DNA from: Botryllus schlosseri
Lineage: Eukaryota
Reading direction: 5' to 3'
DNA length: 64,000 bases
Assembly (NCBI GenBank): GCA_051294905.1
Contig: CM119372.1
Span: 16,246,001-16,310,000 of the forward strand
Shown here one piece after another: positions 1 to 64,000 of this stretch (the first letter of the stretch is position 1; each line of letters starts with the position of its first letter). The notes under the pieces are model-generated. The model saw only the letters and a program-made list of their open reading frames with translations, did no database searches and had not been told where the DNA came from. Position numbers and translations under genes: made by a program.

Positions 1-1759
1 TACATTTCGTCTACAGACCCGCGTACCAGTCAGTCAGAGATTATTATCGACAATGACGCTAATTTACTACTATTACTGCTACTTAAAATTCATGTTGTTG
101 TAAACATCGTAACAATAATTGATTACTAGAAACTATACATAAACTGGATAAGACCCTTCTTGCGGCGCGCGACAAGATTCTGTCAAACTTTCAGAGGTGG
201 TCAGTAACGAAGTACTTCTACTTTTTCGAAGTACTCAAGTAGTTTTCCTCTACTTCTGGTACTTACTCAAGTAGATCTGAATTTCATTACTTCTACTTCT
301 ACTTCATAATTTTTTGTGATCTACTTACTTACTTTTCGCTATTTTCAGTTTGTCAAGTAGAAGTAGTTTAATCCTCCAATCAGGAAGACAGCTTGAGTAA
401 TTTCGGGCTGTTTTCACGGAGTATCGACATTTAATTTTCATAAAAGTTGAGTTAAGCCTAGAATTTTGGTCGCGTTTCGCGCGCAGTGAATGTGGAGTAT
501 CCAGTATGATTTCACGAAAGTATCGTTGAATATAATTTAGGTAGCGGGTGGGCGTGGTTCCGTTCACACCGCATTGTCACCCTTCGCCATATCAAATATT
601 TCATCACAGTATATATGGTTTATCATAATGTTTGAAACTGATGTTTCGCAATCTAGCATTTACTTATCATATCGTAATCTAGCTGTCCATGGCGTGTCCT
701 AATATGGAAAAGTGGACTCTGACTTTTCTTTAGTTTTAGAGCTGTTTCAGCATACCAACCTTCGAAACTTTCTGGACACTTGCAATTCCCAGTACCGTAT
801 ATTTTGATTTCTAATTAATATCAATTCTTTTGTCTGGATAATATACATGTTGAAGTCACTGGCGTAGCCAGAGAGGGGCGAAAGGTGCGATCGCTCCCCC
901 AAAATTTTCGAAACTTTTCGTAAAATCAATAAATATAACAGCATTTTGGAGAAGATAAATGCAACCGAAAACTTTTCTTCGCGCTTCGCGCGATTTAGTG
1001 TCCATACACGTCTTCACTATATTATCGGTGTCCCGAAAAAGAATTCTTCTGCAAATACCCATAATTTAATTTAGCAGCATTCTTAATTATGAGAATACAA
1101 CGGTACCAGTAGATACACGAGAGTACGGTAGCTCGAGATCGTTGGGTTGATTGAGTCTAGGGTTGTCAGTTCAGTATGGGGGTGAGGTACTGATGTTAGT
1201 TCCGGCAATGTTCGTACCGGGACACATGAAGACATCTAAAGTAGGCTACATGCGACTCCGTAAAGTGCGCTCCCAAAATGATTGACGGCCATAAAACCGA
1301 CGCATGTATTCCGAAGCCTACGATATAGGCTGGCGCCTAATGATCATGTCCCTGCAATTAGACACCTCCGACATAAATGCGACTGGCACAGGAAAATATC
1401 GGCACCTCCCGTGAAAAAGCGCTAAATTGAAATCGCGCGAGTCTGATCAAAGGAGTGTTTTAATTTGGTCTGGTGTGTATCATCAATTCCAATCTTTAAA
1501 GTTGCGTCAATCTTTACCAGAGGTTGCTAAATAACTGTGCTTCAACGAAGTAAGACTGGAATCCACTTGCTCATATAGGCTACTCGTACGAATATTAGTC
1601 ATCAAATTCTTTCATTTATTCAAGAATATTTCACGCTCCGCGCAACTAGGTCCGAAATTCACACCGGTTGTTCATCACTCAATGTCAGCGATTTGGGCTC
1701 GTCCGTGAAACGATCACCTAATACAAGCTGTATTTGGAAACTGGAAGCTTCCATAGGGT

Positions 1760-1793
1760 ATGTGTGTGTGTGTGTGTGTGTGCGTGCGTGCGT
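1760..1793. repeat. (GT)n/(GCGT)n microsatellite
   Basis: Direct reading. Confidence 0.9.
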
Positions 1794-2048
1794 CTAAGAA
1801 TCGTATGGATAACGGGTAGTGATGAAACTGCCCATGGCAGGATGTACGGTTCTGCGAGGAGTTCCCACGGGGGAGCTCCCCTAAACTCCTAACTCCCCCC
1901 CCCCCTATAAAAAAAATTGTAATTTAGGCTACGACCTTGAGTGTGGGTAATATCTTGAGTATGGTGACAGCTTTCTCCGCAAGTCATGAAGTAACAGCAA
2001 TAAATGACAACTGTCCCGTCTTGCGCCCACCCTATAGAAACTCTAAAT

Positions 2049-2760
2049 CAGTGGTTCTCAATCCCTTTTTGTTTTAGAGGACCCCCTCTGGACCTTCACG
2101 TACCCCCGCGGACCCTCAATTGTTATTTCAAATTTGAAACTATTGTCATGCAAACTTCATCTGTCCTGTGCAATTATTAACTGTAGGTTAGTGATAAAAA
2201 CAGCCAAATGACCTTTATTGAAAATAACATCATACTATTTATGTAGAAATCGGGAAGACTTTTTATTATTTCAAAGCGAATTCTGTAGCTGCATTTCTTG
2301 AAATACGGGGCCATGTCTTGAAAATCCGCGTCGTCGATTTGATATGAACTAGTGCCCAAAATCCATTTCCACAAAGATAGGTGATGGCGAATGTAATAAT
2401 AACGCGTAACGCTTCCGACGACACCTTTGGCTATGATGGCAACATACATGGACCAATATAACCTCCAGCCGAGTCATTTCTATCTAGCAGCTCTAACATC
2501 CCTAAACATCAATATGTTAGTATGAATATGCTATTGACAATTGGGCAATTAAAATGACTTTGCACAGTGGAATATTTCATCTCAGACGGTCATTCTCTGC
2601 TTATGTGAGTCCTGAAGTTTTAGCAGTTATAAAGCGAAAGTGCTTCGTGATTTCTCTAATTTAAAACAAACTAAAAATTAGCTTATCAACCATTTTGCAA
2701 ATTTGGAGGTCTCGCGAACCCCTTGAAAATGCTTTGCGGACCCCCGGTTGAGAACCACTG
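2049..2760. mobile_element. hAT (Buster/Charlie-type) MITE
   Basis: TIR CAGTGGTTCTCAA; TSD CTCTAAAT. Confidence 0.9.
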
Positions 2761-3398
2761 CTCTAAATAGTCTTGCCGTATGGCATGAACAATGAACATA
2801 GTTCAAGTGTGCCCCCTGAATGTTTGATGACACCATCACTATCTTCCCTACCGGTAAATCTGATAATGAAAACGTATTTGCAATATGCAAGTAGCAATAT
2901 AATGAACCAATTTCATTCATTGACCATGAAAAATTCTCGCGCTTCGCGCGAAAGTGTTGACGTCCGAGGTTGCCACAACCGTTATACTATCACATCACTT
3001 TATGTATGAGTGGAATATATGACCCAGATCTTGTGTTAATCATCCAATAAGGGCCCAATACCATCGTTATTAACCTATTTTTTCCTTATCTTTAAGCGGG
3101 AGGGGCTCATTTACGTCATCGAATTTTTCGCCCCCCCCCCCCAAATATTTTTTCTGTCTATACGCCCTTGGTTGAAGTATAAAAGCAAGTGTAGTAATGC
3201 CTTCAATTTCCAGAAATAAAGCTTGCAGCAAACAATACGTTCATATTGCCAAATTTATTCCACTGGAAGCTTTTCGACTTGCTCTCTTCAGCAGTGAACC
3301 CTAGTAAATGAGGTTAACCAAGTTCGAAATATAGAAAGAATTTTGTCGTTGTGACATAATAATGACAAGTACCCAGAGTCGCGAACGGCAGTAATCAG

Positions 3399-5607
3399 TA
3401 GGGATGGTGTGAACGTGAGGTTCACGTTCGCGTTCTGTGTGTGAACCTCGGAAACTTAGAGGTTCACGTTCACAACAGAACCTTGGTATAGGTACTGCAC
3501 TGTGAACCTTTTTCATATATTACAATTTTCACTTCATTATGACATCTTCCGTTCAAATTTATTGCATTTCAACTGCGGGCTACTCTATTCATGGCGCTGG
3601 CAGTATAAAAATCAACAGTAAACGAGCATGCACCATGACAATCTCAAAAGTTTTACTTGCTTTGTTACAAAAGTTTGCTCGAAATATCCAGCTTAATTAC
3701 CGTTTGTGACTCTCTGCTGTGAGCTTGACCCGCAATCACACAACATCACGAGCGAAACGCGTAGTCAGCAATGATGCTTACTCGAACAATCAATGAGATT
3801 GATATCGTTTTCTGATGTAAAAAATCTAGCAGGTGTTCGGGGTCAATCTTGACTTCATAGTTTCACTGTATCATTAAAACCAAATCCGTACGATTGAGGT
3901 GTTGACTACGGCTGTATAACTTGTTAATGGAGTAAAATCGGTAGCAAGTATAGAAACCCGTTTCACACTCTGCCTAATATCAATGTAGCATAGTGACGTG
4001 CGGTGAGGTTCATGGCTGGTGAGGCACGACCCCCCTCCCCCCAACACACACACACCCACACAAACAAACACGCACGCACGTAAAGTACCTGATAAAGAGA
4101 CCCAAAATGTGAATAACAACAGCAACGGGTATAGAAGAGCATTTTCTTTGCACACTGATAGCCGTTGCAATTCCACATTCTACAATACATGTAGGACTGG
4201 GCGCTAGTGTGCTAATTGGACACCATCTCTTCAAGTACCGGTATAAATTATCCGAAGCACATGAAAATAGCATCCTCATTTACAAATATTTTTCCTGTAA
4301 AAAACGCTAGATTTGCCGAATTTCGAAGGAAAATACACTAGGACACTATAGGTCAAGTCAAAATACACTGGACCTAGTGTAAAAACACTAGGAGTGGCAC
4401 CACTGACCACAAACAATGGCAACACAGGCTATGTAAGAATAGCTATCACATACCACAATTAAGGGTTATAGGTATTGTAGTTGAACACAGCATAAAGACC
4501 ACAAACAACGACAATGCAGCCTATGCAAGTAGCTGTCACATACCACAATATAACGTAGCTATGGATGGAAAATACATAACAGCTACATAAGTAAGGGAAT
4601 GTATTTGCTCCGCATTACGTATTGGCCGTCGCTACTGTATAATTCCTACAAGACTGTTGTATTCCGAAATCGATAGCGCGTTTCACTGTGCGGCGATTGT
4701 CATATTGTTAGCGAATAGTGCAAGAGGCAGATTCGTTTGTGCCTCACCTGACTATTGTTTCTCTGCAATGGCATTGTCTGTAATGAAGCCGAATGTCACC
4801 TTCCTTGTCGATTTTGGAGGGGTTCTGGTGCTCTGATACTGTTAATATTTGAATTTTCGGAATCAGTGTGACGATAGCACTTGATTGATACCAGTTATTA
4901 TGAATTCCGAGCTATTTATGATGAATTGCATTGCCGCATGTGAGGCACGACCCGCCCGTGCCTCACCTGTACCTCACCTCTCCTTATGCACTGTATTTTT
5001 GAATAATAATTATGCAAATTGATGGTGTTGGGTGAAAAAATGTTCAAATTTTGTTATTTATGAGCATCGATATAAAATATCAAAATAATCATCGACTCAT
5101 GTAGTGTTTTCACAATTTTCACTTACTCACCCTGACGACAGGTGAGGCACTGCCTCACCTGCCTCATTGGACCGCACGTCACTGATGTAGCAATACCCAG
5201 ACGCCGAATACATTGTCCGGTCTGGGCTGGACCGTTAAGGCGTAAGGTTTTATTCCCTGGTAAGTCGTCGTCGAAATAGTTGGCTAAGCAACAGAAAATA
5301 TTGATTTTATGGGAATAATATATCTTTTGATTGCCTCAGTTGATACATTTAGCGACGTTTAAAACGCCAATATGTACCTCAGCATTGTGGCATTATGTGG
5401 CCCGAGTCGTCGCTAGGTATCGTGTACAGTGCACACTGTATAAGTGTACATTGATATAGGCTATCACTTCACTGAAAGATAGGATTGGAATTGGCAATAA
5501 GACGTCACGTAACGTCATGAGGTTCACGTTCGCGTTCACACAGAACCTTTAAAAAAAGGTTCGCGTTCACACGAACCTGAACGTTTCTGTGGTTCACACC
5601 ATCCCTA
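3399..5607. mobile_element. Family B MITE (TAGGGATGGTGTGAAC TIR)
   Basis: TSD GTAATCAG; GTGAAC subterminal repeats. Confidence 0.9.
3991..5184. mobile_element. MITE with TGAGGCA/TGCCTCA repeats nested in family B
   Basis: TIR (T/C)AGTGACGTGCGGT; TSD ATGTAGCA. Confidence 0.88.
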
Positions 5608-6734
5608 GTAATCAGCGCACGGTTACGGTACAGCATAACTAACCTACGGAGGTTAGTTATCTCTAGTAAAACAGCCGAATGACAAAACAACACTAATAGA
5701 AGATTCCCAGCGTGTAGAGATGTTCCTTCTGGCGACACAATGTAGCATTTTTACGGTCCACCATATTTTTTATTAACGGTTACTAATCGCACAATGTGTT
5801 TACACCGTATCCAACACACCATCTCCGTATTGCTCTTCGACTAAACTACAGGCCTTATAGTATGGGGGAGTACGCAATACCATGATATTTTCTAAAACGT
5901 GCTGTTTGAGTAAACAGAGGATTAGTATCGCATTTCCATATCAATACTATCATTTTCATCCCATGATGTGGACGAATGCTTATCCCTATGATATCGAAAA
6001 TTGGATACCTGCTGGTATGCATCAATATGAATCAAGCTCGTCACCTTTCGCATAGCTCAATTTGCACCTTTTTACAATCCATGTGAACGAATTAGGATCG
6101 TTTTCACAACTACTTACTTACTTGAGTACTTTTAAAGTCAGTCAATTCTACTTCTACTTCAAGTAGTTCTAGGTTGCTCATGGAAGAAGTAATTCTACTT
6201 GTACTTGAGTAGATTTTTCGTTGCTACCTCTACTTCTACTTGAGTAGCTTTCTTGACTACTTTGACCACCTCTGCAAACTTTATATGCTAATTTCTTCCC
6301 AGCTGAAACGATTCTTTATCAAATCTTCAGCTTGACATCAATATTGAATATTTCGTATGTGCACCCTATACGCACCGTACTTGCTGTATTTACTAGAGCT
6401 GTTTTCCTTGGTTTGATAACTTTATCTTTCCATTGACCTCTTAGTCCAGCCTGAGCTATTAACCCCAGTGGCCGAGTTTGTGATATCGTGTGATAGATTC
6501 CTTTAATTTTGAGCCGTATAGTGAAAGCTAAATGATGTTCCAAAATAACGTATACCATAAGGTGATAACGGACTATGCTGCACCAGTCCTTCATGGGATA
6601 TAAGCGACACTATCACATTTTACAGTACTACTACTAACAATAATATAATGGTTATATGATAGTCATATAGTAATAACAGTTTTACAGTGAAGAAAGAATA
6701 TAATATAATATTAATATTATAATAGGAAGAATAA

Positions 6735-7275
6735 GAACTGGCCATTCCAGCTGATCAAAACATGCTACAAAAGGAATCAGAAAAACAATCGAAATACGCA
6801 CAGCTCAAAATGGAATGTGAGAAGATGTGGCGATGCAAATGAACGTAGTATCGATAGTCATTGACGCTATAGGCGTGGTAGGCAACTAGCCCATGAGACA
6901 TATCCTACAGATTCCGGGTAAAGTTCGATTCGACATGATCCAAAAGATCACGATATTGGGTACTGTGAATATTCTTCGGAAGGCCGTGAATGCGCCACTG
7001 GACTAAATGAAGGAATCGCAGCATAATTTCCGCAATTTTGATTCTTCATCTTCCATCATCTCTACCTCTGCTCTGCAACTCTGACCAATTCTTCATCAAC
7101 CGCAATTCTGTAATCTGATCTCTTCGTGTATTGCATGAATAACAATTTGGCTGTATTACAGAAATTTTAAAAATTTACTTCAATCTCGCCATTTTTCTTT
7201 GGGGGCAGGTTGCTCCCCGGATTATGTGTGTATTTACCAGTTTCATTGTGAATAAAGAATATAATAATAATAATA
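6735..7275 (+). mobile_element. 5'-truncated RLE-type non-LTR retrotransposon (R4-like): endonuclease C-terminus, 3' UTR and (TAA)n tail
   Basis: Degenerate translation of 6735-7006: ELAIPADQNMLQKESEKQSKYAQLKMECEKMW.../VVSIVIDAIGVV...MIQKITILGTVNILRKAV, with a frameshift and a stop. Fits the RLE C-terminal pattern KExEKxxKYxxL...W...IQK..LGT..ILRK. Confidence 0.8.
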
Positions 7276-7700
7276 CCACTTGAAATAGCACTTTAATCTG
7301 GCCCGTACGATTTTTTTTGCGATTTTAGTTATTTGTAGTGTCACTATTCGCGAAGATACGTCTCGCAATTCCAAACGTGACCGTTTCCGATGAACTGCTG
7401 AAGTTACGCGATCACTCGAACGAATCTACTTTTCGACGCCAACTTAAGTTATCTTCAGACCCTTCATTTTCTACTTCAGCTTCAAGTAGTTTTGACATAT
7501 CTTGGTAGTTCCTACTTCTATAGTTATAATTAGGTGGATATTCACGTCGTCACGCTCTTGGAGAAAAGACTGGGTATTCACAATTAAAGGGCCGAAAAGG
7601 GTGGTAAGCCCTACACTACTACATAAGAGAATTAAATCACGAGTTATTTTGATATTACTCGACTCGAGTCACTTTGTAATTTTGTGTGACTTGACCCTAG

Positions 7701-9087
7701 TGGCGAGATAGCGTAGTGGTATAATCCACAGCTGCAACACCAATGGGTTGCGGGTTCGAGTCCGACCGAGGTCGACAACAGAATTCCTACTTAAGTGCTG
7801 GAGGTCTATCCAAGCTAGGGTTACCATATTTCTGTGACCAAAATTCCGGACACTCTTTAGCTCCCACTAGTGGATTTCAAAATGAGTTATGAGCACATTG
7901 TCTGTCAATATGACGTCTCACTACCAAAGCTTTGCTTATAGACCAGAGGTGGTCACGATCCGGTTCAGGAGTATGTGACTGTGTATTGTGTAACCAGGAC
8001 CAAAACCACATTTCCAGCCCCTTCCCGCCCAAATAGACAATGATTTTGGGCCCACCATACGGTAATCGATGCAACGTCTGGGGGGCTTGCTATATGCATC
8101 TGGTTTCTATATGCATCTATTCGTTACGTTGTCTGGATGAATTCTTTCAATAATATTGGTTCTTCCATATTTCTATATAGTTTAATCCTCTCTCCGGGCC
8201 TACATGATCAGAGTTAGCGGTAGAGCTGGTGGAGGATGATGACTTCGAAAATGCAAAGAGCGTAATTGTAGATCGTTAAGCTATGTTCATGACACACCGA
8301 TAAGATTATTTCTCAGCCTTATGCCGGTGCGCAGCACAGATCTTTACAAACACCCCACATCCAGTGGTTTCCAACCTTTTATGATCGCGACTCCATCTCG
8401 AATTTTAAAATGCTCCATGGCCCAGATCAAAATTTGACGAGCTGATTACTAAAAGAAGTCAGCACCTTTGCCCAGACTTACTCAGAGGCTATTTTGGTCG
8501 CGAACCTCAGAATGAAGGCAAAGGAACCCCACGTTTGGAACCACAATCTTTGAATAAAGCATTTCAACAGCCGTAGTCATCTCTAGGATTATACTGTTCT
8601 CCTATAATTGCGATAACAATTAGGCTTATTTCAGTAAATCAAGGATATTTTTATTTATATTTATTGCAATTTTTGCGAGGGTGGTAGTTCCAATATTAAA
8701 ATCAATAAATGCGATAGTAAATCGCGCGCAGCGCGAAGAAAAATATCATGTAGCTTAAATATTCCCAAGCATAATGTTATTATGTTGATTTACGAAAAAA
8801 GATATGAGCCTACGTCAAGCCTTCAAAATTCCGGACATTCAGGCATATTTTAGAAATTCCCTGACGCAAGTTTGAACAATGAAATTCCGGACATGTCCGG
8901 GAAATTCCGGACGTATGGCAACCCTAATCTAAGCTCCCCCTCGCCATCTCGTCCGTGTAAGCGGTGTCTATTAACAGCCTAGAATTGGGCCGTGCTACAA
9001 GTCGGCAGCCACGGAATAAGGAAATTGGCTTGGTGTAAATGACCAATGACCATAGTAGTCGACAAACACCATGAATGCACCTCCAAA
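7701..9087 (+). mobile_element. S1 SINE split by a MITE inserted at 7816-8926
   Basis: Head 7701-7815 (B-box 7753-7763) and body 8927-9087 both align to the 58472 copy. Confidence 0.85.
7816..8926. mobile_element. TAGGGTTACCATA-TIR hAT-type MITE
   Basis: TSD ATCCAAGC / ATCTAAGC; TCCGGA subterminal repeats. Confidence 0.85.
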
Positions 9088-10930
9088 GAAATCCTAAAAT
9101 ATTGTACTCGATTTATACAGCAGTATAAGTCTGAGGTAGGTTCTGGTTCCGTGTACCATGGGTGTATACTCACACCCGTGTATCAGGGGTGGTACAAGGG
9201 TGGTAATACATAATCTGTTCGCTAAGAGTGCACTTCTACTCCTAATTGAGTGGGAATGCTGATTAATTTGCCATCTCCGCCAGCAACCGTCCAAGAGACC
9301 GTAACGAGCTTAGAACACGCATTGCACGAGGAAGCAACACATCACCATAGTTACATGTATGTTGTATATACATAAGTTACACAGGATGGTGACGAAAGTA
9401 CTCTTGCCTTCAATTTTAGGTTTGGACATTTGGTTGTCCTCAATTTTGAATACAAAAGCAACGCGTGACTTCTTCATAGGTTTTACGTGAAACTGTCCGT
9501 ATAAATTTTTAGGACGGAACATGGACGGGAACCGGATTGGATATCCGTCCAGATTTTATAATTATCGGCCGGAGCTGGTTTGGAGCCTGATCAGTACTTT
9601 TTCTGATGCGGACGTAGTCGGGTCGGAGCCGGATCAGTACTTGAATATGACAGCCTTACCATTTTCCACCCTCAAATCGATAGTTAAAGTGAAACGTTCA
9701 TGGAAATAAACCACAAGCCAAGTCCAAATTGGCATAATCACTTCAGAGAAGAGTTGGGTTTGATATTTGAGTTTTTAGTTTCCTGTTTGCATTGTTCCAA
9801 TCAATATCCGATACCATCTTGCGAGTGTATAATTGTAATCGGAGTTTTTCGGACCGGATCAAGGTCATTTCCAAAATACGGCCTTGGCGTCGCGCCGGAG
9901 TCGGACCAGAGCTTTAAAAACAGGATTGGAGTAGGACCAGAGAATTTATCGATCCGCTCCGCACTATTACATTTACTACATATCACATATTGAATAAGCA
10001 ACATGACGTCTTAGAATCGCTTTCGCATTCACAATGTAAATTGTTCCTATGCCATGGCAACATTTTCATGACGCATTTCTACGACTGAATAACTTGGATT
10101 TGCAGCACTCCGGAAAAAAGGTCATATTACAGACACCACCGGTAGCACGGTCCACTGGCAAATATTGCGTCGTCAAACTGAAATCCATAGTAATTGAGAT
10201 AACGCATGCAAATGGTTTCCTGAACAAGTTAATGTGGAAGCCGGTATACAGTATAAATTCCTCAGTCCGACTAAACGTAAACTTTGGCTAGTGACAACTC
10301 TGTCGCAAGCATATAGACGCTGATCATGACAGTTGTCGGGTCATATACGGGCAATACCGCGTAATACCCAAGTATACATTTGCGGCAGCAAATGCAGAAA
10401 CATATATAGTTCTCTACTTAAACGATTAAAAAATTATGGAACTTTGTTTACGATGATGTCAACAGTATTGAAGCTAGTGCAATTTTGCACGACTGAATAG
10501 CAAGGTTTTTCTCATTTTGGAAACGTATAACGTCTATACGTATTTGCAATATTGATTCGACGATGGTGACGCAGTACGTCCTTACGAGAACGCCCATGTA
10601 GTCTGCGGCTTGCAGCTGAGCATAACTGCACATAGATCTCCTAACAATGTTATAGTTGACGTTTGTAACTGCAATGCGATTTGGTATTACATGACGTCCT
10701 CTCGCCATCTTCTACCTACGTCTTAAAATGCTAAAAAGGCAAGGAAATAGGTTAATCGTTGGATCACCAAGTATACTCATCTTGGTGCTCGCATTGCGGT
10801 TGGAAAAACTCTTTCTATCAATATTGATTTTATACAGCATTTTGTCATTCACTAATACTTCGATCGCCATCAGTGTGTTGCGGTGCGCGTCCTTTTTCAG
10901 AGTACAAGACTAAAAGCTTGACGACACAGC

Positions 10931-10952
10931 ATGAACGGAGATTACGATACAG
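10931..10952 (+). CDS. GCH1: GCH1 putative coding exon 1 (MNGDYDT)
   Basis: ATG 30 nt after an acceptor-like TTTTTCAG (ends 10900), then donor G|GTACGT. Phase 1 matches exon 2. No homology support for this short exon. Confidence 0.6.
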
Positions 10953-13900
10953 GTACGTTTCACCACGTCTGATTGTCGTCGGGCCATCGAATGCATACTT
11001 TGGAGTGGTGTTTAGGAATTATATAGCGGGGTAGCGAGGGGACATCATTCATTATCACACAAACAATCTGGCCATATATGGTACGACCTATAGGTAGGGA
11101 TGCATTTAAAACAAGCGGGGGTTTGAAACACTTTGAAATAAAATCAATGTTTAAACCAATTCCATTTCGAAAACATAAATTATTTTCAAAAGTGGTACTA
11201 TTCTGTCATAATTGTTTAAATCAGTGATTCCCATCCGCGGCCCCGAGGGCCGCATGCGGCTCCCAGCTAGCCTTCTTGCGGCCCGCACAAAAATAATCGA
11301 TTTGTGAAAAAAAAATTATATTTATAAAAAACTCTTGCTTGGCTTGGAGTCTGGAGTTTTCAATTAGGATTGCAGGAAGGTTGTGAGTAGACTGCTAAGA
11401 TTACGTCACTGTTGTTTCAATGCAATGTGCCCAACTTTCCAGTTGAACGAGCAGTAGCCTACCTATAGATACAGGTATAGAAAAGTGGTCGGGAACCTTT
11501 TTTGTCCGAAGAGTCATATTGCCTCTATTTTTTCATCTCAACTCCCAAAGAGTCATACATGCCACTCAGCTGTTACGTCACAATTGAAAATTCGTGACGT
11601 CATGGTAGCACTAATTCGAGCTCACTACATAGGATTTCTCGTGTGCGCTATATTTTCTCTGTAAAAACTGGTATTTATTGTGCGAAAATAACATGACACC
11701 TTCCTATCTTTTCATTGTATCGCAGTCTTATAATGTTTTGAACGATGAAAATATTTATAAACCTGATTGATTGAAATAAAGCTCGAAGCGGGAGGTAAGG
11801 CACAGACGGGTCAAGCCTCACCATGGATAACGCAATTTATCGTAAATAGCTTAGAATTGATTATAACTGATAATAATCGAATGTGACTGCCACACTGATT
11901 CCGAAAATCTAAAGACTTATCGACTTTTCAATTATCGAAGCATTCGGCTGCAACATAACGTTGCGCTACACGCCTACATATTATCGTCGGAATTACACAG
12001 ATCTATACTTACCAATCAAGAACGTGGATAGCTATAACGTTGTTTGTAATTCGAGTTAGTAATTGTCACATCAACAACAGTTCATTCACTTCGTCCTTAG
12101 ATCAGGAAGACAATGCGTATTTGAAAACTGCGTTTTGAAATTGTCGTCGCTATGTCTGCTATGCTCTTTGATTAATCAACATATCGCACAATTCAAGATC
12201 AGGGATATCTAGAAGTTCTAGAAATCCCTGTCCAAGATTTCGAGTCGAGTACATAGAATTCGCGAGTGATATTGGCCACCGGCGTGACAGTAACCTAAAT
12301 ATGATGATTTTATATAGAGGGGGTCTGAACTCCCAAATCTGAAGACGACATTGTCTTTACCGCTCAAAGACATGTTTATACTGTCACGAGAATAATTATT
12401 CTAGCCGTGATGAAAATTTACCAACAATTCGCTTCAATATTGATCAATTCAGTAAAAAAATATGTATTTGGCAAAGAGCCATATCTCATTTCAAGTTTCC
12501 AAGCACCGTAATTATAGGGTATACCATTCCACCAAGATAAAATACGCTTGGTTTATAGAAGTGGTCATATCGGCGTTGGCCATTACCGCGCCACGACGCA
12601 CGAAGGCACATAAAGTTTTAGGCCATGTAACATATGCGACTCCAAGAAGTGTGCCAGAACGATTGGCAGCGAGAAAACCTTGGCCGAAAAGGACTGCCCT
12701 TACGCTGACCGAAAACTTCGTTATGTATATACATTTATACAAAATACATATAGGTATAATTGACCATAGGCGCCTAAATGACTGGGGCCGAATGTTCCTG
12801 TATTGGCAATCTGAACCTCACGAGACATATAGGCTACCATCCCGCAGGGAAGAATTATATGCCAGTGAAGAACTACCAATTTGAAATTGTGTGCATCTTT
12901 TAGTTCAATACGTTTGGGCGATTCTATATTTTTTGATATAGCAGATTGGAGGTCACGAAATAAAATACCATCATGTAACGTAAGTCGTACCAACGGGTTT
13001 GTTTGTTTTGGGGTATTCATGGTGTTTGTCGACTACTATGGTCATTTACACCAGGCCGATATTCTTCTTATTTTCCGTAACTGCCGACTTATAGCACGGC
13101 CCACCTCTAGGCCAACCAACCAACCAACCAACCAACCAACCAACGGGTATATGTTTAATTATTATTTACGGGCCCTACAGTTCCCAAGACATCTCACTCG
13201 GCTCTACCGGTAAATCTGATTACGTGATCAGAGAGGACAAGTAATTGATAGCAATATATATGCAATTCCCGATCTTATTGACCTATTTTATTTTAAATTA
13301 TCGAAAATTTTTGCGCTCCATGATGGCTCACTAAACGGGTATCCTGATTTCGTGGCAGAAGCGAACAACGGGACGGAGGGGGGGTCGGTTTATCACCATA
13401 TGGGAGCTCAAGACCTAAGTGTTTTGGGGGGCCAGACGAAGCGCTGTTTCGGTCCTGCCAACGGGTAAACGGCCAAAGATGTTCAATTAATATTGAGAGT
13501 TCCTACCTTTTCAAACATACCTCACTCGGCTCAACCGGTCAATCTGATTACGTGAGCAGAGAGAGGATAAAAATTGATACCAATATATATGCAATTCCCG
13601 ATTATATTGACCAATTCAATCGTGAATTATATAAATTTTTCGCGCTTCGCGCGATTAGTCGAGAGAAGCTGCCTAAAACGGACACCCGATTTAGATGATA
13701 AATAGCGGTAAACAGCCATCTAGCCTGAGGGACTTCGAACTTCGGTTTATCACACTATATGTGGGGCCCAAGAGCAACGTTTTATGCGCCTGACGAAGTG
13801 CTGTTACGGCCCTAGGTATTGATAACTAATTTACGGATCGATGTGCAACAAGTGACTCAAGATTGAATACGCTGAGATGCGTACTGCTTAGCCGGCAAAA

Positions 13901-16900
13901 AGCAGCATAATTGGTAGTCCTATAGCTCGCGACCCAAGCGTCCGAATACTTTGATATGACGGTGTTTATCGAAAGGAAGTGTCGCACTGATTCCAAAAAT
14001 ACGAATTGAAATCTAGCCAGGGCAATAAATCTACTCCGAAATAGCCAGCAAAGGTTGATTGTTCTGAACAACGGAAGCGCGGCAACACAATGGCCAACGG
14101 CGTCAAGCAAATGATCGGAACAATGCCAATTTTCATATTTTGGTGACTATTTTTGGTTCCTTTCATTGCCCTGGTATTCGTGCGGCCCCGACCGTACTCT
14201 GAAATTCTAAATTTGGCCCTGCCACCGAAAAAGGTTGGGAACCACTGGTCTAAATATTTCGGAAAAAACAGGCGTCATGAACAGTCGGACGGCTTGCACG
14301 AGAAATTGTCGACATAAACCATATGGAATGATCGTAAATAAAAAAAAGAATGAATGTTCTGATAATGATAATGGCACGTAATGATGAGACGTTCTTTGGT
14401 CCCTGTAAGAAAGCCGTCGGGAACTTTCTTCGCCCAATGAGCCATATTGAGCCTATATTTTCAATTATCAATGACAATCCATTGTGACGTCACAACTAGA
14501 AATTCATGACCTCATGGCTAACACAAAACAAAACGGAAACAATAAAAAGCATATTGTATACAAGGGCCACGTTTTAACCATATTCGTTCTAGATTGATTT
14601 TGTTTTAAATGCAACCCTACTTCACTCGCAAATATACCTGGCCGGACGAAGCCCGTAACTAAGCCGCCGCTGTTCGTAAGACACAGTTTCTTCATAATAT
14701 CTTGAAAAATCGGTAAACAAGTGTAAACTTTCTAATATTTATTTTCTGACTTGATCGCATCGAGCACGTGCAACAGTGGATAAATGTATGTGAGAAATTC
14801 CGCAAATGGTTTAGAAGCGACAACGCGTGACCTCAATATTTCAGAGATGGGGTCGAATTTTAAAATCCTTTAGCGGTGTTGGAAGGCTTTCACTTTCGGA
14901 GGAAAAGGGCTGCTGCCAACATATTCTTAGCACCTTCACTTTAATTTGAGACCACATCATATTTAGATGGCATTTACCTTTTAGTATCTTTTCATCTAAT
15001 TACAGTCTACTCCGGTAAATTCGGACGCTTTGGTACCGCTCACTTTTGTCTAATTAAGCGGAGAAACGACTTTGTTCGAATTAACAGGAAAATCATTTGT
15101 TCGTAAAATGGTAATGCGTAAAGGCAAAGGCAGACAACGCACGACAAACACTGCACTGCTTCGAAATAAATGTTCCACCGTAGTAGTTCAGCGTATAATT
15201 TAATGAGAAGAGTGACGCTTTCAAGTACAAATTACAGTGGCCGATGCCAGACGAAAAGGACTTGGTGCGATGGAAAACGCCTACCGGGTTGTACTAGAGC
15301 GAGTTGGGGAGGATCCCACCAGACAAGGCGTAGTAAAAACGCCCTATCGAGCGGCCAAGGCAATGCTGTATTTGACGAAAGGTTATCAACAATCGTTAGA
15401 AGGTAAATAATAACATGACGGTGCGAACGTATGAGCGTTCGTCCTCTTTTGATCTTCTCTTGCTCCGTTGTAGTGTGGCGGTCTTAGTGTAACAGTTTTC
15501 ACAATGCCGGTCTGGTATTATCATAATTTCGTCCCTAGCATATATACTCAAATATACCGTATAGTGGTTCATAAAGTGGAGTTGCATTCATACAACTACC
15601 AGTATATGTAAATGATTTTCCTGTGGTTATGTGCCATGCTCTATGTTGGCTGCGGTCATGTCTTCGCGTAATCTTATTGGCATCCAATCAAATTCTACTT
15701 ACTTTTTCAGACATTATAAACGATGCGGTTTTTGAAGAAGATCACGACGAAATCGTTGTCGTAAAGGATATCGAAGTATTCTCGATGTGTGAACACCATC
15801 TGGTACCCTTCATGGGTAAAGTAAGTTCCGTCGTCAACCAGAAAATCCCATTTCCAGTGTGGTGCTTTTCAGGTCGCGATAGGCTATCTTCCGGACAAAA
15901 AAGTTTTGGGACTCAGTAAATTAGCCAGGTACGTTTCATAGTGATAAACGGTATGATATGAGCCGGTAGAGCTACTTCAATAATTTTTAGGAGATTTCCT
16001 ATCTTGTGGTATTAATCGCTAGAGTGTGAGTCTGTTGCCCTTGTCGAAATCCTAGAATTTATGTCTAATATTGCTTTCTGATAATAATTGCTCATTCATG
16101 TCCGGCCGATATAACAGTTTTATTCTATCATATGGAAAATTCATCACCTTCAAGCTGTTTAGGCATCTGCACCAGACAAATCAAATCCGTCGAGTTTTAT
16201 CAGAATTTTGTATTATTGAAAAAATGTTGGTGCCGCACCAGCAACCAATATTTGCTGTACGCCATATCGCAATAATGAACTGCCTTGGAAATGGCATTCC
16301 CAAATACAAATTCAAATTGCAATCCGCTTGTTCGGTAGCTTGCCAGCAACGTAGACTTGTTGCACAACGTTCTTTTACCGCCAAAGAATATGTGAATTGC
16401 CAATATTGAGACCATGTCGTATTGGAACCGCAGTGCCACTATAAAATTATGATATGCGGCTCTAACAGAAATACAATCAATGCTATATGTAGCTTTCAAC
16501 AGGTTCTAGGCACCTGTAGCTAGCTAAAGTGTGCTGTGGTATCACTTTTCATTGGTTGGCATTCTAAAATGCTGTTAACCAGCCGGATTGATTAGTGTGG
16601 GTGGTGGATCATCACATCAGTTAATACACAAGCATATGGCGTACACGGTATGTAGGATCGGAGCAACTATTCGTTGGACGCCGCATCACCAATCACAATC
16701 ATTGACGCTGACTGTAGGCAACTCTGCCGCTGCGCGTCGGCCGTTTACCTGACGATCGAGCGACGCCGTACCCGTACGACCAACGCTGTTTATTGATGTG
16801 TTACTTTCATCCGAAACCTGTTGATGTGATCGGTTGATCAACAAAGTGAATGGCAACGTATTCCCCGACCCTAGACCTTAGAGAAGGGGTGTCGAACACA

Positions 16901-19900
16901 ACTTGCATCGCGGGCCGGATTCAAACCTTCAGACATCTCGCACGCCGCACCAGTCGACTGATTCTAAAAAATTGCCTCAAAATCTATACCGTTGCTTATC
17001 ATTGAATTCTTTATTATTAGTATATCATTAATATTATCTTTATAAGCCTACTAACCTAGCTACGCCGATATTCGCAAACAATGGAATTGGCAATATTACG
17101 ATGACTCGCCGGTTGAATACAGTTATAAAATGCTAGAACAGTGGCTATAGCAATGATATTAGTTGTTATTTTTCTATGTCCCTTTTGTTTTAGCGGTATA
17201 CTTGCGTCAACCCTGCGTATGCGTTGTGAGTAATACACGAGATTTAATTGTAAACGCGGGCCTTGTAATTTGCTTTATTATTATTGAATCGCGATTCGGG
17301 TTCTCTAGGGACCAGGGACCTTTTGAGTTGGAAATGGTGCAGCAGTGCGACCACAGATATTTGAATTAAACCTCGCTTCTGTTTTTTGGGTCGATTTTTC
17401 ATAAAACTCTAAACTCTGTATGCACTATTTTGCTTTCTCGGAATTGGATGACAATGCAGGGATGTCTAGTTCTAGATATTAGGGATGGTGTGAACCTCTG
17501 AAAGGTTCAGGTTCGTGTGAACGTGAACCTTTTTGAAAGGTTCTGTGTGAACACGAACGTGAACCTCATGACGTCACCTGACGTCATATTGCTAATTTAA
17601 ACCCCATATTTCTATTAGGTGATTGCCTATATTAATCTACTGTACATGATACCGAGCGACGACTCGGGGCCACATAATGGCTCAGTACTTAAGTACATAT
17701 TGACGTTTGAAATGTCGCCAAATGTGTCATCTGCGGCAATCAAATGATATAATAATCCCATAAAATCAATATCTTGCGTCGCTTTGCCAACAATTTCGAC
17801 CTGATCGGACAATGTATTCGGCGTCTGAGTATTGCCACATGGATATTGAGCAAAGTGTAAAATGAGTTTCTATATACTTTCTACCGATTAACAAGTTATA
17901 CAGCAGTATAGCCAACACCCCAGTAGCACGGATTTGTTTTTTATAATACAGTATACATATGCAGTCAAGATTGACCCCGTACGCCTGCTAGATTTTTACA
18001 TCAGAAGACGATATCAATCTCATTGATTGGTTGAATAAGGATCATTTGCTGACAAAATACAGTGGATTTCGCTCTTGGGTGGGTCAAGCTCACAGCACAG
18101 AGACACTAAATATGTACAAACGGAAGGCTGGATATTTCGAGAAAACTTAACAGTACCAGTAAATTTTTGAGATTGTCAAGGGCATACTCGTTTAGTGTTG
18201 AATGTTTATGCTGTCAGCCCCATGCATAGAGTGGCCCGCAGTTGAAAGTCAATAAATTTGAACCAAAGATGTTATAATGAAGTGAAAATTGCAATGTACG
18301 AAAAAGGTTCACAGTGCAGAACCTACCAAGGTTCTGTTGTGAACGCGAACCTCAAATTTTCCGAGGTTCACACACAGAACACGAACGTGAACCTCACGTT
18401 CACACCATCCCTACTAGATATACCTGTGTCAATGTTAGCGACGACTTACTCCTAATGGGGACTAGGGAGAAACCCAAGACATCACTGCCGGGCGGTTATA
18501 ATGCGGCCAATGAACATAATCTACATTTGCTGTCGGGGGGAAAGTGTTTATTGCTTCGCGGTTCCGATGAAATGGTCTAGCGAGCCGTATGCTTGACACC
18601 CCTGCCCTAGACTGAACGTGGCGTAGTCTCGTACTAGATATCCAAACTCGCCATACGGTTGGTGACCCCGACGTTATCGTCAGGTAGAAGGCCAGCTCGT
18701 ATTGCACGATGGTCTTCCTTGCATAGGCACAGTTGCAGAAGGATTGCGCACAATCAGCGCCAATTATTATGATTAGTGATGCGGCTTCCAGAGAATAATT
18801 GCTCAGATCCGCCTTGAGGGCTAATTCCATATAGAAAATATCGATTTTGTGTCGCCATGACATTACAAATTTTCTATTGTTGTTTGACATAGTATTATGA
18901 CTTTTATGGAATTACAAAAGAAAATGGATGACCAATATGACCCTTCTGACGACAAAAGATCGTGTGGAACACTCTATACAATTATTTATAGTTTTATGAG
19001 TTACAACTTCTTTCAATATGCATCATTCTCTAGGTCGTGTCATACTGTAGATTTGAGAAATTTTCTCAGCAATAAATTTGTCCTTGTGTGGCAATCACGG
19101 CGGATGGGTTCTAAATTCCACGTCCTTTGCAACAGAGATGCATTTCGATCTAATTATCACGATTTTACTTATAATAATAATAATGATACTATCGCTGATA
19201 ATTGGTATCGAAATATATTGACAAATAACCCCGACCGAGACAAGGTATTGGTAGAGCGTCGGCTTCTTCATCGGTAGGCTCGGTCAGATTAAAACAAATA
19301 CTTGTACGCAAAGCTGGTATCTGCCCCTCCGAAAGTAGGCGCCCAGCATTTAGCCGTGGTATTGCATGATGATTATTCTTTAGGAAGATATTACTATATT
19401 TTCTTTCTCGTGGAACGCCATGTGTTACCAGGGTTGCATTTAAAACAAACGGTTGTTTAAACCACTTTGTTTAAAACATGCTTTGAACAGTGTTTCAAAC
19501 AAAGGCTTTTTTAAGTTGTATAAATACGCCATAAGTGTGTAAATACTTTCCAAAAAACATGCTCTATGAGCCTACGGACGATTACCACCCGATATAGCCG
19601 ACGTATATCGATATCGGATGGTTGAAACCCTCAAAATAGTTGGTTCAACAGCTATAGTACGTAGATAGAGATCATTGGTATGGAATGCATGTTTTGATGA
19701 TGATGATGATGATGATGAACGGCGACCGTAGAAATGATGCATGACGATATAGTCCTGGTTAAGGATATGTTTGGTCCGTATATGACCGGGTTGGAAGACT
19801 ATTTCGTCAAAAGACCTGTATTTACTCCATATTCTCAACTGTCAATGTCAATACACTGTGGCGTCAACATTGATTATTTGTGACGTCACTGCTTAAAAAA

Positions 19901-22476
19901 AAAGTTTTAAACAAGGCCCTTGTTTTAAACATGTTTGTTCCAAATTCATTTTTGTTTTAAACACAACCCCATCTGTTACAGGGCTAGTCAAATGGCACAA
20001 TTTATTCGCAATTTCATAACGTTCTTACATATGCCATCCAAACCCACTATGCAGAAGCTTGTTTGCAATGTTCACTCTCGCTGAAATATTGAGGCCCCAG
20101 TGATAGCTTCTATATCAATCATCACTTCGGAACTATTACCACGGCCATCTGTAACTTGGAGCTGCTCCCTTGTAAAAGGGGGAACTAATTTATTTTCGGC
20201 AGCACCATCGAGTGACTGGGAATATGGAGATCCGCAGGAACCTTTAGGTCACAGAGTCAGCACCGTCATTGTTCCCGAACAATTTATCTGGAAGTCCTGA
20301 GGGTCTAACGGAAAAGCTGCGGATACCAATTTTATGGCAAAGCATTTTGTCTTACCTGGCCGTGGACGGGACCCATATAGGAGGCGTGCAGTACCGGATA
20401 AATTGTAAGGCTCTCTCCTCCTGATTATTATTTTTATTCCAGAATAGTTGATATGTTCGGACGAAGATTCCAAGTGCAAGAAAGACTCACTCGTCAAATT
20501 GCATCAGCCGTAGAAGAAGCAATCGGCGCTACTGGCGTAGGAGTAGTCATTGAGGCGCAGTAAGAAAGCTTTAATCACTATTCCCGGCTATTACCCTTTT
20601 ACAATCCTTACATAACCGAGAGGCAACTTTAATGCTGTAGTGTAGATCAATCGGCCGCATAGGCTTGCAATATTTAGGTTTAGTGAAAAAGGCCGTAGTT
20701 GCTGAGCACCATAATCGCCATATACATACATACACCATACGTAACCTCAAACTAGATACAATGAGATTTCAAACTACCAAGGTGCTCGTACCTTTTCCAT
20801 TATATACCTCTACACCAGGGGTGGCCAGCCTACGACCGTAGAAGGAAATTTTGCGGCCGTGGACACGTGATTCAATTAGTATGTGTTGGCGGCCGTCGAC
20901 CTGCAAATTTAATTTCGAACTGATTTTATTTATTCCTGAAATTTTCTTCACGCCATGCGCGCTTCAATGCGACTCCATTTTTCGACTTTATTATAGAAAC
21001 GCCCTTTGCAATCTGAGCCCCACAGTACAGATCTGAACAGCAGAGGGAAGTAATGCACCCCATATAGAAATACCAACTCGGAATCATGTGCTCCTCACGA
21101 AAGAAATTTGTTTCTGGTACGTTTGGGCGATTCCAATGTCTTCCCATGAGGTGGACAATTATTTTTCCCGGCCGGACAAATGTGAAGCAGAAAATGCGTC
21201 GGCGGACAGCGACAGAATTCTAGACTAGGCTATGTTTTGCGGCGTGCAGTTATATATTTCTCAATAGAAAGCAGTGAATTACATTGTTAACACGTGTTTC
21301 TATAGATCAGGGGCGGGAATTATTTTCCCCGGCGGGCCAAATGCGCAGCGAAAAATACATAGGCGGGCCGAGACAAAGGGAGTGCAGCTTTATTTCTAAA
21401 TTGAATGTAACGAATTACATTGTTAACACATGCTGCTAAGTGGATGAGTTAATATTAGGTTGCGACGCGAGCTCTGTGTGGCTTGGTAAAATAGCCGTGC
21501 TGGTTTGTTAGCTTCGCTAGGGAACCCGAGTTACGCTTACGACTTTGGTAGGTTATGTAATCACGGTACATAAATAAGCTTGAATTCAAAGTAGACGCAT
21601 TTCCGTTTTAGTTTATGGTTTTGGTCCACACATTGCTATTCAAAATTCCAAGCAGATATTCGCGGTCCACTCGGGAATTATGTCGCGGGCCTCAATGTGC
21701 CCAGGTCTGCACTATATAACAACAATTCTGATGGGAGGTCAAGAAATAACAGCATGCAACAATGCGACTAAAGACAATTGGCTCACCATGCATCTTCATT
21801 TATAAATCGCCCTACATTTTCTAAAACATCCCTTCCATTACCTCTACTGATGAGTTTGATCACATGGGCTAAGAAAGGATAAATATTTGATAGTGGAACC
21901 AATATTATTGACGAAATTCATACGTGAATCTGAAAAACGTTTTGCGCCTCGCGCTACCATAACCAATCCCATGACAGGGCCACTCGCGAGTTCAGTGAGT
22001 ATATAGTAAGCGGCTATCAATGAACAGATTAGTCCGGAGTTCACCGGAAGTCGACATAGATAGTTTACCACGGGTGTTGGCGCCCAGCTAGTTAATTACG
22101 ACTATGTCCGAGAATGCGGCCTTAGGCTACACGAGTAATCGAAATGCGGCCAAGGTTCTGCACTCAACAGTCTACCTAGATTCTGCCAAAATAGTGTATG
22201 TTCTCACCCGAAGGGTGGTACACGAAAACATAACACTCTTTCGGCGGCGTTTCTATAACATCAGTTTTTTGCATGCCGTTAATTGAAGGCGGCTCGAATG
22301 TTACCGAAAACCTCACAAGTGTATTATACAATGCTGTGTTCAGACACATGTGCATGGTGATGCGTGGAGTCCAACAAACGATGTCCAGCACGTCAACGAC
22401 TTGCATGTTGGGAGCTTTTAAAGACGATGCCAGAAAACGCGACGAGTTCCTGGCTCTAGTTGGAATCTCAAAATAA
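10931..22476 (+). CDS. GCH1: GTP cyclohydrolase I, 200 aa; join(10931..10952,15238..15402,15711..15820,15873..15928,20443..20559,22344..22476)
   Basis: Spliced translation [200 protein letters not shown]. It has the GEDPxRxG, CEHH, GLSKLAR, QERLT and HMCMxMRGV motifs. All introns are GT-AG, phases match, total 603 nt. Confidence 0.96.
12999..13138 (-). mobile_element. 5'-truncated S1 SINE with (CCAA)n expansion
   Basis: 3' tail matches S1; TSD ACCAACGGGT at 12989-12998 and 13139-13148. Confidence 0.75.
15238..15402 (+). CDS. GCH1: GCH1 exon 2
   Basis: TTACAG acceptor; encodes [42 protein letters not shown] donor. Confidence 0.92.
15711..15820 (+). CDS. GCH1: GCH1 exon 3 (CEHH zinc-ligand motif)
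   Basis: TTTTTCAG acceptor; [43 protein letters not shown] donor; 110 nt. Confidence 0.97.
15873..15928 (+). CDS. GCH1: GCH1 exon 4
   Basis: Follows a 52-nt intron; [25 protein letters not shown] donor; 56 nt. Confidence 0.96.
17480..18413. mobile_element. Family B MITE in GCH1 intron 4
   Basis: TSD CTAGATAT. Confidence 0.92.
19429..19971. mobile_element. TTTAAA-rich MITE (family D) in GCH1 intron 4
   Basis: Starts CAGGGTTGCATTTAAAAC; TSD TGTGTTAC / TCTGTTAC. Confidence 0.85.
20443..20559 (+). CDS. GCH1: GCH1 exon 5
   Basis: TTCCAG acceptor; [44 protein letters not shown] donor; 117 nt. Confidence 0.96.
20816..22000 (+). repeat. Interspersed repeat family G (other copies about 42141-42389 plus 46711-47010, and about 57628-58270)
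   Basis: Shared blocks AATTAGTATGTGYTGGCGGCCGTC, GCAATCTGAGCCCC, ATGGGAGGTCAAGAAAT and TCACATGGGCT. Confidence 0.7.
22344..22476 (+). CDS. GCH1: GCH1 exon 6 (last coding exon)
   Basis: TTCAG acceptor; [11 protein letters not shown]...[15 protein letters not shown]. Confidence 0.96.
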
Positions 22477-24159
22477 CATCAAATTGCCACAGTCACAAAA
22501 TTCGAAAGTCGAGTATTATTTTTGCAGGTTTCCGTTAATGTAAAAGCTGTTACATCATTGCTGTTGTTGCATCATTCTGTATTTCGGTCAGACTTATTTG
22601 CTCTGTTCGAAATTCCCCAGCAGGGAATATACTATAGCTATCCTAAGATTTACGTGTCAATTTGTCGTTGTTGTTATGAGTATGCTACAGCTAACCCAGA
22701 ACCGAATGTATATCTGTCTTCTACAAGTATCGAGCTCTATGTGCCGGAGTCGCATCTTCTCATTTCACGCTTAATACATTTCGTGCAAGAGCTTTACGAG
22801 TCCATTTCTTACTAAATAGGCCGTGCTGTCACGATAAGTTGACTCAGAAAAAAGATGGAAGCGAAAGTGGTATATAGTTCCTGTGTCTTCAACGTGCACT
22901 GTCAGTCATCCAACCCACATGACCATTGCTTTGTTCGAACGGAGTCTAGCATAAAATTGAAAATCTGTACCATTACTCAATATATTTGGCAGGGGTTCTC
23001 AAAATTGGGTATGCATACCCCAGGAGTGGGCGACAAAAAGTTCTGAGGTAGACCTACTCGAGCAATTTCATTTTTTCTGGGGCTGCAACGATTTTCTTCA
23101 ACAGAGATTTCAACGCTTATCTGACTAGCGAGAAAACAGTTTTAGCTTACCAAATGCAGCGTTTATAGAGGCTTAAACAGCAATCAGAATGCAAATGTAT
23201 TCATGATGAGTCCAAAATGTCTAGTAATTCGGTGACATCATTGATCATCCATGGTGCGTTGATGACGTAAAATTTTATGTGATGTAAAAATACATGGATC
23301 TAGTAATCTGTACATTATTTATAAGGGCGCTAGCTTTAAGGTAAATTTTAAGCTAACACTAACACATTATGGCAATTGTGAGGTATACACTTTATATCAA
23401 CAGAGGATTGCAATTGTCGTGCAAGTCGCTTGCACAGCATATGTGCACACACGGGCAGATTCTAATACTCATATACGCGGGTATTCTATACCTATAAGTC
23501 GTGGAGGTGTCGACCGATGTAGGTATAGCTTAATCAATCTCAACATTCCTCCAGAAAGTAAGGTATACAACCGGCGCCTTTCCCTGAAACTAATGTATTA
23601 CCGAATTTAATATCATAAACTTATGAATGAATACAAAACGATTTCCGGCATTCATCATAAACCACTCAAAACTCATGTCTCCAATTCCCAGGATAAAGTT
23701 GTCAACGGTATCATCAGACGTGGAGTATCAGTATAGGAAATGTTTTATTTATATACTACTTGAATGCCATTCGCTACTTACGTAATATACTAGTGCGCCT
23801 AAGCAAATGATATAATTTTTCCACTTGCATAATATGCAAACTTTTTTTTCGATACAATTGTTCGAATGACGTAGCAGGATTCGAGTTTCTTATTTGGTCA
23901 TTGCTTCTGGATTATGGAATTGGGATTTTGATGAAGGAATTTACGGTTGTGATTCTATAAAATTACCGGACAGCTTAAAAACTCATTTTCAACATTTGTT
24001 TTCGGAAAAAGTCTACCGAGCTTTGGATGCAGTCTTGTGATCGTGTATTTTGAATTAACTCCTGTTCATAATCGAATTTACTTCTTTTCGTCGATGAAAC
24101 TGTCGTCGTTTTTAGTTTATATACAGTATTCTTTCACCTGACAGGCTATGAGTCAAGAC

Positions 24160-24707
24160 CAGGGTTGTAATCAAGTCACATGGCTCTGAGTCACAAGTCA
24201 ATCATATTTTCATAGTTTTGTTTCGAGTCAAGTCGAAAGTCGAAGTCATCGAGTCTATACCGAGGCCAGGTCGGGGTGGGGAGGGTCGAGTCCGAGATGA
24301 TTAAATTGTGATCGTCGTTTATCTTCTAGTTCAAGTAATGTTCGACCCACTTTTTACAATTTTGCTTGGATGATATCGAATGCCACGCATTTATGATAGG
24401 CTAATTTCCGTCATTCTTCACAGTTTCTGGCCCTGATATTCATGTATTGGTATTATTAGACGAAAAAACGGCAATTTGGATCGTTGCTATTCTTCGAAGT
24501 TCCATTTAAATGCCTGTCTTCACCGTCCAAGTCTCCGGTCATATGACCTCGTCGAGTCATGCGCAATGACTCGAGAACAAGTCCAGTCAATACACAAATT
24601 AACTCAGGTCTAGTCGAGTCATTTTCAATATTTAATAAAATAAGTCGAGTCAAGTCGAGTCAGGAAAAAATCGCGACTCGATTCGGACTCGAGTTATTAC
24701 AATCATG
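24160..24707. mobile_element. GAGTC/AAGTC-repeat MITE
   Basis: Starts CAGGGTTGTAAT; homologous to 41506-42038. Confidence 0.75.
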
Positions 24708-25001
24708 GCTAAGTTGATCAGTCTCATTAGGAATCCTCCATGAAACTAGATTCAAGTTTCCTTTTGCTACCTGATTGGCAGAGGCGGTCAAACGGCTACT
24801 CAAGTAGAAGTAGAAGTAGCGACGCAAAAATCTACTCAAGTACGAGTAGAAGTACTCTTTTTGAAAGCTACCTAACTGAAGTAGAAGTAGAATTTCCTGG
24901 CCTAAAATCTACTCAAGTAAGTAAATAGTTTTGGAAACAGTCATAACACGTTTACATGGACTGTCAAAAACTGCAAATTAAGCTATACGGAAGGTGTAGA
25001 G

Positions 25002-26034
25002 CAGGGGTGTCAAACATACGGCCCGCGGGACGCATCCGGCCCGCCAGACCATTTCATCCGGCCTGCGAAGCTATTTTGAAAAATGGCTGTATTATCAAGC
25101 ACATTTCTTACACATGTTAAGATTTATCATCACATAATCCCTCAAGATAGCAAATGTCGAGTATGTGCAATTGTGCGTAGACCATATTATAGGGTTACCA
25201 TACGTCCTCCTTTTCAAGTTTTTGAAAATGTCCTCCGAGCTTTTTTTTAGTTAACCACCTATAAATTGTAAAGAAAAAAAACTGTATTTTGGGTGCTGAA
25301 CGTGAAAGTCGACCTTTTGTTATTCAACGGTCCGCGAATTGGGAAAAATTCACCATTTTTTTAAGATTTACCTCCGGCATTCTGAGTTAGAAAATTTTGA
25401 AAAAGTGTCTTCCGTTCCCGATTCTAAAATATGGTAACCCTACCATATTATAACCATCCGAAAGTCCAATTCCGAGAAGGCAAAAATACACACTCAACTC
25501 CGAGTTTTACGGAAAAATGAAGCAAAAAGTAGTTATTCACAGAAGTGAAACCACCATAATTAAAAACCGGTATATGCAGGTTGCATGGAGAATATAATTG
25601 TTACACAAAAATATAATTCAAGTATCTGTGGACGCCCTCCCAATTTCGCTTATGATTTAACAGAACCTCTGCATACGGAGAAACCCGAATCGCGATATAA
25701 TAGTAATGAACCAGTGTTACCATATCTGTCGTATTCCTCATAGCGCATACAAATGAGGTTTATCGTCTTTAAAGCTACTCTTTTAGCGGTTTATATTACC
25801 GTATTTAACCACCCAGAATCCGAATTTTGGCAATTCCATTGTTCGCTAATGAAGGTGTTGCTAGAGTAAAACCCTATGATTCGTTATAATGTAATATTTA
25901 ATTGTGTGGGCTTAATATTTGAGTATTCAAGCAAAAACAAAGGTATGGAATTTCAATCATTTGAATGGTCCGGCCCGCGAGCGATCAGATGGTTTGAATC
26001 CGGCCCGCGACGCAATTTGAATTTGACACCCCTG
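25002..26034. mobile_element. hAT Buster-type MITE (CAGGGGTGTCAAA TIR)
   Basis: TSD GTGTAGAG / GTATAGAG; CGGCCCGC repeats. Confidence 0.9.
25190..25442. mobile_element. TAGGGTTACCATA MITE (third nesting level)
   Basis: TSD CCATATTA. Confidence 0.9.
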
Positions 26035-27589
26035 GTATAGAGAGTTTCATTCATATTGATGCATCACATGAGGTATCAATTTTCGAGAGTATAAGCATTC
26101 GTCCGCATCATGGGATGCAAATGATAGTATCGCTATGTAAATCGCTATGGACAGTTGGTCACTAATCTTTATTTACCCGAACATCCCGCTTTAACAGACG
26201 TCATGGTGCGGCGCCCGCACCCATATTATACGGCCCATATTTTAGTCGAAGAGCAATAGCAAGAAGCTCTATCTGATACCGTGTTAACACTTTGCGAGAG
26301 TGATATACGTTAATATAAAATATGGCGGATCGTAAAAAAGCCATACCATATTGTAATTTATTTTACGGAGAATATAGAGGCATCACTAAACTTGCTTTTA
26401 AACTACAACATGTAAATTCTCCAGATCCAGGAAGGAAGGAACTGAAACTAATTAGAACTCAAACTAATGATACTGCGAATGAAAAGAGAAATACAAACAC
26501 TACTTCCGAAAGTGGAAAATGTGTCATATGTCTTTTTACGAGATAGCTTCAACAGTGGTCTCATAAAACAGGTCTCACGCTCAAAAAGTCAGAGACCACT
26601 TTTACAGATTAGGACACGCCATTCTGGGCTGCTAGATTACGATATGATAGGTAAATGCTATATTGTGAAACTACTAGTTTCAAACGTTACGAGGGGCCAT
26701 ATTTACTGTGATGAACTATTTCGTATGAGCGACAATGCGGTGTGAGTAAAGGGAGCCACGCTACCGCTACCTAAATTATAACCTATTCACCAATACTTTC
26801 GTGAAAACATACTTGTCACTTGATATCTACTTTGCGCGAAGCGCGATGAAAATTCCGGGCTTTATTTAACTTTCATGAAAATTAAATGTGGGTACTCCAT
26901 GAAAACAGCCCCGAAATTCCTCATTTTCGCTTTCAAATTGGAGGGCTATTCTACTTCTACTTGACAAACTGAAAATAGCGAAAAGTAAGTAGGTAGATCA
27001 CAAAAATATTACGAAGTAGAAGTAGCGAAAATGAGATTTACTTGAGTAAGTACCACAAGTAGTGTGAAACTACTTGAGTACTTCGAAAAAGTAGAAGTAC
27101 TTCGTTACTGACCACCTCTGCTGATTGGTCACTTTATTAATTTGCTTAATCGTCTTCGCGAAGACGACAAACTTTCAGAAACACCCAACATGTTCGCAAA
27201 ACATTCTACCCATTTGACCACTATGCTCGACTTAACATCGTTCAATGGCGAAAGAAAACTGCGCTGCGTAACTGAAATATTGATAATACGCGGCAAATAC
27301 TGATTAAGTTTACTTACAAATATTTTCTATTTGTTCAGTGGACCAACTTGAAAAAATGTTTCCAAGCTTACACTACGTCGTAGACTCCAGCTACCAAGTT
27401 TGAATGATTGAATGATTGCACGAACGAGAACGGAAAGCAGTCGCTATCGTCGGTACGGTATCGTCGCAACACAGCGGGACCGACATCCGTGACGATATGT
27501 CATCGCGAGTCATTAGCCTGCGGCAGCAGTACTTGAATTGATTAACCGATCTGTTCCTTTGTCCAGACTGATGTTATCAGCGTTGGCTA

Positions 27590-27858
27590 TGTGGCGAGAT
27601 AGCGTAGTGACACAGCTGCACACATCTGCAGCAACAATAGGGTTATGACTTCGATTCCGATCGAGGTCGCCTCCACAATTCCTTCCCAAGTGTGGAAGGT
27701 GTATATTTAGGCCCCTTCTCACCATCTTATCCGCGTAAGCGTCTTGAAAAATCTTAGAATCAGACCGTGCTTCCGCAGTCCGCAGCTTCGTAAGAATAAT
27801 AGGGATTGTCGGCCTGGTGTAGGCCAAATGAATATCATGAATATCGCATACAATAACA
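27590..27858 (+). mobile_element. Diverged S1 SINE
   Basis: TGTGGCGAGATAGCGTAGTG head and a collinear body; accounts for much of the 144-aa minus ORF. Confidence 0.75.
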
Positions 27859-29533
27859 TCTTGCGTCATAGTAGTGAGATTCATATGTAGGCTAGTCCAT
27901 ATGTAGCTGCATGCATAGTCGGCAAATTCAGTATGTAGTCTGATCATTGCTTACTTTTGCTGTTTGGATATTCACCCGGTATACTGTCACGAAAACGAAC
28001 AATTGGGCCATCCTTGGCAACTGCTATGATGGAGAAGTGATTACGAATTCTCTGCAAATATATGAGAATGAAAACAGCAACAAAATTTCACTTCCTCGAC
28101 ATTGCCCAGAAAGTGAGAATACGTCATGAATCGAATATGAAATACGAGGTGAATAGCCGGAAAAAATCCACTTTACAACACGAATGTGACTGATGCGCTT
28201 GAGATTCGCATGAATTGTCTGTAGGCTCATCCGGTGCTAGCCAGAATAGCAATCAGTGTTAGGTTACAAATTTGAAATTGTCAAAGGATCTTTCTGATCT
28301 CAGAATGAGGTGTCTCGATGATGCGACTCGTAATATTCCAACTGTGGTTCGTATTCAATTCTGGTTCCACGTATTCAGATTCCAATTTCTTCCAAACTGT
28401 TCGTTCCACATTATTACGACGCAGCATCGGTTTTCGTATAGTAAAATCGTGAGAGGAATGCTATAGGCCTACGTGGTAATGCCTCAGTGAGATTTAGTGT
28501 TTGCTGTATAACGGGCAAAATTGTAATGATTACTGAGCCTAGGATGCTGAATATTGGGAGGAATATGCAGATACACTCATATTAGGATATTTGATGCATT
28601 CAATCAGATTTCAGAAGAAATGATGCCATGATTATTCTGGAGAAAATATTCATATCGCACTAGACGCTAGAAGATGTCATAGGAATTTCTTTACGGAATT
28701 CTTGCGGACGTCAGGCAGACTGTCTATATGTGAGCCTTCCTATCCTAATTTCTGTCACAAGAAATAGCTGATAAATATCTTCTTGGTTGACCATGACCGA
28801 CCGTATAGTCATTGAAATGTTTACAAACCCTGGTGTACATGAAAGAAACGATGAGTGAAACAATAACAGCTCCAAATCGCCTCTCAAATGCTCGCTAACC
28901 CAACCAATCGGCTATTCACCTCCAGCCACCTCCTCCATATTTTTCTTAGTTCGTCCGCTTGGCTAGCTCGCGTCCGCGAGGATTTCCATCTCATATAAGC
29001 CTGCATGCGAACGCATGCGATATTTAGCCACTCCAGGTCGAGATAGCATATATTACTATATTAACACAATACACCTATATACTCCTCCCCCTTCTCGGCA
29101 GTGATTTGAATTTATTAGTCATGCCTGTCAGTCACGCGCCAGGGAGGAGAAAACCCCATTATCGAAGCAGTTTAGCGAATTAACAGTACAATTCACTGAA
29201 GGAACAGTGGTACGCGGAACTTTTTCAAGTGATACGCGAAGATAAGGCAGATTTTAATCAGAGGTTGTCGAAATAATCAAGAAAGATACTTAAGTAAAAG
29301 TAGAAGTAGCGACGTATAATTCTGTTCGAGCATGAGTAAAAGTAGCGTTTTGGAAGCATACCAAAACTACTATAAGTAGAAGTAGAAATTGTTGGCTTGA
29401 AAAACTACTCAAGCAAGTAAGTACAGTTTTGAAAAGCAGTCATAAATTCGCTCTCATAGACCGCCAAAACCTGGACACTGACATATACGAACGGTGCAGA
29501 TGTAGCAGGGTTTATGTTGGTAAACCCAACGAG

Positions 29534-29688
29534 CAATGTTCCCCCTAATTTTTCACCAGTCTGCGCGCACTCACCAACTCACTTCGCGGTCCCTTGGACA
29601 ACAGTGCGTGCCGACTAAAAAAAAGTCATCACTTCGACTTTTTTGATCTGTGCGCGGCCGGAACGCTCGCAGCTTAGAGGGAACATTG
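29534..29688. mobile_element. Short MITE (CAATGTTCCC TIR)
   Basis: TSD CCAACGAG / CTGACGAG. Confidence 0.78.
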
Positions 29689-29696
29689 CTGACGAG

Positions 29697-30219
29697 TAGG
29701 GCTGGGCAAAATCGAGTACCTGAGTGATTCGATTCTGAATCACGTAATATGCTTCGAGTCGAGTCGAGTAATCGAGTATCACTCATTATGACGTCATAGC
29801 AGAGTGTAATATGTCAAATTTCAAATAAGCACCTTTTATGCGACCACAAAGAATATAATACCTGTAATCTATCACATCAAAGATACCTTTTGTAATTTTT
29901 TGACCATACCGCTTTCATTGCACTTGGTGACAACTGACAATGTTGTAGGATGATCATGACTTCGGAAATGTGCTATTTCCAGTAACGTTTGTAGTCTTTT
30001 ACTATGTTTTATATGCTACGATACGCCCAATCAAGGTTTCAAGGCTTGATAAATGACCATTAATATAGAAACTACAATTCTCTTTGATAAATTAACTTTC
30101 AGTGGCGAGGATCGTATAATTTCACTACTCGAAAAAATCGTATTTTACTACTCGACTCGAATCATTAAAATTAATACTCGATTCAGATTCGAGTACTCGA
30201 ATCATTGTGCCCAGCCCTA
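29697..30219. mobile_element. TAGGGCTGGGCA-TIR MITE
   Basis: TSD CTGACGAG on both sides. Confidence 0.9.
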
Positions 30220-30311
30220 CTGACGAGGTATATATTTTCTACAGCTAAATGATTCGATTGCTGTAGTACACGGGTTCTTGCACCATTTTGCACCCCAGTT
30301 TCACCTTTCAT

Positions 30312-31144
30312 TATTATTCTCATATTCGTGATTCACAGTCAAACTGGTAAATACAGACATAATGCGGGAAGCAGCTTGTCCCCTAAGGAAATGGCGAGAT
30401 TGTAAAAAACTTTAAAAATTTCAGTAATAAAGTGAAATTGTTATTCCTATGTAGTGCATGAAGAAGCTAGATTACAAAATTGCGGTTGATGAAGAATTGG
30501 CAAGGGTTGCAGAGGTGAAGGTGATTGAAAATGAAGGATCGAACCTACAGAAATTATGCTGTGATTTTCGAGTACAAGAAGACGACAATGGCGGCTATCG
30601 CCTGTTCAGACCTTTTGCTACACGACAATGCATTTGATAAAGTTCAGTGTTTGTTTGTTTGTCTGTTTGTTCTATTCACAACATTGGCGCTTATCGCCTA
30701 TAAGGTCATTTGATCCCAGCGCGGTAATTTCAGTAAGATCAGTGTCTCTGCGGTCTTTTTGTCATATTGCGGACGACTTCCATTCTCGCGCTCTCCCACC
30801 ATCAATCACTCTCGTTTTTCGTGCGTCCATAACTTGAGTCTTTTGCCGCTGACTTTTTTGGCAGCAGGTGATAAAGTTCAGTGTCTTTGCTTTCATGGAT
30901 TACTTGTCATTCTCACGCACTCCCAATCTTCATACACTCTCGCTTTCTTGCGCCCTTTTGCTGGTCTGCCGAGTTTCTTGAGTTCGTCTCACTCTTCCTC
31001 TGGGCTTTTGAAGACGCTGTGTTCACAGCGGGATTGTCGATGATAAACCTCCGAAACATAGTTAAGAGGCAGTGCCGAGATTCGAACCAACAACCATTGT
31101 TGTCGTGACGGTGTCGCTTAGCACATTGCGTGACTCGCTTCCAC
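30312..31144 (-). mobile_element. tRNA-headed SINE (family S2) with an R4-like LINE 3' tail, containing a nested related SINE fragment (30651-30868)
   Basis: B-box GGTTCGAATCT (31078-31088, minus). 30312-30567 matches 7014-7275. TSD TTCACCTTTCAT / TCCCCCTTTCAT. The nested insert has a 16-bp TSD. Confidence 0.72.
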
Positions 31145-31779
31145 TCCCCCTTTCATAAATTATGTTGGTGTGGCTCCTTCTCTCGTATTACAGGGTCTGT
31201 AGCTAATACGACGGCGAGATATCTGGATTAGTTGTACGGGATACCACATAAACGCATTGCGCGATCAGGAATGCAACTAAAAATATGGGGTATCATTTAA
31301 TTCCAAACGTTTTTCGGAGCTCTATTTACTGTGATATAACCGGTATATGCGAAACTACGCGGCCTGAAATTACGCACATGAACCATACCACCACTCTAAA
31401 TTTTATTGGCCGAGAATTTCGTGGAAAGATATTCGTATATATTTTTCGCGTGAAGCACGACGAAAAATCAGCACTCTCTTCGAAAACAGCTCGTGTTTGA
31501 GCAACACTGATTGACGCTGATTTGTCAAAAAAGTTTGCATATATTATGCAAGTGCAAAAATTATATAAACACAGGTGCACTAGTATACTACATAAGTAGC
31601 GAACGACATTCAAGTAGCGTATAATTAAAACATTTCCTATGCTGACACTACACGTTTGATGATACCGTTGACAACTTTATCCTGGGAATTGGAGACATGA
31701 ATTTTAAATCGTTTTCGATAAATGCCGGAAATCATTTTGTATTTAGTCATAAGTATATGATATTACTCTCGGTTCATTT

Positions 31780-32034
31780 TGTTGGGGTTACCAACACCGA
31801 GTTTTCTGCGATGCCTTGGATCGAGTTGGCAGACCTAGGCGGTTTAGGGTGCCGTATTTCACTTGTGTTGCAGGACGGAAGAGAAGGCGTGGATTATCAC
31901 TTTGCTGTTAGACTTTTTGCGAAAAATTATTTATTCGTAGCGATATTTTCTTGCCGAGTACCGGCAACATGTAATTTTGTGCGTGTTTGCCAGGACGTCC
32001 GTGAAATAGGAAAGGACCAAATTTGACAGCTCTG
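31780..32034. repeat. Repeat with an inverted homolog at about 35016-35260
   Basis: CCAACACCGAGTTTT...TGCCTTGGATCGAG...AAATTTGACAGCT shared in reverse complement. Confidence 0.7.
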
Positions 32035-33252
32035 CTAAAAGCGAAATGCTGCCGTGTAGGTTTCAAGCATACCTAATATAAAAATACTTGTATTTTCGAT
32101 TGAATAGCGAAGAAAGAAAAGAAACAGCAAGCGGACACCCTGCAAATCTCAAACTGTTGGATTATCCGAAGGAAGCTTGCGTGTATATCTCAGGCCGTAA
32201 TAATTTTCAAAGGCGTGTCCATAAATGCAACATTTTACTGCAACTTTTGTTAAAAATTAGGTGCAATTTTCTCACGATTTTAGTGCAACAACTTTCCCCA
32301 TTCTATTGTTGATGGTATCAAACAGTTTTGAAAATCTATATAGGCCTACTCCCAGATAACAAAATTGGTTGCGATCTCACGGCGTATCATATGCTTTCTA
32401 TGTCAAATAGATGCCCCAGAGGATTAAATTTTTGCACCTCTCCTGCAGATTGATTAACACTAGTTGCGCATGCACAATAACTCCTTCGTTACTGTGGCAT
32501 TAAACGTCAATTAACCTGTCGTGACACTGCGATGCTGTACTGTATTGTATGTCAGGCAAATATATTAGCCTCCATAATTGAAACTTGGACGAGTTAAAGG
32601 CACACTGCCGGTTGAATATGATGTGGTCTCGAATTAAAGTTGTAGACGCGAAAAAGATTTTCCTAGCTGAAAGCTACTTTATGCGAACTACAGTTAAATG
32701 AAGAATTTTACGAAAAGCACCATTCCAATTCAGCTATCGCTGTCGTATCGAAGTCATGCGGTATTGCATCGTGACCCTTTTTGAAATTTATGCCACGCAT
32801 TTCCAAGCTGTTGCAGTTTCTCGACGCGGTCAAGGAAAATAAGTAATTTTAGATAGTTGTCACATTGTATTATGAATATGATAGCGTATTATGATACGAA
32901 GCATTAACGTGACATGAATGTTCAACATGTCCGGTTCTGTTCTTGGTAACTCAAAACCATTATATTGTACTGTAATCACAAGAACGCTATGTATAATCCT
33001 ATAGTGAACGCCACAAGTCTCAGTTGACCCAATTTTTGCGATTTCAGGGCTACTACAGTTTTATTGCGAACAGCTTTTGTAAAAAAATACCTATTCCTTA
33101 CCCAGCGCGATGAATGATTTTGCATAGCAGCGTAGAGAACACTGCAACGTTACAATTAATCTGTGCGAGTTACTTTTTTCTTATATTTGTTTCGTCTCGT
33201 AGATATCTTATTTCATGACATACCTTGATAAATTCAATAGTTCATTGATTCC

Positions 33253-33337
33253 ATGGGTAATTTTATTGTGATAACCAAAAAGTCAAAAGAAGAAGGTAGT
33301 CCCAATCCTGAAGAGAGAACTATTGATGAAGTTGCAG
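33253..33337 (+). CDS. GLIPR2: GAPR-1-like exon 1
   Basis: ATG GGT after an in-frame TAG (33238); donor G|GTAGGA; phase 1 fits exon 2. Confidence 0.75.
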
Positions 33338-36300
33338 GTAGGATAGAGTATATCCGGGATGTCAAACTTGATGCGGGTGGTGGGTCGGATTTAAAACTGT
33401 GCTCAGTTATATTGTATATAATGTACAATAAGGTTGATAATGAAGCATTCCACAGAAAACAAAGTTATTGATTTGGAAGTAACATTTTGGCATGACATGA
33501 CTGCTCCAGTCCGCAAGTTGAATTCGGCCCATGACCCGATGTGAGCTTGACATTCCTGCTATAGACAGTTCAAACATCCCTTAAGAACCCCCGGTTGACT
33601 ACGCCGCACAGTATGTAAAGAGATGTAGAGAAAATCATCTAACACCTAGGAATTACCAGACAAAGTATTCATCGATGATAGCGGTGTAGAAGTGGTGCAT
33701 GCAGTGACTTCCTACACAAGATATGAAGGCAATCGCCCATGGTGTTTTGAAAGCCAAATCAGTTTAAATAGGCTACTGTATAACGAATTCAAAGTTTTCG
33801 TACATTACTGGTATTGAATATTATTCGTCCAAAACGTCTCCTGACACTCTGGATTATGCTAAAACTTCATTTGCAAATGGGTTTCTTTTACAACGACAAA
33901 ATTAACGTCATTGCATATTATTTAGGAAACCAGTTCGCACAACAACTCATTGATACTCAGAACATCTACAGAATGAAGCATGGAGCTGATCCGCTAATTT
34001 TAGACGATGGATTATGTGAAGATGCTCAGGAGTAAGTGGATTGCAAATGAAACACAATTCTAATAATCTCACTCGCAAGCATATTGAATTTAAATCAGTG
34101 CTTGTCAACCTTCTTTGGAATGGTATAGCCACTTTTAACGGTTACTGAAACTTATACAGCCAGGTCCACTCAACACACCGGATCTGTATAGTAATCCTAA
34201 TCGGCAAAGGTTCAGCGTTAGGCATTGACGAATGCAAACAGAAAATTTCGTCATACTTCATAATCCCACTATCACTATATCATGTTCGTTTATTAGTGCT
34301 GTGTATGCTTCCGATTTTGCCTAATTTTGATTGCTTCATGTGTTTAATGTGACTGTGGTTTTTACTAACCCATTCATGATCATGCTTCTTGCATATCATG
34401 AAACTACTTCATTTTGTTTGCCATCGCATTGTTATCTAAACGTGTTGAAGATTACCTTGTTTTGTGACATAACGCTCATATTCTACTGTATAGTGTATAT
34501 TTCTTATATATATCATATATGTTTCACGCTATACGTTTCCTGACATGTACGAGGTAGCCTACTGGTAATTACAAATCGCTAAAGTTGAAGTTTTCTTTAC
34601 CAATTGCGACATCACGGTTAATATATTAGCCTGTACAGTGTACATAAAGTAGAGTAAAGCAACGCTGATGTCACGACAGGTTGTTGTGGATGTTGTTGTT
34701 GGATATTCACGGTGTTTCGGCCACATTGGTCATTTTACACCAGGCCCAAATTCTTTATTGTGATTCCGTATTTACCAGCTTTCAGCACGACCCACTTGTA
34801 GGCTTTTTTAAGACATCTCTTACGCGGATCACACGGTAAAGAGCAGCCTAGATAAACCTCCAACACTTAGGTAGGAATTGTGGAGCCGATATCGGTCTGA
34901 TTCGAACCCTCAACCCATTGGTGTTGCAGTTGTGGAACGTACCACTATACACCATCCCGCCACTCATGACAGGTTAATTGAGGATTAGTGCCGCAGTACC
35001 GCATTTCGCGGTCAGCATAGCTGTCAAATTTCCCATTTCACGGACGACCTGGAAAGACGGCTGAAAATTACCTTTTGCCGGTACGCAGCCAGAAAATAAC
35101 GCAATGTGGAAATAATTTTCTGCAAAAATTCAAGCAGCAAACAGATGACCCCCCCCTCTCCCCCCCCCCCCAGAAACAATCAAATAAAACACCTTAAACT
35201 CCGTAGGTCTGCGAGCTCGATCCAAGGCATTCTACAAAACTCGGTGTTGGCGCCTTTAACAAAATGAATAGCCTGGTAAATGTGACCCAGTGTCAATGTG
35301 ATTTTCGGTAATCTTGCCAGGGCGCCACAGGGCCTCCGTAAAATGGGAAAGGAACAGTTTTGGGATCAAGTCACTACCTTCAAGTCATTGAACATTTTGA
35401 CTCCAGTCAAGTCAAGTCATTCGAATTTTGTAGGTCAATCGCGTCAAGTCAATTCACGAGACAAGTCACAACGTCATGTCGAATTTCCGTAGTTCGAGGC
35501 AGGATTTAAGTCATTGCATCTTGCAAGATGATGGAAGTAGCCTACAGATTGATTTACTATTAATTATGAATCGAGAAACGACTATCGGGTTAATTATACG
35601 TTCAACGGAGCGTGGTATGACTCACACGTAAATCTACTAGGCCACGTCGATAACTGTCCGCCAAATAGATGAAAGAATATGAAAACTCGCAGACTTGACA
35701 CATATTGATACGAGGCAATACAAAATACACCGAGACATCCATACGAGACAATTTAAGCCTGTGCGAATTGTTGACGAGTAATATATATGTGTAAAAAAGA
35801 TTGCCACTGAGCAAAGGGGAACTGCTATAACTATCAGTCTACGAAAACGCAAGCTCCAATCACTGCGTTTGCGGTCAGTTTATTTGAGACTTAGCGACGG
35901 AGCCTCAGTAAAACCAGGCTGCGCAATTGTTAAATGAATGATTGCTTACACAGATCATAACAGCTAGACGAGATCATGTACCAACGGGTACAGCGATTTA
36001 GTCGACATCGATTCCGTGATTACTTGAAATTGACTCGGCAATTGGGTCACGAGTCAATCGACATTTTTGAGACGCCGCGTCAAGTCAATTCCTTTCTACA
36101 AAGTGACTCGAGTCAAGTCAATTCATCTGAAAAAGTTGACTCGACTCTGATTCGAATCAAGACATGATAGTAGTCGTCCCAACACTGGAAAGGACCTCAA
36201 ATTTGAATCACTCATTTAGATTCGGCACGACACTTGATAACATTTGCAGTAAAGAGTTGCATGGAAAATAAATAAAAAAGTTGGAAAAAGTTGCATCATA

Positions 36301-39300
36301 AAATTCCTACAAACCAGTGTTGGGATCAAGTCACTACCTTCGAGTCACGAGTCACCTTGATTCATTGCACATTTTGACTCGAGTCGAGTCAAGTCAAGTC
36401 AAGTCAATCGATTTTTGAAGGTGACTCGAGTCGAGTCAAGTCACCCGTTTTTTGGAGGTGACGCGAGTCAAGTCAAGTCAAGTCACGAGTCAAGTAACAA
36501 TTCAAGTCAAACTGAATTTTTGAAGTATCAGTGACGATTTAAAGTCATTACATTTTGCTAGCTGCATGAAAGACAGAATAATTGGCAATTCATCTTGAAT
36601 CAAATAACAAATATAAAATTGAATATGCATGCAAGACGGCGTTGTATCGCCCACGCACACGTAGTACTGCAAATAAAATACGTGAGTAACTGTATAAAGC
36701 TGCATGCTACAGTCAGTTATTATCAGCCAAGAGGATCAAATACGAAGCCTCGAGAAGTTGTAACAAATTGATATGGTATACAATACACTACTCATCTACA
36801 CATCCGTGAGAATATAAACGCATAAATTCTATTCGCTATTGATTGTAATCATACAAGAGGGTTGGTAAAGGTGGTAACTGCGCAATATAGGCACTGGGCC
36901 GCCTAAGAAACAGAGATACGTTGCTATTAGATTAATCTACTGCTACTAAGACAACAAAAGCTGTGATCATTTCGTTTTTGGTCAATTTATTTGTGATATA
37001 ACAAATGATTATCAGTCAATGACTGGTTAGTGGTTTCTCTCACAATGTGACGCAGGCGTATCGCGAACATTACGAATATACAGAAAATACAATGATTTAA
37101 TCGACACCGTTTACTTGATGACTTGAAATTGACTTGTAAATTTTGCTCCGAGTCACGAATCAATTCGTATTGTTGAAGCGCCGAGTCGAATCAAGTCAAG
37201 TCATTTTTGCAAAGTGACTCGATTCAAGTCAATGCATACGAAAAGGTTGACTCGTGTCATCCCAGCACTGCCATAAACAGCTTAATATATCACACTACTT
37301 AAATTCTGAGAATTTAGGATGCTGCCTGAAGCTGTAAATTGTGAGGAAAGTTGCAAAAACCATTCGATCAGTGCAGTAATTGATCTCTGCCTAATTAATC
37401 GTTACCAGATGGGCGGAGTGCCTGGCAAGTATGGGAAAGCTGGAGCACTCAAACACCGGTGACGGCGAAAATTTGGCATTTCGTGGTCAATCGATAACAG
37501 TGAAACAGATTGCAGACATGTGGTACCACCAACTAGAATATTATGACTTCAACGATCCTGGATTTACGAACGACACAGGTGGGGCTTACGCCGTCGTAAA
37601 CAATGAGTGACTATCGTTACTTTGTCTAACGCCTACAACCTAACATAGTTTACCCGATATAGATGAGACCAAATAACTAGAGATGTGTCATAAAGTGTCA
37701 TCTCACATTTATAGACTTGCCAGTTCGATCGAAGAACGAGGCTTGTAAATTGTTGACATTGATTCGTCATGGTTGCTGATAGTGGGGCTCTACATGGTAT
37801 ATTTCTTTACGTATATATATCTTCATGTGTCTGTGTATGCTCTAGTCCCAAGCCTATGGGCCTACGCCCTTCTTGAGGTTGCGACTTTGACTCCTAGTCC
37901 CGTCTACTTCATGAACGAAATCCCGATACTCCCTACTCTCTGTCACAGCCTTGACACTGAGCATCCATACAGAAGGCATATAGGTAAATCCTATATTGTA
38001 TTGGGACTTAGGGAAGCTTTGCTACGAGTTTGACAAGTCTGCACTGTCAGAGATGATCTGGACCCGATATCTGTCCACTGTTCGTAGACTAGACAGTAGG
38101 GGTGTTCAAAATGACTTTCTTTCTCAAATTGCACTGGCTACTTGATAAATTGTTAGGTTACCTAATTTGAGCTTACACCACAAATTTGGTTCAATTCCAA
38201 CCAGTAACCGCATTGCTACAGGAGAAGAAAGTTTCTATATATTATGTAAAAAAAAATTTTTTTCAATTTCAAAATTTTCTGTTCACCCCATGAAAGTGTT
38301 AGGTTGTCTATACTAACGATGATTATTTTTTTAGGGGTCCGGAGGGGCCACAGCCAACCTCCCCCAGTGGGGATAGCTGTGCCTACAGCTGAGATATTCC
38401 ACCCAGCTGTAGGCACTCCCCAGTGGTAATAGGGTTACTAAGTGTCGTAAGGACACGAAGAACCCATGGTTACTCCAGGTACTGTTTTTCTTCAAGTTTC
38501 TCTTTACCAGTTAAGGTGAGACCAACAAGGGTTTTGCGGGAAAAACCGGAGTGCCCGGCGAAAAACCCTGCCCTGTTGGCTCCAGAGAGCTGGCACAAGC
38601 AGGCTTTGGAGGGGGCGTCTGTAGCTGCTTATCCCTCCGCTACCGTACGTGTGCCTGGGACACTGGCCCGTCGGTGCGGTACCAGATCCCGGTAGGTACG
38701 AACAGTGATTCGGCACTGGTTTTTAGAGGTAGCGCGATTCCTGCCCCTTAACAGGAATCAGCGAGCTTGCCTCAGGACAACCAAATGATGCAATCGGTGC
38801 ATCCAGCGATTGGACCAAGTGGTTCATTTAAGGCGAGCATATCGCACTGAGTACGATTAACATGGATGCTTACCTTAATACAGCCAAATACTCCAACGAC
38901 GATTACCAAATTTGACTCGATTCCAAGCGGAGTTATTGCCGTCGAAAAATTTTGATTTGAATAAAATAGTATTTACGGTGGGCACAATCACAATAAATAA
39001 TTAAAGAATTGGTTACCGTTTTACTATTTTATTCAAATCAAAAATTTTCGACGGCAATAACTCCGCTTCCACTGGTTGGAATTAAGTCTAACTTGGTGGA
39101 CATTGTTTCTATAGACAACCGAGCACTTTCATGGGGTGAACAGAAAATTTTGTTTGAAGTTTTTGTTTAATAATTTTTATGTATTAAATAGAAACTTTTT
39201 TCTGTGGCAATGCGGCTACTGGTTTGAATTGAACCAAATTTGGTGTGTAGGCTTAAATTAGGTAACCCAACAATTTTATCAAGTAACCAGTGCAATTTGA

Positions 39301-40020
39301 GAAAAAAGTCATTTTTGGACACCTCTCCTAGACAGACATGCTGCGGAGTCGATAGCTTAGCACGATATATGCGCATTGCCCAGATATTTCCCAGAGCTGA
39401 TATCTGCATGGGACAGCGGCCCAGACAGGATGCAGACTTCATATTTGCGCACTGTGTCGAGCCTGGCATGCTCCAGAGCTGATATTTGCACCCTAAATAA
39501 GCCAAACATACATGGATGTGATTTTTCTAGGCATAACCGTGATATTTAAGTATATTTCCAATGGCATCTTCGATATCCACTCAAGTACTATTATATGCGT
39601 TATCTCACCATATCCACGATATCCTTTTCGTGACTGGCTCTTATTACATGTTGAAAAAGACAATAAATCCATCAGAGTTGAGTTGCAGAGTCATGCGCGG
39701 TCCATATTCAATTATCATGCTTTACGAAGTTACCGATGGCTACAGTGACATGACCTAATATGGGCTTTATTGTTTAAATGCTTGAATACTACTTGAATAG
39801 GCCTACACTTGATCTATCGGACTGACAGGCAATTTCCCTTCATGTACTTTCCCGATTTTCTGCAGGTCACTTCTCCCAAATGGTATGGGTTGACAGCAAA
39901 ACATTTGGCGCCGGTTTCGCAAAAGGCAAGAAAGGCACCTACGTGGTGGGACGATACAGACCAGCTGGCAACGTCGATAAACGTAGATCATTCAGGAGAA
40001 ATGTCTTGCCGCTGAAATGA
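33253..40020 (+). CDS. GLIPR2: GAPR-1/GLIPR2-like CAP (SCP/PR-1) domain protein, 171 aa; join(33253..33337,33926..34031,37409..37578,39866..40020)
   Basis: Spliced translation MGNFIVITKKSKEEGSPNPEERTIDEVAGNQFAQQLIDTQNIYRMKHGADPLILDDGLCEDAQEWAECLASMGKLEHSNTGDGENLAFRGQSITVKQIADMWYHQLEYYDFNDPGFTNDTGHFSQMVWVDSKTFGAGFAKGKKGTYVVGRYRPAGNVDKRRSFRRNVLPLK. It has the CAP motifs GENLA, GHFSQMVW and VVGRYxPAGN, an N-terminal MG and no signal peptide. GT-AG introns, 516 nt. Strict orthology is not established. Confidence 0.9.
33926..34031 (+). CDS. GLIPR2: GAPR-1-like exon 2
   Basis: TTTAG acceptor; NQFAQQLIDTQNIYRMKHGADPL; GTAAGT donor. Confidence 0.92.
34683..34963 (-). mobile_element. S1 SINE, antisense in GAPR-1-like intron 2
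   Basis: Reverse-complement match to S1; TSD TCACGACAGGTT / TCATGACAGGTT. Confidence 0.85.
35355..36187. mobile_element. CAGTGTTGGGA-TIR MITE
   Basis: TSD GAAAGGAA / GAAAGGAC. Confidence 0.85.
36315..37270. mobile_element. CAGTGTTGGGA-TIR MITE with (RAGTC)n arrays
   Basis: TIRs; TSD CTACAAAC / CCATAAAC. Confidence 0.82.
37409..37578 (+). CDS. GLIPR2: GAPR-1-like exon 3
   Basis: TACCAG acceptor; LEHS...GENLA...WYHQLEYYDFNDPGF; GTGGGG donor. Confidence 0.93.
38097..39327. mobile_element. Foldback-like element with about 215-bp TIRs in GAPR-1-like intron 3
   Basis: IR 38097-38312 / 39110-39327; inner IR about 38925-38978 / 39015-39069; TSD CTAGACAG. Confidence 0.88.
39866..40020 (+). CDS. 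GLIPR2: GAPR-1-like exon 4
   Basis: TTTTCTGCAG acceptor; GHFSQMVW...RYRPAGN...NVLPLK-TGA. Confidence 0.94.
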
Positions 40021-40945
40021 ACAAGAACCCGTATTTAGATCTCTATTTGTATGTATAAAATATATCAAAACCATACATTTATGCTGTAAGTAAACTTGTC
40101 ATTCTCGGTATGGTTACTGCAACAATAATTTTTCGATGAACTTCACGTTATATATCCCCATACACTCTACAGCGGTGTCTCACAACCGATGTGTTGTGGC
40201 GCAGATCAGAAAGGGATGCACAGCGCTGCTCTTAACGGTATATGTAGCTCATTGCTTAATAGAGTTGGCTGCAATGAAATTTTCGTTATGTTTGGAAGCT
40301 GAGAAATCGGTGGATGCAGTCCTTTTTCCTAGAACTGGGGGATGGGTTTTGAAGAATCTAAGGTTGGCTCCAAGCCTTCTGCAATCTTGAGCTTTGGATG
40401 TGTTGGAGTTCTGATGGCAGTTTTAATTTCTCGTTACTTACAAGGGTGATAATCAATTTAAATGCCTCAATATTGAATCATATGATACCATATCCATTTA
40501 AAATACCGATGATTGATTTTGACTCATTCCGAGTTCAGTCAGATCATAATCACCGCTGTGTTGAGAGAAGGCCGAACTGCGATCTATTAACCAGAGTGAG
40601 TTAACAGGAGTAACAATACGGCGGAACGATAAGTTGATGCCGTTGTTATGTTCGTGTATTGGCGGTGACAGCCTCTGATATATATAGGACTAGTAATTAC
40701 TAATTAGTGCCAATCATTTCATCGTGTGCCTCGTTTAGTTTTATACCATTTCTATGATCTACTACGGCTTTTATGTCTATGTGTTCTCTGGATGATAATC
40801 ATTTGGTGGTCACGTGTCTTATAGTGATTCTGCTGTTAAAGATTAAATACATTGAATTCGTATTGAAAGTTTGTTGTATATTCACTGTTCTACAAATAAG
40901 GCATATGTTAAACATAAAACTTGGCTCCTAATTATTACCTATGGG

Positions 40946-41493
40946 TAGGGTTGTGTTTAAAACAAAAATCCATTTAAAACAAATATTTTTAAAACATGGC
41001 CCTTGTTTAAAACATGTTTTTCATCGTTTTTTTAAGCCATGACGTCACGCATATTCAATTGTGACGTCATGGTGGGTTGATATTCACAATTGAAAATATC
41101 GGGTAAATGTAGTTCCTTTGAAGAAATAGGCGACCAACCCCCGTCATATACGGACCAAAAATATCTTTAACCAGGACTACATCGTCTTGCAGCATTTTTA
41201 CGGTCGGCGGTCATCATCAGCAGAACAATCATTCCGTACCAAATATCTATGTCTGCGTAATAGAGATGTTGAACTGACTATTTCGAGGGTTCCAACCATC
41301 CCATATCGTATACGTCGGCTCTATCGGGCGGTAATCGTCGTCCGTAGGCTCATACAACATGTTTTTGGAAAGTATTTACACAATGATGGCATAATTATAT
41401 AATTTATTTTTATAGGCGATCGTTTAAAACACTGTTTGAAACATGTTTTAAACAAAGTGTTTTAAACAACCATTTGTTTTAAATGCAACCCTG
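40946..41493. mobile_element. Family D MITE, inverted copy
   Basis: Reverse-complement homology to 19429-19971. Confidence 0.85.
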
Positions 41494-41505
41494 GGTCTAT
41501 TACAT

Positions 41506-42038
41506 CCGGTTTGCAACCAAGTTACAAGGCTCCCAGTCACAAGTCAATCTCACGTTTATAGTTTTGACTCGAGTCAGGTCAAGTAATTTTAAATTCAACA
41601 CCGAGTCAAGTCCGAGTCCAAGTCAGCGAGCAGAGAGTCGAGTCCGAGTCCAAGTCATTGTGTTGACCGCTCAGTTCTCAGTTAAAGCTTGTTGAAACCA
41701 CTTTTTATAACTCTGTTTCGTGATATTGAATGGTTCACATTTATAATATAATAATTTTCCTCACTTTTAGCAGTTTCTGGTCGCATTTTCATGTACCAGT
41801 ACCAACAGACGAAATCCCAATAGTGTGGTTGCTTTACTATTCTTAGAAATTACAATGGAATAACGGTCTTGGTCGTCTGAGTCTCGAGTCATATGACTTG
41901 GTTCGAGTCGTGCGAAATGACTCGAGTCCAAGTCGAGTCAATACACAAATTGACTTAAGTCGAGACATTTCCGTATTTAAAGAAAATGACTCGAGTCAAG
42001 TCCAGGAATCGGAAAATCGTGACTCGAGTAGGACCCTG
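41506..42038. mobile_element. GAGTC/AAGTC-repeat MITE
   Basis: TSD TATTACAT. Confidence 0.8.
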
Positions 42039-42487
42039 TATTACATTAACGTTAATCATGACGTACATAGAATTATTACATCGCGAGAAATAACACTTCT
42101 GCAGTTCAACCTCGATTCAGTCGTATATGTTCGATTAATCCAGTGGAGGGCAACCTGTGGTCGTAGAGGGAAACTTGTGCGGCTGTGGACACATAATTCA
42201 ATTAGTATGTGCTGGCGGCCGTCGTCATGAATTTTGAATTTACAAATTAACTCATAAATTTTCGAGAGATTGAATAATCCTTGAGATATTTATTTGATAT
42301 TGAAATTTTATTCACCCTATAGTCCCGATTCAATGCGACTTCATATTCGATTTAATATAGTAGCGCCCTTTGCGATCTGAGCCCAAGAGTAGTGGTTCTC
42401 AACCGTCGATCCGCGGACCGGTACCGGTCTGTCAGGTATATTACAATTTTATACCTAAATTTAAAGGTGCAATATGTATTAGGCTTG

Positions 42488-42760
42488 TGTGGCGAGATAA
42501 CGTAGTGGTATAATGCACGGCTACACCACCAATAGGTCGCGGGTTCGAGTCCGACCGAGGTCGACTCCAGAATTCCTACCCAAGTGTTGGAGGCTTATCT
42601 AGTCTCCTCCCCGCAATCTCATCCGCGTTGGCGGTGTCTTATAAATGCCAAGAAGTTTGCCGTGCTTCAAGTCGGCAGCTACGGAATAAAAGTGAAGAAT
42701 ATCGGCCTGGTGTAAATGACCACAGTAGTCGACAAATACTGTGAATAGCACAAACAAACA
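42488..42760 (+). mobile_element. S1 SINE
   Basis: Same head and body, (AAAC)n tail. Confidence 0.88.
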
Positions 42761-43385
42761 TGTTGAAGTCATGTCCATTGATAAAATAAATAAAACATCA
42801 AATTTTTAACTGATTGAGAACTTCGTGAGATAACATTAGGTCTGAAGACATGTTCGATTTGACACCGCACATCCGGTAGTTTCCAATTTTTTATGGTCGT
42901 GACTCCATTTCCAATTTGAAAATGTTCCGTGGCCCACCTCAAAATTTCATCAGCTCATTACTAAGGTCGACACATTTGCCAAGACGACGTACAAGCGACC
43001 AGTACAAGCTGACTCACTAAACCGCGAGGTTTGCGCGATCGTTCGTTTTCGATTAATTCATTTTGTGCAGGACAGTGACTGCCGCACCCAAAACCCCTCA
43101 ATTGGAGCGGGGTCGAGCTCGAAGTGGGTCCCCAAATTATTTCGTGAATGAACATATATTATAGAGTAATTTTTGAAACGTTATCTACCTTTTTCAAATT
43201 GTTTCCGCGCTTTGCGCGATTTAGTGTCACAAAATGTATTCATTACTGGGTTCATAACACAACCAACACAATGAAGTTTAGGCTAACATGGAACTCCCAA
43301 AAGTGTGCCAAAATTTGGCTGCGAGAAAACCTTGGCCTGAAACGACTGCCCTTTGTCGAGCGAAAACTTCGATATACGTCTAATT

Positions 43386-44641
43386 CAGTGGTCGGGAACC
43401 TATGGCTCGCGAGCCATATATGGCTCTTTTGGGTATAAGATAAGTTATTTGCCAAATATTTATTTTTGTACTGAATTGATCAATATTGCATCAACTTGTT
43501 AGTAAATTTTCTTCGCGGCCGGAATAATTATTCTCGTGGCATTATAAACATGTCTTTGGGAGGTAAGGCAATGCCGTCTTCAGGTTTAGGGGCTTGGACC
43601 CCCTTTTTTCAAAATCCTCAAATTTAAGTTACTGTCGCGACGGCGACCAATATCACTCGCCAACTCGATGTACCCGACTCGAAATTTGGATAGCGCGATA
43701 AGTTGGTTGATCAAAGAGAATAGCAGGCATGGCGACGGCAATATGACAGCTTGGTTTCAAATACACACTGTATTCCTGATCTACAGCGCGAAATGAGCTG
43801 CTGTGGACGTGACATTCACAATTACAAACTCGATTTACAAGCGACGTCATATCTATCCACGTTCTTGATTGGCAAGTAGCTCTGTAGTACCGGCAATAAA
43901 ACGTAGGCGTGTAGCGCAACGTTATATGTTACCGCCTAATACTTTGAGAATTGAGAAGTCGATCATTATTTAGATTTTCGGAATCTGTGGATTAATATCA
44001 GTTATAATAAATTCCAAGATATTTACAGTTTACAATATTTACAATTTACGTTATCAATGGTGAGGCTTGGCCCGTCTGTGCCTTACCTCTCGTTTCGCGC
44101 TATATTTTCGAATAATAAATATGCAAATTGTGTGAATTTTGGAGTAAAATACTCAAAACCAAGTCATTCATGAACATCAATAGACAATAACAATAGTAAT
44201 TGAAGCTTTTACAATTTTCGTTCACTCATCCTGACGACAAGTGAGGCACTGCCTCACTTGCCTACCCTGATCCCACGTCACTGATGTATCACAGATTAGA
44301 GTCGGTAGGCCTGGATAATGCTAGTGACCATGTTTGGCTCCACCTACGCATATGATCATGGGTTCTCGTATTTAAAAGGACCATCACGACGAACCTACTG
44401 TCCCGCAACTCAAGTTTCGCATGCTCAAATAAGGCAACCAGCATGATTAGTTCTAGTTTTCATGGGAAAATGTGGCGCACACGACAAACCCCACGTAGTG
44501 AGTTCGAATTAGTGTTACCATAATGCCAGGAATTTTCAATTGTGACGTAACAGCTGATTGACATGTATGGCTCTTTCGGAGTTAAAATGGAAAAAATAAC
44601 GCCAATATGGCTCTTCGGACAAAAAAGGTTCCCGACCTGTG
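43386..44641. mobile_element. Buster-type MITE (CAGTGGTCGGGAACC); inverted homolog at about 11483-12490
   Basis: TSD GTCTAATT / GTCTAGTT. Confidence 0.82.
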
Positions 44642-44888
44642 GTCTAGTTGAACATCGGCGCCTAAATGGCTGGCGCTGAATCTCGCTGTCCTGGCAATCT
44701 GTACCCCACAGGACAAATGCCATACCACGGGGAAAAATTATTTGCGTATGAAGGAATAGCAATTTGATATCGTGTGCGTGTGGTTAGAACGTTTGGGCGA
44801 TTTCAATATCTAATCGCTATAGCAGACAGGAGGTCACGAAATAATAACATGCAACGAAATAATAATTCTTACAGGCTCGCCTGAATAT

Positions 44889-45868
44889 TAGGGATGGTGT
44901 GAACCTCTGAAAGGTTCAGGTTCGTGTGAACGCGAACCTTTTTGAAAGGTTCTGCGTGAACACGAACGTGAACCTCGTGACGTCACGTGACGTTACTTTG
45001 CTAATTCCAACCCTTTCTTTCAATAAAGTGATAGCCTTTGCCCTATATCAATGTACACGATACCTAGCGAAGATTCGGCCCACATAATGCCACAATGATG
45101 AAGTACATATCGGCGTTTTAAACGTCGCTAAATGTATCAATTGCGGTAATCGAAGGATATAATAATTGCATAAAATCAGTACCTTCCGTCGCTTTGCCAA
45201 CAATTTCGACGAGGACTTACCAAGGAATATAAGCTTACGCCTTAACGGTCCTAGCCAGACCGGACAATGTGTTCTGAGTATTGATTCATTGATATTGAGC
45301 AGAGTGTACAACTGGTTTCTATACTCGCTACCGATACCACAAACAACAAGTTATGCAGCAGTAGCAAGCACCTTAATCGCACGAATTTGGTTTTAATGAT
45401 ACAGTAAAGATATGAAGTCAAGATTGACCCAGTACGACCGTTCGATTTTTTACATCAGAAGACGATATCAATGTCATTGATTGGTTGAATAAGCATCATT
45501 CGCTGACTACGTATATCGATTGCGGGTCAAGCTCACAGCAGAGAGTCACTAAATATTCACAAACGGAAAGCTGGATGTTCCGAGAAAATTTTTGCAGCAT
45601 AGCAAGTAAAACTTTTAAGGTTGTCGAGGTGAATGGTGCATGCTCGTTTAGTGTTGATTTTCTATGCTGCCAGCACCATGCATGGAGTGGCCCGCAGTTG
45701 AAATGCAATAAATCTGAGCCAAAGATCTTATAATGGAGTGAAAATTACAATTTACCAAAAGGTTCACAGTGCAGAACCTACCAAGGTTCTGTTGTGAACG
45801 CGAACCTCTAAATTTCCGAGGTTCACACACAGAACGCGAACGTGAACCTCACGTTCACACCATCTCTA
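44889..45868. mobile_element. Family B MITE
   Basis: TSD CTGAATAT. Confidence 0.92.
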
Positions 45869-46291
45869 CTGAATATGCTTGAATATCGATTACATGCCCG
45901 GCCTTTTTCAAGACGACACCTCACTCAGCTCTACCGGAGAATCTGATGATTCTGAGAGGATAAAAAATTCAAAGCAGTAGATATGCTGTTACCAATATTA
46001 TTGACCGATGCACTCTCGAATTATAGAAAATGTTCGCGCTCGGTTCGATTTGGGGACATAAACTCTCTGCCTACACTGAGTAGAATGAGTGTGCTCACAA
46101 ATTATGATGAAAATACCCATTTAACTGTGGGATCTCGGGGGCGACCCCCTCGCCAGAAGTTTGGCTCATCACCCTATAGTTCATTTTCTGGGAGGGAGGG
46201 CGACGAAGGGATTTTGTGGATGGCCAGGTGTAGCTGTTGTCAGGTGTTTTCGTGCGGTGCATTGTATTCCTGGTAGCCATAGTAACCTAGG

Positions 46292-46500
46292 GATAGCCGT
46301 AGTCGGCAATGAGCAAGGTAGCACGACAAGGTGCTTGGTTCGACTCCGAAACACTAAGCTATTGTCGAAGAGAAGAATTTTATTCGAGTAACTGCGGTTG
46401 GTTAAATCCACGACTTTCGGCCCGAAAGACTGTAAACTACTCTCGACGGTTGCACATTTGTCTGGGCAAAGCATTCTACCTCGATTCAGCAGAATCGCTA
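46292..46500 (+). mobile_element. Degenerate tRNA-like SINE head (third family)
   Basis: TAGCCGTAGTCGG ... GGTTCGACTCC A/B-box-like pair; extent uncertain. Confidence 0.4.
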
Positions 46501-48209
46501 CCGCAAAATCATATGGATGCCAACATGAACATAATTAAGTACGATTAAATCCCTCAAAATGTCACCCTCTAGCACCGTATGCTTGCGAAAACGATTGTGT
46601 ATTTTACATTTTTCGTTGATTTCAATTTTTGAAAGTCCATCGGTCCGCCAAATATTAAAAAAATTTACCGGTCCGCGAGGTGAAAAAGGTTGAGAACCAT
46701 TGCCCTAGAGTACAGATGCGAACAGTGGAATAAAATTATGTACCCCATGTAGAAATACCAACATGGAATCGTGTGCTCCTCACGAAAGAAATTTGTTTCT
46801 GATAACGTATGGGAGATTCTAATATTTTACCGCTATACCGACAATCCTGATGGGAGGTCAAGAAATTACACCATGCCACAAAGTGACGAATAGCAATCAG
46901 CCCACCCGAATATGCATCATCACTTATAACTTGCCCTAAATTTTCGAAAATACTCCCTCCATCAACTATACGGGTGAATCTGGTCACATGGGCTGAGAAA
47001 AGGAAAAATAACAGCGCTGTTTCGTGTGCTATCGTAGTAGAAAGTAGAAGTAGAAAATCATGAAGCGTAGAGCTAATCCCTCAAATGGGGGATTAACATT
47101 TGAGCTCGAATTTCCTCACGTGTACAATACCATATCTGCAAAAGGCGTTTCCCAATACGTATGCACATATGCCCGCATACACTCCAACCTAATTTTGCAA
47201 TAGACCTATCGGCTAAAACATTTTATTTGCATGAATGAAAGAAAATACTTCATATCGGAAAGTGTGTTGAATGATCCAAAGCCGCGATGATCGCGAGCCG
47301 CACTGAAGAAACAGGAGTAGCCGACTTTGTGAAATGGGAAGAGACTGCAACATAGATATTTCATATTTTATAAGTATACCCTATTTCTCTGACCTACTTG
47401 ATCAAATGTCTTTCTATACACTCACTTACCTCATGGTGGTATCTGCTTATTTGAGCTTCAAGGCGCCACATTCTTCTAGTACAAGTAAACATATAGTGGG
47501 GATGACGTTAACCCCTACACGGTTCGTGCTCGTAAGGACATGGAATTTTATAACAGGTTTTTCGTGAACGCGAACGTGAGCATTAGGACCTTCACTGACT
47601 AATAAGTTGGGTTACCTAATTAGTCAGTTTCATTGAAATAGTCTCGTTAAAATGATGGTGATATAATTCGCGAATAAAGACTTTCGCCACTAATGTAGGG
47701 TACCACAAAGCGGAAATAAATTGACAAGCCGGTAAAAAAAAATACAGCAACATATACATTGCCTAGCGAGAGTAATTAGGCATTGTCTTTTGCCGCGCTT
47801 GTAGATTTCACACAGTCATAATGAAGTCTGTGGCAGGACTCTTTACAATGCTTGATGATATTTGTATTTCCGGACTCCTATGTTAATCTCGCAGGCGAGG
47901 CAGCTGTCTTCCTTGATGTCACCATGAACCGGTAAGCATGGAATTCCTGTGTCTTCCTGTGCCGCAGAAATATGATGAGCATAAACGGCAAACTGTTAAA
48001 TGATAAAGTATTGTTACGGGATATAATATTTTAAAATATTAGTATTTGTGTGGTAGTGTCAAGTATACTACACAAATTTAAGTATAAGATGTTACAGAAA
48101 TATAGTCAGATATTCTTTAATGCATTTAGGACAGTGGTCGGGAACCTTTATCGTTGAAGGCCCCTTATATTGGCCTATCATACTTTCAATTGCCAAAGAA
48201 CCAAAACAT

Positions 48210-48482
48210 TAGGGTTACCATATTTTGGGAATCTGAAAAGAGCTCACTTTTTCAAAATTTTCAGGCTTACGATACTGGAATAAAAGTCATTCTTCTGGAT
48301 CAAGTCTAAAAAACCCACCAGATCGTTACTTGAGCGCTGATTTCCCATATCTCAGTCCAATTTTCACATACATTTCACTAAAATTTTCAAAAATGAGGAC
48401 ATTTAGGCGTCTTCCGAGGACACTTTCAAAAAAGTCAAAAAAGAGGACAAATGCTCTTAAAAGAGGACGTATGGTAACCCTA
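48210..48482. mobile_element. TAGGGTTACCATA MITE
   Basis: Both TIRs present; TSD unclear. Confidence 0.8.
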
Positions 48483-48820
48483 CATAAAACAGTTTTAACC
48501 AAATCACAATTGACAATTTCTGACGTCAATAGTAAAAAAAATCATGCTTAAAACAAGGGCCACGTTTTAAACAGTTTTTTTTTGTTTATCCACACATATA
48601 ACCTACAAAATAAAACGCCCGAGTTCCTTCACATCGATGCGTGTCTTCAAACAACAATCAGGTATGCCAAGGATTTTCAACCCATAGGCTGTGAACCTGT
48701 TTTTATTGGCCCACAGAGTCAGCATGGTATTGTAACCGCCCGACTCTGGAGACCCAATGAGTTTGGAATCTCCGATTGGCAAGATCAGTCATGCGTACAG
48801 AAAGGGCATTGGAATTATTA

Positions 48821-49900
48821 CACTGGTCAACACAACTTTTGTTGACTTTGATCCGACAATTGACGTTGACTAACTTTTGGGCGCTGAATTCAAAAATGAC
48901 TTATGTTTTTCTCTATCACGTCAAGTTTTTGGGTTAGTCACTCCCACCTAATAGTACTACTTTTAATATTTTGTGTTTATTGTATAAAACGTTTCAAAAA
49001 CCCCAAGCAGCCGAAAGTAAAACAATAGGTTTCAAATAACAATTGCACTGCTTTATTTGGTTGATTTAAACTGATATTGCTTCTGCAGGCATATAAAGTG
49101 CGAGTTTCAGGGTTCACATTTTCTCTAATGACTCATAATTCTGTGGGTTGTCTCGTTTAATACTGCCGGCAATAGTCTGCTAACATTGTAAGCTCCAATC
49201 CACTCTGGTATTATATTACCTCAAACATCTTCAGATATTGTAGGACACTTTCTCCTTGCCCATCGCTGAATATGCCAAGGTTTTCCGTGAAATTATTTTG
49301 ATATGTTAGCTTTTTTAATGTCTTCTGTACGACATAAACATATGAAACTGAAAGTAGCACATGGGTATCAGGGTTACATGTGCATTGTGCATCTTTATTG
49401 TCTGGCCACTAAGAAACACAATATCTCAAACTGACAAATATGATCCAATCGTGCTTGTGATATTGCAACAATTCAACGTTTCTGTATTATTCACGAAGAA
49501 TAACTGAGTGTGTAATTGCTACTGCACCTAAAACGTTGCCATTTTGGAGAATGCCACACTATAGGATCCTTCTTGAGCTACCAATAGACATTCGGCATTC
49601 ACTTGAGCTGTAAATCAGGATTCCTAGCTTCCCCAGCAACCCATGGTAACAGTATCCTGCCAATGCCAGTATCACGGCACTACATAAAGCTACCGAAAGT
49701 AGCCCTATGATGAAAACGCCGTTTCTCATGATAAGTGATATATATTCTCTCTCTTGCCGAATAATATTGTCTCAATTCGCAAGGATGCTAAAATTCCGAA
49801 TATTCCTATTCCAAGTCCCGAAGCCTATATAAAATCATTTAACTTGTGTTGATGGACTATTCTGCGTTCTGAATAATCTTCGATTTCAAAATCTTCATCA
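48821..49900 (-). mobile_element. Decayed, internally deleted Chapaev3-like DNA transposon
   Basis: Minus-strand relics: DEDF...QHKLNDF...ILAS (about 49780-49900), ECRMSIGSSRRIL*CGILQNGN (cf. EWRLFIDSSKRSLKxVLLHNGN; about 49500-49645) and FTENLGIFSDGQGE...MLADYC..IKRD (49141-49292). Terminus TTA|CACTGGTCAACA at 48821. Confidence 0.75.
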
Positions 49901-50077
49901 TTAAGCCTGCTATACCCCTAATTATAGGATAATTACTAATGCCAATCATCTCATAGTTTGAGGTGGTTAGGTAAGTCATGTGATGAGTATCTGATTATCG
50001 ACTTGCTAGCAGCTGTATGAGTACATGTGTTATTGACGTGTATTTTATAATGTACCCTTACATATGTAGCATCTCTT

Positions 50078-50852
50078 TTACGAATACGAATAACCGTCCT
50101 TTATAGATCGAGCCCTTGCATGAAAATTATAATTTGGCAGTGTTATCGTCGCTTGAACTGCGGGAGAATAGGGCCTTGCAAAAGCCTGAAGGGAAAGCAG
50201 ATCTTCTTTTGCAGTTGTAGCAGTCTCAACAGATAGTTTGATGGCGTGGAGCGTCATGACTGTTGATGAGAGAATTCTCAAATCTAAAATTCGGACTATA
50301 GCCTACACAGAGCAATAACTATGAATCGGAGTTATATCGCGCGGTGCGCGAAAATAGTTTTATTCGACCGCAGTTTCGCGCCCCAGTTTGAGAACCACTG
50401 TTCTATGACGTGCTGAATCGGAAATCGGAAATAAAATTAGAACGGGTAGAGTAATGAAGTAATAAAGTAGCGACATATAAACACTCACTTTTTCGTAGCC
50501 TCCTTGTTTTATGAGTCATACAGCTTCCAAGCCCTCTATCCACCAAGCAGTAATTTGCTTTACACCGGTTTCCAATTAGTTTGAGAACCCTCATAACTTG
50601 ATGATAAAATGAGAAAGATTAAAATGTTCAGCGGTTAATTTATTATGCGATCAAACATATATTTGAGCAACATTTCACCATGTGCAAGTGCATGGTAAAA
50701 TCGCATTAAGACGATACAATACTCTTGTAGTCTTGCTTATGCTTACGAAAGACCAACAAACCTGATCTCTTGGACTGATGCGCATCAAGTTCATCACAAG
50801 AATACTTGAATAGCAATAGGAAAAGTAAAGACCAGGCAGCAGATGAGTTCAT
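50078..50852 (-). CDS. Candidate 98-aa secreted peptide precursor; complement(join(50078..50283,50762..50852))
   Basis: Hydrophobic N-terminus MNSSAAWSLLFLLLFKYSC followed by a KR site. Donor CAG|GTTTGT and acceptor TTTTAG are in matching phase. No recognised homology. Confidence 0.28.
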
Positions 50853-52914
50853 CGCCAATTTTCATTCTGCAAAGGAATTTGAAAGTTATTTGTGTTTATT
50901 ATAATAAAACGACATAACCAACGAAAATGAACTCGTGTGAGTGCCAATCACCACGCGATGCTGATGAGACATTATGTAGTTCATGTTGCAACAATCCCCG
51001 AGGTCCAACAATCATTTTGCGCGAGTCAATATCATTTTCTACTATCTGAGAAATAATCGTATTGTATCGTAATTGTATCGCATGTTTATGACAGCTCGTC
51101 GACGAGGACATTATTATCTCTAGCAGCTCGGTGTGAAATTACGCAAAGCGCAAAATCTCGACGCTTCGATTCATGCCTGCTGTTAAAGCCTACCTAACAT
51201 CCCGTTGTACAATGTACATGCACATTGCATATGTTTTGATAATACCAATATGCTACATACGCAAATGCACAAAACGCATAATGTGCAATGTGCCCGGACG
51301 ATTTTCCTGATTTTCAACATACCTCCTTTAATTAATGCAAGCAATATAGTTTTGTGGTCTCCCCACTAGAGTATAAATCATTGAAATTTAAACACAACTT
51401 ACCAACTTTGGATCATCTGCAAGTACGCTTCGTCACTGAATTAGCGGTCAAATGCCAAACAGATCATTCCATTAAGTGCATATATATTCTTCGTGTATCT
51501 CCCGCTGATTTCTCTCTCCTCGGCCCTTTTTTGCATGCCTAGTTTATATCACACTTCATTGAGATAGTCTTTTGACATCTTCGAAATCGAGTTTATATCT
51601 TATGTCTTACGTAATACTTGATTGGATAGGAATTGTTTGACTGTCTTCCACAATAAAACACGAGCTCAGCGACGCATATCAAGTACGATGGATTAGCTGG
51701 ACAGGTTCGGGACGGAAGCTCCACCTAAATACTTTAGAGAAGCTTGCATATGCGAATATCAGAATATAGAAACATCGAAATAGTAATGCAAGTTGCATGC
51801 TCTAGCGACCTGTTCGATTATCAAATTAAGGGGGTTTTGATATTTCCAGAGTCAGTTTAGCTAACATTATTTCTCGTCGATCGATATATAGCCGAGTAGG
51901 TCGAACATAACGTGCATGATCTTTAAGGGGATGAATAACAACTAGTTGGAATAGGAAACTGCGGCCCATGGGCCAAATGATGCAGGCATGCTTCTGACGC
52001 TATGCCTGTATATCCATGCTACTAATGAAACGTTTTCTAGAAGAACTACCACCCTAGATACAACACCAACAACACCAACGTTAAAAGTCATCACTTAAAG
52101 TCATGTACAAAGTATTAATTATAGTTTATGTGGTTACTTAATACCTTCTTGGTTCATGCTTGTATTGGAATAACCGCTCGATACGACCTCGCTTAGTTGT
52201 ATTGTAGGGTTCGTCAAAAACGTTGTACACCAAAATATGCTCCATTACAAACAATAGAATTTCAATTATTACCATTCGAAATTTAGGAGAATTTTCTAAA
52301 TAGTAGTATTCATGGTGACAAGTTTCCGTAGGCTACTTCGCCATGAACAAACTTCTGGTTCCATACATGCATACGGAAAAAGTCCTGCTTTTTTCGCGTT
52401 TTCCATTTTTAGACGAGCCTATGGTAGGGTTTGGAAATAAATCGGTATTCAATGACAGAAATGACGTTGCTGATTAGCTGGAAATGAGTCTACGTCAATG
52501 GTACCTCAAGTAAGCGATATCACCATCTGGGAGGTTATCCTTTAGTGGCAAGGTGATAAAGAACGAAGGGACGTAACGGTCGCAAATGTTGATCATGCAG
52601 TCAGCTACATTTAATTATCTGTTTGACTCCTTCATGGGTTCAATATTTATTCAATGGATGTTTGATGGAAAATCGTTTCATTACTTGACTGATCTCATTT
52701 CGCGCTCGGAGAAAAGGATCAAGCAAGAGATATGCACCACATTCCACCAATTGAAATTGTCTATGAGTTATTTTGAATTCTTAGCAGTTATAATTATAGA
52801 ACTGCGTTGAAGTAATATTAAGTATCTGAAGGGTAATATTATATCTGTATCAACAATCTGTTGAAGCAGAAGTAGTTTACAAAAAAGACTGGTCGAGTAA
52901 CTGAAACATGTAGC

Positions 52915-53083
52915 CTACTGTACAGTGTACAGTGTACATTAATATAGGCTATCACTTCACATAAATGTAGGGTTGGAATTAGTAATATGACGTCACGAGG
53001 TTCACGTTCGCATTCACACAGAACCTTTCAAAAAGGTTCGCGTTCACACGAACCTGAACCTTTCAGAGGTTCACGCCATCCCT
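52915..53083. mobile_element. Family B terminal fragment
   Basis: Matches one end of family B. Confidence 0.8.
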
Positions 53084-56000
53084 GTTGATTACCTTCATCT
53101 TTTAAGGGAAAGTAACTACATGTCGAGCTTGAAATAGCCCAGTTAAGATAAATTGGGATATAATTCGCAAAATGTATTTTCCACACTGAAATCAGTGACC
53201 ACGAATAGGAAATTTACTCAATATCTGTAAGCATTTTCTGTTACGGGTGCATTCTTTACTCTACATCACAATATTCGCTTTTCATTGCTCCAATGTCACC
53301 CTCGAAAGCAAATTACGACTGGTTCGTGAAACACGAATACGAGGAATTAAGTGGCAAGAGAATTTCAGACGCACCTAAACAATCTTAGCAGCGCATATTC
53401 GGGGGCATGGCGACCACTGTATTCAATTTCCAATGACTCACAGCCAAAACGCAGGAAATGCAACATCTGGATGTATCTTCTGTCCCACCGATATGGATCT
53501 CATAACCCCGTGGGTGTTTTTTTTACAATGCATTACAATAATTCGGATGACAATAATGATTTGGAGACGATCATGTAAATATCTTCATTGAGACGAGTTA
53601 GTAGAAATCCAATTTCTTTTGCTAGACTATGACAAGAAGAGGTTTGAGATTATATTGAAGGTCATGCAGACGAATATTTGAGTCACGAATGGCTAACTTA
53701 ATGAGGCGATTTCGTGATTTGCGACGACGCCAAATCCTTTCTGCATGAGATGTATACCATCTTTAAAAAACTTACAAATGGGATTACAGCAGCCAATGGC
53801 CTCGTTACTGTCATGCTGACAATTTGACATGGTTTATGATGAGGGAATGTAGTTTGAATCTCATGCTTTAAGTTATTCTAACGTACGGTAGGTACTCCTA
53901 TCCGGGTTTGGCCTAATACCACTATTTATTTCATGACCATGATAACAGTACGTTCAAGCTCTAAGAGTAACACATGATTCTACACACCGCATATAACATA
54001 TACAACAGGCTTCATCCCAGCAATCTAAGTTCAATATCTCATGCACACTTAATACAAGATACGTTGAGACACAGTATCTATCGCAAGGAAGTAGTGCGGT
54101 GGGAAATATGGTTACCGGTGTATAATAAGACCAAGAAACGTGAGAAAATATCCTTAAATCGTTGGGTTCATGGTTTGCTTGTTAGCAATCGACATATCCT
54201 AACCACAGAGGCAATAAGCAATGTCAACATCTTGGTCATGTTGAATTTATTATATCGGACGCTGTGGAGTGTAACCATATTGCTGAATAGCCATATATCT
54301 TCAATAAATCTGCATTTACATTTTCTCAGAATCACGCTGTTGATTCAAAATTATACCCCGTTCCTTTTTTGTTTGCTGTTGATATAGTTTATACACCTGC
54401 GAAATTATTGGGTGAACGCATATTACGGATATCGAGAAAATTTTATAACGTGATACTATAATAAAAGTTTACCTGAATTGTGTTGGTGTCTATACACAAT
54501 TCTACATTATATATGTTGCTTATATAGCTAACGTACCATATTATCGAAACACCTTAATATACTAAACTGACAAAATTAATTTTCATCTTCCATCTTCTTG
54601 CAAAATGTTCATATTTTTCTGCTTCGTTGACGTTCAACAAAAGTTTGAATTCAATGAATTGACTCTATGAAATTGAAACTGGGTTGAACGCCTTCGAGCG
54701 GCCTTCGACTCACTCACTCTCTCCCTGCTATATTCGGCTCATTCGTTAGCTGCATTTTGCGAGAGAGACATTAACCTCGGTCAGACCGATATATTAGTGT
54801 TGCAGCTGTGGAACGAATCATTGCGGTATCTCGCCACTTCTTTATCCGGGTATCAGGGCATGAATTTGTTATGGGCTGCTAATGACCACGAATGAAGAGT
54901 AAATCAAGACGGATTAATCATTGACCTCTGATTAGATGCCTCGATCTAACACAGGGGTCGACAATCCCTGGCACAGAAGATTTCGAATGGAAGAAGCTCG
55001 TAGGTGACCAACCATTATTTGGTATAAATCAATAAAAGTAGAGTCTTTTTGGGCAGGTTCTATTTATCCTGAAATTTTTTTTCGAGCTTCACGCGATTTA
55101 TTGGAACCGAATATGATTTTATTGTGCATAACCACCAAACAATACATCGACAAAATACAAAATATGCTTAATATACAGCAGTGACTACAAACGTATCAGC
55201 AATTATGAGAGAACGGCCTAATAACGTATGTGGCCGATGGGATGCTTTAGTCTAGGGGTGCGCTCTGGGCAGCTTGTGGGACCATGACTATTAGATACCG
55301 GTAAGCTATAGAGGACACCAAGACATTACGTTTCGGGAAACATGCAACACCGTGAAGTGTGCGCTCTTAAAAATTTTGGCAGCGATAAAGCCTTGGAATT
55401 AAATAACCATCGCATGTTGGCAAAAACGTTTGATATTGATATGTTAAGGCGTCGAAATGACGGCGCTGAATAGTCCTATGCCTGAGTCGCACTGTGCAAA
55501 TGAGAACAATAAAAAGCCCGGCGACGAAACGCAAATTTTGAAGAATTTCTCACAAAAGAAGAATTTAATCTTGTTTCATCTGATACGTGTAAGCGATTCC
55601 AATGTCTTTTGAACAGCGACAGTCTTTATCGCGAGTTTTATAGCTTTGCAGACAAACCTAGTGTGTCATCAAACCGATTTATGAAGGGAATGTGCACATT
55701 TTTCACAATTAGGCCACACCGTCATAAGAACGTTGCTGCGCGTGTCACTTATTGACTATGGTAGAGAAGTGAGAACATAGTGGATTTTAAAACTACAAAA
55801 GCAAACCCAGAAGGTCCATCTCAGCGCTAATCGATTTATTTTTGCGATAATTAAGCAAATTACGTATATTAAATGATAGCTCTGGTGCGGTAGCGACCAG
55901 AATTTATACCTTTGGCGACCCATAGTTTGAGAGCCACTGCGGCGTAACCAATGATGTATATATAGGTATATAATAAGGTGTAACCGATGCCGTTGCCAGC

Positions 56001-56226
56001 TTCAGATAAGCGACTGATGGAATTTCTTGCTTAAAACGACAAATAAGGCAAAACTAAAATGCTTGGCACCCCAGTTGGTATCACTTTTGAAAATGACATA
56101 TTTTGGCTCGCTGCACACGAATGGTTGCCGACCTTTGGTCCAAAACATTTTGACTATCCCTTCACCCATATAATATAATATTATATCACATATATACAAT
56201 TAAATAGTATATTCATATTGAAATGA

Positions 56227-56270
56227 ACCCGAATATTTTCGGCTGACACTCGTCAGGGGTAATCGTCAGC
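56227..56270 (-). ncRNA. Mirror copy of the minimal hammerhead ribozyme
   Basis: Exact reverse complement of 56360-56403 in the left arm of the palindrome. Confidence 0.8.
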
Positions 56271-56359
56271 AACTAGTAGAGAATTGGAAAGAACATTGTA
56301 TATCAACAATCGTGATACGATTGTTGATATACAATGTTCTTTCCAATTCTCTACTAGTT

Positions 56360-56403
56360 GCTGACGATTACCCCTGACGAGTGTCAGCCGAAAATATTCG
56401 GGT
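56360..56403 (+). ncRNA. Minimal type I hammerhead ribozyme (PLE type)
   Basis: ACCC-CUGACGA-GUGUCAGCC-GAAA-AUAU-UC-GGGU: intact core, stem I ACCC/GGGU, palindromic stem III AAUAUU; predicted cleavage after C56399. Confidence 0.8.
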
Positions 56404-56857
56404 TCATTTCAATATGAATATACTATTTAATTGTATATTGAAGTTCTGTACCTCCAAGAAGCTCTTCAAATATCACATATATAATATTCAACTCTTAAGG
56501 AACATATCCGATGCTCGCGTAGATAATTGTGTGTGGTGTACAATCAATTAACCATTTTCATATCATCTTTATGTAATAAACGATTGTTTTTCTCTGCATA
56601 TGGCAGATTTGCTGTTCTGTAATGCTGTTTATATAATCTGTTTTGTTTCTTACATAATTAGCGCGATGGATTCGTTGTGCTATTCAATCGGGTGCATTGT
56701 ACACCCTGGGGTGTACCAAAATTTTTAATGCGTGTACCACTCGGATGGGGTGTACTAGGGTGCACCAGATCCGCATTACAAACGACGGATGACTTGCTAT
56801 CACAATAAACATGTAAGTTTATGCTTCAGAACAGGTTGACCGGATGTGCAATATCAC

Positions 56858-57234
56858 CAGGGTTACCATATATTGGAATCGGGAATGGAGGGCACTTTTA
56901 CCAAATCAGAATAGTTCGTTGATCAAGACTGAAAACAGCGGATTTTGCTATTTTCGCTGAAAAATTTGTGGATTTGACTAAAAAAGTTCGACTCCCGATT
57001 TACACACTTTTTAATTAGATGTATAGTGGCGCTGACTAAAAAAAGGTCGTCACTTCCGATTGACTCCCGCATCACCCGCTCAAACGTCCGTATTTGCTAC
57101 TTGGAGTCATGTATGACCATTTGCAGTCGAATCTGTCCATTGTCCCAGCTGTCAAAGCTCTGCAGGAGGATGAATTGCCAAAAACCTGAAAAAGGAGGCC
57201 AAATACTTGTAAAGGAGGACGTATGGTAACCCTA
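56858..57234. mobile_element. (C/T)AGGGTTACCATA MITE
   Basis: TSD AATATCAC. Confidence 0.88.
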
Positions 57235-58471
57235 AATATCACACAATGCTCATATAAACTGTATACGCAGTTTGTAAATCACATTCATTTTGTGGTGTCA
57301 TAAGCAAATGTTTCTCCTCATCATTTAACCGTTGGCAATGGAATTATTGGTTCCTCTTGTAGTAAAACAGGGTCGAGTTAACATGTGTTCAGCTCGCGAT
57401 ATCTGTCTACAACGATTCTTGCCGCGATCGCTCAGAGATTTTGAATTGGTACTTCCTGTGACAAGCTTATAAATAGCGTAGAGTATACATTATTGTATAG
57501 GAGCGTAGCCAGGGTGTCTCGGGGGTCGAGTTTGAGAAACACCGTGTTATATGGTGGTCCGGTAACCTCAAACCCCGATTGTTATTTCGGATTTTCTAGC
57601 CTTGCACATCCTCATTTCGGTTAGGCCCGCGGTGGCGAACCAGTAACCGTAAGACTATAATTATTCTGTCGTCTACACATAATTAAATTAGCGTATGTTG
57701 GCGGTCGTCAATACGCAATTTGAATTTAGGAAATTGGCTCCCAAATCTTTGAGAGATTTTCATTCAACCTAAAAATTTTCTTCACGCTTAGCGCGATTCA
57801 GGGTGACTTGGATTTTCCGTTTTTAATATAATAGCGTCCTGGCAATCGGAGCCCCACTGCACAAATGCGTTCCCCAGCGGAAAATGACGCGCCCCTTAAA
57901 AATGCCAAGTTGGAATCGTGTTAGTCTAACGCATGAAGGTGTTGCTGGTACGTTTGGTTGATTCCAATATACATTGATTATACCGACAGTCCGGATGGGA
58001 GGTCAAGAAATAACAACATGCGAAAAAGTGATAAATAAAAACCAGAAGATGGATCATCATTTAACTTGTGCCCAAATTTTTTCGAAACACTCCTCCATTA
58101 GCTGCACCGGTTAATATGATCACGTGGGCTGAGAATGAATAAAATTTTGACAGTAATATGTGAAACTACCAACATTATCGACGAAATTCAATCAAGAGAT
58201 AGGAAAATTATTGGCGGTACGCGCGACTACAAACCGAATCCCAATAGTCCTTCCCTGACATTTATACGCGCGATTTTTGTGCATATATAGTATGGCTATA
58301 CGGTGATGTTCTGCTTCTACAAATAGAAACTTCTATACGCAAGGTATATCTGAAGAAATCAGTGGTGGCACAGAACATCATAAGGGCTCTCAGCGGTGCA
58401 AAGTTCATAGTAGCCAGTTTCACATGAGTATTTGAAGTCCAGAGGGGCCTTGACGATTTACCGCTAGAATG

Positions 58472-58747
58472 ATGTGGCGAGATAGCGTAGTGGTATAATC
58501 CGCAGCTGCAACACCAATGGTTTGCGTGTTCGAGTCCGACCGAGGTCGACTCCAGAATTCCTACCTAAGTGTTGGAGGTTTATCTAGGCTCCTCGACATA
58601 TCATCCGTGTAAGCGGTGTCTTATAAAAACCCAAAAGTGAGCCGTGCTACAAGTCGGCAGCTACGGAATAAAAAGGAAGAAGTAGTCCTGGTGTAAATGA
58701 CCATAGAAGTCGACAAACACCATGAATCTCTCAAAACAACAACAACA
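58472..58747 (+). mobile_element. tRNA-derived SINE (family S1), full length
   Basis: A-box-like TAGCGTAGTGG, B-box GTTCGAGTCC, (CAA)n tail, 12-bp TSD ACCGCTAGAATG (58460-58471 / 58748-58759). Confidence 0.9.
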
Positions 58748-58921
58748 ACCGCTAGAATGCGAACGCATGCTAAATGTGTAATCGAAATGCGGCCATGAAT
58801 TGGAAAAAGGCCGAACACCCCTGGACTAGGCTTACTATGGAATCGGTGTATTATGTGGTCAGGGGTGTCCGTGTTTTGAGTAATCCACCAAGAAAAGGTT
58901 GATGATCACTAGTGTGTGTGC

Positions 58922-59451
58922 CAGAGGTGGTCAGTAACGAAGTACTTCTACTTTTGTAAAGTACTCAAGTAGTTTTCCACTAATTGGGTACTTACTCAAG
59001 TAGATCTAATTTGCCGCCATTTCTACTTCTACTTCGTAATATTTTGTGATCTACTTACTTACTTTTCGCTATTTTCAGTTTGTCAAGTAGAACTAGTTTA
59101 ATCCGCCAATCGGAAAAATAGCCTGAGGAATTTCGGGGCTGTTTTCACGGAGTATCAAAATTTAATTTTCATAAAAGTTGGGTAAAGCCCAGAATTTCCG
59201 AGGAGTACACTAATACGATTTTACGAACGCAGCTTGCAGCTTTTGACAATCTATCTACGTGAACGAATCACGATCGTTTTCACAACTACTTAATTGCTTG
59301 AGTAGATTCAAAGTCAGTCAATTCTACTTCTACTTCAATTAGTTTTAGTCTGCTTCTAAAAGGACTACTTCTACTCGTACTTGGGTATATTTTTGCGTCG
59401 CTACTTCTACTGCTAGTTAAGTAGCTTTCTTGACTACTTTGACTACCTCTG
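58922..59451. mobile_element. Family A element, internally deleted
   Basis: Both TIRs present; TSD GTGTGTGC / GTGTGCCC. Confidence 0.85.
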
Positions 59452-60660
59452 GTGTGCCCACTCTGTGAGGCTACACGCTTTACAGTAGGACAGCGTTGTT
59501 AAAAAAACAACTTTTTTTTTTAACTTTAATGGCCTAAATTTTCAATTGTGCACTTGATTCGCATCCTATTCATAGATTTTTATGAAACCTTTTTATAAAT
59601 AAATCTAGCAGCGACAAGTATATGTGAGATCACGACAGTGGTGTATCCAAGGAGGGTTTCAGGGGCTCGGAACCACCACTTTTCAAATTTTGTCATCGTG
59701 GAATATTGCCCGCTGATATTTGCTCATTTATCAGTCCAATATGATCTTTGTTTTCTATAGGGTCAATACGGTACCTTCGAGTTATTTGGGGGTCTACGTC
59801 GGACAAATCAGATCCGTCGAGTTCGATACGAAATTTTTATAATAGCAAAACACGCTTTCAAATCTTGGAATGCACGATGTCTTGATTTAATGGGAGGGAC
59901 ACGGTAGTTTTCAAGTCCCCATAGTCTTTCTGATCATCGGCGAGAAATGAACTTCTATGCAAGTGACATTGCCAATTACAACTTCAAATTACAAACATAG
60001 CCATGTATTGGGCATGTATCTATGAACGTTACCTTCCACATTCAAACAAAAAGTTCATGTCTATACTTTATGTTACCGTGGAATAATTTGAGAATTGAGT
60101 ATTAAAGTTCACCAAATGATATCAGTTATGAGTTCATCGGCGACCGAAAAGAGGAAATAAACTTTAAAGCCGCGATCATCACCGATGCACCGCACCAACC
60201 GAATCACATAGTTATGTCACATGAAGAATGCAGGCGTCCGTTATTTTAAACATGTCAAATTAATTATTAGTGTCGCTTTAGTGACGCACACTTGAGCGGT
60301 ACTTCAAATATAAATTATCTTTTGTAGTGGCGTGTAATCTGTATAGGTCACTTCACCTTTCGTCGACCCATCGCTTGTTTTTCGTATTGTCTCTACCGCG
60401 CCAACGTAGCGCCGACTGTCTCAGTCTGGCGAAATGTTTAACAAACTGTGTGTCTGGCAATCTCCTATTTGAATTTATGGAAATGTGCAATTAATTAGAG
60501 TTTATAAGTATGTGCAAGAAACAGTGCTTGGTGGTAATTCCGTATACTCATAAACTACATTTAGTGTGTATATACTGTACATATGAACGGAAATACCACC
60601 TCACGCTACTGTCTAGACGGGCAGTAAACGGTAGTATTATACAATAAGGCATTGCGTAGC

Positions 60661-60936
60661 GGTGTAAATGACATATATCGCCACGGCCCGTGGACATAAT
60701 AGCATGCATGCGACATAATAGCATGCCTCACTTCAACATGCGACACTTGAGCATGTTGGTAAAAATGGGGAAGAGAGCTGGGTATGGAGATTGAGGATTC
60801 GTTAGGGTTAGGTTTGGGGTTAGGATATATACGGATTGATTTCGGGTACGTTTTGGGGTTGTGAAGCCACATGTCAAAGTGAAGCATGACAAAGTGTCGT
60901 TTATAAGTGTGTCGCATGCTCCTATGTCGGTAAACC
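60661..60936. mobile_element. Short IR element with internal telomere-like repeats
   Basis: GACATAATAGCATG repeats versus TGTCGCATGCTCCTATGTC; GTTAGGGTTAGGTTTGGGGTTAGG at 60801-60824. Confidence 0.6.
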
Positions 60937-63900
60937 ATATCGCAACATCGGCATAAATCCCTGTGAGTTATTGCAGACAGTGAGCGGTATCGGTTCCCTT
61001 GATATTTTCAACAGTTCGATCTGAATCAACTCACCTCTGACGTTGGGAAGCGCATAATTTATCGTGTCAATAAATATATAGTATTAGGCGTAATGCACTC
61101 TTCACTTTTGCTGGCCTCCGCGCTTACACATAGCACATTTCCGTAATATGTCGTTGAACGTGAGTGCAGCATCGTGTTGTAGAGTTAGTAAGTAGACCCG
61201 TGTATGACTTTCAATTCATAGAAATAAAACAGGTCGATCGACACGCCGTGGCGATCGCATATCAATTCTAGCACCGTGTAAAAAGCACAACAACTTACAA
61301 TACATAGACCACGGGGAGAAAATATGCAGTTTGTGCCGCTAAATAGTTGAAAGTTTTTTTTTTAATGTTTGCTAGATCATCGTGTTGAAACCAATCGAAA
61401 TCAAAGTCGTCATCACATTTTTTCAAATGCAAGCTCAACAAGAGGAATGTATAATGCATTATTTATTGTCATGGAAGTTGTTTCGTCAAGTGAATTCAGA
61501 AGAACATTCTCGAACCGATTCTATTTAAATACATCGGATGTCTGCTTCCAAACTTTTTGCTCGTGACTCTATATTCCCCAATATATTTCCACCACCCGGC
61601 TATCATTTCTATTATATTTAAAAACGAGCGACGCATATCACAATAATATTTTCGCACCACGACTGTACAGGAGATGTGCGACCTGAAATGGAGATAATTA
61701 CATATTCAAAGTAGGTTATGGGTTCTGCAATTTGTTCTACTTTACATGAGACACACTTGGTGGCATCGGAGCACCCTATTTTGTTGCGTTGGAAATGTAA
61801 ACTATAGTGCCCTTTTCGCAATCTTAATACAGTGGCACGACGCAGCGTAGTTGATGTATATATTATCGCACAAGTAGCAGTGTCTCATATCCCAATTTCG
61901 TCGTGGTGAAGAGCATAGTGTATTAGCGATAATATCATAATATATAGAGCGCCGAATACAGCAATATATCTTCCCTAAACTAGGGAGCTGTATACACAGG
62001 GCTAATAAGATATATGAAATTATGAAGATATGTATAAAAGACGTAGTGCATAGTTATATGAAATGAATGAACATCGAACAATGAACATTACTGCACGCAG
62101 GTTCTGCGCTTCAAAACACCCAGTCAATCGGAAAACCCACGTAGTGACTGCACGAAGGGCTCTATGGAGCATAATCACTTTACCTTTTATGTTCAGAAAG
62201 CAGAGTGAGTGTCGTCTGCTGATGGATAATTTCGTTACCACCGTAACCTGCGTTTGCACCTAACAATTTACATGTTAGTCGAAATCAATAATTACAGCGA
62301 AACTTAAACCGTTGCGGTTCAACAGCATCCAATCAGAGTTGAGCACGAGTCAATGATTGTACCGTACGTGACTTTTTGGAAAAGACCGATGGAATCGCAA
62401 GACAATACTACCTGTCATCGAAATTAATGCATTCTGTTGGAAATACGGTATTCGGATATATATTATCTGGAAACGTATGCTAAAAATGGTATTATAAAGA
62501 TGAGGATTTAAGGACAATAATAACTTAATGCCTTTAAAATTAACGTGGGACCCCCTATTACATAAATGGCATTGAGTTACCTATATTATATTCTGCTCGA
62601 TGGTAATTTCTGTGATATAGGATATATATCCTTAATTGTTTGCAAGATATAGGCTCGTTCGCAGGTACTTGAACGCATGACCGTAACTGTCGTACTCCGA
62701 ACCTCCAAATTGGGGGTGGGCGAGCTCGAAGGGGGCCCGAATTTATTTCATGAACGAACATATAAATGTAGTATTTATTTGAAAATTTGTGCAACTTTAT
62801 TCTTTTTTTACTCGCTATGCGCGATTTAGTGTCGATGATTTTGTAGAACCAAGCATTTCGGCGTCGACCATTACCGTGCCGTGCCGCACGAAGACATACG
62901 CAGTTTAGTTTAATTATTATTACGGGCCTTAAGTTTTCCACAATAACACCTCACCAGCTCTGCCGGTAATCTGACTACGTGTACTGAGAAAGGTCAAAAG
63001 ATTTCTAGCAATCCATATGCGATTTCCAATATTATGGACCGATTCAATCATGAATTATAGAAAATTTTCGCGCTTGGCGCGATTAGTCCAGATAAAGTAG
63101 CTAATTACTGAATACAAGAAATATCGCTTACAAGTAAGGTCGCAAACGTATATCCCGAAGGGGTCTTGGGGCGAGGCCCCCATAAGTTTGGTTTATCGCC
63201 TCAAGGAAGACCCGAGACCAATGTTTTGGTGGGGGGCGCTGACGAAGTGCATTTTCGGCCTTGCTTGTACGTCACGTACCAGGTAGTCTACACCATAGGC
63301 GCCGAGTTTCGGGGTGGCGGGGTGGCGCGGCCACCCCATTACACATTTATGGGGTGGCGGCCACCCCATACAATTAGATTAAACGCCCGCTGTCTGCGAT
63401 TTCTAATCATCAGCGCTGTCAATTAGCGAGTCCGTGATAGCGCGTAAATGCCAGCTATTTACCATTAACCGATACGCGCGCGAACTAGTGCTTAAAATAT
63501 CCCAATAAATTCTAATCCGTGATTAGTAATCGGACAGTCGAAGCAACCTCGTTTACGACGTCGATTTCGACACGCTGCGCTGAGAAACACCATCTTCTCT
63601 CTCGACCAGACGAGCGAATTCACGTTCTCCTTCTCTTATTTAAATTGTATTTGCGCCCATACTCGTTTACAAAATAATTCTTGGGGTAGTTCCGTGATAG
63701 TCTCTTTAATTGGAGGCTTGGAGCGCGAAATAGGACAGTGTGTTTGTGTTTGCCTGCGAATTGAAAGTCATTACTGCGCAAAGTGCGCATATTCATTACT
63801 CTTACAAGGCTTTGCCAAATTTTATCGGGAAATGCAACAATGCAGCTCAAACGTCGTTATAATGAGAAAACAATTGTCGCGATGTTAGACTCGGAACCCC

Positions 63901-64000
63901 ATTGTGCTGTGCGCAAGTTGAGGAATTACTGATTGGATGCGCGCTTTCTCGTATACTATCATCTGTAGGCTACTAATTCTTGTCTGCTTTATACACTCGT

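Follow-up and report, generated by a model that had tools for sequence, protein, structure and literature searches.

What is the perfect palindrome at positions 56183 to 56483 of this DNA, and what are the two mirror-image, ribozyme-like motifs that it carries? It lies in a window of 64,000 nucleotides (the whole stretch that was analysed), which has the character of intron-rich eukaryotic DNA with many dispersed repeats. An earlier sequence-only reading had taken the palindrome for the end of a young Penelope-like element (PLE) bearing two minimal hammerhead ribozymes. The answer given here is that it is very probably the young, dead-on-arrival 3' end (pseudo-LTR, or pLTR) of an abundant Penelope-like retrotransposon, arranged head to head between 14-bp direct repeats, with a sense copy that has the tail and an inverted copy that lacks it, and perhaps laid down by the insertion route that is proposed below.

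The surrounding window

Pfam identifies one known gene in the window:
15575 to 15916 and 22234 to 22473, plus strand: GTP cyclohydrolase I exons (Pfam PF01227, E-values 8e-13 and 8e-11)

Dispersed repeat families with 70-90% identity are found across the window, at 17476-18421, 44885-45876, 3392-3990 and elsewhere. The right flank of the palindrome (56680-56950) harbors at least two other multi-copy repeats, which are diverged by 10-20% and have summed contig depths of 1e4-1e5. Around 1.8 kb to the left of the insertion, a 138-codon open frame (53971-54384) has no Pfam match and may overlap an exon.

Architecture of the palindrome

The palindrome and its immediate surroundings are composed of the following parts:
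56183 to 56196, plus strand: left copy of the 14-bp direct repeat, probably a target-site duplication, of which the final 5 nt are also shared with the arm end
56192 to 56313, minus strand: left arm, an inverted, tail-less, 5'-truncated element end, from arm complementarity
56227 to 56260, minus strand: mirror hammerhead motif, mirroring 56370-56403, with C3 at 56256 and a predicted cut after 56231
56312 to 56318, plus strand: inversion junction, a 2-bp stem with a 3-nt loop, in native element sequence according to the family's loose ends before 56312
56317 to 56438, plus strand: right arm, the sense element end and a pseudo-LTR fragment, from the arms and the family contigs
56340 to 56357, plus strand: pyrimidine tract with CTAG at its end, possibly a 3' splice site; a similar tract occurs in a second family
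56360 to 56366, plus strand: strand complementary to loop II, a possible pseudoknot partner (7 of 7 pairs, one of them G-U)
56370 to 56403, plus strand: type I hammerhead motif with a predicted cut after 56399, from a descriptor match and covariation with the second family
56414 to 56469, plus strand: ATG opening a frame of 18 codons that extends across the tail as far as the element end, a likely ORF start
56439 to 56469, plus strand: one-sided 31-nt tail, from family 3' ends at 56470-56473 and near the arm end
56470 to 56483, plus strand: right copy of the 14-bp direct repeat, covered by an X1 contig (56448-56844) with 0 differences

The two arms (56192-56313 and 56317-56438) are 122 nt each and 100% complementary, and are separated by a 3-nt loop, GAT, at 56314-56316, for a total of 301 bases. 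Mismatch-free arms, short loop, unpaired 31-nt tail and 14-bp direct repeat are all present as the sequence-only reading had described them. The exact direct repeat, 56183-56196 and 56470-56483, is the longest one that flanks the palindrome and has only these 2 occurrences in the whole window; around 1e-4 such pairs are expected by chance from the local composition. Because the direct repeat takes in 5 nt at the outer end of the left arm (56192-56196), the inserted left arm is 117 nt long and its end has 5 nt in common with the target. The tail is found on one side only and does not pair with the left arm; it can fold on itself, at a level that is not significant (z -1.3). The AT content around the target is 77-81%, with 81% in 56160-56196. 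A self-BLAST found no second copy of the arm within the 64-kb window.

Reality and age of the insertion

The 301-base palindrome is real in the assembly. Two DNA contig sets (X1 and X5) and two raw RNA runs (X23 and X21), 4 of 24 runs, were aligned to 56290-56950. A contig from X1, which is possibly the source of the assembly, runs from the tail through the direct repeat into the flank (56448-56844) and has 0 differences. The sequence-only reading had called for a search for an empty allele, and a candidate is found in X5, a second individual: a contig with a single-copy depth of 50.9 aligns to 56469-56761 with 8 differences and 1 gap, and is preceded by 97 unaligned letters. Judged from the extent of the alignment, this contig lacks the tail, as an empty site would. 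No locus-specific piece spanning the centre of the palindrome is listed among X1, X5, X23 and X21 over 56290-56950, a stretch that starts past the left junction.

The arms differ at 0 of around 131 duplicated positions, which by the rule of three bounds their divergence at about 2%. Both also carry the minority T at 56428, where C accounts for some 79% of the X1 depth. Arm identity and the tail-less X5 contig together support the view that the insertion is young, as had been claimed, and probably polymorphic.

The repeat family

The sequence of arm and tail is that of a highly repeated family. To the 661-nt stretch, 52,376 contigs of X1 and 43,722 of X5 could be aligned. The summed X1 depth is as high as 9.6 million over 56382-56404, compared with 50.7 on the unique flank, and it is concentrated on 56313-56473, falling off at 56312 and 56473 and tapering towards the 5' side. 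A copy number calculated from this summed contig depth (1.9e5-fold, or 6e3 after division by 31) was rejected because the measure is unreliable; we infer that the repeat has thousands of copies or more.

The ends of the family are visible in the loose ends of its members. Before 56312, loose ends are found in 788 X1 and 662 X5 contigs and in 291 X23 and 823 X21 reads, and they have one upstream sequence in common, with an agreement of 0.58-0.75 across the four runs. The element therefore continues in the 5' direction, and 56312-56318 is native to it. This upstream family sequence contains the palindrome TGACGTCA, which is a CRE-type site and a possible pLTR promoter element; a motif taken from the upstream sequence is absent from the window. 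At the other end, loose ends fall at 56470, 56472 and 56473 (312, 347 and 331 X1 contigs), beyond which the consensus is AT-rich and of low agreement, which is what unrelated targets give. A further group of 3' ends (372 X1 contigs) is clipped at 56427, beside the common T56428C difference. The first letters of this group continue like the arm, and its true end therefore lies at around 56433-56438. These two 3' ends, at 56470-56473 and at around 56433-56438, are a family-wide signature of the tail.

Joints within the family are of several kinds. Among the 15 listed of 666 found, 10 join opposite strands, 4 go back by 121-157 nt in the manner of a tandem, and 1 is a skip. The spacing in the listed head-to-head joints is in the tens of bases (for example 56322/56406, 56344/56406 and 56355/56397). 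The go-back joints indicate partial tandem, pLTR-forming copies in family contigs; there are none at 56183-56483. In both DNA samples, opposite-strand joints at 56433/56466 and 56435/56467 also bring together a tail-less end and a tailed end, and these may be tail-to-tail pairs or insertions into the tail of an older copy.

Membership of the Penelope-like elements

The known features of PLE insertions are closely matched at this locus. An adjacent, inverted and 5'-truncated copy and a 30-40-bp tail are described in the available part of PMC8557442, and here the inverted copy lies head to head with the sense copy and a 31-nt tail is found at one end, alongside the two family 3' ends. A target-site duplication in AT-rich DNA is indicated by the 14-bp repeat, the 77-81% AT around it and the tail-less X5 contig, and a hammerhead motif lies within the pLTR, as in EN+ PLEs. 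The inverted pLTR, a 31-bp tail, a target-site duplication of 8-10 bp and an ORF that starts inside the pLTR are also reported together in the accessible text of PMC3846280, according to which pLTR and tail together supply the ORF's first 22 residues. In the Penelope of D. virilis, the intron ends at helix I (PMC4209133, available sections). The frame from the ATG at 56414, as well as the order of elements in the second family below, fit this pLTR coding and this intron end.

This frame has 18 codons to the end of the tail, and an open frame of such length has a probability of 0.28 in shuffled sequence. The family-majority letter at 56428 is synonymous in it, and a similar start is found in the second family. 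No splice joint at the 56340-56357 tract is among the joints listed for X1, X5, X23 and X21.

The sequence-only reading was borne out as to architecture, and the family is abundant; a linked RT or GIY-YIG ORF was found neither among the window ORFs nor in start-peptide searches, and PLE membership rests on architecture for this reason. Pfam gave no RT or GIY-YIG match in the 149 longest ORFs of the window and one arm frame (244 frames reach 60 aa), and returned from these 150 frames only the GTP cyclohydrolase I exons and weak noise. The start-peptide query of 45 aa consists of 18 element codons and 27 flank codons, so that its blanks carry little weight: the searches gave 3 candidates, 0 of which scored, and another 3 matches that were tandem-repeat junk, and a further search gave none. 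Pattern scans of prokaryote genomes and viruses gave 0 matches. A metagenome pattern scan gave 5 loci of 55-67% GC, which match the 20-nt pattern only, without its flanking stems, and were set aside as unrelated. The collections searched for the protein and the pattern contain little animal DNA.

A second, diverged family

On the minus strand at 3160-3345, outside the insertion, lies the end of a second, diverged PLE-like family, which serves as a comparison copy. It contains one feature of the same design as 56370-56403:
3259 to 3298, minus strand: second-family hammerhead, from descriptor and alignment

This hammerhead has a 7-bp stem I and an AAGCUU palindrome. Both families have the order pyrimidine tract, CTAG, hammerhead and ATG (at 3244 in the second family), and the first five codons read MNVLF in the second family and MNILF in the 56414 frame, after which there is a gap of one base. 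Between the two families, 2 of the 4 pairs of stem I have changed on both sides and the palindrome is kept. In a test of stem covariation, which involves two sequences only, all 12 cells pair and slid partners pair at 17-58%; this level of covariation was matched by 126 of 500 shuffles. Loop II differs in the second family, where 6 of its 7 bases have a complement upstream (p 0.07), and the same pairing of loop II with the upstream strand can spread over GAAA and block the core. Neither an inverted partner nor a convincing direct repeat was found at 3160-3345. TTGAAG...CTTCAA stems in the tails of both families were discounted, as their positions are not homologous in the alignment. At 26378-26409, 32 nt match the second family's tail region at 87.5% and are likely a tail-only remnant.

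The hammerhead motif and its stem II

One type I hammerhead core per arm, as the sequence-only reading had claimed, is recovered by a descriptor search of both strands of the window (128 kb), which gave 3 matches, at +56374, -56256 and -3291, and 0 matches in 100 block shuffles of the window. In the right arm, the 4-bp stem I is formed by 56370-73 and 56400-03, the core begins at C56374, stem II is the single pair G56381-C56389 (two pairs with a bulge) with a 7-nt loop, stem III is the 6-nt palindrome 56393-98, and the UUC triplet leads to a predicted cut after C56399. The motif has the core of a PLE minimal hammerhead, namely CUGANGA...GAAA...UH, a short helix I, G10.1-C11.1 and a palindromic helix III. 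Members of that class also have a long helix II, in most cases with an additional base after A9, and this is lacking here. The suggestion that a single-pair stem II is an established PLE form did not hold: in published minimal hammerheads it is helix II that is long and helix III that is minimal (PMC4209133, in the parts available), and helix II is shorter than 3 bp in 0 of 44 rows examined in Fig. S3 of that paper. A search with Rfam models, also proposed earlier, gave no hammerhead at gathering score in the window and none by E-value in 56000-56700, where the best of 9 matches are hairpin-driven miRNA models below the cut-off.

Folding predictions point to a competing structure. The minimum fold differs from the hammerhead, and a CUGAC/GUCAG hairpin captures the core with a probability of around 0.86, compared with 0.001 for stem I. 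A double-hammerhead fold has an energy of -1.0 kcal/mol, against -25.3 kcal/mol for the best homodimer fold, with no pseudoknot counted in either. The hammerheads in the 56183-56483 copy are thus predicted not to fold alone without help. Such help could come from loop II (56382-88), which is complementary to 56360-66 in 7 of 7 pairs (shuffle p 0.003), though this strand is also a near-duplicate of the hammerhead core, which could account for the match. The helix would be a pseudoknot, a class of structure that ViennaRNA cannot score, and in this model would release the core from the CUGAC/GUCAG hairpin.

It can tentatively be suggested, as a possibility of rather less than even likelihood, that the PLE families of this genome have a distinct hammerhead subtype, in which helix II has dwindled to one pair and its place is taken by a helix of 6-7 bp that joins loop II to the upstream strand and frees the core. 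This would act as a switch, with cleavage before the start codon gated by splicing or protein binding, either of which could have such a role because the partner strand sits just past the possible 3' splice site. RNA ends do not pile up at the predicted cut in X23 or X21, and fragmented libraries need not show such a pile-up. Among the matches listed in searches of the open literature there is no description of a pseudoknotted PLE hammerhead. Lunse et al. (RNA Biol 14:1499) may already include this stem II variant. The loop II motif and the start peptide are both absent from the supplement of PMC8557442.

Hairpin RNA, silencing and editing

On both strands the antisense motif precedes the sense motif, in agreement with the sequence-only reading. 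The RNA of a read-through transcript is predicted to form a 122-bp hairpin of -217 or -218 kcal/mol, according to strand, which would bury the motif as the sense copy emerges. The expected transcript was not seen: neither RNA run has any depth across the unique flank 56497-56657, where each of the 7 bins stands at 0; 6% of X23 and 3% of X21 was read, and the donors are not necessarily carriers of the insertion. RNA of the family as a whole is found from both strands, with 4,594 of 12.9 million reads in X23 and 14,697 of 22.2 million in X21 (356 and 662 per million). As many as 99% and 68% of these reads run on into unlike sequence, and they are therefore passengers in host transcripts.

Places with A>G or T>C, compared with C>T or G>A, number 61:49 and 73:53 in RNA and 30:40 and 34:45 in DNA, an editing-type excess in RNA (Fisher p 0.13 and 0.045) that is confounded by different individuals and by a stretch that includes other repeats. 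The proposal that the hairpin could feed siRNA pathways is not new, since siRNAs that match inverted Penelope arms in transformed flies are already published (PMC3681739, available text). Antisense small RNAs have also been published for rotifers.

A proposed route of insertion

The insertion probably began with the cutting of the AT-rich target, with a 14-nt stagger, by an element-encoded GIY-YIG nuclease. Reverse transcription would then be primed at both DNA ends and would start at the two sites whose spacing sets the tail, namely the tail end (~56469) for one and the inner start (~56433-56438), where 5 nt match the target, for the other. For the Anolis Poseidon element PAc, priming from two start sites has been demonstrated in vitro, and the available text explains the tail by the distance that separates two RT start sites, with both target strands cut and extended and with AT-rich targets (PMC11167929). 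Both cDNAs would stop early and join through the 2-nt match 56312-13/56317-18. The hammerheads would be passengers of the pseudo-LTR, buried in a hairpin if the copy were transcribed.

Such twin priming with early joining of the cDNAs has a slightly better than even chance of being correct, and finds support in the widely spread offsets of other copies. The alternative, in which a single cDNA snaps back at the micro-hairpin and leaves identical letters, has a little under an even chance and is favoured because of the near-exact symmetry at 56183-56483; it is in the spirit of the self-priming model in the accessible part of PMC3846280. The choice between twin priming and snap-back is an open point of PLE biology that the family's many inverted junctions could decide.

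Other explanations

A non-autonomous, retrozyme- or SINE-like short element could borrow PLE enzymes without having a coding parent, and leave the palindrome as an insertion by-product. The short and very abundant unit, the tandem-like go-back joints and the blank ORF searches are in keeping with this, and animal retrozymes are reported, in the available portion of a preprint, to derive from pLTRs (bioRxiv 10.64898/2026.07.22.740005). The idea is nevertheless improbable, as the locus itself has no tandem, the 5'-ward taper in depth and the extension of the family upstream of 56312 resemble the 5' truncation expected among copies of a longer element, two diverged families both retain an ORF-like start, and retrozymes have canonical hammerheads (PMC7229834, sections available), unlike the 56370-56403 motif. 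A MITE or foldback DNA transposon with hammerhead-like letters due to chance would supply a long inverted repeat with a direct repeat, but this is largely refuted and barely credible: the tail lies outside the inverted repeat, fixed ends and a whole-element TIR are lacking, 5' ends vary within the family and its 3' ends are of two kinds, 0 of 100 shuffles give the hammerhead descriptor and stem I covaries with the second family.

There is a very slight chance that fold-back during assembly or library preparation produced the left arm as a spurious mirror image of a single genuine copy. The identity of the arms, together with the missing piece across the centre, would suit such an artefact, which would however also mirror tail and flank; the mirror here ends before the tail, unique sequence resumes at the 14-bp direct repeat, the X1 contig crosses the right junction without difference, and both DNA samples contain many inverted joints of the family. 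It is likewise highly improbable that the palindrome is a selected regulatory unit of PLE origin, with a read-through hairpin that would silence the ribozyme and supply siRNA or ADAR pathways. The hairpin is predicted to be highly stable whichever strand is transcribed and to form while the sense motif is still incomplete, and the family RNA from both strands, the editing-type excess and the fly siRNAs all lend something to the proposal; against it stand the silent unique flank, the passenger status of most family reads, an editing hint that compares different individuals over a stretch with other repeats, and a site that is seemingly absent in another individual and so gives no sign of selection.

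Comparison with known systems

The layout of the insertion is the textbook PLE one, and the locus is ordinary: inverted copy, tail, target-site duplication and hammerhead pairs have all been published. As a locus it matters little, being a further truncated copy of an abundant retroelement. In common with EN+ PLE insertions (Arkhipova et al. 2013, PMC3846280, and Craig et al. 2021, PMC8557442, as far as their available text extends), it has a head-to-head inverted copy, a one-sided 31-bp tail, a target-site duplication, a palindrome at the junction and an ATG in the pLTR with a frame through the tail. It differs in having no ORF body at 56183-56483 and a direct repeat of 14 bp rather than the 8-10 bp of PMC3846280. 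PAc (Frangieh et al. 2024, PMC11167929, accessible part) also has a hammerhead at the ORF start, which here is a likely one, a stem-loop tail and an AT-rich target, and likewise shows no RNA-seq ends at the predicted cut. However, the PAc start codon is within its hammerhead, whereas here the ATG is 15 nt past the predicted cut, and PAc has a tested protein. Non-LTR retrozymes (PMC7229834 and bioRxiv 10.64898/2026.07.22.740005, in the text available) resemble it as short, abundant hammerhead repeats with some tandem family joints; the arrangement here is inverted rather than tandem, with a tail and a direct repeat, and the hammerhead is non-canonical.

The PLE hammerheads of Cervera 2014 (PMC4209133, available sections) are also of type I, with a conserved core, a 4-bp helix I, G10.1-C11.1 and a palindromic helix III, and occur as pairs on opposite strands, 100-700 bp apart. 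Their helix II has 3-8 pairs, in contrast to 1 pair and a 7-nt loop here, where there is also no extra unpaired base past A9 and loop II has an upstream complement. A single-pair stem II and a possible helix between loop II and the stem I side are shared with an example of Perreault 2011 (PMC3088659, in the part available), in which a one-pair stem II with a 6-bp pseudoknot cuts fast. That example is tested, metagenomic and of type II with a proper stem III, whereas the present motif is a predicted type I form with a dimer-type stem III in an animal retroelement. The sole unusual feature of the locus is a stunted, possibly knotted stem II with an upstream complement in a predicted self-cutting motif. 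Present in two diverged families, it offers a cheap test case for the role and the cutting of PLE hammerheads.
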